A stretch of 64,000 bases of DNA. Source: Neophaeotheca triangularis. Lineage: Eukaryota. Position 1 is the first letter of the stretch. Each line of letters begins with the position of its first letter. The notes beneath the pieces are model-generated. The model did no database searches. It worked only from the letters and a program-made list of their open reading frames with translations, and had not been told where the DNA came from. The DNA is taken from contig BAAIJX010000010.1 in NCBI GenBank assembly GCA_054600435.1, positions 124,001 through 188,000 on the forward strand. Reading direction: 5' to 3'. The translations under genes and the position numbers were made by a program. Below are positions 1 to 64,000 of the stretch, in pieces.

Positions 1-817
1 CGCTTGTTAGCTCGAAGCCCAGTTCCGCGACCTTGCCGTCGCCGTAGAGCGGGTCCCCCCATGTGTTGTCGAGACCCACGGCGAACCAGACAGCGTGCGC
101 GAGCTCGTGGACAAGAGAAGTCGCCATGTCGAAAATCGCCCAGACCTCGACTGCCTGATCGTACTTCTCGCCTTTGAGACGGCACTCGCGCATGCGGGCT
201 AGCTTCATGAATTTCCTAGTGCCGATGGAAATATATGGGGCACGCTGAGGGTAAAAGTCGAGGCTGCCGGCCGCGGCCTGGCTTGGAGGTGATGGTGGTG
301 GTAGGTCTGGGCCACTGCGGGCTGAGGCACAGGTACCTGGAGGCAGATCTTCGGTTTGGATGATAATGTGCTCTGCCAGCCGGGCCAGGCCCCTGTAAAC
401 ATTGGTCTTCCATTGGGGGTCAGATTCGGTGCTTGTTTTGTTTAGCCTCAGTAGACCTTCCGGCGTTTTGTCGCTTCGTTGAATGAGAATCGTGTTGTCG
501 TTATGCATCATGTCCTTCAACAGTTCAAAAGCTGGCAGTGTCTGGAGCAGCTGGGAGGCTAGGCGACAGGGCTTTTCCATGACGCGATAGTTCTCGTCGC
601 TAAAGTAGATGAATCGCTGTCTTGCAAATACCTCCAATATGCCTCCAAAGGCATTGAAATCGGCATCGATCTCGTCCGCGTTGAGACCATCCAGTTTCTC
701 GGTATCGTACAAAAAAGACCTCAACTCTTCATGCAAAGGGATATCGTTTTGGGTTGAGACGTTGCCAGCTACTGCGTTCTGTAAGTAAGTGCCGAAAGAT
801 CCGGGCTGGAAGTCCAT
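1..817 (-). CDS. Partial (runs off window start) hypothetical protein with HExxH zinc-metalloprotease-like motif
   Basis: Manually read minus-strand frame is stop-free from 1090 to position 2. First in-frame ATG at 817 (MDFQPGSFGTYLQ...). It contains SLVHELAHAV (HELAH at 95-109) followed by GKVAELGFE. Absent from the ORF track because it has no stop in the window. Confidence 0.7.
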   Translation of the reverse strand, partial: MDFQPGSFGTYLQNAVAGNVSTQNDIPLHEELRSFLYDTEKLDGLNADEIDADFNAFGGILEVFARQRFIYFSDENYRVMEKPCRLASQLLQTLPAFELLKDMMHNDNTILIQRSDKTPEGLLRLNKTSTESDPQWKTNVYRGLARLAEHIIIQTEDLPPGTCASARSGPDLPPPSPPSQAAAGSLDFYPQRAPYISIGTRKFMKLARMRECRLKGEKYDQAVEVWAIFDMATSLVHELAHAVWFAVGLDNTWGDPLYGDGKVAELGFELTS

Positions 818-1604
818 GCTGTCGAGGAGCGCAAAAAAGATCAACGTTAGGGGAGCTGTGTGTTGGTAATGGCTTTGCCGGCAAAGCAGTGTCAGCGTTG
901 ACGGGCAGCGGATGCTTGTGGAAGATAGTGCTCTACCAGAAGCTTTGCCAGCAAAGCAGTATCGTGTGGGCGGGGGAAGGAAGGAAAATGGAAATTTGGT
1001 GCCATCGAAGCAGGATTCCCATGGAGTTTGAATAAGTAGTACAACGGTCAAAGGAAATACAATGCCCTTGTAGCCCTTTGAAGCTCGAGGTCAGCATCGT
1101 TGATGGCTTTGTTGGAGAGAAGTCGGAAACTCCGCCTTTGTTGGCCGGACAGCTTTGACGGCCGAGGACTGACAAAGAATGTCTCGTGATCGCGTGTAGT
1201 CGACATCGCAATGGATCAGAGGAAGCCAGGAGTATGTGACAATGGAGTGAAGTAGCACCTGAAAAAGGGGCAAGAAAGAAAGTGTAGCAACAGGGAGCCT
1301 TGTCGTGGTAAACTGTCTTCGAGGATGTAGCCCACCCACCACATGCCATGAGAGATCTGTTCGTCGACAATTTCGATTGCTTTGAGGGTTGGCTCGTTGA
1401 TGAAATCTGGAGGGCGATCGTTCATACGGAGAGCTCCCTGAAGTGTTTGACCAGGAGCGCCGAGATATCCCATTACTAGCGTCAAACAAGACCAGCCAAT
1501 CACTGCGCAGCGTATCAGACTTCCTCCTGACCTACACATTCAAAAGGTTTAGTACATTTATTATACACTACCATCCACTGAAGTTTGAGAAGCATGCATC
1601 GCCT

Positions 1605-2786
1605 TCACTCCCTCTCACAATCCCTCCAATACCTCAGCGCCTGCTCCCCGTAACTGCCCTCGTCGGGCTGCCTCCCCTCTAGCGCAGCTGCCAAATTCTC
1701 CAAGCCCGCCTTGTAGTCGGCCTCAACTCTCGAAGCCAGGTCCCGTTTCGGCATCCCCTGCTCTCCCAAGATTCTCCTCGCCAACATCAACCCATGCCAA
1801 AGCGGTACACCATGCAGCATCTCCCATACCGGTCCTTTAGCAGGCGGCGCCTTGCTAGCAGGCTGCATTTTCTCAGGATGCGCTTCCAGGCACGCTAGCA
1901 AGCGCTCGGTGTAGGCACGTACTTTGCCGTCGACGTCGGAGGCCCCTTGGTGTTTGAGACTGTATACAGCGGCCAATTCCAGGAACACAGCTACAACTTC
2001 CGGCGCGCGCCGTGGGTCATCGGGGCGTAAGTACCGTCCCATACCGTGTACGGATGACTCGAGGAGCGAAGCGATCGTTTGTGCCTGCTTCAGAGACCTA
2101 GCAGTTGCGGACTTTGACCACTGACATCGCTGAGCGCGGTCGTGCAGTCCTTGGATCATTTGGTTTAGGACTTCGGGCTGCGATAGCACGAAACCTATTT
2201 TCTCGCTTTGTTGGAGACAGAGAATGAGCACACCTATGCGGTCCGCTTGTATGGCCCGGCGAACGATCTTTTCTACCACGTGGGGTTTCGGCGGGCTGTT
2301 GCATTGCTTGAGGCCCATGAGAAGGCCTGGGAGGTTGTTCCATGCTTCTCCACCTGTTTCAGACATCTGGTCAATGGCGGTGTGGAGGAGTTTGAGGCGG
2401 TTGGGGACCTCGGTCCGTCGGTCTATCCATTGTAGGGGGAACTCGTCGCCGGCTAGGTTGACAGACTGTGGGTTCTCTGCTAAGGTTTGCTGGTTCTTGG
2501 TGCCGAAGATAAGTTTCCGTTGCGATTTGGAGAGGAGCGAGGGTACGAAGTGCTTGTCACGGAACTGGTTGAGGGTGTTACTGAGATCGGGATTGGAGGT
2601 GTTGAAGGAAGGGACATGGTGGTCTAAAAGTGATTAGTATCTTTAGCAATCTTGGAGGGACGACCATGGCATACCCTTTCGTCTTGATGCGCTGGTCGAG
2701 AAGGCGCGAGTAGATGTCGCGGGTGCCTCTGCAAGGTTCGCAGCTCTTTGGAGGCGCAGCGTGCACCTGTTACATATTGAGGACAT
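1605..2786 (-). CDS. Uncharacterised, probably mitochondrial protein (376 aa, 2 exons)
   Basis: ATG 2786 with Arg/Ser-rich presequence-like N-terminus (MSSICNRCTLRLQR...RAFSTSASRR). Intron 2624-2674 (GTATGC...TACTAAT...TAG) joins in frame to the ORF ending at 1605. Confidence 0.75.
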
Positions 2787-2957
2787 TGTGAAGGGTTAGT
2801 GATGTTATATGCATGGGGAATCGGGTCAATGGCTGCTTTGGAGAGGAAGTCATGTTAAGGTGAGGCTTGGCATCTCCGGTGAAACTCCGCAGAGTGCATC
2901 TTGACTTGTACGGGGACGGCAGACATCGAATACAACCCAACCCTGTTCTAGTACGCC

Positions 2958-3734
2958 ATGTCGATGCCTTCAAGTTCGTTACGGCCCCTTGCTGGCCTTA
3001 AGCAAGCCCTACGACAATGTCGCGCTGAACGACAGTGCCAACAGCGAAACTATGCGACCGGCGCCGAGGCCCTCTATCCTTCCCTTCAAACTCGCCCACC
3101 ACCGGGTTTCCGACCATCTCAAGCGACTAAGCAGAACCGTACGAACATAACGAAGACCTCGTACTACTTGTCGCTATACTAATTATGCGGTACAGGCTTT
3201 GAGGAAGGCTTCAAGAAAATTCCGGTCTACCCGGCGCCCCGCTCTACCATTAAAACCTGCCCCGATGCTATAGCAGCAGTCACAGCAAAGCAACTCCAAG
3301 TCCTCGATCCCACCGGCGCGCGCTCACGTCTCTTCTCCAAAACGAACCCCGAGCGAGCGCAGCAAGGCGACATCCTCCTCGTACGGCTAAAGAACGGCGA
3401 CCCTTTCGCCGGTGTCTGTCTCAGCATCCGCCGGACTTCACGAATTGACACGGCGATCTTGTTGCGCAATCAGCTCACCCGTGTCGGAGCGGAAATGTGG
3501 TTCAAGGTGTATTCGCCGAATGTGGAGGGCATTGAGGTCGTGCAGAGGAAGGAACGCAGAGCGAGGAGAGCCAGGCTGTATTACATGCGCCAGCCGAAGC
3601 ATGACGTAGGAAGCGTCGATAACACGGTCAGGCAGTACCAGAGGCAAAGGGCTGGTGGCGCTGTGGGCGGGAATGCCAAGGGGAGGGATACCAACAGCGG
3701 GAAGAAGAAGAACAACAAGAGGGGCAGAAACTGA
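2958..3734 (+). CDS. IMG1: Mitochondrial large ribosomal subunit protein bL19m
   Basis: Presequence exon, intron about 3139-3195 (GTACGA...TACTAAT...CAG), then GDILLV..FAGVCLSIRR..LRNQLTRVGAEMWFKVYSPNVEGIEVVQ..RARRARLYYMR, typical of the L19 family. Confidence 0.9.
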
Positions 3735-4471
3735 AATGTTGGAATGGATTAGCATGGGGATGGAGAAATAGGCGCTGTACTATAGTATTGGTGTACGGAT
3801 ACGGCGAGCAAGTATTATACCCAACAGCTCGCAGTCTGTTGTCAATATACGAAAGCACAATCACGATCTTTGCTGGCTTCGGGTGAGAAACTGTACAATG
3901 GCCTGCGATACATTTTGTGAGGACGTGATGGCCGGTCAGTATTTGCGCCCCTGACATACACGGAAGCCATCTCACACTTGATGCCTGCGTAGCAACCTGC
4001 TGACCTTTGGGAGCCACCAGAGGCAACTTTCTCCTGAAACGCTCTCGCCAAGCCCACACTCCAATACTGAACAACTACAAATCGTCGAACAAGACTTCCC
4101 TTCCCGGCAGACTGGTGCAATTACGACCCGTAGACTCGAATGGGAAGTTGAGAAGGACTATCGAAAGTGTGGCTTCGTAAAAGTCGAATCTTTAATGTAT
4201 ATTACAGCCAGTACGCTCACCGGGAACATCAGCTTGTAAGCAACAACCTCTCTGTAGTACATACGAGGAACTTAGAGGTAAGCAATTGGCGCCAGCCTCA
4301 ACTAGTCCATGTCTCGCGCCGCATTAAAGCATGCCTCCCGGGCAATCAAATACTCGATCTTTTCTTCACCACTCTCCTTCTTTTTCTCCACAACCGTCTC
4401 AGCAGAGCATCTCCCAAAGAAGCGCAAAGACTGCATCCTCAGTAGTTCCCGCCGAGAAAGCGTCCAGGAAG

Positions 4472-5893
4472 ATGATCTCGTCAACTCTCGTCACGCTCCT
4501 GGCGGTTGGAAGTCTCATCGCAGACGCCACCGCCCTGCCAGGGCGAAATCGCGATGCGACAACGCTGCCCGGTCCGGGGCTCAACGTCAACGGCGCACTT
4601 GATTCCCCAGTCACCGGGAGCGCACAATTTACCGTGGCCGAAGATGGTTCCGCTGTCCCTGGCGCAGCTAACCACGTCCCCAGCGACACCATCCTCCCCC
4701 TCCGTCCGGAGTTCGTCCTAGAGGACGGCTCTCTGGACCGCTCGGCCTTCGAAGCGAGCAAACTCGCCCGCCGGGGAATGGCCCCCAGCCAATGCACCTT
4801 CACCCTTCAGCCCCCCGACATCGACCTGCTTGCCGGTCCCAATGCCCTCTATTACCAGTGGGTTATGGACTCAATGTGCTACTACACGATCGCCTCGCAC
4901 AGCAGCCGCTTCAGCATGGTGCGCGACTACCGCTTCACGCACTGGAAAATTCCGCAAGCGCAAACGGCTCTCAAAGACCGCCCGCGCAACCTGAACCCGC
5001 ACAAGTGGGAGCCCAACTGCGCGGAGCACACGTGCCAGAGTCAGGACTGGGCGCTCGAGAGCGTCAAGACGCCGCCCTCGAGTTGCGAGCTCGTGGTCAT
5101 GGACGGCGGGTGGGTCGACGAGGCTATGCTTGAGGAGGCGAGCGTGGAGTTGAGCCAGTGGTGCTGGATTGTTTTGCAGACGGCTATTATGCCGAACAAG
5201 ACGCCGCTGAGGGCTATGAATATCATGCCTGTGTCGCCGCAAGGGCCGGGCGTGGCGAGTATCCTTCAAGCAGGGAAGAGGGATGTGGCTACCGAGGCGC
5301 CCTCCGTGGGATCCAGTGCGGTTTCCAACGTGCAGACAGCGCGGGCGACCCACGCTGGCGATTTCAAGGCAATGGCGACCGCAGAAGTTACCAAGACCGC
5401 GGAGGTTTCCAACAACATCCGGCTCCACAGCCTCAGTAAGTCCACCAGTTCGCCCACCGAGACTGCGTCGACTTTCGAAAAGATCAAGCTCCACGACCTC
5501 AACAAACACCACAGCACCACCGCCAGCTCCAGTCACAGGACCGGTCCCTCGCACTTGTCCCTTCAGACAACGCACTCAACCACAAACCAACCCCACTCGG
5601 CCTCCTTCACAACCCACACCCGCGCCGCCTCGACATACAACAACACGACCACGGCCACCCCTACGCCTTCCCCATCGCCTCTTCCCTGGTACGCCGACTC
5701 CCCCGATAGCATGGGGAGTCCAACTTTTAACTCGCTCTACGCGCACTCCTTGCTCGAAGCCAACGATGGCGAGGGACGGAAGTCTGCGAATGAGAAGGCC
5801 GGTGGGTTGGCCGAAAGGTGGATTTGGGCCGCTGTGGGTTGCGTCATGGTGTTGAGTGTGATTCTGGCTGTGGTTGGTGGGTGGTGTAGGTGA
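4472..5893 (+). CDS. Predicted secreted/type I membrane protein: signal peptide, Cys-containing domain, Ser/Thr-rich stalk, C-terminal TM helix
   Basis: Within ORF 4331-5893. ATG 4472 gives MISSTLVTLLAVGSLIADATALP (signal-peptide-like). S/T-rich second half. C-terminal WIWAAVGCVMVLSVILAVVGGW. Confidence 0.7.
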   Translation: MISSTLVTLLAVGSLIADATALPGRNRDATTLPGPGLNVNGALDSPVTGSAQFTVAEDGSAVPGAANHVPSDTILPLRPEFVLEDGSLDRSAFEASKLARRGMAPSQCTFTLQPPDIDLLAGPNALYYQWVMDSMCYYTIASHSSRFSMVRDYRFTHWKIPQAQTALKDRPRNLNPHKWEPNCAEHTCQSQDWALESVKTPPSSCELVVMDGGWVDEAMLEEASVELSQWCWIVLQTAIMPNKTPLRAMNIMPVSPQGPGVASILQAGKRDVATEAPSVGSSAVSNVQTARATHAGDFKAMATAEVTKTAEVSNNIRLHSLSKSTSSPTETASTFEKIKLHDLNKHHSTTASSSHRTGPSHLSLQTTHSTTNQPHSASFTTHTRAASTYNNTTTATPTPSPSPLPWYADSPDSMGSPTFNSLYAHSLLEANDGEGRKSANEKAGGLAERWIWAAVGCVMVLSVILAVVGGWCR

Positions 5894-6365
5894 ATGGAAG
5901 GCGTTGATTGGTGGGGGGATGTGGGTAGGAGAAAAGGGACTGAGGGCAGCCCTGGGGTGAAGGATGCTTATGCTCAGAGGAAGCGATGCGAGATGCGTAT
6001 CAGGTTTTGCTTTTGACGTCTGTGTCATACGACTCGTGCTGCGTTTTGTCACGGCAACCACGGGGAGTATTTGTGTGAGTGTCCAGTGTTCGTACGGCGG
6101 CGTTTGGGGTTTTCGAAAAGCGACATTGGGCTAGTCATCTACACTATTGCAAGTCCAGATTGTACATGTCAAAAAACGTGTATCAACCCTTCTCAATGTG
6201 CAATCCGGTGTTCAACCGAGAGCAAGAAAGCAAAAGGCCTAGAGTAAAAACATGTGCATACGAATTGTGCAGAAGCAAGTCGCTAAGACGCGCAAATAAT
6301 AACCACCATGCAATCCGCCCTTTCTCAGCTGTATATCCCAGGTACAACCCCAGCAACTGCCTCAT

Positions 6366-7946
6366 CTAAAAAGCATCCTCTCCCAACCTTGGTGCCCCAC
6401 CCTTCCAATCCTCCCTCTCAAAATACCTAAAAACCAACTCATACCCCTCCAAGTCATGCACAATGCGATCGACCCGGCGATACCCCTTGACAGCATCCAT
6501 GCGCTTATCCTTCTTCGCCATAATCTTCTCATCACCCGTTGGATTCTTAGCCTCAAAGAGCGTAACGCTGAACCTCCCCGGTTTAAAAATATCGACAACC
6601 TGTTCGACGACTTCGACGGTCTCGCGGCCGGTCTGGCGCGTGGGGACGTTTGTCTCGAATGAGGCGTAGGAGCATTGTGGCTCTGGGGTTACGTGGACGG
6701 TGAAGTAGTGCGTAGCTTCGGTGTTGGAGGGGGCGGGGACGACGCCATTGGCGGAGAAGCCGCAGGGGGTGAAGAGGTAGGCGTCGATGCGGGCATCGGG
6801 GTATTTGCTGGTGGGGTAGAGGTTGGAGAGCCCGCAATTGTCTGATACGACGGTGCCGAGGGTGTGGCCTTCGGTTGTTAGCTCTTCGGAGAAATCTAGG
6901 TCGTCGTCTTCGCCGGCGTTAGTGTCGAAGGTGGCGTGCTCGGTCGAGGTTTGCGCAAAGACGTCCAAGTGGGTGTCGTCTTTCTTGGGCGTTCCGTTGA
7001 CTTGGGCCCCTTCACCGTTGGCCTTTTCCTTCTCTTCGATAGTGCCGAGATGTGCGAGTGCATCCTTGCGGGCATTGTGGGCTCGGCGAGAGTTGTCCTT
7101 GGCCACGGCGCTGGCGTCGTCGAGATAGAACTTGCGAGCATTCTGCTCTTCAAGATCGGTCATCAGGATTTCGAGAGTTTCGTCGCCGCTTTCGTCCACC
7201 ACAGAGGCGTTCGCTGCCTTCTCTGCCATTTGCTCGGGCATGTCGAGGTGCTTGGTGGCAGTAGGAACCAAATCTTCTTCAGGAGTAGCAGGTGGCGTGA
7301 GCTGAGAGTTGGGGCCAGTGATGTACAGATACCAGTGTTCCCCATTCATCTTGCCTATCATGTATGCACTCCCACCGACAAACATCTTGTCCATGTAGCG
7401 CACCTCGTCTCGCCAGCTGCGGTGGGGTCCCTTCTGCTGATCCGGGTAAAGGTAGTTCTTACGGCTGTAGAACACCCTGAATGGAGTCGCGGCCGCCGGT
7501 ACGCCCTGCGGAAGATCCGCCTTGACATGCGGAAAGCCTGCCTCGAGCGCAGCAATCTCAAGCATACGCGGCAGCCCGCAAAGAAGGGTCGTCGTCCCGC
7601 ACGTCTTCAACACGAGCTTGTGCGGAAAAACGAACATGCTCGACTCGGACAGCAAGTAAGCGTCGACATTGCCCGACTCTATCACGGACAGCACCTTGCA
7701 ATTGACCAAGTCAAGCATCTCCTTCCACGCATCGTGAGACACGGCCTTCAAGCCTTGAGGCGCGCATCCTGCCGGTAGAGCCTTTTCCGAAGAAGCAAAC
7801 CACACCTCTAGCAGCTTTTCGGGCCCTTCGAATGCATTGCTCGAGTCGAGGTCGACAGCAACCTCCCGATTGATAGTCAGGTAAGGTGTGCCAGCGACCG
7901 AGGAAGGCGAGCCGGTGTAATGCTGGGGGATATCGGTTTCCACCAT
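6366..7946 (-). CDS. SPE2: S-adenosylmethionine decarboxylase proenzyme
   Basis: FEGPEKLLEVWF, YLLSESSMFV self-cleavage motif, LKTCGTT, FTPCGFSANG, HVTPEP..SYASFETN. Confidence 0.97.
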   Translation of the reverse strand: MVETDIPQHYTGSPSSVAGTPYLTINREVAVDLDSSNAFEGPEKLLEVWFASSEKALPAGCAPQGLKAVSHDAWKEMLDLVNCKVLSVIESGNVDAYLLSESSMFVFPHKLVLKTCGTTTLLCGLPRMLEIAALEAGFPHVKADLPQGVPAAATPFRVFYSRKNYLYPDQQKGPHRSWRDEVRYMDKMFVGGSAYMIGKMNGEHWYLYITGPNSQLTPPATPEEDLVPTATKHLDMPEQMAEKAANASVVDESGDETLEILMTDLEEQNARKFYLDDASAVAKDNSRRAHNARKDALAHLGTIEEKEKANGEGAQVNGTPKKDDTHLDVFAQTSTEHATFDTNAGEDDDLDFSEELTTEGHTLGTVVSDNCGLSNLYPTSKYPDARIDAYLFTPCGFSANGVVPAPSNTEATHYFTVHVTPEPQCSYASFETNVPTRQTGRETVEVVEQVVDIFKPGRFSVTLFEAKNPTGDEKIMAKKDKRMDAVKGYRRVDRIVHDLEGYELVFRYFEREDWKGGAPRLGEDAF

Positions 7947-8990
7947 CTCCAGCCTAACAATTCTCTTTCAAGCTACGTCCAACTTGCAACAACCTGATCC
8001 CTTGCTTGCTCTTGCGGCTTCCTAATGTTTCCCAATTGACTGATTGCTACCGTGTGGTCGAAATGGACAGCGTAATGTACAGAGAGAAGGCCAAATGCTT
8101 CTTCGGATATGTGGAGGCTGGCTTACGCCAGCGGCAGTGGTTTGTTGGAGTTTAAAACGGCCACGAAGGACGTTATGGAGGTCGCGCGGATAGGGGAATA
8201 TAAGAGCTCTTGCGGCGCGGAATGATGTCGGTTGTGCCCCCCGCGGTCTTCAGTCGCCGATACCTTTTCGTAGATACCGGGTCGAGTTGAGAGGGTGACT
8301 TGCGGCAAGTAGGTGGTGTTACCTAGGCTTCGCAGGCTTGGATAGAAATCGTACTAGGTCCTCTGGTCGCATGAAATGGTTACTAGAGGTCCTGTGTGAG
8401 CGTGAATGCTCGCTCTCCGTCACAGAGCAAATGTCATCGGGTGGCTGTGTTTCGCCGTGCTCTTTGCAGTTTCCCTGCTCTTGCAATGTTGTGTAAAAGA
8501 CGCTAACGCGACCGTCCTCGATCCTCCCGGGTTTGAATATCTCTTCAAAAAAGGTACTGTCAGTGTCAAATTGACTGAAGAATAGGAAGAAGACCAAGTT
8601 GTCGTCTCGTCTTAATTTTTCCCGCGGTGAAGCGGTGCCACGTGCGGGAAATTCTGGGATTGGCACCGTTTGCCTCGTTTCGTTGGACTTTGCCATGCCA
8701 TGCCCTGCGCTTTGCTGTTCGCCACACGTCACCAGCGCATCTTTGCCGTAAGTTCGGGAGGCAACATGGAAGCAATCGCATGCTCATGTGAGATACAAGC
8801 GCGTTACCGACTAAGCGAAGACATACTGTACATGGGCCAGATCTATCATTGCTATGGTATCGGACAAGCCCCAAACTCAGCTTCATTATGGAGTCCATCC
8901 GAGTACGCATGATTGCAAGAAACTGATCGTTCGTAATGCATACACGCTACAGTGGCACCTTGACCTTTGGTGTATCATCGTTAAACCACC

Positions 8991-10439
8991 CTATTCCGCA
9001 AGAACATCCCTCATCGTGACTGTCCTCCCCTCAAGCTCAACCCCAGCCTCAGTCAATCCACGACACATGACCGCCCGAGCCAATTCCCGAATGTCCGACA
9101 CCAAATCATGCGGTCTCTCCTGAGCCGGAAACCGCACCCTGCCCTCTCTCCGCCTGACAAAAGCAACACGATGATAAGCTTCCGCCCACTGCGGCGGACA
9201 AGCTCCGGTTCCTGTGCTGGGAACGTTGTTGTCGTGGAAATGGCTGATGCCCAGAAGCACGTTGCTGTAAGTTGTCCACAACGCGGGTGAGAGGGAGGCG
9301 GAGTTGACGAGCCAGCGGAGTGCGACTTCAGGACCTGGTAGCCAGTAGAGCATCGTGTAGTTGAGGAGCGCGGTGGGCGTCCAGGGGTTCTGTATGTTGC
9401 TAAAGTCGAGAGCTGGAGCTGTCTGTTTGGTCGGTGTGGGCTTGAGGGCATCGAGAATGTGCGCAAGTAGGCCTGCAGGTGAATCGCATAGCCCGTACGC
9501 TGTCGTTTGGGGACGTTCCTCGGTTCGTTGGTAAATTTCGGGCGTTATAGGCTGTGAAATTGCGGCTTGGGGAGATCGCTGCCGTTGGTGTGTTGGCGAG
9601 CTACCCATTTCGCAGTCAGGGCTTTGGTAGCTGTGATTCGATCTTCTCAGCAAAACTGGCTGTTAGCCCGGCTCTGTGATACCTCGACACAGGTCCCAGT
9701 GATTAGGCCTACCTTGGTGCTGGCACCTCCGGGTTGACGGTGTGGATCGCAACGCAATGGCCGGGATGTCTGAGCGCGATCAAGCGGGAGATCTCGAAGC
9801 CCCTGCAGGAGGTTGAGTCTATGAGTCCAAAGCCGTGTGAGAATGTTTAACGCACCATCCTGAGCCGTGCACAATGAATTGGTTATACCCAAGACCCCTC
9901 ATCAACGCCACGAAAACATCAGCCGTCGTTCGCATGTTGTTGCCAGCTTCAGGCAAGGCGTCACTAAAAGCAAACCCGGGTATGCTTGGAACGATGACGT
10001 GAAAGGCCGGCATGGTCTCATCCCCGACCGGAGGCGTCAAGACAGGGTCACACAAAGAGTTGATCATACTTGACACGCTGATGAAGCTCTCAGGCCACCC
10101 ATGAACGAAGAGCAAAGGTATTGCATCGAGGGAAGGCGATCTCTTATGGACAAAATGCAGCCGTGTGCCGCCAATGGAGATCCTATACTGCGGAAGGGTG
10201 TCGTTGAAGAAACGCTCTTGCGTACGCCACTCGTAGCTTTCTAGCCAATGGTCAACCAGAGGTTCGAGGGAGGTTTTGTCCACGCCGCAGTCCCAGTGAT
10301 GTGTGCTTTTCGGTTGTCGGGGCAGACGGGTCAGTTCGAGCTTTCGTTTGGTGAGATCCAGGTATCGCTGAGAAACATGCATGCAGTAGGGTTGTACGCC
10401 GTTTGTGTCCGCCGGCGGTGATGGCGAGAGAGATGCCAT
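8991..10439 (-). CDS. Epoxide-hydrolase-like alpha/beta hydrolase (EHN N-terminal domain), multi-exon
   Basis: LVDHWLESYEWRTQERFFN, LHFVH, PLLFVHGWPESF, FHVIVPSIPGFAFS, RPQTTAYGLCDSPAGLLA. Introns at about 9803-9855 and about 9630-9710 (second boundaries uncertain). Confidence 0.85.
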
Positions 10440-11652
10440 CGCTGGGATTCGAGTGATGCAAACCACACGTCCGTAGGATCCGATGTCACTTTTTGCTAGC
10501 TCGTGGCGGTAATAGCTACCAGTTTTCGTGAATCAGTGAAGGAGGCTCAGAAATAGAGCAAAGGACCTGGGCTGCAGTCGATTGACCACGAACTTGTCGG
10601 ACCTTGAGCGAGTAGCGGGAAGGATGCAGTAAAAGTGAATAGTCTAGACGTAAGCTCTTGGGCACTAAGAGAGAAGCTCCGGGAAAGTGTGGATACCTCA
10701 TATCATTCCTGACAAGCGTCTATGTAGCAACTGACCATGAAAAGCACCCAAGGTCATTCGTTCGACAGGCATTGTCCTAACAACATTGATCCTGTATCGG
10801 GGATCCGATGTGCTTAGAAGATGCACACATCCGTATGCTTTTAAGAAGTTTGCGCGCGGCGACAACCACAAGTGCTGGGCAAAGGTCGTTTGTCAAGCCT
10901 TGGTAAAACGCCATTGACCTTACGTGTGGGTGCTTTGGGGCGTGGGGATCGTCCACGTTTCTGCAGCCCGATGCCGCGAATGGCTGTCAAGTGGCTCTGC
11001 CAAAGAGCCGAGCTGAAGGAACTCGGAACCTTAAAGACTGTCGATCTACGTGGGTATCGCGTCGGAAAATCAAGCATAGAGAGGCGAGCAAATCGATCAG
11101 TAATCCTCGGAAATTGCCCCATAGAGAGTCTTCTCTTTCTTTCAGACAAAAGCTGATCTTTGGAAGACGCTCATGTGACATTGGAGCCCTTGGCCTTCCT
11201 TGGACTTCAGCTGGCACAGAAAGACCAAGGAGTCCGGGAATGCAGATTCGCCAATGTAGAAATGGCGAGACCCTCGCCGCAGCTGTACTTCTCCGCGTTA
11301 GGCCTTTGGAGCTCCGGTGGGCAGCAGCACAGGCTTTCGCGCGGACCCGTTGTACAAGTGTGTTACTGCGAAGTACAACGTTGGATGTGGGCCATGAGTG
11401 CCGTAAGACCACTAGTTGTTGTCATTTTTTGCAAGCAAGACTCTGCGATTCGTCGTGCAATGCGCCAAAGCGTGCGGTTGCAGATATTGCCAAGAATGAA
11501 CCCGCCCTACCCGCATACCCGCCCTTATCTCTTTCAGCATCGATGCCAAGGTTGCCCATGTTTTCACGACCGTTATGCATCCGGTGCGGAAAGGCTGCGA
11601 AAGTGGAGCTTCGTGTTTTCAGCCTTGCGATAAGGCCGGGTAACTAGATGCC

Positions 11653-14190
11653 TCATCCAAGTCCCCATTCTAGTCTCTCGGCAAGATCTTGGAGCATCCT
11701 CTCTCCACTCGACCTGCCCACTCCGCGGATTCCGGCGACCAAGAAACTCGAGAGCTTCGTGTACTGTTGTCTCATCTCCTGGACAGACGCTCGGGGTGAC
11801 GGCGATGCAGTATCCGAATCGGCGTCCCCTTGGACGAATAAGCCTGTCCTGGGCTCGGTGGAATCCGTTGAATTCGCCTCCAGTGTTCTGTCATCGTCTT
11901 GCGTATTCTGGAACTGCATGCAAAGATCCAACACATCGGTGACGGCCACTCTCAAGGGCTGAAAGGCAGGGTCGACAAATAGGTTGATGTTCAATCTCCT
12001 CTTGTATGCTGCGTAGACGGCTGTCATGCCGTCGATGTCAGTAGCGACTTTCAGGTGGTTTCTTACCTCGCTCCCGAGCAAGCGTACTACTGCTGTGCAA
12101 TGGAACAAAATGGCGTCGACCAGCCATACAAGACATTGCCGGAGGACGACCCTGGCCGACTGTTCCCGTGAACAGCGGAAGTCAAATATCCCTCTGCGCA
12201 AAACGTATTTGGCCCGATGCAATTGAAGCAACAAGATGAATGCATTCGCGTGACTCTCTGGTGTTTCCTCGCGCGTGATGTTCTGAACATGCCACGGAAC
12301 ATTGACTTGCAGGCGTATGCACTCCAGGGTTTTCACGCTATTCCTGCTTGTTGGTCTCTCGTTTGTGGGCAGTGATATCTTGACCGCGACGTCGGCGGCT
12401 TGAACGGTGTCACGGCTACCAAGGGTTTCTCGAGCGAGTTCGGTCAACAAATAGCGGTGTTGCCAGTCCCCGTGAGAGCGGTCAATCCGGTCAAAGAGAG
12501 TGTCTGCGAAAGATGAAAACAAAACGCCGTCTCTGGAGCAGCACGCGCATTCAAATACGTCAAGCCTGTGGAGCAGTCCGTCTCCTTCCAAGAGTCGGCA
12601 CCGGAGCGTAGCCGTATAATCCTGTTTGGCAGAGCCGAGCCAACCGTCCAAAGCTTGGCTGACAAGTTGGGAGAATGGGCGAAGTGGGCACGCTTCAAGA
12701 TCTCTTCTCACCAGATCGAAGCTCAGCAATGCCCTAGATGTAGTATCGACAGACATTTCTCCACCCTGCCAACCCAGCGCTGGAAGAAAAGCTCTGCTCT
12801 TGCCCAGCGCAAATGTTCTGCCAACGAACGGGACGAAAGCCTTGGGCGCACTGATACGACCGCCTTTTAGCTCGGTTACAGCGAATCGTCCATGATATAG
12901 GTCGCCGAGCTCGCCCGAAGTGTTGGCTTGGTGCACGAAGAAGTCATCGTTCGTAGGTGGCAATTCGCCATGGTCAATCCAAACACCAACGTCTTTCAGA
13001 TAAGTAGTGAGGCCAGCCCAGGCTAACTGCGCGAAAGCATCGAACGCCTCGCCTTCCTCGGCCAGCTGCGCTGTACAAGCGCCTTCGTAGAGACGATCTA
13101 GAAGGTAAAAGGGTCGTTGTGGGCCTTGCTCGAACGAATCGTGTATGACGTGGGATATAGATGCCAAGGGTCTGCATAGCCTCCGAGCATCATCCAGCAT
13201 ATTGACGACGCTGGCAATTGTTTTATCGTTAGGATAGGTGTATTGAAGTTCGTATTGGGCGATGCGTGTGTCGAGGTCGCTGATCATCTTTGCAAGGAGG
13301 CTCTGAACTCTCTGGAGATATGGCGTATATTGCCGCTCGTTCAGCCAGCCACGTAGTGGTAAAAGAGCGTTCGCGACATCGACGACTTGACGGAATACGT
13401 CCTGGGTGGTCTGGTGAGCTGCAGTAGACAGGCATGTATTGGTTTTGGCAGCAAAGGCTCCGGAGCTGTTGCGGTGATAGAGCGAGGTGGGAAGGCCGCG
13501 GAGCAAGTGAAGTGACTCCCGGATTGCAAACAATTCGGATATTACAATCGAATCGAGGGGGGTCTCGAAATTCGATGATACGCGTTCAATAGCCGAAGAA
13601 GAGGCAATGGCGTCTTGTTGAATAGGCTCCACGAAGGAGCGTGCAGTGATAGCAATATCCTCTTCAGAGACTGACGTTGCTCTGGTAGAATCTGAAGACG
13701 CCGACTCGATTTCAAGATGTTCTTCATCGCCACTTGAATGGTACCCTCGCTCAACCTCATCCCAAAGGCCAGGTTCATCAAAAGGGTCCTCGGCAATGAT
13801 TTCCGTGTAAGTGAGTTCTGGCGCTGTAACGTGGCGAGTTCCGTCCTCGAGATGGCTCAAATTTGCTTTCTCTGCCGGTTTGTCTGAGAGGAGTAACAGC
13901 AAGGATAGTATCTCAGGCTGCCACCGGGAGCCTTGCCTGGGCAGCTCATCCAGCCGAGACTGCAAGGCATCGCTCAAATCTTCACGATTGAGGACGCCAA
14001 ACTTCTCCACCAGGCCGTTTAGGCTCGACCATACGTCGAACTGATTTGTTCGAGCGGCACTCTGGTCTCGCAAGCCGCGTGCTGTAGTATCTCGAAGCTG
14101 CTTGAAGCCGGCGGCGTCTTTAGGCTGCTGCTTGCTGATGCTCGACACTAGACCTTCGACAAGCGCATGGTTTCGAGAGGCATAAGCCAT
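11653..14190 (-). CDS. Gamma-tubulin complex component, Spc97/Spc98 family (GCP5-like)
   Basis: Long intronless ORF; first ATG at 14190. RTNQFDV..LNGLVEKF..DALQSRLDEL..PEILSLLLLLSDKP and ISELFAIRESLHLLRGLP resemble GCP5. Confidence 0.8.
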   Translation of the reverse strand: MAYASRNHALVEGLVSSISKQQPKDAAGFKQLRDTTARGLRDQSAARTNQFDVWSSLNGLVEKFGVLNREDLSDALQSRLDELPRQGSRWQPEILSLLLLLSDKPAEKANLSHLEDGTRHVTAPELTYTEIIAEDPFDEPGLWDEVERGYHSSGDEEHLEIESASSDSTRATSVSEEDIAITARSFVEPIQQDAIASSSAIERVSSNFETPLDSIVISELFAIRESLHLLRGLPTSLYHRNSSGAFAAKTNTCLSTAAHQTTQDVFRQVVDVANALLPLRGWLNERQYTPYLQRVQSLLAKMISDLDTRIAQYELQYTYPNDKTIASVVNMLDDARRLCRPLASISHVIHDSFEQGPQRPFYLLDRLYEGACTAQLAEEGEAFDAFAQLAWAGLTTYLKDVGVWIDHGELPPTNDDFFVHQANTSGELGDLYHGRFAVTELKGGRISAPKAFVPFVGRTFALGKSRAFLPALGWQGGEMSVDTTSRALLSFDLVRRDLEACPLRPFSQLVSQALDGWLGSAKQDYTATLRCRLLEGDGLLHRLDVFECACCSRDGVLFSSFADTLFDRIDRSHGDWQHRYLLTELARETLGSRDTVQAADVAVKISLPTNERPTSRNSVKTLECIRLQVNVPWHVQNITREETPESHANAFILLLQLHRAKYVLRRGIFDFRCSREQSARVVLRQCLVWLVDAILFHCTAVVRLLGSEVRNHLKVATDIDGMTAVYAAYKRRLNINLFVDPAFQPLRVAVTDVLDLCMQFQNTQDDDRTLEANSTDSTEPRTGLFVQGDADSDTASPSPRASVQEMRQQYTKLSSFLVAGIRGVGRSSGERMLQDLAERLEWGLG

Positions 14191-14727
14191 CGATCTTTGG
14201 TGACGAAGAATCAGCCCGAAAGCCTCCAAGAGGCCTCTTTGGCTAGGGAATGAGATGAGTATTAAGATAGATGCAAAGGCCCCTACTTAGCTTTCTGCCC
14301 AAACACCCGAAACGAGAGATTGGAAGACGCGAGGCGCGTTTGGACTCTCCACGACTGGACTCTCGTAGGAGGTAAACCGCCCTCAGGTACCCTACCTACC
14401 CCCGGTACACCTGCCTGAAGAGGAACGGGTAAGGTAGCTTCGGCGGACGTGGCCGCAGCCAAGCTTTTCGCGGGATGGTAAGGTAAGTAGCCCTGGGCTG
14501 GGCTGCCAGAGTTGGACAGGCGTCAACCCTAATCATTCGTTACAACGCTCAGGACCAGGAATTGTTGGAAGTACTAGGAGGTATGAGTTGGCGTTGACAC
14601 GAAACACACAACCACTGTCAACTGGGCTCTTGACTTTACCCATCCTTGCCAGCGGGCTTGTCGGACGACGGACGAGGCTTCTGCGAAATCGATGCTGTCA
14701 CAATAAATAATCTTTGCGCTCGTCAGT

Positions 14728-15994
14728 ATGGCGGTGCCCAAGCCAATCCGCTTGTTGGCGGCATTGTGCATGGGTATTTTCCTTTTCTTGATGCTGCAGG
14801 TTATTCGATCGCCTTCGCGAGTGAGCATGCCAGGTGGAGACTTTGAGAAGGTGGAGGACATGGTACGGGATCCCAATTTGGACGAGACGGGCGAGCCTCC
14901 GGAGCCCCTATGGCGAGTTAACGGCAACAACTACGACGCCAATAACCCCAAATCCGATCGCATCAACGCCACGATCCTGACCCTCGTGCGAAATACCGAG
15001 CTGGACGGTATTGTGCAGAGTATGCAAGACCTCGAACGCACGTGGAACCACAAGTTCAACTACCCCTGGACCTTCTTCAACGACGTCCCCTTTACGGAAG
15101 AGTTCAAAAAGGTCACTCGCGAGAATACAAAAGCAGAGTGCAGGTACGAGATCATACCGAAAGAGCATTGGGACGTTCCCAGCTGGATTAATGAGGATCT
15201 CTTCACGGAGAGTGCCAACATACTCGACGAGCAAGACGTTCAATATGCGCACTTGAAAAGCTATCATCAGATGTGCAGGTGGAACAGTGGTCTTTTCTAC
15301 AAACATCCTGCGATGGAGCATATGCAGTACTACTGGCGAGTCGAGCCGAAAGTACACTTCTTCTGCGACGTGGATTACGACGTCTTCCGGTTCATGCAGG
15401 ACCACAACAAGACATATGGGTTCACTATTCAACTTTACGACAGTCCCCAGAGTATACCATCGCTATGGCCGGAGTCGATGAGGTTCCTCTCCAGCAATAG
15501 TCACAGACTGCACCCGAACAACGCGATGGATTGGTTGACAGACAAGGAGAGAAGACCGGATCACAACAACAAGGCCAACGGCTACTCAACGTGCCACTTC
15601 TGGTCGAACTTTGAGATTGCTGATCTGAGTTTCTGGCGGAGTGAGGCGTACGAGGCGTATTTTGAGCATCTCGACCGTGCTGGTGGTTTCTTTTATGAGC
15701 GTTGGGGAGATGCGCCGGTGCACAGTATAGCGTTGGGAATGCTTGAGGACAAGCAAAAGATCCATTGGTATGTTCTCGGCGTCTTGTCTTTGAAAGAGAC
15801 TCTCTAACAATCCCTGCAGGTTCAAGGACATTGGTTACCAGCATATCCCGTTCTTCAATTGCCCTACATCGCCGAAATGCAATGGTTGTGTCAAGGGTCG
15901 ACTAACAGATGGCGAGGCCTGGCTCAACAAGGAAGATTGCAGACCAAATTGGTTCAAGTACGTCGGAAACGAGTGGGCCGACAGCAAAACATGA
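14728..15994 (+). CDS. Alpha-1,2-mannosyltransferase, GT15 (KRE2/KTR family)
   Basis: N-terminal TM, NATILTLVRN, WNHKFNYPWTFFND, SYHQMCRWNSG, YYWRVEP, CHFWSNFEI, GGFFYERWGDAPVHS. Intron about 15768-15819, then last exon FKDIGYQH... to TGA 15994. Confidence 0.95.
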
Positions 15995-16506
15995 TCGTGC
16001 ATACCTATGGGTTAGTAGCTTGAGGTCTTCACATGATTTCAGCATGGCGACTGGCGTTCGAGAAGCAGGCTGGGTCGGTTATGCTTGTCATTGTGGGGGG
16101 AATGTATATGGATGTACTATACCTACGAATTATTTCGCTTTTGTCGAACCCGTATTGCGTTTAATGCAGTATGAACGTATGTCATCAGGGGTTACTTTCT
16201 ATTGGCGCGCCAGATTCCACGCTAAGCTCGGGCCGCATAGCAAGTGAATAGAGAGCTTCAACTTTTAACAGACCTGATCGCGTTTTGAATTCCAGCTGCC
16301 CAAGACACTCCTGATATCATACACATAATTTCTCGTAAGCACTCCAGCGCCAAGATCTTGTCAGTCGTGACTTAGGGGCCCCTTGCGACTCAATCTACGC
16401 CTGAACCCCGAACCGGCAGCTTCTTCAAACCACCGACACCAGAAACTCCCTCCTCACGAGGAGCTCACTCGACGCACACCACCGAGGACATATTACGGCC
16501 GCGACC

Positions 16507-17385
16507 ATGGCGCCACCAACAGGTACCCCGAAGCAAATGTCTTCGCGCCTGCTCACGATGAAGTTCATGCAACGCAGCGCGGCCTCGCCCTCATCCTCTG
16601 AACCGCAAACACCCAATACCACGGAGCCGCCGTCGAAAAAGCAGCGTCTCTCGAATGGTACAATCAACACGCCTCCCTCGGCCACACGAACGCCCGAGCA
16701 GCAAGCTGTCGACAAGGCTCTCGCTGACGAGGAGCGCAAACGCAACGCCGCACTTGAGAGACAGGCGCGGGACGCGGGGGAGACGAAGTGGGTACTTAAT
16801 TACAAGGAGCCGGAGGTCGGAAGGCGGGAGAAGGAACCAGGGTTCGAGGTTGTGAATGCTGGGTTTTCAACAATTGACGCTGATGGGGCAGCCGGGAGTG
16901 AGGATGAGGATGAGGATGGTGCTGGTTTCAAGGGTAGACAGAGTTTCGGGAATTTTAAGGGCGGTGGCAGTGGGGGTGCGAAGCGGAAGTTCCCAGAGAG
17001 TGGGGAAGGAGAGGACGAAGGGGAGAATTCTTCTGAAGACGAATCGTCGAGCGAAGAGGAGGATGAGGATGATCCAACTGGTGCTTCGGCGATGATTAAG
17101 GAGGCTAGGAAGGAGGCTGGCGCGAAGGCGAGGGCAGAACGCAAGGCGCAGAAACAGGCTGAGAAGGCAGATGCTCAACGTATGGCTGGGGAGCGGCGGA
17201 AGAAGAGCATCAATATCAACAAGGGCCCGGACCGAGGCCCATTGGCTCAGTCGGGTGGCATATCTAGCGGTGGTGGAGGTGGCGGAGGCGGGAGCACGAA
17301 GAGCAAGGACTGCTATATCTGCGGCAAAGTTGGACATATCGCTAAGGAGTGTCCGAAGCAGAAGGGCAATAACAAGAAACGCTGA
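16507..17385 (+). CDS. Mpp6-like exosome-associated protein with C-terminal CCHC zinc knuckle
   Basis: MSSRLLTMKFMQR and GRQSFGNF motifs recall M-phase phosphoprotein 6. C-terminal CYICGKVGHIAKEC. Confidence 0.7.
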   Translation: MAPPTGTPKQMSSRLLTMKFMQRSAASPSSSEPQTPNTTEPPSKKQRLSNGTINTPPSATRTPEQQAVDKALADEERKRNAALERQARDAGETKWVLNYKEPEVGRREKEPGFEVVNAGFSTIDADGAAGSEDEDEDGAGFKGRQSFGNFKGGGSGGAKRKFPESGEGEDEGENSSEDESSSEEEDEDDPTGASAMIKEARKEAGAKARAERKAQKQAEKADAQRMAGERRKKSININKGPDRGPLAQSGGISSGGGGGGGGSTKSKDCYICGKVGHIAKECPKQKGNNKKR

Positions 17386-18449
17386 ATGGGTCGGTTTGCA
17401 GCAAGCACGGCTCGTCCGGGCAGTCGCGGCCTGTACTGCTGCCGCCGGTGCCTCCTCAGTCTTGCCAGAGCTGCAATTGAGACATGGCTGCAGGACAAGG
17501 CTTCATCAAGCCCAGCAGCAGTGCTATTCGCAGCAGTGTAGCCACTGCCTTGCTGGACCAACAAGAGAGGGTTGAACGTGCTATTAGCTCCGTTACTAGG
17601 ACGTCCCGTCCTTCGACAGGTCCTCTGGAAGTTGTTCGCGCCGTCGGGCTCTTGATCTGACAGATTTTGGTGGGCTCTTGATCTGAACAGAAAGAGGATC
17701 TCGAGCTCATGACGTTCCATCGCTTTTCGGTGAATCATACACCCCGAGTTTCCATCTTGTCTGAGCGGTCAACATGATACCCCTCGCTAGCCTGGAAAAT
17801 TCGATATCGATTTGCCGAAAGGTCCTTGCCCGCTCTGACGGATGAGGCAGTCTGCATAGGGTGGGCGATGTAACTGGAGTGCCAAGGCTCGAGCAAGGGT
17901 TTGCAGACGGGCATCGAGGCGACCATTCCCACACGTTATGCGACTCACAGCTTTGCTCTGTTTCCGAACGTCTTTACGCCCGCCTGGATCGATGATACTT
18001 GCTCTCTACTCTCGTTCCAAAGATAAGCCAAGGCCAAACATGTCCAAGGTGACGGATACCTACATTAAGCCGATGCCCCGCATGCGCGTCCCCAATGCAT
18101 ATGCCGCACTCATCCCCTCCCTTGTTCTCTTCCAACCTCTCCGCCAACTCTTCTCTATCAACTACCTTCCTCATCCAGTGACAATGCTCTTTTCTTCCCA
18201 TGTTGGCACATCTCAAGCTTGCCTTGGCTGGGCTTGGGTTGCACCGAGCGTACAGCTAGACGTAGACATGTTGTACAAAAACATGTTTATACTCGTAAGA
18301 AACTGGAAGCAACACAGCTATCACTCCACTGTGTCCGGCTCAAAGGCCTTGGCGTAGGTATTTCTATTGCTGCTGTCTCCCCCAGAAGAGTAGGTTAGGT
18401 TTCTCTTCGCTACAATTGAAAACATTCGCTTGCTGCTCACTCTTCAGTA

Positions 18450-20705
18450 ATGCTGCGTTCCATTTGCAAGGCGGCACTGTCATTGGCCGCGTTGGCTCCA
18501 GTCGTTGACGCCCAATTTCCCTCCGAACCCGTCGGTATAACGGTGCTTCGGTCTCAGTTCGATGAGGATGTCACCATCACATACAAGGAGGTATGCCTTC
18601 CCACAAACCCTCCTCGGTCGATCGTGGCTAACTGCTTTTCAGAATGATGTATGCGAGACGACCCCTGGAGTGAGGTCCTTTGCTGGCCACGTTCATCTTC
18701 CACCCAACACTCTGTCCCTTGATGAGCCCCAGGATTACCCCATAAACACCTTCTTCTGGTTCTTCGAAGCCAGGACCGATCCTACCAACGCACCTTTAGC
18801 CATTTGGTTGAACGGCGGTCCCGGTGCCTCCTCTATGAGCGGTCTCTTCGTGGAGAACGGCCCTTGCTACGTCAATGCTGACTCCAACTCAACCCGTCTG
18901 AGCGAGTGGGCATGGAACAATGAAGGTTGGTTGCGTGGCTCTCAAACGCCGTGAGCTTTGCTAAAACGTCTTACCCAGTCAACACTCTCTTCCTCGACCA
19001 ACCTGTTCAGGTCGGCTTTTCATATAACACCCTCGTAAACGTCACGAGAGATTTGCTCAGCAGCAACATCACCTACCTCAACGAGACTGAAACCGTGCCC
19101 GAACAGAACGCCACACTCTTGGTTGGAACCGCTCCTTCTCGAGAGCCCGATGAGACTGCTGAAGGTTCCCGCAACGCTGCCATTGCTCTTTGGCACTTCG
19201 CCCAAGTCTGGTTTCAGGAATTCCCCGAGTACGAGCCTGGTGACGACAGGGTAAGCATTGCCACGCAATCCTATGGTGGCCGCTATGGACCCGCGTTTGC
19301 CGCCTTCTTCGAAGAACAAAACCAGAGGATTGAAAATGGTACCTGGGAGGGCATGGAAGGCACTCAATTCTACATCAACCTCGACACGCTGATGATTGTT
19401 AACGGCTGCCTCGATCGTCAAGTGCAGTGGCCTTCGTATCCCGAGACTGCCTTTAGGAACACCTACGGCATCGAAACCGTCAATGAAACCATCTACAACG
19501 AGATGGTCGACGGTTACTATCGTGAAGGCGGCTGCAGAGACCGTATCGAGAACTGCAGGGCCGTGGTGGCCGAGTCCGACCCGGGCAACCGTGCTATCAA
19601 CGATACCGTCAACGAAATCTGCCAGGATGCGGAGACGTATTGCACTGAGCAAGTCCGTGACCCCTACCTCCAATACTCGGGTAGGGATTACTACGATATC
19701 ACTGCTTTGGACCCGCACGCTTTCCCCGAGCCGTTCTACCAGGGGTTCTTGAACCAGCCGTGGGTTCAGGAGTCGATGGGTATGCCGCTGAACTGGACTG
19801 GCTCATCCAGCGTTGTTTCGTCGGCGTTCAGAGGTAAGGCAATTCGACGCTCAGTATTGCAAGATACGCCTACTGACAAAACGGTCTAGGCATGGGTGAC
19901 TACCCCCGCCCCGGGTGGCTTGAGGACCTGGCCTTCCTACTTGAAAGCGGCATCAAAGTTGCCCTGGTCTACGGCGAAGTAAGCACGATCACGCCTCAGT
20001 CTCCCCCTACTACAGGCCTTGCTAACAACCGTGCCCTGACAGGCCGACTTCGCGTGCAACGCATTAGGTGGTGAGGCCGTCAGCCTTGCCATTAACTACA
20101 CGGGCACCGAGAACTTCGCAGCCGCAGGATACGCCCCGATCCAAGCCAACGACAGCTACATAGGCGGTGCGGTTCGTCAATACGGCAACCTTTCTTACTC
20201 AATGGTCTACGACGCCGGCCACGCCATCCCATCCTACCAGCCGGAGACCTCATACCGTATTTTCATGCGCGCGCTCTTCAACCGCGACATCAGCACCGGC
20301 ACCGTCAGCACGGCAGGAAACTACTCCTCGCAGGGCAATGTGAATCCTTGGGCGCGCCACGAGATTCCTGAGCAGAGAACCGGCTTCTGCTACACTCTTG
20401 ACCCATCGACGTGCACTGAAGAGCAGATCGAGAGTATATTGGACGGAACTGCTGTTATCGAGAGCTGGATCTTGGTCAATGAGAATTCGACCATGCTTTT
20501 CCCCGAAGTCGTGGGTGGTGGTATGGCGCCTAATGGCACTGTGCCGATGCCCATGCCGGGTAATGAGACTGGGAACGGGACTGTGCCTGGTGTACAGCCA
20601 AAGCCGTCGGATACGGTGCCCTATGAGGGTGGTGCGGTAGGTGTGGCGAGGCCTGCTTCCGGGCTCCTGATGGTGGTTGTTGCATTGGGAGCTTTGATGT
20701 TGTAG
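18450..20705 (+). CDS. Secreted serine carboxypeptidase (S10), probably GPI/TM anchored, multi-exon
   Basis: Signal peptide, [42 protein letters not shown] (catalytic Ser), ADFACN (Asp), DAGH (His), hydrophobic C-terminus. Four short introns. Confidence 0.92.
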
Positions 20706-21343
20706 ATTTTTGAATGGTTTTGAAGAGATGGCGCGCTTAGTTAGAACGAAGTAGTACGGCATGTCTTGACTCTTCCGACTCTTCCAGTTGACCCTGTCGT
20801 CGCCATTTCAACCGAGGCGACTACTCAGTATCCTGCTGGTATCCCTCTTGCGCCCTGGGCTTTGACTACGCTGCCACTGTTCGTGGTACTATACAGCACG
20901 TGCAGACGAAGGACCCTCTTCCCTCTCCTGCAGGACTCTTGTCGTATAGAGACTTAGTCTATCAGCCACTGCCAGGAGAAGAAGAATTCGAGGCTGTACA
21001 CAAGGTAAGGTAGTTGCATGGAGCATATGATGGTTATCCCCTCAACCTGAGGCATTCATGCAGATGTCTTGGCAGACTGTTATCTCAAAGTGCGCTAGCG
21101 ATAAGAGGTGTACCTCCGCGATAAGTTGATGGAACCTCAAAAGCTTCGATTTGGTCAAGTTCACCTGAACCTCTTCACTTCTCCACTTCTTTTGCGCGCG
21201 CGCCAACATCCACCTGTACGCGCGCCGTCAACCTTCACAAAGCCGACTGTTTCTTACTACCGTTGCTCTTCTACGCATTCCCTCCTTCACTTCATCCCCC
21301 GATACTCCAACGCGACAAGAACCGCGCGCAATCGGCCGCCAGC

Positions 21344-22963
21344 ATGTCGCTGTACGAGGATTTGCGCTACATCCATGAGGATGTCGAGCGCTTGACCCAA
21401 GGCATTATCGATCGTCTCTGCGAAGAGCCCAAACATGTAGGTATCCCCAACTCTCGCCATCTGTCGGGTGAAAGCAGGCACAATATTGACATGGGCTTGA
21501 AGCAAAAAAACCAGCTGCACCGCGACCACGAAATCGCAACCCTCATCGACCGCATGCAAGAGCAGTCCGACAAGGGGCTGGACATCTACAAGAACAAACA
21601 GGACGAAATGAGGCGTGAGTTGGAGCAGATCAGCACGGGCGACACAATGGAAGAGTTCTACAAGCAGATCAATGCCTCTAAGGAATACCATGCCCGCAAC
21701 CCAGGCGTCCAAGTCGAAGATCTGGAGAAGCGCTACAAGCCGATGTCCCAGGGCGGTCGCTACACATTCGCGGGCAACATGATGTCCAGATTCACCGGCG
21801 AGGAGGCCTACGGGAGATTCTTGGACCTTATTGGCCTCCACGAGGACTTTCTCAACCTCCCAGGAGTCAAGTCGCCAGGCGTCAAGAAGCTCAGCTACGT
21901 TCAGTACATTGACGGCTTCGACAAATTTGGCCCGCCGGTCTACCAGATGAGCAAGAAGGAGAGGATGACCGACGCCTACTTCAGCTACCTTGGGAGCTTG
22001 TCTGTGTACCTCGAGGGCTTCCTCAACCGCACCAAGCCACTCGAGGAGATCGACCCGCTGCTCGAGAAGATCGACAAAAAGTTTGACGCTGCCTGGGAGA
22101 AAGACGAGATTGAGGGTTGGGAGTCGAAGCCGATGCCGACCGAGGCCGAAAGTGGTATGAATGAGGGTAGTAGCGAGGGCATCTGGTGCGAGGATTGTCA
22201 GAAGAACTTCAACGAAAATGTCTACAAGCATCATCTTACGGGTAAAAAGCATCTCAAGAACGCCGAGAAGCGCAAGGCGGCAGCAGCCAACGGGGACACG
22301 GAGATGGCCAACGGCAAGGATACCGCTTCCTCCATGCAGCGCTTGAAAGAGCGTGGTGTCGCCTACCGCGAGTTTCGCATTCAAAAGCTCAGTGAGCTTT
22401 TGGATTCTGAGCGCTCCGACACCCGCGGCAACATCGAGCGCAAGGCAGGCCTCACTGACCGCGAACGCGAGGCCGAGCGCAAAGCCCTCGACAACCTGGA
22501 CGAGGAAGAGATGCTACAGATTGCCAATGGCGCAAACGGAGACGACAATGGCGAGGGCGGCGAAGAGAATGAAGACGGCACGGTCTACAATCCACTCAAC
22601 CTCCCTCTGGCCTGGGACGGCAAACCCATTCCTTTCTGGCTGTACAAGCTCCACGGTCTCGGCGTTGAGTTCCAGTGCGAGATTTGCGGCAACGCTGTCT
22701 ACAAAGGCCGCCGCCAGTTTGAGAAGCACTTCAGCGAAGCTGTTCACACCCACAACCTGGCGAAGCTGGGCATCACCTCCAACTACCCATTGTTCCGCGA
22801 AATCACCAGCATGGATGAGGCTAAGAAGCTTTGGGCTAAGATTGTCGCGAAGAAGGAGGACTACAATGCCAAGTTGGTCGACATCGAGGAGATGGAGGAC
22901 AACCAGGGCAATGTCATGTCAGCTGCCATGTACCGCGATCTCGAGAAAGCGGGCATGCTCTGA
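21344..22963 (+). CDS. PRP9: Splicing factor 3A subunit 3 (Prp9/SAP61)
   Basis: FTGEEAYGRFLDL, C2H2 CEDC..HLTGKKH, YNPLNLPLAWDGKPIPFWLYKLHGL, CEICGN..YKGRRQFEKHF. ATG 21344; probable 66-nt intron 21437-21502. Confidence 0.95.
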   Translation: MSLYEDLRYIHEDVERLTQGIIDRLCEEPKHVGIPNSRHLSGESRHNIDMGLKQKNQLHRDHEIATLIDRMQEQSDKGLDIYKNKQDEMRRELEQISTGDTMEEFYKQINASKEYHARNPGVQVEDLEKRYKPMSQGGRYTFAGNMMSRFTGEEAYGRFLDLIGLHEDFLNLPGVKSPGVKKLSYVQYIDGFDKFGPPVYQMSKKERMTDAYFSYLGSLSVYLEGFLNRTKPLEEIDPLLEKIDKKFDAAWEKDEIEGWESKPMPTEAESGMNEGSSEGIWCEDCQKNFNENVYKHHLTGKKHLKNAEKRKAAAANGDTEMANGKDTASSMQRLKERGVAYREFRIQKLSELLDSERSDTRGNIERKAGLTDREREAERKALDNLDEEEMLQIANGANGDDNGEGGEENEDGTVYNPLNLPLAWDGKPIPFWLYKLHGLGVEFQCEICGNAVYKGRRQFEKHFSEAVHTHNLAKLGITSNYPLFREITSMDEAKKLWAKIVAKKEDYNAKLVDIEEMEDNQGNVMSAAMYRDLEKAGML

Positions 22964-23394
22964 GGTGTCTTTCCAGCGGACGGGGTGATGTTGCGGATAC
23001 CACGGACCGATTGCGAGTGCACGGGTCATGCATGAGCTGTTACTCGTATTTTGCCTGGTTCATGCTATTTGCGATGCTCTTGAGCCTGACCCCGGTTTGA
23101 GGTCGAACCTTTCAGCAAGAATCTTTCCAGCAGCGATGGCGAATAGGTGCAAAATGGGATACCCAGAGGTAGTCTACTCAAATTCTTTGCCAGCCAACCA
23201 CCAGCTCACGCTTCTTCTCGGTTGAACACAACGGTCTTGTCTGTTAAAACAACCCAAGGCGTATTAGCTCCAAAGCTACTGCTTATATAGTTGTGTGCGA
23301 CACATTCAAGCATTCACATAATGCATAAGTCTATCTTTGCCTGTGATGTTGTCAAATCTTCACAGCCATAACAATCGACCCCTGGTCTCTCCTC

Positions 23395-24342
23395 TCACAA
23401 CTCCCCCAACTTCGGGATGGCACCCATAGCGCCACTCCTCTCCACAGTCTTGCTCGCCGCCAACGTGGCAAACTCCAAAGCCTTCTCGTAATCAAACGCC
23501 TTCTCTCCCCCCTGCTGCTTAGCCCTTTCAACCGCATACGCACCCACAAACGTGTCCCCGGCAGCAGTCGTGTCCACAACCTTGACCTTCTTCGCCCCAA
23601 CCTTCCCCTTCCGCCCATCCTTTGTCGCGAAAACCAGACCCTCCGACCCCAGCGTAATAACCACAGCGTCCTTGACCCCGAGGCCCAAAAAGTACTCGAC
23701 CAACTCCTCCGCACTCTTCCCCTTATTCCCCTCGCCCGCCAAAATTCCGCTCTCGCTCTCATTCATCACCAACGTCGAAATACAGCCATAAACATCCTCC
23801 GGTACAGGCAACGCAGGCGCCGGGTTAAAGACGGTATGACAGCCCCTCTCACTCGCCAGCCTCAAATTCCTAAAAACCACCTGTGGCGGCACCTCCAGCT
23901 GCATAACCACCACACTCCCCTCTCCCAACCCCTGCGGCAGCAAATCCCACCCGCCACTCTCATTGCTCTCAGCAAACTCATAATTGGCATTGCCACAAAA
24001 CAGAATCCTGTTCTCCCCCTTGCCCTCCTCGACAATGATGTTCGCCACACCCGTTGCCTGGCCTTGGAGTTTGCGCACGCCGCTCGCGTCGATGCCTTCG
24101 CCGGCCAGAGCGTTGAAGTAGTCGGTCCCGAACGTGTCGGCGCCGACTTGGCCGATCATTTGGACGCGGCCTCCCAGGCGAGCGGCTGCCACGGCTTGGT
24201 TGGCGCCTTTGCCGCCGAAACCTGTGCTGAAGCTGGAGGCTGTGAGCGTTTCGCCGCCAGTGGGCATGCGGGGGGTTAGGGTTATGAAGTCGATGTTTAG
24301 GGAGCCGAGGACTGCGATGGGAGCGGGAGTGGTGGTGGCCAT
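23395..24342 (-). CDS. RBK1: Ribokinase (PfkB family)
   Basis: VLGSLNID, GGKGANQAVAAARLG, QLE, NPAPA, NESE, VDTTAAGDTFVG. ATG at 24342. Confidence 0.93.
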   Translation of the reverse strand: MATTTPAPIAVLGSLNIDFITLTPRMPTGGETLTASSFSTGFGGKGANQAVAAARLGGRVQMIGQVGADTFGTDYFNALAGEGIDASGVRKLQGQATGVANIIVEEGKGENRILFCGNANYEFAESNESGGWDLLPQGLGEGSVVVMQLEVPPQVVFRNLRLASERGCHTVFNPAPALPVPEDVYGCISTLVMNESESGILAGEGNKGKSAEELVEYFLGLGVKDAVVITLGSEGLVFATKDGRKGKVGAKKVKVVDTTAAGDTFVGAYAVERAKQQGGEKAFDYEKALEFATLAASKTVERSGAMGAIPKLGEL

Positions 24343-25189
24343 GGTTGGGGGGGTTCGTGGTTTTGGTCTGGTTGTTGCTGGGTTTGTTGACGTTTTTGAA
24401 GTCGAGGGGATGAAGTTTGTAGCTAGATTTGGAGTACGTCGGAGCTGTGGGCAATTTATACAGAAGCAGCGATCGACCAAGACACAGTTGTTTCAAATAA
24501 TGATGCTTTTGTAAGTATTACATGCTAATAACGCTACTTCTTTCCGTCCAATGATAGTAAAAACAAGCCGTGTAGGTAGTCCGGGCCGGGTCACTTTGGA
24601 GTGAGTGCGGTCGATAATTCTTTCTTTGCATGAAAACGGGCCGAGCAGTCGTTGTCGGGACGAGCCTGCTGCCGGTACCGAAAGACACCTCAGCCTTAAG
24701 TTCTCTTGCTCCATCAACGTCAACCGGGCACATCTCTAGTAGTCTGCCTTCGACGTCCACCCCTCTTGCCACCCACCCTCCTGCCATTAGCTCCGTCAAT
24801 TTCTCTCGATTTTTTTCGCTTTTCAAAATTCCGTTGTTGTCGACTCCAATGTTCCAGACATTGCTTTAGAAAGAAAGTGAAGGTACTTTTTCGTCGATCC
24901 GTAATCCTGCATGCTGGGCCTTTTTTCTTTCTTTCTTTTTGGTTTCGGTTTGTTTTAGGGGGGTGTTTTTTTTTTTCGGGTTTGGTGCGTTTGGCGCTTT
25001 TATGATTTTTTTGATCTTTTGTCTTTCTTTCACTGTTCGAACCTCGCTTCTAGACATTGAAGCCGAGTTCAGTACTTCTTCAGCGCAGCGTGACGCTGCG
25101 ACGCTCCGTAGTAGTCGTACTCATAGCGGAAATCCGCGCCAATATCCCATGTTGATCGAGGGGCGCTGATGATGTCCGTGTGGCGGTCA

Positions 25190-28100
25190 TCAACGACCAT
25201 AGCCGTAGCCGTTATATGCATCGGCACCATGCTGACTGTGATATCCATAGGGCGCATCATATCCGTAGTATGCATTCTGCCCGACGCGAGTGTCAGCCCT
25301 GTCATGGTACATGTTATCCTGCACGAATCCCCCGAGACCTCCGTATCCAGCACTCTGCCCGTAACCTACATTTTGCCTTTCTTGGTTGTCGTCCTTCCTG
25401 ACATAGTACATGTTGCCGTGAGCGAAACCTCCCGCGTTGTGGAACCCGGCGTTCTGTTCGTAGTTTGCGCCTTGTCCGTGATGGTTGTAATGCTGAGGGC
25501 GGCCGTAGAAGCCACCGACGTAGTTTCCCTGAGCGTCGACATAGTTGCCGTACTCGTCGAGAAAGAGTGGGCTGCCCGAGTATCCCTCATCGGCGTACTT
25601 GCGCTGCGCCTCAAGTACGGCGGCAGCGGCCCGTCTATCGGCCTCATCCTGAGCAGCAGCCGCGGCAAGACGTCTCGCGTATTCCTGCTCTTGTCTCGCA
25701 TACTCCTCCTCTTGGGCAATCTGCGCGGCACGCTTCTCATTCTCAGCTTTGGCAGCGCACCTAATCGCGGTCCTCTCAAACTCCACAGTCCATGAATCCG
25801 TATCCCGCAGACGCTGTGCCCAGTACTCATCCTCGTCCATGACGGTGGACGGCGCGATGGCAGAGAGTGGCTCGCCGTAGTCAGGCGTGCGCATCTTGAA
25901 GCCGTCAAGGTTGTACGCGGGGTTGTTGCGGCCAGGGCGGAGGTCGGTCTCGTGAAGATCGGAGTCGTGGAGCGACTCGGTGAAGACGAAGCCGGTGGGC
26001 GTGCAGCCAGATTCAGTGTCCGAGGGTTTCTTCTCGCCGCAAACGGGTGATTTTAGTTCATTGCCAGTGTAGTCGGCGCCTTGGGGTGTCTTCTCCAAGG
26101 TGACGGTCGATCCCGTCTTCACGGTACGAGCTGGGATGCTGTACTCATAGCCGCTACTCGTGCAAGCCGAGTCGGAGTCATCAAGAGCTTTCAGGCGGCG
26201 TTTCGACTCTTCAATATCGTTCTCTGGCGGCGTGAAGTCTGGTACGGTGTCCTGGGAGCCGAAGGAGGTGACTGGGGTCATCATCGGGGGCGTGCGGGTC
26301 TTGCGCACATACTTTCTTGGGCCACGAGTAGGGGTGCCTTCCATGTTGCGAGGCTCCTCGTTCTTAGCCACACCCATCTCTTTCATCTTGTTGAACTCCT
26401 GCATGCGATCGAAGGATGTCATGAGGGGCTTGACCTTTTCGCAACACTGACGGCTGCAAGTCGAATTCTTCGTGTAGCCTCCTTCCACCGCAGTGGTAGA
26501 GATGGTAGATGTCGACTCGTGGTTGTGGTCTGGTTGACTGTACAGAGGCGTATGCTGAGCATCGCAGGTGCGAGATTGCTTAGCCTTCTTCTTCTCCTGC
26601 TCCTTCGGCATAAGGATTTTCTGAATCGTTAGCATCAATGCCGGCAAGAACGCGCTTGAAGGCTTGCAGATACCAACCTCGTGCTCTCGATCCAAGCGCG
26701 CAGCTTCGGCGGTGATATAGCGGCGTGCACGATCCACACGGTCGCGTGTACTCTGTGTTGGGGTAGCCGACTCATTGCTCTTTGCAGACATGTCTTCGAA
26801 AGATCGGTTGCCGTCAAGCTGGGGGACAGGATTCCACGAGCCAGCAGCGTCACCCTGATCCCATGTCTGACCGCCACGCCTGTTGCCCTGCTTACTGCTG
26901 CGCCGAGATGTTTCTCCCCATGCTTCGCCCTTGTCCCAAGTGGGAGCTTTGTCTGCGATGTTAGCGGCTGAGTGCTTGGTGGCTTTGCTCTCACACTCAC
27001 TCTCTACGGTGGGAGGCTTATAGTTGCTGGTAAAGCCGGTGACACCGTGCACATGGGACAACTTAGAGCGCACAGAAGCACCTCCGCGCACGCTACTCGA
27101 GGCGCGTTCCCCAACCTCACTGTGGATGGGGGAGCCCGCCTTGGCTTGCAGAAATTCCTGGTAGCTCATGTTGACGCCTGGACCCCTGATGGCAGATTCA
27201 GGCGGCGAGGCGAAACGTGTGGGAGCTTCGCTGAGCGGGTGCGGCGAGATCCAACCACGGCCGGCAAATACCGTCTTTGGACCGGCGCTGGAATTGCGGG
27301 ATTTGCGCAGTGCACGCTCAATGGCTGAAGCGTGAAGGCTTGCAGTCTCATTGTTGGGAGAAGCCTCCAAGGGCGCTGCAAAGTCGCGATGCTCGTGGTC
27401 GATGACCGCCGGGTAGCTCTTCTTACTCTGCTTGCTGTCCGTGTCCCAACGTTGGTCCTTCGAGTTTGGAATGCCGAGAGCCGCATTCTTCTGGAGAGTG
27501 TCCCAGCCTGCAAAAGATGCTGGCTTGGGAGGATTTTTGGGGCCTGCGTTTGAGGCGATGCGAGAATGTCTGTTGTTCTTCTTTGAGCTCCCGCCACGCA
27601 GGTCAGAGCCGTTCCAGTCTTCGCCAAAGCCCGCGAAGTTGTGTTCTTCAGTCTTCTTGGACCTCTGAGAAGACGATTTCGTTGGGTACTCTAGAGCATC
27701 CCCTTTTCCTGCAGCAGAAAGGTGCTTGGAGATAAAGGCGCCTCGCAAAGTCGGTTGCTTTTCGGTGCGCTTCTCGTCAGTGATCTCGTCTACCTGGACA
27801 TTCTTCTGTTTCGTGGCAGCATCCTTCTTGGCCTGTTTCTGCTGTTGTCTCTTCTCCTTCTTGCTTAAGCCTTTATCGACTTCAGCAGGACGCGCAAAAT
27901 CTTCCTTTCGTGGTTCTTGTCTGCGCTCCGAGTGTTTCCGGTCATCGAGTTTGTCGCTTTTGGCAGGATGCGCTGGCTCGGCCTTTGCTGGCTCTTGTCT
28001 GTGCTCTGAGTGCTTCCGGTCGTGAAATTTGCCGCTCTGCTTTGCTTGAGCCGAATGATTCCTGCGCGCCCAGTGTCGATCTTCGCTGTCCTCCTCGGCC

Positions 28101-28786
28101 TGTTTTGCCTGGACTTGCTTGGAAACTTCAGGGATCTCATGGATATGCTCACGAGCAGCACGTGGGTTCGGTCCAGTCCTTCTGAGGTTGGTTGGGATCT
28201 CCATGATGGTTTCGCGACCGTCTTTGGCACGAATAATAACCTTTTCTCTCGGGAAAGAGTCACGTGGGGTAGGTTTGCGGATTTCAGGTACGTCGAAGTT
28301 GGGAGTGGGTGCTCTGCCTTTGGCCTTGTCGTCCTTAGTCGGTTCTGCAAAGGCTGGCATGTGCTTGGGCATGTTGAACGTCTTGAGTTGAGAGGGTGCT
28401 TCACGCGCAGCTGGCTTTGCGGCCTCACTAATGCGGCGTTCGTGGGGATGCGCAATGGACTCAGCATTGGCTTTGCGCGCAGCCTCTTCTTCAGCCGCTT
28501 GCCTATCCGCAGATTCCTTGAGCAACTTCTTCAGAAGCTCCTTGGGGATCGGCTCCTGGCGACGCCCTTCTCCAGTGGACTTGCGAGGCACATCGCGTGA
28601 GACAGGTGCTCGAGCGGCATCAACGTACGAGCTTTCGCCGCTTCTGACCTCCCAAGGGCCTTGACGTGCGACGTTGTATCTTAGGTGAGGATTTTCGCTG
28701 TGTTGTGAGGGGGTGTGGCGCGGACGCTGGGCGCTGCGCTTGGGAGCGAAGTTCGGGTCTATCGTGCTTTCGTCTTCAAGCGCCAT
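25190..28786 (-). CDS. Large low-complexity hypothetical protein; possibly two genes (28786-26580 and 26422-25190)
   Basis: 1215-codon open frame, first ATG in good context at 28786. Internal intron-like segment 26621-26677. No recognisable domain. Confidence 0.6.
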   Translation of the reverse strand: MALEDESTIDPNFAPKRSAQRPRHTPSQHSENPHLRYNVARQGPWEVRSGESSYVDAARAPVSRDVPRKSTGEGRRQEPIPKELLKKLLKESADRQAAEEEAARKANAESIAHPHERRISEAAKPAAREAPSQLKTFNMPKHMPAFAEPTKDDKAKGRAPTPNFDVPEIRKPTPRDSFPREKVIIRAKDGRETIMEIPTNLRRTGPNPRAAREHIHEIPEVSKQVQAKQAEEDSEDRHWARRNHSAQAKQSGKFHDRKHSEHRQEPAKAEPAHPAKSDKLDDRKHSERRQEPRKEDFARPAEVDKGLSKKEKRQQQKQAKKDAATKQKNVQVDEITDEKRTEKQPTLRGAFISKHLSAAGKGDALEYPTKSSSQRSKKTEEHNFAGFGEDWNGSDLRGGSSKKNNRHSRIASNAGPKNPPKPASFAGWDTLQKNAALGIPNSKDQRWDTDSKQSKKSYPAVIDHEHRDFAAPLEASPNNETASLHASAIERALRKSRNSSAGPKTVFAGRGWISPHPLSEAPTRFASPPESAIRGPGVNMSYQEFLQAKAGSPIHSEVGERASSSVRGGASVRSKLSHVHGVTGFTSNYKPPTVESECESKATKHSAANIADKAPTWDKGEAWGETSRRSSKQGNRRGGQTWDQGDAAGSWNPVPQLDGNRSFEDMSAKSNESATPTQSTRDRVDRARRYITAEAARLDREHEVGICKPSSAFLPALMLTIQKILMPKEQEKKKAKQSRTCDAQHTPLYSQPDHNHESTSTISTTAVEGGYTKNSTCSRQCCEKVKPLMTSFDRMQEFNKMKEMGVAKNEEPRNMEGTPTRGPRKYVRKTRTPPMMTPVTSFGSQDTVPDFTPPENDIEESKRRLKALDDSDSACTSSGYEYSIPARTVKTGSTVTLEKTPQGADYTGNELKSPVCGEKKPSDTESGCTPTGFVFTESLHDSDLHETDLRPGRNNPAYNLDGFKMRTPDYGEPLSAIAPSTVMDEDEYWAQRLRDTDSWTVEFERTAIRCAAKAENEKRAAQIAQEEEYARQEQEYARRLAAAAAQDEADRRAAAAVLEAQRKYADEGYSGSPLFLDEYGNYVDAQGNYVGGFYGRPQHYNHHGQGANYEQNAGFHNAGGFAHGNMYYVRKDDNQERQNVGYGQSAGYGGLGGFVQDNMYHDRADTRVGQNAYYGYDAPYGYHSQHGADAYNGYGYGR

Positions 28787-29247
28787 GCTGGCGGAGGGGT
28801 GCTGTTGTCTTGTTGCAGTGCGGTTGAAGGCGAGCAAGCGATAGCGATGAGGGTGAGCTCCAAGCTCGTGCAGAGCCAGGTAGTGTGACAGTCACAAGCG
28901 TAGAGTACTGACAGAAAGCGAGGAGCCAAGTATGCGCGCGTGCAATGTTAAGGAAGTAGAGTGAGCGAAGAGGGAGTATGTAAAATGTAGGGAAGGTTAC
29001 CAAGTGAGAATTGAAAAGTGAGCCTAGGTCTGTTTGCTCACTTGGCTGCGTGGGCGACAACGGGGGTCCGAGCTCAGGAGATGACGCCAAGGTCACGATG
29101 CACAATTGGGAGACGGCGACATACTAAACGCACAAAGACCGCGAATTTATGCGCTCTTTTATCTTGGCCAACTTTTGTGACCGAGGGGTGTAGTTCGCTT
29201 TGATCGTATCGGTCATATCTTCGTACTCGTGGCGCCGCTCGTGGCTA

Positions 29248-30069
29248 TCAAAGCTTGGCCTTCTCCCTGTGCTGTTCTTGTTCCCATTGCCTCCTGATCC
29301 ACCAACCCCTGACATAACTCCAGCACCCGCTTGCAATCCCCAGAGGCGGACACAGAAGGAGCAGCCATGCCCACCACTGGGGGCTCTTGTTCTTGACCTC
29401 GACCATGACATTGTCGATCTGTCTCTTGAGATCGTCCTTGTCTTTGTCGTTCCACACCACAACACCAGCCCCCTTTCCCCTTCTCAAGCATCTCTCAGCC
29501 TTATCCCTCACGTCCCACTGGCTCTGCACTCGGTTGCGAGCATCCTCTTCGGAAAGATGGTCATCCCGCGCTCGTAGCCTTTGCATCTGTACTGCAGGAT
29601 CATGCACTGCGACCACCAGGATAGTACCGCATAGTGGTTCCCACCCACTCTCAAACAGCAGCGGCACGTCGAGCACCACAGCCCAGTTGCCCCTCAAGTA
29701 CGCCAGCAGCATTTGCCTGTACATCTCCGTCCTCACTGCTGGATGCACGATCCCATTGAGAGTCTTCCTGTCTTTCTCGAGCCCGGACCCAAATACTCTC
29801 CGCCCTAGAGCTGGTCGATTGAGCGGTCTACCTTTGCCATTGGGGCCGTTCTCGCCACCGTTCTCAGGTGTCGCTGGGACTAAGAGATCAGGGGTATCGG
29901 GACCGAAGTGAGAGATTATGGCGTTGTAGCCGGATGTGCCTGGTTCGACTACCTGCCGTGCGATCTTGTCCGCATCGATGATGGGGAGGTCGTACGGCGG
30001 CGATGAGAGCAGTGACGAGACTGTCGACTTGCCCGTGGCAATACTACCAGTGAGGCCTAGGAGGAGCAT
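29248..30069 (-). CDS. CAB5: Dephospho-CoA kinase (CoaE family) with C-terminal TM segment
   Basis: MLLLGLTGSIATGKSTV P-loop, IIDADKIARQVV, LNRPALG, LNGIVHPAV, LDVPLLFE. Confidence 0.93.
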   Translation of the reverse strand: MLLLGLTGSIATGKSTVSSLLSSPPYDLPIIDADKIARQVVEPGTSGYNAIISHFGPDTPDLLVPATPENGGENGPNGKGRPLNRPALGRRVFGSGLEKDRKTLNGIVHPAVRTEMYRQMLLAYLRGNWAVVLDVPLLFESGWEPLCGTILVVAVHDPAVQMQRLRARDDHLSEEDARNRVQSQWDVRDKAERCLRRGKGAGVVVWNDKDKDDLKRQIDNVMVEVKNKSPQWWAWLLLLCPPLGIASGCWSYVRGWWIRRQWEQEQHREKAKL

Positions 30070-30473
30070 CTTGTTGTCTCTTTTGTTTGCGCTGCACTTA
30101 GTTGAGAAGGTCAATACTTCGTCTCGACCTGGAAGCTTGAAGTGATAGGCAAAGCTCCACAACAGCCGAGGTCGAGCTTCAGCCCTTGATGCCTAAGGCA
30201 TATGTGCAGCTTACTTCACTCAAGTGATAACGCGACCGAAGCACGTGCTAAGGCTGTCAATGATGGCATTTCCGACTCTCACTGCACTCGAGGGCTCATT
30301 GCCAGATTCAAGGCGTCTCTTACTGCCCAGTCAGGTGTAGTTAATCAATCCAACATTCCCATGGAAGAAGCACCATGAAATTCATCTGTCTATCTCATAC
30401 CAGCCATCACCTTCTCAAAAAAACCATAAAACAACGCAAACGTCTCCCCGAGCAATCAAAGTCAACACCGACC

Positions 30474-33400
30474 TCAACCACACCACCTCCTTGCACTCCT
30501 AAACATCCTAACCCACGGCCCAAACTCACCCCACTGCTCCCTAACCTCCTTCGGCGGCAGATAACTGCCCACCTCCCTCATGATCGTCCTCTCGGGATGC
30601 GGCATCAGCGCCAAAACCCTTCCATCCGGCGTTCGCACACCTGTAATACCACCCGGGCTGCCGTTGGGGTTGTAAGGGTACTTCTCTGTAGGCTTGAGGT
30701 AGTTGTCCACGTAGCGCATGCTCACGAGACCTTGCTCTGTAAAAGCCTCGGGGGTGGAACCACCCGTGGGCGCAAAGTTGGCACGGCCCTCACCGTGCGC
30801 GGTGACGATGGGAAGGTAGGAGCCGTGCATGCCGTGCAAAAAGACTGAAGGCTGCTGAGCCGGGGGCTCGGTGATTTCGACCATGCAGACGCGTGCTTCG
30901 TATTGCTCGCTCACGTTTCGCTCGAAAGTAGGCCAGCTTTCTGCGCCGGGAATAAGGTCCGTCATGCGGCTGAGGAATTGGCAGCCGTTGCAGACACCTA
31001 GTGCGAAAGTATCTTTGCGCTCGAAGAAGTTTTTGAAATCGTTGCGGGCGCCTTCGTGCAAGAGGGCGGACTTGGCCCAGCCTTGGCCTGCGCCTAGGAC
31101 GTCGCCGTAGCTGAAACCGCCGCAGGCTGCAAGACCTACTACGGAGGCGAGGGAGAAGCGGCCAGAGAGGACGTCGGTCATGTGGACGTCGATGGGGCTG
31201 AAGCCTGCTGAGGCGAATGCAAAGGCCATTTCGGCTTGCCCGTTGACACCTTGTTCGCGGAGGATGGCGACGCGAGGTTTGGCTCGGAGTTGAGCGGTTA
31301 GGGATGCGGAGAGGGGAATAATGTTCTCTTGTGGCTTGTAGGTGAGCTTGTAGCGTAGGCCAGGATCGGCATCGTCGGTCATGTTGTTGCTCTCTGCGTC
31401 TGCACACTCTGGATTGTCACGTAGCTTTTGCATTGCGTACGATGTTTGCGACCATGTTTGCTGCAAGCTTGCACGGGGCGAGCGGTAGACGCAGTCTGCA
31501 CCATACCAGATGTTGAGATCTTGCTTGTCTTTCTTCGGAATACTGCCAATCGTGATGGGAGACAGAGGAGCAAAGCAGCCTCTGAACTCATTCTCATCCT
31601 TCTTCCGTACTTGGAAGACGGCACCCAGCTCTTCGTTGAACAGTGTCTCGATGACATCCTGCGGCCTGCCAGACTTGGTGATCCTGTCAAGGGAAATGTT
31701 GGCACCACACCTGCCTGCAAACATCATTTCCGCAATGGTCGTGAAAAGTCCACCGTCTGAGCGGTCGTGGTATGCCAAGACCAAATTCGACTCATGCAGC
31801 TGCTCGGTAGCATGGTAAAAGTCTTTGATAGAGTCCGCATCGTGCACGTCAGGCGTAGCGTTGCCGATTTGACCAAACACTTGTGCGAGCGCTGAGCCAC
31901 CAAGTGCCTTACGCCCGCCGGCAAGGTCGACCATGATCAGCACTGTCTCGCCAACATCTTCAGGCCGTCTCAGTGCTGGGGTCCAAGTACTACTGAGATC
32001 GTTGACGGGCGCGAAAGCAGAGATGACAAGCGACAATGGCGCAGTCACTTCCTTGCCCTCCCATTTGGTCTTCATAGACATCGAGTCCTTTCCAACGGGT
32101 ATGCTGATTCCCAGTTCAGGGCAGAGCTCCATTCCAATCGCCTCGACAGCCTCGTAGAGAGCTGCGCCCTCACCTGGGTGGCCACTCGCTGCCATCCAGT
32201 TTGCTGACAATCTCACACGGCTAAGTCTGTTCGGCAAGCTGGCAGCGGCGATGTTCATCAGAGACTCTGCCACCGCCATTCGAGCCGAAGCAGCCGCTGA
32301 TATCAACGCTAGGTTAGGCTTCTCTCCCATAGCCATCGCTTCGCCTGTTTGGATGCCTGGTGTGAGCGAGGTAGCGGTCACAGAGACGTCAGCGACAGGA
32401 GTTTGCCATGGACCGACCATCTGGTCGCGCACAGTGAGGCCACCCACAGTTCGGTCAGCAATGGTGATGAGGAAGGACTTTGAGCCGACAGCAGGTAGAG
32501 CGAGAACACGATCCACGGCGTTGCCAAGAACATTCTGGGCGGGAACCTTAGGTAGGTAGGTGGTAAGGCTGCTATCGAAAGCCGGCAGCCGCAACTTCCT
32601 CGAGTCAACGGTCCTTGTCATCTTAGGTGGCTTGCCGAAAAGAATAGGCATCGGTAGATCAATGGGCGTCGGTTCGTCTTCCGAATCGCGATCCATGAGA
32701 ATCAGGCGCTTTTCCTTCTGAGACTTGCCGACCACTGAAAAGCCGCAGCGCTCGCGCTTCGCAATCTTGGTGAACTGTGTCAGCCTGTCTGGTGCGACGG
32801 CCATCACGTACCGCTCCTGTGCCTCGCAACACCAGATCTGCAGCGGACTGAGACTCTTGTCCGCATTGTCCACCTCGCGCAACTCGAAACGAGCACCATA
32901 GCCTCCATCCTCAGCAAGCTCCGGCAGCGCATTAGAGAGGCCTCCAGCGCCAACGTCGTGGATGAACTGAATGGGGTTATGCTCACCGAGCGACGTGCAG
33001 GTGTTGATGACCTCTTGCGCCCGGCGTTGGACTTCTGCGTTCCCTCGCTGTACGCTTGCAAAGTCCAAGTCGACGCTCCCTTCACCGGATTGGATGCTAG
33101 AAGCGGCTCCGCCACCAAGACCAATGAGCATTGCCGGTCCACCAAGTACAATCAAGTGAGCACCGGCGCTCATGTCGCCTTTATTCTTCAGAGCATGCTG
33201 AGGCCTGACCGTGCCAACACCTCCAGCAATCATGATGGGTTTATGGTAGCCTCTGATTTCGGTCTTACCATCTTCAATGGGTAGGTTCGTCGTCAAAGTT
33301 CGGAAGTATCCTGTGGTACAGGGTCGTCCAAATTCGTTGTTGAAGGCAGCGCTACCGATAGGTGCTTCAAGCATGATGTCTAAGCTGCTTGCAAGATGCG

Positions 33401-34532
33401 CAGGCTTGCCAACGTCGAGTTCCCATGGTTGTAGCTGGCCTGGAATGAGCAGGTCTGAAACACTGAACCCAGCAAGCCCAGCCTTTGGTTTCGAGCCCCG
33501 GCCTACAGCGCCCTCGTCTCTGATCTCCCCTCCCGATCCTGTGGCAGCTCCAGGATATGGCGAGACGGCAGTGGGATGGTTGTGCGTTTCAACCTTGCCG
33601 AGGTAATGAACAACTTCCTTCGTTTGCCGCCACTCTCCGGACGCATCCTCAGGGGCCCAATGCGCGCCTGGTTCTCCTTGCATGACAGCAGCATTGTCAC
33701 TGTAAGCGCTGATGACGTGCTGAGGGTGCTTTTTGTGAGTGTTACGAATCATCGAGAACAGGCTGTTGTCCTTTTTCTCGCCATCAATCGTCCATTCGGC
33801 GTTGAATTGCTTGTGCCTGCAGTGCTCCGAGTTGACTTGAGCAAACATGAAGAGTTCGACATCCGTCGGATCGCGTTGAAGCTGATTGGCATAAGCTTCG
33901 ATAAGGTAGTCCATCTCGGACGCATCAAGGGCAAGACCAAGCGTTCGGTTGGCGTCCTCTAAAGCTGCCTTTGGATTCGACGACCCTTGAAGGGCAACTC
34001 TTTGCAGTGGGGCGGGAGGCAGCTGTGCAAACATCGTATCAAGGTCGGGTTCACGCAACCCAATGCTTTCGGTCATTCTGTCATGTAAAGTGTCGGCGTT
34101 GGGAATCTCTGCTGGAGCTTCGCCGTCGAAAGTGGCAGCGAAGATGACTCCACGTTCGATTCTTTTCACATCCTTGTCGAGACCACAGACATGAGCGATG
34201 CTCGTGGCTTTTGAGCTCCATGGCGAGATCGTGCCTGGACGAGGTGTGACATAGAACAACTGAATGTTTGGGTCATCTGGTTGGCTGCTGTTGACTACGG
34301 CTTTCATGAGAGCGCTGTAGAGCTGATCCTTCGAGTCCGGATACGATCCATACTCGAGTAACTGATCAAGAAGTGAAATCTGTTCCGCCAGCAGAGTTTG
34401 GTATGAGGCAACATAGTGAACCCATATTGCTTGTAGACTTTTCGCTCCAATCGCCGAAGCGATGCGTTTGAGACGGAAATCGGAAAATGCTGCAGCGCCC
34501 GGGAACGCTCTGTAATAGTCTTGCGAGGCCAT
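30474..34532 (-). CDS. ADE6: Phosphoribosylformylglycinamidine synthase
   Basis: [68 protein letters not shown] 34532. Confidence 0.98.
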
Positions 34533-34775
34533 TTCGTATTGCCTTACCAGTGCAACACCGCCGGAGAGGTACTGAAGCCCAACCCAGAGACTGTCGGGAT
34601 GGACGACGTGACTGATACAAGTAATGGAATTTGACATTTATTAGAGAAGCTGAAATGTTGTGGCTCGTGCGTTTGCTTTTCACAAAGCTAAGCTCAATGT
34701 AGACTAGCGCGCTTGCTTGCTTCACCTCCCTCCCTTCCAAGTTGCTCCCATTTCCTCCTCTACGTACTCTCAATA

Positions 34776-36785
34776 CTACGAATACGGATGCCGAGGAGTT
34801 GCTCCTCCTTCAGCAGTTGAAAACATGGCCTCATCATCCTCTTCCACATCAGACGTCTCCCTGTGCCCTTCTTCCCCCTGATCACCGTCATCACTTTCGT
34901 AATCCATCTCCACGTCGTTCCCATCCGCATCAGCATCCGTATTCTCTGCCCCTTCACTTGCGTCAGGACCGTCGCCCAAGCCATCTTCGTTGACATCTTC
35001 CAGGCGCTCAAGATCTCCGAGCGCATCTTCGTCGCTGCCATGTTCCATCTCTGCATCCTCATCTCGAGCTCTGCCTCTTTTGGCCTTGGGAATAGCTCTT
35101 GACCTGACCGAACCGAACCCATAGCGCCTGTTGTAGCGATCACTCGTCGCCTTTGAAAGTTTCAATTAGCTTCGAATCCAAGCATTTTGCGCTAGTTTTA
35201 CTTACGATTGTTCTGAAGTCGGCCGCTAGCTTTGCGAGACTCTGAGTCGTTCCGGAGTGGACTGACGGTATGATCGGTTGGTACGTTTGGTCTACAGCGA
35301 TTTCATCCGGAAACTGTGCAATGATCTCGTATTCCTCGTGCGGCAGCTCTACGCCTTGGGATAGCTTGTACAGCTTGTCCCTCATGATGGTGCGGACTTT
35401 TGCAACCGTGCCGTTGTGGAACCAGCCCCAGTTGACATTGTCGAACTCCTTGCGATAATTATCGGTGTTCAAAAGCTTCTGGAGTATTGGATCCGTCAAA
35501 TCACAGACCTGCCAGACCTTTCCGTTGATGCTGGCTCGTGTTCCATCGAAGATGTGATCAACGGGGTCTGCTGATGGACTATGGTAAGTGGCCCTGCCCC
35601 AGCTGGTCTTGTCCTTGTCTTTGGCAGTGTGCCGATCGATTTGGAACATGAAGCTTTGATAGAAGCGATGCTCTGGATCCTTGCGGGGGTCTACGCCATA
35701 TTTGATCAGCACGTCCCTAAACGGGCCGTTTTTGAAGCCGTAGGCTACATGCTGAACAGCTTCGTTGAAGACTGCCGCGCCAAATTCCTGAATGCGGTTA
35801 TTGGCCACTCTGCGGGTGATGATGGGACGCTCTTCCAACAAATTTTTCAGCGCGTCGACAGCGCGTGCCAGCATTTTTCTGTCAGCCACGAGCTCCGGTA
35901 TCTTCTGCCAAGGGCCCGTAGGTACATCTTTCTGATCCTTGTCGATTGGCAGCTGTCTCTTCTGATGTCTCCGTTGGGTGTTGACGACGCCGAGTTCTCC
36001 AGTTCCGTTCTCTTGTCCAAGTCTGATGTGAGGTGGCTGCTGGTACTCATAAAGATGTGGCAATCCGTCACCTATGAACGTGGGTGGTGGAGGAAAGGAA
36101 CTGCCGCCGTAGTTTCCGGGCTTCAAATTTGGTGGAACGTATTTTAGAGAGTCGTAGCTTGGTTTGTTGTAGTATTGTCTAAGTTGCTGAAAGATTGGCA
36201 CCTCAGTCAACCTGCTCTGGAAATCCGGCAGTTTTCGGAAACGATGCGATTCGTTGACGAGACCAATTGCTTCGATCGTGTAGTCATCCTGAGCTTCGCG
36301 CATTCGACGCAAGATGGCGGGTGAAGTGATATCTTGGGCGGAAGGTGCGGGCTTCGGGTCGTGCATGAATTCATTTGAGCTCCCACGCTTGCGTTTCCGG
36401 CCTGTACGCTTCGGCACAGTGATTTTTACGAGGATGTTGCGAGTTTTGACGCCATCTGCTTCGACCCATTTGGCGAAGGGATCGTTTGGTCTAAGCCTTG
36501 CACTGATCTGAGGCTCATCTTTTCGCTTGTCGATTTGGCTGTCGCCCACCGTTCGGTCAAGCAGCTTTTGATCGTCAGCGAGGGAAGTGAGGTTTCTATA
36601 AGATTGTAATTTACGTTTCTAATTTGTGGTTCACCGCCGAGAGATTTGATGCCGTTGTCGAGATTTCTGATTATGCATGGGTGCTCAATGCTCACAATCC
36701 GGTCAGAAGGTACTTCGAAGGTGGGCGCGGTCGAATATGCCTCTTTGCCGATCGGCGTCGACGCCTCTTCGCCCAAGGACGCCAT
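34776..36785 (-). CDS. TFC1: RNA polymerase III factor TFIIIC subunit tau95 (Tfc1/GTF3C5), 3 exons
   Basis: IVSIEHPCII..GIKSLGG, KITVPKRTGRKRKRG, HRFRKLPDFQ, ERPIITRR, YGFKNGPFRD..KYGVDPR, WQVCDLTDP, acidic C-terminal exon. Introns at about 36568-36614 and about 35151-35205. Confidence 0.88.
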
Positions 36786-37604
36786 GTCTCTGAGAGGGAG
36801 TGGTTCTGGAGTGACAAGATTCATGTCAGAAAAGCCGTGTTGCTTTTACTCCAGGCGAGCGAAAAATGGATGATCGAGTGTCGAGAAGTAATGTGTGAAG
36901 TACCTAGCGTCAAAGTAGATGTTTAAAGGTGAAGGTGAGGAACACTTGCTTGTGACTGGCCACACGGTAACGCAGTAAGCGGACCCCGCTGACGGGCTGT
37001 CCCGCGGGCTAGTCAGGCTAGTCACGGCTAGTCGACAGCCACACCTCACGTCCCGTCTTCGAACTGCTGCTGCAGCTGCTACCCGGACTCGCAGACTGCA
37101 CGCAACGGCGACAGCATCACCTCCGCTGTTTCTCTCTCTCTCTCCCTCTCCCTCCCCCCTCTCCCGCCAGCCATACTCGAGACCCTCCTCCACCACCGAC
37201 AACTCAATGCCCGCGCATTGCCCTTCGTCCACCCCCCGCTAGTCTTTGATCTTCCTGTCGTCTCTTGTTTCCGTGCCTCAACGGTTACTCCCGTGCTTCA
37301 ATCGTCACTGTCCGCCCGACCTTTTGCCAAGGCGTCATTTCCAACGACATCCTATCCCCTGCGCCCATCCACCGCCCCTCTCCGCGCCGCAGCATACAGT
37401 GCTAGCCGTCCGATGGCTTGTTAGCGATTCGCCGCCCCACTGTCGATATCAACCCCTCGAAACTCGAAACACGCGCGCGAGACTGGACGTATTGCTTGTC
37501 GATAACCACGGGAAACGCTTCGCCGCATTGGGTCATCCCACTGCAGTGCAGCCCTCTAGGCTCGGCAAAGGCTCGACGCATCGTCTCGCACGCAATAAGT
37601 CAAG

Positions 37605-39867
37605 ATGAAGGGGTTCAGGCAAAGAGTAGTAAGTCTCGTATAATAGGATGGACCTCAATTGATTCGCGCAGCCGTATTGATGTTTTGGATCTAACAGCAG
37701 GAACAGCTTTCGAGAACCAAGGATAAGGATGGCAACAAGATAACTAAGAAGAAGGACAACCAGTCGTCGGGCACCGCGTCGCCTCATGGCTCGGGCCAGT
37801 CCCCAGCGGGCTCCGGCCAGGCCACGCCGACGGGTTCGACGTCCAACCTTGCCGACACGAGAAACAAGCCCCTCCAAGGGCCCGAAAGTGCAACCCAATC
37901 GCATCCAGGTGCTCCTCCTCCGGCCGGCTCAAACCTCCATATGAGCACGCCGCAAAACCAGTTCATGCAGCCTGGAGCTGGCGGGGCTACGAGCCCGGGC
38001 GCAGGGCCTGGTCAGCCTTCCACTCCTGGCAGGCACGCACAGAACCCTTCGGCACCAAGCGTTGTTGTGTCGCCCAGTGCACCTGTGAGTAGTCACGACG
38101 TGGATAGCATCGCGCGGCGCGACTTCGCTCTTAATACTGACAGTGTACAGCACATTCCTCCCCCAGGCGCTGCCGAAACAATGCCCCACGATCTTGCCCC
38201 TCCCAAAGCTGGTCAGAAAAGCTTGATGTTCGACCGTCTGCAAGCCACACCCAAGGATACAGTACCTGAGGGTGTCAGAACACCGAAGCGTCAGCACTCG
38301 TCTAGATTCGACATTTCAGATCAAAGACAGCGCGAGCTCGAGAAGCTACCCGGCTTTCACGAGGTCTCTCCCAACCGACGACAAGAGCTCTTTATGCAAA
38401 AGTTGGATCAGTGCAATATCATCTTTGACTTCAACGATGCTTCTGGCGATATGAAGAGCAAGGAGATCAAGCGCTTGGCACTGCACGAGCTGCTAGACTA
38501 TGTCGCTCAGAACCGACAGGTTATCAGCGAGCCAATGTACCCGCGAGTGGTGGAGATGTTCAGCAAAAACCTCTTCCGACCGATACCGCCGCCCATGAAT
38601 CCCCAGGGCGAGGCTTTCGATCCGGAGGAGGACGAGCCCGTTTTGGAAGTGGCATGGCCGCATATCCAAGTCGTGTACGAGTTCTTCTTGCGTTTCATAG
38701 AAAGTCAGGACTTCAACACCAATTTCGCCAAACAATACATCGACCACGGCTTTGTCCTGCAGCTCCTGGAGCTCTTCGATTCGGAAGATCCACGTGAGAG
38801 AGACTTCCTAAAGACCACTCTTCACAGAATATACGGCAAGTTCCTCAACTTGCGTAGCTACATCCGACGGAGCATCAACAACGTCTTCTTCCAATTCATC
38901 TACGAGACGGAGCGCTTCAACGGTATTGCTGAGCTGTTGGAGATTCTCGGGTCCATCATCAATGGTTTCGCGCTGCCACTCAAGGAGGAACACAAGCTGT
39001 TCTTGACGCGCGTGCTCATACCGCTCCATAAAGTCAAGAGCTTGAGCATGTATCACCCGCAGCTGGCGTATTGCATCGTGCAATTCTTGGAAAAGGACGC
39101 TGCGCTCACTGAGGAGGTAGTGCTGGGCTTACTGCGTTATTGGCCAAAGGTCAACAGCACCAAGGAGGTCATGTTCCTTAATGAAGTTGAGGACATTTTC
39201 GAGGTCATGGACCCGGCAGAGTTCGCCAAGGTGCAAGAGCCGCTTTTCAACCAGCTCTCGAAGAGTGTCGCAAGCCCTCACTTCCAGGTAAGCTTCCGAT
39301 GTCTTTGAATTTTCGAATGTGCACTTGCTAACATTACACGCCAGGTGGCTGAGCGCGCCCTCTATTTCTGGAACAACGAGTACTTCTGTAACCTTGTCAG
39401 CGACAACGTGGACGTCATCCTGCCAATCATGTTCGCGCCGCTGTATGAAAATTCAAAGGGGCATTGGAATAGGTATGGTCTCCAAGTTGGGATGGGGTAG
39501 AACATTATAGCTGACGTTTTTTAGGACCATCCACGGCATGGTGTACAATGCCATGAAATTGTTCATGGAAGTCAACCCACAGCTTTTCGACGAATGCTCG
39601 CATGACTACACCGAAACCCAAAACAATGCCGAAGCCGTCAAGGCCAGCCGGCAGGCGAAATGGGACCGTCTCACCCAGCTCGCAGAGTCCATGAAGCAGA
39701 ACGGCCATGCCCCGGCGACCTCACGTGCGCCCGGCTCTTACAGCAAGAGCAGCGTCAAAGCGCCCGCGGCGATTGCGGAGGATGAGGAGAGCCGCGCTCG
39801 CATGGAGCAGCTGAGGTTGCAAGATCGGCCGGGAGAACACGAGAGGCATAGCAGCTCGGTACGTTGA
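37605..39867 (+). CDS. RTS1: PP2A regulatory subunit B' (B56), multi-exon
   Basis: Exon 1 MKGFRQRV (37605-37628), intron to 37697. [54 protein letters not shown] motifs. Confidence 0.96.
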
Positions 39868-40942
39868 CCAGTGCTATTTGCTTTGATCATCACTGGCAGC
39901 AAACAAAACCTTTTCTTTTTCATTTTCTGCGTTCAGTCTTCGCGCATCTTTTCGTGGGCGCTTTTCGAGAAGCACGCCGCTGGATACTGCTGGGCGGGCA
40001 TGTTCGGGCGTACGATTGCGAGCAGACTCTTGTCCCTGAGTAGGGGCAACAATCTACGGAGAGCATTTTTCAGAGTACAAGCAAGCTGGCTGGCAGGGAT
40101 GTTTGTGCATAGCAGTGGCGTTTAGAAGCAAGCAACGAAACGAGAATCGAAGCTGGAGAGTTTATTTCTTTGCGTTTTTTTTTTTTTTAAAAACAGAGCA
40201 TTCCTACACCACCATTTTCGAATCATTCACTTCACCACTGGTCGGCCTTATCCTGCTACACGGCTGCTAACATGGCTGATAGAAGCGGTCCCAACAGCAT
40301 CAAGTCCACGTCAAATCGGCTGGCACTCACAGCGTGCATATGGGTTCCGCACGCTCTGCGCGCAGTCGCAGTAACAGTGCCGGCAGCGGTGCGCGTGGCG
40401 TGCAACAACCAGGCCATGCGAGGAGGAAGAGCAGGGATTCCGGGGCCGGGAGTCAAAAGCAGGATGGCCTTATTATGGGTGGAGGCGGCGGTGATGGGGG
40501 TGATGCGGAGAGTGAGAATTAAGCGTTTCAAACTCCGCTGGCAACGCTTTCCTGTTGATCGGTGGAGGAGTACGGCGTATGTTTCGGCGTAGAAGCGGGC
40601 TTTTGGGTGACCTCAAGCTGCTAGTACGCGTACGAATGGTATTAGGGGAACTTGGTAATCAGTATCTAGCAAGTGTAGCGTTCATCCTGGTCGACGTTAG
40701 AGACTTCCATTGCAGAACATCGAGCTATTGCTGCACAAGATATCAACACCCTTCGAGATGCCGACTTGGCAACGAAACACTTCATAACTATTGCAACACG
40801 TAGATAACACATTGTTCTCGTGTTAAGCCGCAGCCTAGAGCAATGCAACACCATTGCAACACGTAATAAGCGCTACAACACGCGGAAAACTCAACACAAC
40901 ACGTGCAAAACACATCAGTTGAGAACCACCCCAACAGATTGA

Positions 40943-41022
40943 GGTCCAATGGTCTAGTGGTATGATTCTTGCTTTGGGATACAATGTGCAAGAGGCCCCG
41001 CGTTCGAATCGCGGTTGGACCC
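40943..41022 (+). tRNA. tRNA-Pro(TGG) with 8-nt intron (40979-40986)
   Basis: Acceptor stem GGTCCAA/TTGGACC, A-box TGGTCTAGTGG, anticodon stem CTTGC/GCAAG, TGG at 40975-40977, T-arm CCGCG TTCGAAT CGCGG. 72 nt after splicing. Confidence 0.95.
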
Positions 41023-41046
41023 CCTTTCAATGATGGGTAAACCATC

Positions 41047-41053
41047 TTTTTTT
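41047..41053 (+). terminator. Pol III oligo-T terminator of tRNA-Pro
   Basis: T7 run 25 nt downstream of the tRNA end. Confidence 0.75.
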
Positions 41054-41991
41054 GGCTTTTTCTTTTTCACCTTGAATTTAATGTGCCGCACATCGTGATT
41101 TTTTAAAAGTATCATTAGTTACAACTTTTAAAATATTATAATTGCTTCTTGTGTCTTGTTCGCTTGTACTATTACGAATTCATAGAATACCTGCTTTCCT
41201 CATATAACAAATCCCTTCACTTCCAAAACACATCTCCCTCGGCGATTTTTGAGGACTTTTCTTTTTGTCTCATGAATCCAAAGCACTTTTTTCAGGAATG
41301 CTTGACTTTGAATACCACCGCGTCACTCACTCCTCTATTTTTGCCTTGTCTGTTTTTTTTACAAAAAAATCTTCGGACTTCACCAAAAATAATAAATATA
41401 TCGTCAAACGTACGCGTGGAAGCTGTCGTTGTCTCGGGGACAAAATGGCGTTTGACATGTTTCCTAACTACTGTAGCTAGGGGTAAGAATGCTCTCCCAC
41501 GGCTTGCTCCAGACACAACAGAAAGACATCGCGATCTGAAATGTTTGGGATCGGAGTTGAGCTCGTCTGAGTACGTGATTGCCAAACATGTGCTACCTAG
41601 GTACTTGGGCGCTTCCCATTATATATAAATAATGTCGCAGGCAGTACCAGCATTGATTCCACTACCCCTTAAAGCAACCCAATATATGGGTACGGTCGAG
41701 CGCTATATCCGTATTTATATCAGCATCATAACAAATCATCCTCTATAGTGTTGGCGAGGAGACGGCCCTTCGGAGTCAATATACAAGAGCTCGTCTGCCG
41801 ACCTGCTGAACAGTCACTAGCACCTTGTAATCACCTGGACTGTCCACCCCTCCTTGTACGCTCTGCAACCATGACCCTCCAACGCTTCTATTCTTTGCAG
41901 CTCCCCACGAAACCCTTACCACCGGAATCATTTGCTCGGCCCAACGATTTTCACACCTGGTACTAGCTAACCGCTGCGAACCACGTCCACC

Positions 41992-42813
41992 ATGAACCCA
42001 ACCATATCCCGCGACACCAACCCAACACGCCACACAACCACAACCCTCGACCTACAAACCCAACCCCCTCTCCCCTTCGAAACCTGCCGCATCCTCGAAC
42101 TCAGCACCCCGTCAAGCCCAGCCACACACCTCGACGTCCTAGACACGATCCCACGCCGCCATAACCCCACCGACCGGCTCTTAGTCCTACACCCACTGAC
42201 CCCTGACGCCGCTTCCAATGACCCCCTGGCCAGAATCTCCAGTAGCTTACTCTGGTTCCTGCACGCCAGACTCAATGAGCTGAACCTCCGGCGCTGGGAG
42301 AGCGGGAAAGCGACGAGGGGGGAGTTGGAAGCTAGAAGGGTGAGCTGGGGGGTCGTGCATGCGGTTTTGATGAGGAGGGTTGCCGGGTTGGAGGGGGAGG
42401 TGGGCGTGGATGGGGTGTTTGGGGGGCCTAGACCTGGCGGGGCGCTGGGGGTGCTTTGGGGCGTTGTTTGTGGTGTGGGGGTTGCTGGGGATGGTGGTGT
42501 TGACGAGAGGTTGCGGGCGCTTTCTGAGAGGAGTACTGGGGCCTCTGATAGTGGGTTGGAGAGGGAGGCGGTTTTTGATGACGGGGAGTTGAGTGCGTGT
42601 CGGCAAAAGCATTTGGAGGCGGTTGGGGGTCTTGATCGTGGACGACTCGCTTGGTGGTTGAGCAGGCCTGGACGAGATGCTAGTGAGAAGGCGGGAGCGA
42701 AAGCTGAGATCAAGTCAGCAGTGTTCGACGCCGGAAGATTGAAAGCGAGGCTGGATGAGATCGATATGAGCCTTGTGGGGCATCATCGAAGGAGGCTCGC
42801 AGGGTCCGCTTGA
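41992..42813 (+). CDS. Hypothetical protein (273 aa)
   Basis: ATG in CACCATG context. Fills the gap between tRNA and ERG20. Same C-rich 5'/G-rich 3' skew as neighbouring genes. No domain recognised. Confidence 0.5.
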   Translation: MNPTISRDTNPTRHTTTTLDLQTQPPLPFETCRILELSTPSSPATHLDVLDTIPRRHNPTDRLLVLHPLTPDAASNDPLARISSSLLWFLHARLNELNLRRWESGKATRGELEARRVSWGVVHAVLMRRVAGLEGEVGVDGVFGGPRPGGALGVLWGVVCGVGVAGDGGVDERLRALSERSTGASDSGLEREAVFDDGELSACRQKHLEAVGGLDRGRLAWWLSRPGRDASEKAGAKAEIKSAVFDAGRLKARLDEIDMSLVGHHRRRLAGSA

Positions 42814-43006
42814 GGAATCGGTCCAAGCCGAGGAGGTGGCCAAAAAGCCTTTGTATTACTTACGTGAAGTCCAGTAGTCAGCATCTCTCAGATGTCCGAT
42901 TTGGGCAAGCTTAATTACTGGCGTGGGTGCCTCGAACGAGTTAGGTTACATTTTACTGGCAAACGCCACAAAAGCTTTTGGTATTTCGTCCAGATCTTCT
43001 ATGCCT

Positions 43007-44162
43007 CTATTTCGTCCTCTTGTAGATCTTCCTCAAGAATTCCTCAAACACCTCTTTCTTCAGGCCACCACTCTCATCCACCTCCTCAATGCGCTTGCGA
43101 ATTTCCCCAACCCTCTCCTCCTCATATTGGTGGTACACCTTCTCCAATTCCAGCTCGTTGAAGACCTCCTTAACCCTCGCCTCACACTCCTTGTCCTTGC
43201 GCCCATACTGCTGGTCCAACACCTTCCTCTGCTCGGCGTTGCATCTTTTGAGCGCCTGGTTGACGAGCCAGCTGCACTTGTTGTCCTGGATATCCGTACC
43301 AATCTTGCCCAAGACTGACGGGTCGGCGAAGTTGTCAAGGTAGTCATCTTGCACTTGGAAGTACTCGCCCATCGGAATGAGAATATCCTCGGCTTGCTTT
43401 AGGTTTGAGGCGGAAGCTTGGCCGGTGAAATGCAGAGCGAGTGCGACGGGAAGGTAGAAGGAGTAGTATGCGGTCTTGTAGATGACGATGAAAGTGTACT
43501 TCTCCAACGAGAAGTTGTTGAGGTCGACATTGTCCTCTGGTGCAGTCAGTAGATCGCAAGCCTGGCCCAGCTCGGTCTGGAATGTGACTTCGTGGAACAG
43601 CTCCATCAGGTCGACGTAGCAGGCTTCCTGGCGAAAATACTTCTTCAGGAGAAGGTAGATGGACGACTCCAGCATGAAGGCATCGTTGATGGCGATCATG
43701 CCGACGTTGGGCATGAGGTACCAGCATGGGTTGCCACGGCGGGTTTTGGATGAATCCATTATGTCGTCGCTAACGAGGAAGAAGGCTTGGAGCAGCTCAA
43801 TCATCCAGCCCAGGGTGGCCGCGCGGAAGAATTCATCCTGTGTGAGCTCGCGCTGGAGCAGGAGCTGGGTGGTGTCGACGACGGAGAGGCCGCGGTTGCA
43901 CTTGCCGCCGATGGTGTTGTGGTTGAGGTTCTACGGCTGGCGGATCAGTCAATCGAGGTAGCATGAGCGGGGGAGGGGGGGGGAAGGGGGAGGGGGAGGG
44001 GAATAAGCAGAGAAGTAGGTACTAGGAACGCGAGGGCATCGGGCGTACCTGTTCAAACCAGTTGAGGGCTTGGTCGGGCAGCTTGTACTTTTGGCAGTGC
44101 TCTTTCAGGTCGGCAACCAGCTTGGGGAAGACGGACTCGAAGTCCTTGAGAGAGGTCGACAT
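43007..44162 (-). CDS. ERG20: Farnesyl pyrophosphate synthase
   Basis: [20 protein letters not shown] (first Asp-rich motif), [38 protein letters not shown]. First exon 44162-44049, intron to about 43931. Confidence 0.97.
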
Positions 44163-44736
44163 GATTTGTGGTGGAAGTGGAAGTGGAAGTGGTGGCTTTG
44201 AGGTGAGCCTTGTATTCGAAACGGACGAAGACGAATCAGTGCTAAAAGCAGCCAAGGGGGGGAATCGCAGACTGGGCAGACAACGAGACCTGACAAGGCC
44301 GACGGAACGAAGAAGCAGTGCAATGACGGGCGGTGAGGATGATTAATGTTGTATCCAGATAGAAGTGGTCAACGTTATCCAGGTAAGGTACCTTACCTTA
44401 CCACCTCTAGCGGCAGAATGGGTCGACAATATTAAGTTAATTGTTGGCCCTTGTTTACTTCCATTTCATGCAGGGTCCGATATGTCCGATACCGGGCCGT
44501 ACCATCTGATAGTCTGATAAAGAACGTGCGTGGGTGTTTGCGCTTGCCCGCTTTGAGCTGAGGTCGCGAATGTCACGTCACGTTCCTACAGACGCGTTTC
44601 GACATCCATCCCTACATATCCATATCGAATACATGTTGCAACAAATCTCTAGACGCTGAAGAAACTGGACGCGTTAGCCGGACTCTAGTCGCATATACGG
44701 TCGGGCTCAAACCCCACCCCACCCCACCTCACCAAC

Positions 44737-46794
44737 ATGGCGGCCATGACAGACGAGCAGTGTCGAGAGCTCCAGGCGCAGCTCCAGAAAGCAGTCGTAG
44801 AGTGTAACGAGCGATGTCTTTACTACGCTGCCAAGTGGTACGTCTCTTATCATACCCGAATCTTCAGCTCGACTTGATCCTGACATGTACTAAGGTCCGC
44901 AGAACTACTCAATTCCTTTTCCACCGACGACATTGAAGATCGAGACGACTCCTCGGATACCGATATCGACGATGATGAGCCTCCCCCCAACCCACTTCCA
45001 ACGAACCATGATCGACTAGAAGCGAAACTAGAAGCCAAAGAGAGGCCCCGATATCTCATGGCCAAATCTTTCTTCGACTGCCGCGAGTTCGATCGATGTG
45101 CTGCAGTCTTCTTGCCTTCTACACCCGCCCATCACAGCACTCAATCTCAGAACGTTCTCTCTCCGATCAAGTTACAGACAACACCAAGAGGCAAGAACTT
45201 CAATGCTCCAAATCCACCAAAAGCGCCCAAAGCGCCTCCTCTGGTAGCGCCGAAAAAGCTCAGCCAAAAGTCACTGTTTCTCGCGCTGTATGCTCGGTAT
45301 CTGTCCGGCGAGAAACGCAAGAATGAGGATTCTGAAACGATACTGGGTCCCGCAGATGGGGCGGTCACTGCGAACAAAGAGATACCGGGTTTGGTAGCTG
45401 TCATGGAAGACTACTTCACCTCAAGAGGTGGCATCGAAAATACGAACAACTCGCAGGGTTGGCTGGATTATCTTTACGGCGTTGTCCTACTAAAGAACAA
45501 GTCCGAACCTCTTGCAAAGCAATGGCTCCTCCGCAGTGTCAGTCTCAATCCAAACAACTGGTCTGCTTGGCTCGAACTCGCGAACATGTTGAGCTCTGAA
45601 ACCGAGCTACGTGACCTCAGTGCCGACCTTCCGCAGAACATCATGACCTTGTTCTTTCATATTCATACAAGCCAGGAAATGTACCTACAGTCTCCAGAGC
45701 TATACGATACGCTCGCGCAAATGCAGACCATATTCCCAACGTCTGCCTTTCTCCAGCAACAACGCGCTCTCCTACACTACCACGCCAAGGATCATGAATC
45801 TGCAGAGCAAGCCTTCGAAACCCTCCTTCAAACCCATCCTCAGAGGTTGGAAGCAACGGAAATATATTCAAACCTCCTCTACGTCATACCCAATCGATCC
45901 AAGCTTGCCCTCTTGGCCTCCGCCGCATCCGCAACAGACAAGTTCCGTCCCGAGACGAACTGCATCCTCGGAAACTACTACTCTCTCTTGGCCGAGCACG
46001 AAAAGGCCGTCCTCCACTTTCGCCGAGCCCTCGCTCTCGACCGCTCCTACCAAGCCGCTTGGACGCTCATGGGCCACGAGTACATCGAGCTCAAGAACAC
46101 CCAAGCAGCCATCGAATCCTACCGACGCGCCGTCGACAACAATCGCAAAGACTACCGCGCCTGGTACGGTCTAGGTCAGGGCTACGAAATGCTCGAATGC
46201 TACTCCTACTCGCTTTTCTACTACAACCGGGCCGCCGCGCTCTGTCCCAACGACCCCAAAATGTGGGCGGCCGTCGGCAACGCTTACGGCAAGTGTGAGA
46301 AACTCGGTAGCGCGATCCAGGCTTACAAGCGTGCTTTACTGGTCGGCAGCTCCATCGACACGTCCAGTTCATTTGGCTCCGCCAACTCTGACCCCCTCTC
46401 GCATGCCGTGGGCGGCGCACTGGATCCACAAATCCTGTACGACATCGCCCTTCTGTACGAGCGCGACAGCAACCTGGAAGAAGCGGCCGCATACATGGAA
46501 CTCACGCTGGCGCAGGAAGACGGACCGGATGACACAGGGGCGGGTGGGCTGTCTACTGGTGGTGGTGGTGGTGAGGAAGCTGGCCTTGGTGTCACGCAGA
46601 CGACTTCGAGGGCGCGGCTGTGGCTGGCTAGGTGGTGCTATCAGACTGGCGAGTGGCAGCGGAGTCTGGAGTTGGCGAACGAGCTTTGTCAGGATGGAGT
46701 GGAGGTTGAGGAGGCTAAAGCGCTGGTTAGAGATGTTAGAGGGCGGTTGGGGGTCGTGGCTGCCGAGGAGGCTGGGGTTATTGGGGAGGGATGA
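44737..46794 (+). CDS. CDC23: Anaphase-promoting complex subunit 8 (Cdc23/Cut23), TPR protein
   Basis: ECNERCLYYAAKW exon, intron about 44837-44893. AKSFFDCREFDRCA, KFRPETNCILGNYYS, AWTLMGHEYIELKNT, DYRAWYGLGQ. Confidence 0.95.
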
Positions 46795-47859
46795 CGTGTG
46801 GTTGAGTGTGTAATTCGTCTCTTGCAGCCGGGCAGCAAGTATCACTTTGCGCTGCATCTGTTCTCCTTTCACCTCTTCGCGATTGACCGAGTCATTCTGT
46901 CATGAGTCTTCGCTACCTGCTGGGGTCTCTAGGGTCAGAGTTTGAGTGGTCTGATTTTCGTAAGGGCCAGCAGCAACTTGATGCCCCTAGCTTCACGGCT
47001 TCCCTCCATCACTCCGTGCAGCTCTTATTGTCCTCGCCAAGGCACGATGGTCGTTTTGGCGGATTCCACCGTGTTTGAGCATGTCGTCTAGGAAAACCCG
47101 AATGTCGGTGAATTGACCAGCTTATGAATTCACGATCACGCAAATACCTAGCTTGTTCAATGTACAGCTAGTTACCCAAGAACAACACAATTACTGGTCC
47201 ATACAGCATGGCAAGAAGATGGAGTGCCTCACATTCATCCAGTACTCTGATGTTAGAAAACATGACTTTTGCGAATAAAGAAGACCAGACAGCACCTCGC
47301 GATCCAGTTTTCACCTCGCGCAATATACCCGCTTCTCATTTACAAGCATTCGAACTGCACATGGCTGATCCACAGCGGTATCTACCTAGGTTTAACACAA
47401 TACTGAACAGGCTGTAGCAGCTTAGTCAATAGTCGAGATGGAAAGGTGGCCCCGTGGTACGAAGAGCCAGAAACGACCTCGGGAGAATGGAAGGCGGCCT
47501 GGTGTGAAGATCCGTATCGATGCTAGAGGCCACGTGCCTTCCTAATTGGGCAAGCTCTTCAGGATGATAACTGACCACCTGCAAGCTAAGGTAGGTAAGG
47601 TACCTATGCATCCATCTTAAGCCGTATCTCTTGGCTGCGCGATGACATGCCTGAGGTGATTATTGGGCCTTTTCAATGCCAATCGATCTAGGCACGAGGT
47701 TGAAGAGTACAGGCTACAGGTAGTCATGCAGGTACCGCTCTGCTTTTCTTCCTCCTACCGTAGTCCACCTCTAGAGAAGATACAAAGGCAAGTTCTCATA
47801 CTCTCACCACACTTTTTTCCTTTGCTCTCCCACACTTCCTCCCCTCCAAAGCCGCCAGC

Positions 47860-48923
47860 ATGAAGTCCGCCCTGCCCATCTCCGCCCTAGTGGCTTCGAC
47901 ATCCGCCTCGCTCTACGGCCAGAGTAGCGAGAACCACACTTGCGCCCTCACGCCCGACTACAAGTCTTGCTCGGCGATTGCACACCCGGACCGCGTTGAC
48001 TCTTGCTGCGTCGAGACGTACGGCGGTTTGCTGTTACTGACGCAGTACTGGCGAACCTACACTGGGCTGGAAGAACAAGGCCAGCTTTTGCCGCACAACG
48101 CCTGGACGATTCATGGTCTGTGGCCGGACTTTTGCAATGGAAGCTAGTGAGTGGTTTCCAGAAAAAGTCTCGCTAGTTGTGATGCCTGTTGTTGACATCG
48201 CACAGCCCGGAATACTGCGATTTGAACAGACAGTTTGACCCGGAGCCATTCCCTGAAGTCACCAACGACGGTCGATTTGTCCCAGCCTACAATGGCTCAG
48301 AGGACATTGGCACTTTTATCGAGCCTTTTGGTCGCTATGATCTATTGGAATACATGAACAAACACTGGATTGGTAGGGATGAACCAAGCTCGACATTATG
48401 GGCCCATGAGTTCGCTAAGCACGCCACTTGCTTCTCTACCTTTGACCTGCCATGTAAGCCAAAAAAGCTCTCGAGTTTATGACCGAGTGCCACTGACGAG
48501 ACCTTTGCAGGCTATGGACCCCAATACCGCCAACACGAAGACGTTGTAGACTACTTTGAGACAACAGTCATGTACAACATGCGATTCCCGACGTGGTCCT
48601 GGCTGACCAGCTACGGCATCTCGCCCTCCAACAGCACGAGCTACACGCTTTCTGACATTGAAGATGCTCTGACCCGCGAGTCCGGCGCAACTCCCACGGT
48701 GGGCTGCTCTGGGCCTCGATACAACGAGACCGAGGCGGGTAAAGGCTCGATGGACGATGGGTACACGCAGCTGTACGAGGTGTGGTACTATTTCCATCCT
48801 TTGGGAAGGCCGCAGGATGGAAACGTTGTTCCTGTTCTTCAGACTTCTGAGAGCAGCTGTGCGAAGGCTGAGGGCGCGGTTCATTACTTTGAACGGAGTG
48901 AGGGCTCGGTTACCGCTTCGTAG
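47860..48923 (+). CDS. Secreted ribonuclease T2 family protein, 3 exons
   Basis: Signal peptide, CAS-I WTIHGLWPD, CAS-II WAHEFAKHATC. Introns at about 48147-48206 and about 48454-48510. Confidence 0.95.
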
Positions 48924-49173
48924 GGAATGTGCGCTCTCGGTGTACAGCGGATGCGGGCATCGGTCTACATGAGATAGAATGCACGGTTGTTAGCTTGTAT
49001 CGTTGAATTGTTACGAGTGTCGCTGTTGACGATCTTGTCCAATGCCTCGACGGGCTCTGTCCACCGTTTGTTCACACAGCTTCCAGTTGGTCGAAGCTTT
49101 CTGGGAGCTCCGACTTCAGGCTTTCTCGCGTTCCGAAATGCGACAGCTTTGAACGAAAAATTACCCAGTAACA

Positions 49174-51216
49174 ATGCCTTCCCGCAGCGTCGCCAGACTC
49201 GGCAAACTGAGCAGAGCTGCCACTGAAGGATATGTGTGTCCTTCATGCTTAATACACAGCAGTGCGCGCCCCGCTGCCTCACGCAAGTCGCAGAACGCGT
49301 TGGAGACCAGACGAGCGACCCATAACCGATCATCCTACGCGCGCACTGAGAGACGACACTCCCTTTCACGTCCTACAGCCAAACCGCAAGCTCGTTCGGT
49401 CTCGAGCGGCTCGGTAGCTTCGTCAACAGCCATCAATGCCCCCTCCACGGTGCCCCATGAGTTGCGAGAGCTTCACCAGAGACTAGCGGCACTGCAGGAC
49501 ACGGCCGGCTCCTACGTCGACCTCTCCCGACTACAGCTCGCTCTGCGCAGTCTCGAAAGCGGCGACCCGGTGATCCGCGTGGCTATACTCGGGCTCGGGA
49601 GCAATGGTGCACTGGCCGCGAGAAAGCTGGCAAGAGTACTGTTGGCGGACCCATTGAGCGCGGAAGAAGACTGGGAGCGGCGGTTGCTGGATAGTACACA
49701 GGATGGGAGGGGGCTGCTACTGAAATATGGAGACCCCGACGAGGCGACACCCGCGAGCCCGCTGGTGCAGACCTTGAATGTACCTTCGAGGGTGCTGCGC
49801 AAGGGGAATTTGGAAATACTCGTCACCACGCTGAGTACGAATGCTGCTTCGCGGCCTGAAAGAGCGGAAAGCGGGCTGGAGGATGCTATACTGGTACCGT
49901 CGCTTACCACGCCGACTTCGGCTGGAGGCAGGATGGGTTTCGTGAGGTATCCGCTGCACAGTTCCTTGGTCGTTGCGGAGGGCGTGCAGGGTGCGATTGA
50001 ATACGGACGCCTTCTGCCATCCGTGGCTCATCATGGCATGATCAAGCCTGTCCTCAGTCTTGCCATGCAGCCTGAAAGCAACACAGACAGTAGTGGCACT
50101 CTCAACGTCGATTTAGCCACTCACGCACTGAGTGTCTTCCGTACGGATAAAGCAAACGGCGCTAAATTTAGCCACGAATGGCAAGCAAGCAATCTGCCAC
50201 ATCTTTTGGAATGGCTTCGAGCACTCTGCACGGCATCCCTATCAGGTCTCAAAGCCGGCGTGGAGAACCTCGTAACGGACGTGCTCGCAACATCTAGCAC
50301 TTCCATCGCATCCACCGAGTCTCAGACGACTACCACCGCGTCCTCCTCAACAGTCCCCGAAACCAAACGTAACAACCTCCAAACCGCCATCTCCACCTGG
50401 TCCGAATCCGCCCACCGCGACCTCGAACTTAATCTCTCCTCGTCCCTAGCCTCCTCCTCCTGGCGCCGCACAGCCTGGTTCCGGCTGCTCTGGCGCATCG
50501 ACGATGTCACGCACTCAGCAACCTCCCTACTTCGCAACAGCTGGCTCACCGAAGCCGAAGCCACTCTCGCACACCTCAGCGGCCGCATCTCCGAAGCCAA
50601 CCTCGCAACCCCAGACCAACTCCGCAACACCCCTGCCCTGCTCCCGGAAACCATGCAACAGGAACTCCAAACCCGCGACCAAGCGGCAATCCCCAACCCG
50701 GACTCGGTCGCAGAGCTGAAGCAACTCCCCGCCATGCTCGCGCGCGTGCAGCAGCAGAGCGGCCTCAATCCGCTCTTCGACCCGCCCTGGCCCCAGACCA
50801 TCCACCTCAGCAGACAGACGATGTTGCATACACTGGTGCCCGCACTCCACCGCAAAGCCCAGGCCCTGCTTCTGGGGACCGTGAGCACGACAGCGGGGAC
50901 TTCAGCACTGGCGCTCTGGTTCTGGGTCGCGACCTCGGGGCTCGGGCTGTACGAGGCGGGCGCGATAGCGGCGCTCGGGGTCGTGTGGCCGCTGCGGAGG
51001 TTGCAGAAGCTTTGGGGAGCGGAGAGGGAGGGCTTCGAGGCCACGGTGAGGGAGGAGGGAAGGAGGGTTTTGGGGGATGTCGAGGGGCATTTGCGGAAGG
51101 TCGTCAGGGAAGGTGGGAGGGTCGAGGTGGCGGAGGAAGATTTCACCGCTTGGGCGGAGGCCAGAGGGGCTGTTGACGCTGCCGGGGTTGCTCTTGGGAA
51201 GTTGCAGGGTCGATGA
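49174..51216 (+). CDS. Mmc1-like fungal protein (probable mitochondrial, C-terminal TM segments)
   Basis: 680-aa ORF with presequence-like N-terminus, YVDLSRLQLALRSL, IRVAILGL, LLADPL, WFRLLWRIDDV, two C-terminal hydrophobic segments. Family recalled from memory. Confidence 0.65.
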   Translation: MPSRSVARLGKLSRAATEGYVCPSCLIHSSARPAASRKSQNALETRRATHNRSSYARTERRHSLSRPTAKPQARSVSSGSVASSTAINAPSTVPHELRELHQRLAALQDTAGSYVDLSRLQLALRSLESGDPVIRVAILGLGSNGALAARKLARVLLADPLSAEEDWERRLLDSTQDGRGLLLKYGDPDEATPASPLVQTLNVPSRVLRKGNLEILVTTLSTNAASRPERAESGLEDAILVPSLTTPTSAGGRMGFVRYPLHSSLVVAEGVQGAIEYGRLLPSVAHHGMIKPVLSLAMQPESNTDSSGTLNVDLATHALSVFRTDKANGAKFSHEWQASNLPHLLEWLRALCTASLSGLKAGVENLVTDVLATSSTSIASTESQTTTTASSSTVPETKRNNLQTAISTWSESAHRDLELNLSSSLASSSWRRTAWFRLLWRIDDVTHSATSLLRNSWLTEAEATLAHLSGRISEANLATPDQLRNTPALLPETMQQELQTRDQAAIPNPDSVAELKQLPAMLARVQQQSGLNPLFDPPWPQTIHLSRQTMLHTLVPALHRKAQALLLGTVSTTAGTSALALWFWVATSGLGLYEAGAIAALGVVWPLRRLQKLWGAEREGFEATVREEGRRVLGDVEGHLRKVVREGGRVEVAEEDFTAWAEARGAVDAAGVALGKLQGR

Positions 51217-51403
51217 GCGGGGTGTTGTATCGATACGAAAGTGTAGTTAGTGAAGTGGAGATGTGACAGTATACGAGTTTCAATGTCGACTCCACTGTGG
51301 CAACAGACTAGCCTTCAAGTAGAGATATTTTCAGAGCACAATTTTCAAACGTGAACGAACATGTCGGTGTCGAAAACAGCCACAAACGCAGCGAATACAG
51401 AAT

Positions 51404-54400
51404 CTACACCTCTCTCATAGTCTGCTGCTGCTGCTGCTGGCCCCCGGGCGAAGCCGCCCCCGATCCCCCACCGCCCAAATTCATATTCCCCAGGCGCTGC
51501 ACAAGGCTCGCGCCGACAGCATCTACCGCCCCCTTGGGGCTCCGGAGCGTGATATCGTGCCGGGATCCGCGCACGTTGAACAGCTTGATGGCCGTGTTGG
51601 TCCAGATGCCGCTGCTGCCCTTGTTGGTGGCCATGTCTTGGGCGTAAGCAAAGGACCACAGCATGCTGAGGTACCAGCCAATGGCTAGCGGCGACCAGGA
51701 GAAGGATTGCACTCTTATCTCCGAGGCTGGGGGATGGGGGGTTAGTAGGGCTTTTTTTGGCTTGGGGGGAGGGTGAGGGGCTTACGCTCGCCGCGATCTG
51801 CTCCAGGAGCTCCTTGAGGTGCTGGGCGTTCATGTTCTGCGGCGCGGTTGGCGTGTCCGGCGCTCTCGGTGTTGGGGGCGGTGCCGCCGTTCCCCCGGGT
51901 CGCGATCCCGGTGGGAGGCGGCGAGGAGGCGGGGGTGCGCTGGGAGGAGGCGCCCCTTGCGGTGGCGTGCGAGCCCCGTTCGTCTCGGAATGGTTCATAA
52001 TGCTCGATTGTTTGCAGGATGTTGTGGAGGGGGAGGTATGGCAACCAGAGGCTCAGCTGCGCGGGGGACGTTAGTCTTGGTGCTCAATCTGCAGGCTGTC
52101 TGCCGGGAGAGTAGTCGCTTACCCAGTCGTGCGTAGGAGTGAATGCAGAGTTTGCCTGAGGCGTGATTGAGGCTAAGCTCGTGGTGCTGGCGTTGCGTGA
52201 GGTCGAGCGAGAAAAGGAGCCTTGACCTATCGGCAGCTTGCCCCGAGCTTTCTCAGACATACTACGCGACTGCGTCGGTACCGCGTCCTCCACCGCACTG
52301 GAAATACTGTTTCGCGATACGGACATAGCGCCGTGCTCTTCGTCCTCTTCATCATCTTCACCAACCGCAAATGCGCTTTCTTCCGGTACGTTACCCAGAT
52401 ACGGCGTGCGGCGCATCGAGTCCATTGACGTGGCGCCTGATGGACTGCGAACACCACTCTCGCCCGTCACGCTGCCGGTGCGGTCTTTTCTCTCTTGTGC
52501 TAGTCTGTCAACCTCTTCCATAGCACCTTCGACTGTAAAGTCACGCAGCGCTTCGAAGCGTTTGTGACAGCGCACCATTACCTCGACGAAGCGGCGGTTT
52601 GCTATTACAAGTCAGCACGGTGAGCTCTGCCACTTCAACAAGGCGGAAGGCAATGCAGGCAGTGGCTAAAACTCTTCCTCACCCATTTCACCACACCTTC
52701 GCTAAAATTCCAACCGTGCATAGTGATAAATCTCTGACCACCACAGCCGGCAGCCGCGCAATAAAAAGTCTTCACTCACCTTCATACTGATGATCCAGTA
52801 TCGCATTGAGCGCCTCAAGCAGCGACAGCAACAGCGTATGGTTGGTCTCATTCGCAAGCAAGAACTTGGGCGAGGACATGGACACGAAAAGATCCAGAAG
52901 CTTCGAGCTCGTTGCGCGCTGGAGGTCACGCACAAACGGTGCTATATTCACCACAATGGCCAGGAGGGCTGGGTATATGGATTCGAGGCGGCCTTTGGTT
53001 GTTGTGAGCATCGTATGGATGGACTAAACCACAGGTCAGCATAATTTTCGCAGTCACCGAATGCCACCTTTGCTTGCCAGCGCCCCCTAGGCAGGCCGAC
53101 TGCGTATGAGCACCATCGAACAAGAGAAGACGTACCGTGATAAGATAGTCGGCATAGGTGCCATGGAAATTCTGGATCCTCAAAATCGCTGGCAAAGACT
53201 CTTGACCGACAAAGGGTTTGTTCAAACGCTTGCCGAAAGTGGGCTCAACGCTCAGGGTCTGCAAGATGAAGACGCACATCCGCACGATACCTTGTCTGGC
53301 AGGGTCGTCCTTTGCATCCATGGCGTAATACAGCACAAGGACGACAAAGTCGTGCGCTCGATCGGTATCGATGATGAAGCTGCGGAAGCGCTTGTTGCAC
53401 TGTAGCAACTCCCAGAACAGGACCAACATCTCCGGAGCCCACGGTATGACTTTCTGGCCGCCTGGAAAATAAGACGTTACGCCCGATACTGGTTGAGTCA
53501 AGACCAAGGTCAACCCTTGTTGGATGAATTGGAAGTCTTCGGCTCTGTGCAAACGACTGAGAGCTTTTCGGAAAGCATTCGGTTCGTCGTGGGGTACTGG
53601 GTAGATGACCAGCACTAACAGGAAGTGTAGGGAATAGGTGACCAGTAGTTGTTTCGGATCCTTGGCTGCAGTCAAGTCGATCGGCACCCGCCATGAGGCT
53701 GGGTTGTACTTTAGTACCTGTAGACGATATCAGCTTTGCTTTTGAGCTGGAACGTCACGCTCCGTCCAGCGCTCTGGAGCCATTGTAACCGGTACATCTT
53801 CCGGGTCGGAGATCAAAAGCTAACGTACCGTATTGAGTAGCGAGCATACCACGCTCAACACGACTTGTCGACTGCTTTGCGTCGACAAGTAGGTGAGTGG
53901 CTTGATATCCGTCGTGGCCACGACGTCTGCATCGGCAAATCAGTAATCCGACCCGTCATACGAACGCTTCAGAGCAACATACTCGGTGAAATGTACATCG
54001 TCCGGGATGTCAGCGTAAGTAGCAGTCTCAAAACTTCCATCGCGTTCCTTTCGTTTTCTTTCGTCATGCCATTGCTCTGCTTACAGCCAATGCCGCTTTG
54101 CCAGATAGCAAAGTTGACGTTCAAATCCGGTCTTCCGTTGGCATCCAACTTCTTTGGCAGGGTGAAATTGGGGAAGAAGAGATAATTGATGAGCAAGTCG
54201 ATGAGCTCCTCTCCCAATGGCCTTCCAATCTCCTTGTCTTCTTCACTCTCGCCGAACTTCTTCTTCGGGTGAAGGCCATCGAAGAGTTGGCCCTGTCTGT
54301 CTAATAGGTGATCCCAGGTCGAAGTGGGTTTCCGCGGTTGCCAGAAGAACTTGTCTTCCCAACCAATGAGATGGTCTGCCTCGTAGATGTACGGCAGTAA

Positions 54401-57389
54401 ACGAGTCAGAATGCGCACGCAGTTGAGAACTTCTGGAGCGATGGGTATGTGGACGTCGCTATAGCAATGACGAGTCTGAAGTGCCTTGAGACGGGAAATG
54501 ACGGTGTAGATGAGTGTTTCTGCATTCTTCTTCGGCGCAGGCAAGGCGTTTCTGCTTCCGATATTGGGCGTGCTGAGCGTCAGACTGCGAAGGTCGTTCG
54601 GTGACCAGAGCGCGAAGACATCGTCGGCACTTTCGGGGAGTTGGTAGAACTGGACAGACGTGGTTAGTATGGTGGGTTCTATCGCTCATTGCCACATCCT
54701 GGGCTGCACCGGACCAGCAATCCAGCTAATAGCGAGCCCACAATATGGCTTTCCAACGTGAACTTCTACGGTTGGCTGACAGGGGGTCCCGGAGTTTCGG
54801 CTGAAAGTTATCTCCACGTCGGTGACTACTCGCTCCCGAGATCCTGCCCGAAAAGAACACTGGGCGTAGCGAACGAGAGAGAGCCCGATGGTGGTCGGCC
54901 GTTCACGTATCGTTCGAAGGTGATGAAAGTGTCTGGGATGCTGTGTTTGGTTTCTTGCCGACACTTCGATGGTGCGATCACTTCCACACGTCTAAACACG
55001 GCAGGAGGTTCGCGCTATCGCAGACTGTGCGAACCGGGCATCCTGCGCCAGTTCACCTCAAACGGAACCGGAATTGAACATTTCTCCACCATCCTCGAGT
55101 TCCTTGCGACTGAGTCGAAGTTTCCCAGCTACATCTCATAAGAAATCAGTCGGTAACCCGGAACCTGCAACACACGGGCGATGAGCTTCGAGCGCAGAGA
55201 TTGAACAACCCTCCAGAAAGCTCGACTCCCCTTTCGGAGATTCTTGAAGTGTTCATGACCACTCGCTCGCACTTTCGACACAACCAGAGCGTTCTATCGT
55301 GCTGCGATCCGTCGGCTGCCTGAAAGCAAAGAAAGCTTCTTTCCTGACACAAGACCTGCCTCTGCCATCGGCTTCAAAACCAGCGCGATTCTTCCGTGCA
55401 ACCAACTGGCAATCGCATTTTAGGACAAGTCTTTCAGCCCAGACACCTGAATACCGCCGGCAAGTATGGGCAGGCATCTTCCCATTCCTCAGCGGATTCG
55501 CGCTCACAGCCAAGACGACAACCAGTTGCGCCTTTCGAACCAGCCATCGCTTGAGAAGAAAGCTCCTGTAGGTATTCATCTAGTGGCAAATTGAGAATTC
55601 AGATGCGACTTTGCTACTCTGATAAATCCCCGAGCTAAAAATCTTTCGCGCAGTGACCGGAGTTTCATTCTGTTGATCGAACTTCAGGCTCAGGGCTCCT
55701 AGTTCTCGCAGCAATTGACTGTCCGCTGGTATAAGAGGTCGTCTTTATGATCGGTCAAAACCTCCGCTTCAGTTCACTTCGATCAGCAGCTTCACATATA
55801 ATTGCCGCGTCTCCTGAGGCGTTGACCGGGCAGGGCTCCTAGTACCGACGTTCGGCAGGCGTCGAGAAGTCTGCTCGCCGGCATCAAGAGTGAAGACCAG
55901 CTCCAGCGTCGTTGCTAGCTTGCCTCTAGAGATATCTCCAGTTCCGACTTCGGTGGACAATCCTCAGGGGAACTTTGGTAACTCCCTACCACTGAAGCTG
56001 GTTGCGTTCACTTTCACCCCCTAGTCCAAGTACCAAGAAGGCATCAATAAGGCGTTGTCGTTTGCTAAGATTGCATCGGTTGAGGCTCACAAACCGAAAC
56101 GCGGAGCCTCCTCCGAGGGTAAAGATAAGTTTCCATTGCCGAACAAATTACTTCCATCTCTCGCGACACACAGGAAATCTCCGTCGACCATTCTCATCGA
56201 TCCAAGTCTGGTATGTTTCTGTGACTAGCCTCAGCTGCGTTGCTGTTCTCAACAGTGATAACATCACATCGGGAAGCCTTTGACGCGTACTGACAAGTTG
56301 CCCATCCAGACTCGCAGACTGAAGCAACTGGCTGCCGTTGAAGGTACAAGTAGTTCATCCTTGCAACGCAAGTGCCTTTCTCTAACAACCAACAGACAGA
56401 TTCCTGAAGCCCTGCAGTGTACCGACATTGCGTCCCACTAGACTCAGGGACAGAGACAGCTTGCCGTCGTCGAAAGTACAAATAACTCTTTCTTGCCGCC
56501 TAGGGAACTTCTCACTAACAACCCGCAGTCATCTTGGGAACATTGGCAGTCTACCGACACGGCATTCCGTTGAGCTCGTGGACTGAAGCACCAAGCCATC
56601 ATTGAAGGTACGAGTAGCCCGTCGAGGCCGCGAAGGTACGCCTTTCTCTTACAACACACAGTCTGTCTCTGGGATCAACTAGCTTTGCGATATTAAGCTT
56701 TCCCTGCTCCAAGCACCACTCTGGTAAAGCACTTTACGGCTTCGTCTTCCAGGTTCGGGGTGATAAAGAAGCGGGTCGTCCACGAGGGTATGAGTTTGTC
56801 CTTGATCTCGGTATGAAACGTTCTGCTGATATCCTCTTTGGACTGAAGCATCTGTCCGCCGCCGAAGGTACGAATAGTTCTTCGCAGCCGCGCAAGTGCC
56901 TTCCCTCTTACAACACACAGTCTACTTCCGGGGCCAAGCAAGCCTGGGGCATCTCGCTTTCCGTGGTCGAAGGACAATTCCAGTCGATAACGCTGCGGAT
57001 TCGTATTCCAAGTCCGGCGCGATAGTGAAGCGAGCCGTTCGTGTGTGTATGGATTCAGTTTAGTCCCGCCATGGTACATCTTGCTGACACCCTCTCCGAC
57101 AGTCCTCGACCAATTCACTTCAACAGTGAAGCTTCCCATCTTTCGGCAAGGGTTTGGGCATAGGCACCCAGCGGTGTCCGGTAGGCTCGTTCGATGCTTG
57201 AGTCCCAGCTCTGCCGGCTTGCTCATATCCACCCCTACAGTCTATCCTCTCCTGGACCCCCTCTTTCCACAATAAAGAGATAGGAAAACTTACCCTTGTC
57301 CACCACGGACTGTCGGCTGGTATGTCTGCCTCTCCCGCAAGGCGAAAGATGTCTTCCTTGAAAGCCAACTTGCTCTCCGAAGCACCCAT
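51404..57389 (-). CDS. HID1: HID1/Ecm30-family Golgi protein, multi-exon, 2644-nt first intron
   Basis: Exon 1 57294-57389 MGASESKLAFKEDIFRL (myristoylation-type start) joins in phase 0 to 54649 FYQLPESADDVFAL. LNCVRILTRLLPYIYE, IWQSGIG, WELLQCNKRFR, IWTNTAIKLF motifs. Stop at 51404. Confidence 0.9.
56211..56920 (+). repeat. Degenerate tandem array, period about 132 bp, inside HID1 intron 1
   Basis: Homologous GACTGAAGCA..GAAG|GTAC..CT(A/T)ACAAC..CAG units with GT at 56344, 56476, 56608 and 56868; weaker units at 56211 and about 56724. Confidence 0.85.
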
Positions 57390-57779
57390 CCTGACGTCTC
57401 AACCAGCAATCTTCCTCTTCCCAACTGGCGGGCAGTTTGTTTTCACCAGATCAGAACATCGGCGGTCTGCGATTGCAAAGGTTCGTAACTTGTATGGGCG
57501 AAGGTCGGCGAGTTTGGCAGGTGATCGGAGTGTGTTTGCTGATGATGGTCGGTCGCAGCAATCCCAGAAGTGCAGGGCAGTAGCCGACAGCGGAGAAGCC
57601 GCCGCTCTTTCGTCCCGACTTTCTGGAGCGTGCGCGGCTGCACTGCAGGTGGGGGTGGGATTTCCGAATTCTTCTTGTCGAGGAGAGGAGGAGGAGGTAA
57701 GTGAAAGAAAAGAAGGGGGGACGACGATAAGAATACCTGAGGTGGGTAATGAATAATCAATGCCTTCTTCTCGGACCAA

Positions 57780-57871
57780 CAGGCTACAGGCTACAGGCCA
57801 CAGGCTACAGGCTACAGCCAATTGGTCGTCGGATGCCGAGCTCGGAAAAGGCAGGCAGGCAGGCAGGCAGG
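57780..57871. repeat. Simple repeats (CAGGCTA)x5 and (GGCA)x5
   Basis: Read directly at 57780-57817 and 57849-57871. Confidence 0.85.
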
Positions 57872-58045
57872 GGTCGGAACGATCCATGGCCCGGATAAGT
57901 CATGGGGTTTTTGGCGTGTTGCTTTCGCGCGACCTCACCTCGTCCTTTTTCACTTTCTCGCCCCTGCAGAGCCTGTCCAGTGTCCAGTGTCTCCTATACA
58001 TCCAGTACATGTACTGTCTTGCTGACCCTTGCGCTGTATATTATA

Positions 58046-58103
58046 GCAGTCCATCAGTCCGGCCGGCAGTCCATCAGTCCGGCAGGCAGTCCATCAGTCC
58101 GGC
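58046..58103. repeat. 20-bp minisatellite, 3 copies (GCAGTCCATCAGTCCGGCnG)
   Basis: Copies start at 58046, 58066 and 58086. Confidence 0.9.
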
Positions 58104-58752
58104 ATCTGGCATTTGGCAGAGACGCTCACCTCCATATCGTCTCCCAAATTAAATAAAATACGCCCTCCAGTAAATAGTCGACAAGGGCAATCTTACTCTT
58201 GTCCTCGAGGCGCGAACAGGCAGGTTTGCGCTCAACGCGTGCGATGATGCCTCCTTTCTCCCTCTTTCCTGGCCCCAAGTTGCTAATACCGTGCTCAAGG
58301 AAAAGGAAGAAGGAAGAAAACACAGGGCGCTGTTGCTTTTCGTCGTCTACCGTAGCGGTTTGAGCTCCTCGTCGTCCAAGAGAGAAAGAGAGAGAGAGAG
58401 CCTCGTCACCTACCGTAAGTCTCCCGTCTTGTTTGCTTGTCGCATGACCATGTCGTCTCATCTAACATCGTACTACCTATCAGATCGCCATCCGGCTACG
58501 TGAGGCTACGTGAGGCATACCCTTCGGCGTACTGCTCGTTTCTACGCCGGACCTTGTTGCCCAGTAGGGACCTCCCGTTGCATTGCGGACCGTGCTCACG
58601 CCCGCGGCATTGTTTTGTGTCGAAATTCTCATCCACCATCCTTCGACTCTTCTTTTTTCTTGCCCAGCGACATCACCTACCATTCTCTCACAGCCGTCTA
58701 CGCGTACCACATCAACCTCCTTCACCACAGCAATAACCACATCACCATCAAC

Positions 58753-60213
58753 ATGTCTCACAACGAGATCGTCGCCGCCAAGCAAGCTTTCCTGGAGAAG
58801 CTGCGCTCCGGAATGACTGAAGCCCAATACGAGAGCAGCAGAGAGCGCATCGAGCACGTCTTCGGCCTCTTCGTGGGCGCCATCGAGCACGGCGACGCTA
58901 CTGTACTCCAAGTAAGTCTTCTCCTGCACTGGCAACCTTTCAACCACTGACATCTCTCGATAGAACCTCATCGGCGCTGGAGACATGGTTCTTACCAACG
59001 AGGAGCGTATGAGCGCCCTCTTCGCCTACCTCGCCGCCGTTATCGGCCACAACACCACCCCCTCCCGGCGATGCAGCCTCCTAAGGTTCGCTCGCAATGC
59101 CCTGCAAATGGGTAACAAGCGCGGCCTCACCAGCCGCGCTTTGTCCGCACTATACGAAGGCTTGGTGAACCTAATACAGATCGCCGCCAAGGCCGACGCG
59201 GCCGTCGAAGCCGTCCGCAACGAGGTGGCCTCCTGGCGCGAAGAGCCATACTCCTCCAACGACGAGGAGATCACCGACATCTTGGAAAGTGCCAAGAGCC
59301 GTGCGGAGAGGGCCAAGGCCCCCGCACCCACCCACATGTCCTTTGCCTTGGGCAAAGGAACAAAGCGAAAGGCGCAAGAGCCTTTGCCGCGCCCTACCCG
59401 GCGCCACAATCCTCTGGGAGACCCAGAGGAAGACAACAAGAGGCGGGCTCTTGCGCCGGCCGCCAGAGGCCCCCGCGTGGTGTTTGGGGAGCCACCAAGG
59501 AGGCTGGGGGGGGTTCGGGGCCCCATGGTCCCTGGGTTTGCGGTCCGTGTGCGTCGTCGTGCGGAGGGAGGAGAGAGTGGTAAGTTACAACATTCATCTT
59601 GCCAAAGGATAACCACGCTACTGAAGAGTATATGCTAACAATCTTTACAGGACGACCAGGCCTCACGGCCAACGGCGCGGTGGTGGTGGCGGCGGAGGCG
59701 GGAGTGTCGCGCGCCCTTGCGGCGCACACCCCCCCTTCCAATGTCACCGCCACCGGTGACCTCGGGGAGCTCGTTCGTGCTGGGAACACGACATATTCAC
59801 AGTGGGGCTTCAGGCCCGCAACGCTCCCAGCGCGGGCGGAGCGTGACCGGTCGTTTGCTGGGGCTCGCGCCCAAAACCAGTTCGCCGCCAGTATGGCGGA
59901 CGCCACAGCGAGGGCGGCGGCCCTCGCTGCAAGCAGTCGTGCTGGCGGTGGTGCTGGCGGAGGGGCCCCTCCTCCCGGTGTTCGTGGCGGGTTTGCTGGG
60001 CGCGGTCGTGGTGGCGGTGGTGGCGGTGGTGGCGGAGCTTGCTTCTCGTGCGGTGGCTTCGGCCACCAAGCCAGAGATTGCCCCAGGGGGGGTAGGAGCC
60101 CCCCTGGGGGGCATGGGGGTTACCGTGGTCCTCGAGGGCCACCTCGTGGTCCCCCTCGCGGCCCTCCTCGCGGCGGGCATGGCGGGCGGTTTGGCGGTGG
60201 CAGGCGGTGGTGA
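58753..60213 (+). CDS. Hypothetical protein with C-terminal CCHC zinc knuckle and RGG/RGPP-rich tail, 3 exons
   Basis: ATG 58753. Introns 58912-58963 and 59580-59650 (GTAAGT donors, CTGAC/CTAAC branches) join three ORFs in frame. CFSCGGFGHQARDC. Confidence 0.8.
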
Positions 60214-61243
60214 GGGGTTGTTGCTTGTGCTGGGAGGGGAGTAGGGGGGTGAGGGGATGAGGGGTGGAGGAGAGAGGAGTGGCGTTTGTTTGCTGCTGGG
60301 GAGAGGAGTTTTGCTGGTGCTTGCCGCACCAATGTACTATACCACAGCACGGCGAGCATTTTGCGCGCCTGCATTGCGTGCGAGCGAGGGTGAAATCAAT
60401 TGAAAAAGTTTACGCGGCGACTATTGCTCCCTGATTGATCACGACCTGTTGAACGTGAATGATCCTGTTTGTAAACAGCTACCTTCGATGACACGTGAAT
60501 GATAGCATAACTAGACTGATGCGTATCAGCAACAGCCGCGAGACAGCGTCAAGAACCTCTTAGCCCAGCGTTACCCAGTGGCAAAAATGCCACGGCTCCC
60601 ATACACTCTCCGTCAAGACTCTCGCCTGCCCAGTAACAACGCCCGCCATCCCAACACCAGCAAGCACCAGTATGCCAAGCCCACACCTCGTCGACGCGGA
60701 CCCCTACCACGCTCTACCATGATCAAGAACACCCACTCAGCCATCACCCGCTCGCTGCCGTAGGCTCCAGACCCTTTCAAGCCATCCCCCACCACAAGCC
60801 TCATCTGAAGCCAGCCCACTCCCGTCACCTAAGCACTCACTCCGCCGTAGCCCTCGCGTTGACTCCCCCTATCACTCACCGTCTCCATTCATCTCGTTCT
60901 CCCGCTCTCCGTGCTACTGAAATATACCTTCCCAGCGATGACTCCCCCTCACCACTCTCCATCATCAACCCACACTCCGAACCGCGACGACTCTTACCCC
61001 AGCCCCTCACGGACTCTAGTAGTAGCTTAGTACGGGCGAGATGATCGACACCGTCGAAACCCGACTCCGGATGCAAAGACACGGGGATGCCTTCTCACTA
61101 GCGGTGAGGATAAAGCGTTTCAAGTAAATCTATACAAAAGGTAAACAGAATCGCTAATGCTCAAGCAAGGCCCACAACGCTCTATGCCCGCACAAGATGC
61201 CAGCAAACACAAAACAAGCCTCCATCCGACCAAACCACACCGA

Positions 61244-64000
61244 CTACCTTCTATTGAAATTCAAATACCTGCTCCCTAGGAACAAAAACACCAGATTACT
61301 GCCCACAAAAGCGAGCAAAATGCCAAAATCCCGCCATCGGGTGTCGAAGCTAATTTCCAGGGGTTCGTAGAACTGGTCGCCTATGCGGTAAGCGCAGTAC
61401 GAGCAGTCGCTGGTCTGGTTGTTGGTGATGTAGCCGGGGCCGCCCATTGAGAAGAAGTCGCTCATGTACTCGCCGCAGGTTTGGCCTGATGGCGCGGTGA
61501 ATTGGTTTAGTTCGCCTGGGGTGCATTCGACGGGAAGGTCGTGGAGTTCGGTTGAGACGAGGCCAGAGATGAGGCGGGTGAAGCTGTTGGAGGGGAGGGG
61601 GTTAGAGGGTGGTTGGGTTAAAATGAGAGGGATGGGGAAAACTTACGGGTCGAGCTCGTAAAGCCAGGCTCGCCAGAAGCCAGGGATGTTGGGTTTGGGG
61701 ATTGCGACGCCGCAGAAAAGGGCGAAGATGACGATGATGAAGGGGTTGAGCAGCATAGCGATGAAGGTTGAGGGGGTGAGGGCACTGATCATCTGTGCCA
61801 GGGTTACGGAGAAGACTTCGGTGACGAGGACGATGAGGAAGTTGTAGCCGGCTCGTGAGGAGTCCATTTGGAAGCCCGAGACGTAGTAGATGGGAAGGAA
61901 AAAGCCGACGGCGCAAAGTAGGCTGTAGGGCATTTCTGCGATGACCATAGAAAGCGCGAAAGGTAGTTGCCTGTACGTCTTTGATGCTGCTTCGCGGTAG
62001 TAGATGAGGCGGCTCATGTCGTACTTGGGCTCAACCTTAACGAGGGTATTAGTATTTAGACTACCGCTGAATCAAATGGCATATGTGTACGCACCTGTGC
62101 AAGAATAAGTGCAGGGAGTACAGTCGTCTGGAAAATGACAAAGACGCGGTATTGCAATGCGGACCGAGAGTTGTCAAGCTAGAAGACCGGGTTAGCATAG
62201 AGCATCGCAGGAAGAAGACCAGGACTACAAACCTGAAGGAACATCAGGCCAGTCAGCAGCGCAATCGTCACATGATTGAAGAACCTCGTAAAGCCATAGT
62301 TCGGCGCCCGCCAAAAAGCCTTCTGTTGACGAGCATTGACAACACGAATCTGATGCCACAGGGGCGTGGCAAATTCCTTTTGCTCAATCTGCGGTGTGTT
62401 ACCGCAATCCTCAGCACGTTGGCGTTTGATACGGGTGATTTCGTCCTTGGTGGCGGCCAGCTCGTCAGAGTCCCTCCATATCTCGCCCCAGTCCTTGTCG
62501 CCGATTCTCGGGGCTTGGCCCGCTCCAATGGCGTCGAGCATCCATTCTGCTGGGTTGGCGTCGTGAGGGCAGTGCGCGCCATACTTGCTGAAATAGGCGA
62601 GCAGAGTGCTGGCGTCGCGGCCGATGTCGCCGAAGTAGACGGTCTCGCCACCGCGCTGGAGGAGGAGCAGACGGTCGAAATTTTCGAACAGGGAGGCGTT
62701 GGGTTGATGGATGGTGCAAAGGATTGCTTGGCCTGCAGCAGAGAGTTTGCGCAAGAAGCGCACAATGTTGAAGGCCGACTGGCTGTCGAGTCCAGAGGTG
62801 GGTTCGTCGAGGAAAAGGAGTAGTTCTGGTTTGGCGGCCAGTTCGACACCGATGGTCACTCGCTTTCGCTGTTCGACGGCCAAGCCGGACTCTGGGTCGC
62901 CAATCACTGCGTCGGCCATATCTTCCATCTCCAACAAAGAGATGATCTCTTCGACATAGGCGTATTTCTCTTCGCGGCTGGTCTCGTAAGGTTGTCTAAG
63001 ATCGGCGGAAAACCTCAAAGCCTCTCGGACGGTGGCTGAAGCTTCGTGGACATCCAACTGCTCTGCGTAACTTGTTCCACGCTGAAAGGCCGTGCCAGGT
63101 GGAGAGCCATCTACCAACTTGTCGCCACTGATAACACCAATGTTCTTGCGAGAGGCTAAAACATCCAGCAGAGTCGTTTTACCAGCACCACTAGCTCCCA
63201 TCAAAGCAGTCAGCTGTCCAGGCTTTACGTATCCAAAGATGTTTTTTAAAAGCCGCAGCTGCCCAGAAGGCACTGGCACATCATAGCAAAGATCTTCCCA
63301 AGTTAAGACGGCTTCGGACTCGATTTTGAGGTCGGATCCAGCATCGCCGGCTTCTTTATTCAGTCGACGCTCTTTTCTTGCTTTCAATTCATCGTTGAGC
63401 TCCTTGAGTTCCTTGTCTTCCTTGGCGAAGAATGTGATTGTCTTTCCGCCAGCACCCCATTGGACGTACTCTCCGAGGGTGGTATTGGCTATGAGGAAAC
63501 CAATGATGAGCGCCACGATGATGCCAAAGTTGCGCCACAAGTCGCTTCTAGAGTACCTAAAACCGGCTTCAATGTAGCTGGTCCCTGCAACGATCGGTTC
63601 ACCGGGACTTGAGCCTTGCAAAGTACAGACTTGGTTCTCAATGTTGTAGTCGGCGTTACCAGTTAGGTCATACGGAATCAGGGATGTACCATCGCAGCTG
63701 AGATCTATCCTGCCGAACTCGTTGGCCATTAGAGCAGCGAAGCCAAGCCCAAGAGCGTTGATGTAGAAAATCCAACGCAGCCAGACTTGCTCCGACTGCC
63801 ATTGAATCAAATAGCCGGAAGTGAGCACGAAGAGCGTGATGATGACAGCCGCGAATTTCATAGCGTAATCAAAGTCTGGACAGAGACATCCGACGGTCCT
63901 GAAAAATAGTGTCATTGCGAGGTAGCCTGAGACGATGATAAGGTAGAAGGTGAAGAAGGCGCCAGCGTCCAACACGAGGCCGCACATGAAGTAGACAATG
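61244..64000 (-). CDS. ABCG/PDR-family multidrug ABC transporter (5' part outside window)
   Basis: GQLTALMGASGAGKTTLLD, EQRKRVTIGVEL, LLFLDEPTSGLD, LCTIHQP, NPAEWML, CSYCAY..GDQF, WRDFGI. Several 3' introns. Confidence 0.97.

Follow-up and report, generated by a model that had tools for sequence, protein, structure and literature searches.

Diverged tandem repeats carrying antisense intron-like segments within a long first intron of HID1

HID1 and its first intron

The window analysed here, the whole 64-kb stretch of DNA, contains the HID1 gene on its minus strand. The best named relatives of the encoded protein are 60-63% identical to it, and the host belongs among the Dothideomycetes, being of the Capnodiales/Mycosphaerellales kind. 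Positions 1-32 of the Pfam Hid1 profile map to 57389-57294 and positions 32-231 to the exon starting at 54649, both on the minus strand and with no gap in the profile between them, and alignments of four orthologous proteins flank the first intron in the same manner (residues 1-32, then about 31-267). This placement of exons 1 and 2 bears out the proposal, made in an initial annotation, that the repeat array described below lies antisense within a HID1 intron. HID1 introns in the window otherwise measure 56, 59, 112 and about 178 nt, short introns generally being 52-63 nt, whereas intron 1 spans more than 2.6 kb (Table 1). A CT-rich tract at 57665-57725 on the minus strand, read from the sequence, lies directly upstream, on that strand, of an RNA contig end at 57628; it may be a promoter element.

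We compared intron 1 with the corresponding site in 20 related HID1 loci. The intron is absent from 11 of them, is 125 nt long at the same phase-0 site in 1, and in 8 the site has a gap of the size that a 53-nt intron would leave, for which the sequence was read in three loci and the remaining five have an identical 59-nt offset. These alignments show that the position of HID1 intron 1 is ancient and that the intron, 53 or 125 nt long or lost in relatives, is 20-50 times longer here. We rejected a transposon as the source of the 2.6 kb, which has neither terminal inverted repeats nor long direct repeats, and Pfam searches found no transposase or reverse transcriptase in the intron. When the intron was searched against the 20 related loci, neither TBLASTX nor BLASTN gave a match, and TBLASTX against the rest of the window returned a single 26-residue match (E 0.035).

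Table 1. Features of HID1 intron 1 and its surroundings (window coordinates).
Feature	Position	Strand	Description
HID1 intron 1	54650-57293	-	2,644 nt; GTAAGT donor, TACTAAC branch, CAG acceptor; sequence ends read
HID1 exon 1, coding part (MGASESKLAFKEDIFRLAGEADIPADSPWWTR)	57294-57389	-	Pfam Hid1 profile, protein alignments
Possible fifth module, strongly decayed	56093-56173	+	GTAAAG at 56119, CACACAG end at 56173; nhmmer E 0.12
Intron-like segment upstream of U1	56211-56309	+	GTATGT...TACTGAC...CAG, 99 nt; read from sequence
Repeat unit U1	56311-56442	+	132 nt
Intron-like segment 1	56344-56395	+	GTACAA...CTAAC...CAG, 52 nt
Repeat unit U2	56443-56574	+	132 nt; most diverged of the four
Intron-like segment 2	56476-56528	+	GTACAA...CTAAC...CAG, 53 nt; retained in RNA contig 56403-56651
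Repeat unit U3	56575-56834	+	260 nt; shared a-part and b-part of about 128 nt
Intron-like segment 3	56608-56661	+	GTACGA...CTTAC...CAG, 54 nt; first 44 nt retained in RNA contig 56403-56651
Second-type segment, U3 b-part	56788-56848	+	GTATGA...CTGAT...AAG; homologous to 57047-57102; read from sequence
Repeat unit U4	56835-57094	+	260 nt; a-part and b-part
Intron-like segment 4	56868-56920	+	GTACGA...CTTAC...CAG, 53 nt; retained in RNA contig 56665-57275
Second-type segment, U4 b-part	57047-57102	+	GTATGG...CTGAC...CAG; relaxed pattern; retained in RNA contig 56665-57275
RNA-covered stretch	56403-57628	.	Three contigs (56403-56651, 56665-57275, 57293-57628); identical to window, unspliced

A diverged tandem array

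A repeat search identified a 62-nt family with four copies in the intron, starting at 56317, 56449, 56581 and 56841 (spacing 132, 132 and 260 nt) and 65-79% identical to the reference copy, together with a 22-nt family at the 3' ends of the intron-like segments. Self-BLASTN of 54601-57500 against the whole window yielded a 216-nt alignment between 56579-56792 and 56839-57051 at 69% identity; because this alignment joins the last two units, each of them is 260 nt long and consists of a shared part and an extra part of about 128 nt. Both methods therefore confirm the four homologous units and the 132/132/260 spacing reported earlier. Lag autocorrelation has peaks at 259 and 132, confined to about 56270-57110, and the head-to-tail homologous units with a regular period make the array a tandem repeat. 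When pairs of units were aligned locally and compared with shuffles, five of the six pairs gave z values from 6.6 to 25.9, and U2 against the a-part of U3 (U3a) gave 2.8. Pairwise identity is 58-64% over about 101 columns, and U3 and U4 are 67.6% identical over 256 nt. Tandem Repeats Finder at a minimum score of 30 missed the array because the units are too diverged, which makes the label 'hidden' in the initial annotation a fair one. The repeat families, self-BLASTN and unit alignments also agree with its view that the flanks were duplicated together with the intron-like segment by local tandem duplication.

A profile built from the four modules matched, within the 64-kb window, these four and a weak fifth. 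This possible fifth module contains the 17-nt repeat D3 and scores z = 3.0 against U3a and U4a; it overlaps a segment previously proposed as intron-like at 56119-56173, whose kinship with the array is tentative at the E value of this match (0.12). Copies of the module beyond the array were found neither in the rest of the 64 kb by self-BLASTN or the profile nor in the 20 related loci by the profile. The divergence and distribution of the units show that the array is old and, as far as the 64 kb and the related loci go, local. An assembly artefact is excluded by independent public RNA contigs, which match 56403-56651 and 56665-57275 with 0 differences. We rejected repeat-induced point mutation as the main signal: transitions are not dominant between units (transition/transversion ratio about 0.9-1.7), and the GC content computed with this check is 52%. 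The dinucleotide indices are 1.10 and 1.00, values close to the thresholds for repeat-induced point mutation.

Anatomy and conservation of the intron-like segments

Direct reading confirmed the four segments on which the initial annotation was based, with their coordinates, donors, branches and CAG ends, as well as the spacers of 80 and 79 nt, the latter with stops in all three plus-strand frames. The statement that the segments have full intron anatomy did not survive comparison with the introns of this genome. A G at +5 and a CT[AG]A[CT] branch are found in all of the homology-placed HID1 introns and in the other introns chosen from the window, and none of the four modules passes the strict host pattern (GT[AG]NG[TC] plus CT[AG]A[CT]): the GTACAA donors of U1 and U2 lack the +5 G, and the CTTAC branches of U3 and U4 depart from CT[AG]A[CT]. 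A relaxed pattern matched five times on the plus strand of HID1 intron 1 and not at all on its minus strand. Over the whole window its frequency is 0.39 per kb per strand, and shuffled versions of the intron contain 0.78 +/- 0.92 matches. Chance can account for a single ancestral intron-like occurrence, and because the segments were copied along with their flanks, listing four 'introns' counts that single occurrence four times.

Further segments of this kind lie in and near the array. For the second-type segment of U4, the strict scan places donors at 57041 and 57043, 6 and 4 nt upstream of 57047, with the same acceptor. The branch and acceptor part of the 99-nt segment upstream of U1 aligns with the TACCGAC...AG part of the U1 and U2 spacers. 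Read on the minus strand, the branch-like motif of U3 and U4 is GTAAGA, which is donor-like.

The earlier work had proposed testing whether splice motifs are better kept than the rest of the unit. We defined the splice-like columns as donor positions -3 to +6, the 5-nt branch and the 3-nt acceptor, and found that 14 of these 17 columns are invariant (mean pairwise identity 0.89), compared with 27 of the remaining 86 unit columns (identity 0.55). The proposed difference is thus present, in a test that is biased towards the splice motif, which was noticed since it survives in all four copies. Blocks of the same size placed at random reached the observed conservation in 10 of 20,000 trials. Uniform neutral decay does not predict these better-kept splice-like columns. 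Identity is 0.51 in the flanks and 0.60 in the intron interior, and identical blocks of 10-19 nt persist in units that are otherwise 58-68% identical.

Coding potential and RNA structure

Codon-usage log-odds were 5-20 bits per 49 codons in the HID1 exons and at most 4.6 bits in the intron, with the exception of one window at 56740 on the minus strand (10.7 bits). None of 60 intron ORFs of at least 35 aa had a meaningful Pfam match, and neither a 182-aa minus-strand ORF (56696-57241) nor a 135-aa plus-strand ORF had a homologue in an index of 5.8 billion proteins. The lone match from an exhaustive search, to a protein of 2,884 aa that carries 13 fn3 repeats, arose from a query piece of about 30 residues matched repeatedly and was judged spurious. 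We regard the 182-aa ORF as a chance frame; joining it in frame to HID1 exon 1 needs a branchless ATAG acceptor at 57242. Mismatches between U3 and U4 fall 9/16/11 by codon phase, with no clear period-3 pattern; an impression by eye of synonymous change (GFVFQVRGDKEAGR versus GFVFQVRRDSEASR) failed over the whole block. The longest stop-free spliced path was uninformative, '593-aa' paths being found through almost any sequence. By codon usage, Pfam and protein-index searches, no nested coding gene can be constructed, and the suggestion of a decayed nested gene gains no support here.

No stable RNA fold was found: all eight unit folds (four units, both strands) had z values of +0.38 to +2.24 relative to dinucleotide shuffles. 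Rfam 15 families gave no match at E <= 1 over 54000-58600, ARAGORN found no tRNA or tmRNA gene, and visual inspection for the hallmarks of C/D-box snoRNAs turned up no box C accompanied by a terminal stem. A bacterial-type promoter and terminator scan was set aside as not meaningful in a fungus.

RNA across the array

RNA evidence came from contigs of the one public run that contains the region (X1), which are unstranded, have a depth of 3.5-5.5 and omit rare forms. Beyond the 5' leader and HID1 exon 1 they extend ~890 nt into intron 1, and reach no downstream exon. The contigs are collinear with the genome through 56476-56528, most of 56608-56661, 56868-56920 and 57047-57102, with 0 joints. 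Elsewhere in 50000-62000 the depth is 0, except for short low-complexity matches near 57780-57817 and 60139-60170. Depth in run X1 is also 0 over the neighbouring genes and the HID1 exons at 52000-54650, which is no proof of silence; the zero depth argues only that the covered stretch does not stem from DNA contamination of even spread. In our judgement, the contigs break at 56652-56664 and 57276-57292 owing to low depth, and splicing does not branch there.

These data speak against the plus-strand splicing put forward in the initial annotation, and as one unstranded low-depth run with unspliced contigs and 0 joints they fall short of refuting it; contigs of this kind are compatible with a rarer spliced plus-strand form. 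It is most likely that the RNA over 56403-57628 is HID1-sense and either retains the intron or ends early.

Competing explanations for the array

We give roughly an even chance to the interpretation that the array is an old, decaying and neutral tandem segmental duplication, non-coding, in HID1 intron 1. Unequal crossing-over or replication slippage within the intron would have produced at least four units of 132 or 260 nt, as part of the inflation of a short ancestral intron to 2.6 kb. The ancestral unit would have carried plus-strand GT...CTNAC...CAG segments by chance or from earlier sequence, and the array would now hold no protein or structured RNA, being transcribed within an unspliced RNA that spans HID1 exon 1 and the 5' leader. 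An unlikely alternative is that the modules are the relic of a dead multi-exon gene on the plus strand, nested antisense, which grew by expansion of an exon-end/intron repeat and in which only the splice motifs are still recognizable. The order of flank, intron-like segment, flank and second intron-like segment, all on one strand, fits such a gene, as does the fact that the splice-like columns are the best conserved; the frame shared before the donors reads LKQLAAVE, QRQLAVVE, LKHQAIIE and LKHLSAAE, with several differences that, judged by eye and without statistics, are third-position or conservative. Growth of this kind has precedents in the available text on the PMC2395259 repeats and the PMC3609843 same-gene duplications. 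However, the array has no coding potential, Pfam match or credible homologue, the 79-nt spacer is closed in all three frames, mismatches show no period-3 pattern, and the flanks (0.51) are not better kept than the intron interior (0.60), the opposite of what selected exons predict.

Selection could instead act on the splice sites of an active, multiply spliced antisense non-coding RNA running towards HID1 exon 1 and its promoter, with exons that drift, and such an RNA may damp HID1. We consider it quite improbable, and are equally doubtful of its corollary, that the body of this RNA grew by multiplying its own exon-intron module, that only the splice signals are selected and that it reaches into the HID1 promoter and exon 1 and modulates HID1. 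In spliced non-coding RNAs, the splice motifs are typically conserved and everything else is free, which is the pattern seen in the modules. RNA was recovered at 56403-57628 while the HID1 exons at 52000-54650 and neighbouring genes had depth 0, and coverage that omits these exons means that the RNA is not ordinary HID1 mRNA. As a point against the neutral interpretation, the 260-nt unit has a second same-strand intron-like segment (56788-56848 and 57047-57102), and 56211-56309 is a third. On the other hand, three modules and one second-type segment remain unspliced in the contigs, which have 0 joints, two donors lack the +5 G, two branches are CTTAC, and the contig end at 57628, just downstream of the minus-strand CT-rich tract, better fits a HID1-sense start than an antisense end. 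Very little weight can be given to a function on the HID1 side, in which the blocks GGACTGAAGCA, GAAGGTACRA and CTCTWACAAC...CAG and their complements would be intronic-enhancer binding sites, or signals that terminate the sense pre-mRNA early and leave a short 5' RNA. The identical blocks of 10-19 nt within units of 58-68% identity, the location of the array 200-1,000 nt downstream of exon 1, the restriction of RNA to the leader, exon 1 and the adjoining ~890 nt of intron with downstream exons uncovered, and the donor-like GTAAGA on the minus strand are consistent with this possibility, but there is no candidate factor or motif, the relaxed pattern gives 0 intron-like segments on the minus strand, and the RNA end at 56403 may reflect low depth only. 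Finally, it is highly improbable that the modules are copies of a mobile intron family, either introner-like elements or their non-genic homologues, which inserted or were amplified in non-coding DNA. The host is a Dothideomycete, a class in which the available text describes such elements (PMC4457414, PMC3609843), and intron homologues in intergenic DNA are likewise described for Zymoseptoria (PMC5647799). The duplicated flanks, however, mark the unit as a segmental repeat rather than an insertion, the units lack a stable fold, no further copies occur in the 64 kb or the 20 related loci, and 52-54 nt is the ordinary local intron length, about half that of such elements in the text available.

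Relation to known intron-containing repeats

The closest likeness is to Cryptococcus CNN00420, for which the available text of Sharpton et al. 2008 (PMC2395259) describes repeats of ~107 nt that comprise exon ends and a full intron. Both have a tandem unit of about 100-130 nt with two 'exon' ends and one full short intron-like segment, and for both the local multiplication is attributed to unequal crossing-over or slippage. At the motif level only, the HID1 array contains the elements of such a repeat, a whole intron with both exon ends, in the form of a 52-54-nt segment and a 79-80-nt homologous flank. CNN00420, as described there, is an expressed coding gene with (near-)identical, polymorphic introns, whereas the HID1 array has no gene or frame, its units are 58-68% identical, splicing was unseen and it lies antisense in the intron of another gene. 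It is not a transcribed gene with spliced-out introns, having no coding signal and, in one unstranded low-depth run, contigs that retain the segments. Same-gene intron duplications, in which exon flanks are duplicated in half of the cases according to the available text of Collemare et al. 2013 (PMC3609843), share with the array segments of ordinary intron length, an unremarkable fold energy and, in that half, duplicated flanks; as presented there, they are annotated, near-identical introns of one gene, and the array segments are neither annotated or spliced nor near-identical.

The initial annotation had also drawn a comparison with introner-like elements, which are about twice the regular intron length in the text of PMC3609843 available. 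The array resembles them in host class and in multiplied donor, branch and acceptor segments (PMC3609843, PMC4457414, to the extent of the available text), but differs in that its copies are local, as far as 64 kb shows, its segments are 52-54 nt, its folds are no better than shuffles and its flanks are duplicated. The comparison fails on length (52-54 nt) and on structure (z +0.38 to +2.24): the modules have neither the doubled length, nor the stable fold, nor the standard host splice signals of these elements. The intergenic intron homologues of Zymoseptoria are defined, in the available text of Wu et al. 2017 (PMC5647799), by a match to a verified intron at another place in the genome, with identity of 80% or more across 80% or more of the length. 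The array shares with them an intron-like sequence in DNA outside any coding gene on that strand, and within the 64-kb window the modules matched no such partner intron. Like an ordinary decayed minisatellite or tandem duplication, it has head-to-tail units, of 132 and 260 nt via one indel of about 128 nt, no coding or fold signal and one locus; unlike such a repeat, its conservation is uneven across the unit and peaks at the splice-like motifs.

Implications

For a Dothideomycete, the 2.6-kb HID1 intron 1 is unusual, as are the lack of an intron at the same site in many relatives and an RNA confined to the leader, exon 1 and the adjoining ~0.9 kb of intron. If the array is neutral, it is a small, clear example of an ancestral fungal intron of 50-125 nt that has grown 20-50 fold by local tandem duplication, and a warning that intron-like motifs copied by duplication are not independent evidence of splicing. 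If the splice-like motifs are truly selected, the array would be a rare fungal case in which repeat expansion has multiplied introns outside any coding gene, and a testable antisense regulator of HID1. Were the antisense-RNA interpretation true, this locus would breed new short introns in a non-coding RNA before they reach any coding gene.

A diverged tandem array in HID1 intron 1

The first intron of HID1, a - strand gene, carries an array of four homologous repeat units, U1 to U4 (see table). A repeat search returned a direct-repeat family of four 62-nt copies starting at 56317, 56449, 56581 and 56841 (start-to-start spacing 132, 132 and 260; 65-79% identical to the reference copy), together with a second family of 22 nt at the ends of three intron-like segments. 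When 54601-57500 was compared with the whole window by sensitive self-BLASTN, 56579-56792 aligned with 56839-57051 (216 nt, 69%), and no copy of the array came up elsewhere in the 64 kb. The 62-nt copies and the 216-nt self-alignment together resolve the array into two 132-nt units followed by two 260-nt units. Each 260-nt unit adds a single extra block of about 128 nt to the short unit; the blocks of U3 and U4 are homologous to each other (z = 12.4) but show no relation to the shared part. Lag autocorrelation had its maxima at 259 and 132, confined to about 56270-57110, and Tandem Repeats Finder at score 30 missed the whole array. A profile of the four modules recovered all four (E about 1e-23 to 1e-25) and a weak fifth match at 56093-56173 (E 0.12), beyond which neither the window nor 20 related HID1 loci contained a match. 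The array, about 0.8-1.0 kb, makes up roughly one third of the intron.

Two further observations concern the same intron. Its 3' half contains a weak 31-nt direct repeat (55073-55103 and 55200-55230; 71%, spacing 127), which may be a remnant of a second ancient tandem duplication, or chance. Over 56311-57094, TpA/ApT is 1.10 (window 0.70) and (CpA+TpG)/(ApC+GpT) is 1.00 (window 1.21), a shift whose direction agrees with repeat-induced point mutation; counter to that process, GC is not depleted and transitions are not dominant.

Features in and around the array (window positions)
Feature	Position	Strand	Length	Detail
U1	56311-56442	+	132 nt	
U2	56443-56574	+	132 nt	
U3	56575-56834	+	260 nt	
U4	56835-57094	+	260 nt	
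Intron-like segment 1	56344-56395	+	52 nt	
Intron-like segment 2	56476-56528	+	53 nt	
Intron-like segment 3	56608-56661	+	54 nt	
Intron-like segment 4	56868-56920	+	53 nt	
Second-type segment, long unit	56788-56848	+		GTATGA...CTGAT...AAG
Second-type segment, long unit	57047-57102	+		GTATGG...CTGAC...CAG
Segment just upstream of array	56211-56309	+		GTATGT...TACTGAC...CAG
Longest - strand ORF	56696-57241	-	182 aa	
Longest + strand ORF	56618-57022	+	135 aa	
RNA contig	56403-56651			strandless, 0 differences
RNA contig	56665-57275			strandless, 0 differences
RNA contig	57293-57628			strandless, 0 differences
Micro-/minisatellite cluster	57779-57817, 57849-57871, 57974-57991, 58046-58104, 58297-58318, 58379-58400			

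Splice-like motifs and their conservation

Direct reading reproduced exactly the coordinates, lengths and motifs that the initial annotation had assigned to the four + strand segments, and its spacers of 80 and 79 nt between them; the 79-nt spacer contains stops in all three + frames. Introns in the window backed by a reading frame or homology have donors GT[AG]NG and branches CT[AG]A[CT], an agreement that is not fully independent because these reference introns were partly chosen with the same patterns. The branch of U1 and U2, CTAAC, is good, and their donor, GTACAA, lacks G at +5; in U3 and U4 the donor GTACGA is acceptable and the branch is CTTAC. None of the four modules passed the strict intron pattern. 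A relaxed pattern matched five times on the + strand of HID1 intron 1 and never on the - strand, with 0.78 +/- 0.92 matches expected from shuffles and 0.39 per kb per strand window-wide; four of the five descend by copying from a single ancestral occurrence, which leaves about two independent matches. A second type of intron-like segment is present in the long units, and the acceptor of the one at 57047-57102 was matched by the strict scan as well, with donors at 57041 and 57043.

The initial annotation had proposed comparing the splice motifs with the rest of the unit, and they are indeed the better kept. With splice columns of the four-unit alignment fixed as donor -3 to +6, the five-base branch and the three-base acceptor, 14 of 17 were invariant at a mean pairwise identity of 0.89, against 27 of 86 and 0.55 for all remaining columns (intron interior 15/40 and 0.60; flanks 12/46 and 0.51). 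Same-size blocks placed randomly equalled the splice-column value in 10 of 20,000 trials, a figure drawn from only four related sequences and subject to selection bias, as the motif caught attention through surviving in every copy. This conservation is the strongest point for the proposal of a spliced antisense ncRNA or a decayed nested gene built by tandem exon-intron duplication. For the second segment type, about 10 of 14 motif positions are identical between U3 and U4 by hand count, no better than their background identity of 67.6%.

The host intron and its history

Pfam placed Hid1 profile positions 1-32 on a - strand ORF containing MGASESKLAFKEDIFRLAGEADIPADSPWWTR (57389-57294) and positions 32-231 on the exon starting at 54649. 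The donor reads AGG|GTAAGT at 57294|57293 and the 3' end ATACTAAC...GTCCAG|TTC at 54650|54649, both on the - strand, and four named orthologous proteins align on either side over residues 1-32 and then about 31-267. The profile split, splice boundaries and ortholog alignments thus define intron 1 as 54650-57293 (2,644 nt), with no HID1 sequence missing. Elsewhere in HID1, the introns placed by homology measure 56, 112, about 178 and 59 nt.

By its HID1 relatives, the organism belongs to the Dothideomycetes, close to Capnodiales/Mycosphaerellales; the best named ones (Polychaeton, Meristemomyces, Acrodontium, Oleoguttula and Baudoinia) are only 60-63% identical. A single metagenome scan, queried with the peptide of exon 2, yielded 20 HID1 loci of 43-71% identity, several of them near-duplicates and the set hence drawn from fewer than 20 species. 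We located exon 1 in every one and read the junctions. The intron is absent, with continuous coding sequence across the site, in 11 loci (L001-L004, L006-L009, L018-L020); L005 has a 125-nt intron (GTATGT...GCTGAC...CAG) at exactly the same phase-0 site; and the eight most distant loci (L010-L017) have a gap at the homologous site consistent with a 53-nt intron, the sequence being read in L010, L013 and L017 and the other five sharing a 59-nt offset. We infer an ancient intron position that several lineages have lost and, in this genome, a 20-50 fold enlargement of the intron. Neither BLASTN nor TBLASTX showed any similarity between the inserted 2.5 kb and the 20 loci, and the one TBLASTX match of the insert to the rest of the window spans 26 residues (E 0.035). 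A transposon was considered as its source and set aside, there being no terminal repeats to suggest one.

Coding potential and RNA genes

In a codon-usage log-odds scan trained on long ORFs of the window, HID1 exons scored 5-20 bits per 49 codons and the intron at most 4.6 bits, except for one window at 56740 on the - strand (10.7 bits). Of the stop-to-stop ORFs of at least 35 aa that overlap the intron, 62 in all, two matched Pfam, both of them HID1 exon ORFs, and the other 60 did no better than E 0.018. A word-indexed protein search found no homologue of the longest ORF on either strand. Exhaustive phmmer gave the 182-aa ORF a single match (E 4.7e-6), a protein of 2,884 aa carrying 13 fibronectin-III repeats, which we judged to be repeat-inflated chance: one query piece of about 30 residues matched repeatedly. 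This stop-free frame crosses U4 and the extra block of U3. The sole way to an in-frame link with HID1 exon 1 is an ATAG acceptor at 57242 that has no branch motif, a candidate we rejected. The frame is probably chance, about 0.1 such ORFs being expected in the intron by a rough hand estimate. U3/U4 mismatches fall 9/16/11 by codon phase. Rfam gave no match at E <= 1, ARAGORN found nothing, and the folds of the four units on both strands, eight in all, were each less stable than shuffles (z +0.38 to +2.24).

RNA at the 5' end of HID1

One public metatranscriptome run, available as contigs, contains part of the stretch and was compared over 50000-62000. Three contigs matched, at depths of 3.5-5.5 and with no joints or loose ends; depth was 0 across HID1 exons 2-6 and the neighbouring genes, and the remaining matches (near 57780-57817 and 60139-60170) were short, low-complexity and mismatched. 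Cover limited to 1.2 kb of 12 kb argues against DNA spread evenly in the library and for a distinct RNA that covers the leader and exon 1 of HID1 together with ~890 nt at the start of intron 1. These strandless contigs suggest that 56403-57628 is a separate, relatively abundant 5' RNA. On the - strand, a CT-rich tract (57665-57725) sits just upstream of its 57628 end, an arrangement that, going by filamentous-fungal promoters, fits a HID1-sense start.

These contigs contain segments 2 and 4, the greater part of segment 3, and 57047-57102 in unspliced form. If the RNA is sense, it is uninformative on + strand splicing; if it is antisense, efficient splicing of the segments does not take place. 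The splicing put forward in the initial annotation thus gains no positive evidence under either strand, the contigs running through with no joints.

Farther upstream, the divergent region between HID1 and a + strand gene starting near 58700 holds a micro- and minisatellite cluster including (ACAGGCT) x5.6, (AGGC) x5.8, a 20-mer x3 and (AG) x11. That neighbour (58700-60300) has a 52-nt intron at 58912-58963 (GTAAGT...CTGAC...TAG), and translation of its ORF shows a C-terminal region rich in glycine and arginine that carries a CCHC zinc-knuckle-like motif.

Origin of the array

We give about an even chance to an old tandem duplication of non-coding DNA, by which an ancestral intron grew larger and one or two sets of splice-like motifs were copied along. 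The closest architecture, described in PMC2395259, is a Cryptococcus gene in which introns were created by expansion of ~107-nt repeats carrying exon ends and a full intron; it differs in being a coding gene with identical or nearly identical copies. A dead + strand gene made by such expansion, of which the array would be the relic, has that architecture in its favour and the codon and Pfam results against it, and we regard it as unlikely. An active spliced antisense RNA, for which the motif conservation speaks and the unspliced contigs do not, is somewhat less probable still. That the array acts on the HID1 side, through enhancer sites or early termination, is doubtful; the confined 5' RNA would suit it, and the lack of relaxed-pattern matches on the - strand would not.

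A mobile intron family is very improbable. PMC3609843 divides duplicated fungal introns into three classes, of which introner-like elements have hundreds of copies, about twice regular intron length and lower fold energy; the segments here differ in length and fold, and their copy number was checked within 64 kb. Intergenic DNA can also contain homologues of introns, according to PMC5647799, a class whose membership is judged genome-wide. The segments do share intron-like motifs with introner-like elements, and they resemble the same-gene duplications of PMC3609843, which have ordinary length and energy and duplicated exon flanks in half of cases, but the segments here are neither near-identical nor demonstrated introns. 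In Zymoseptoria, within-gene tandem duplication accounts for under 1% of recent intron gains, as stated in PMC4457414. A narrow literature search found no description of a comparable opposite-strand array within an intron, and one may still exist.

The feature is real, and the event is of a known kind, local tandem duplication including intron-like modules, in an unusual place. Conservation of the motifs is the sole intriguing signal, and any current function of the array is putative.
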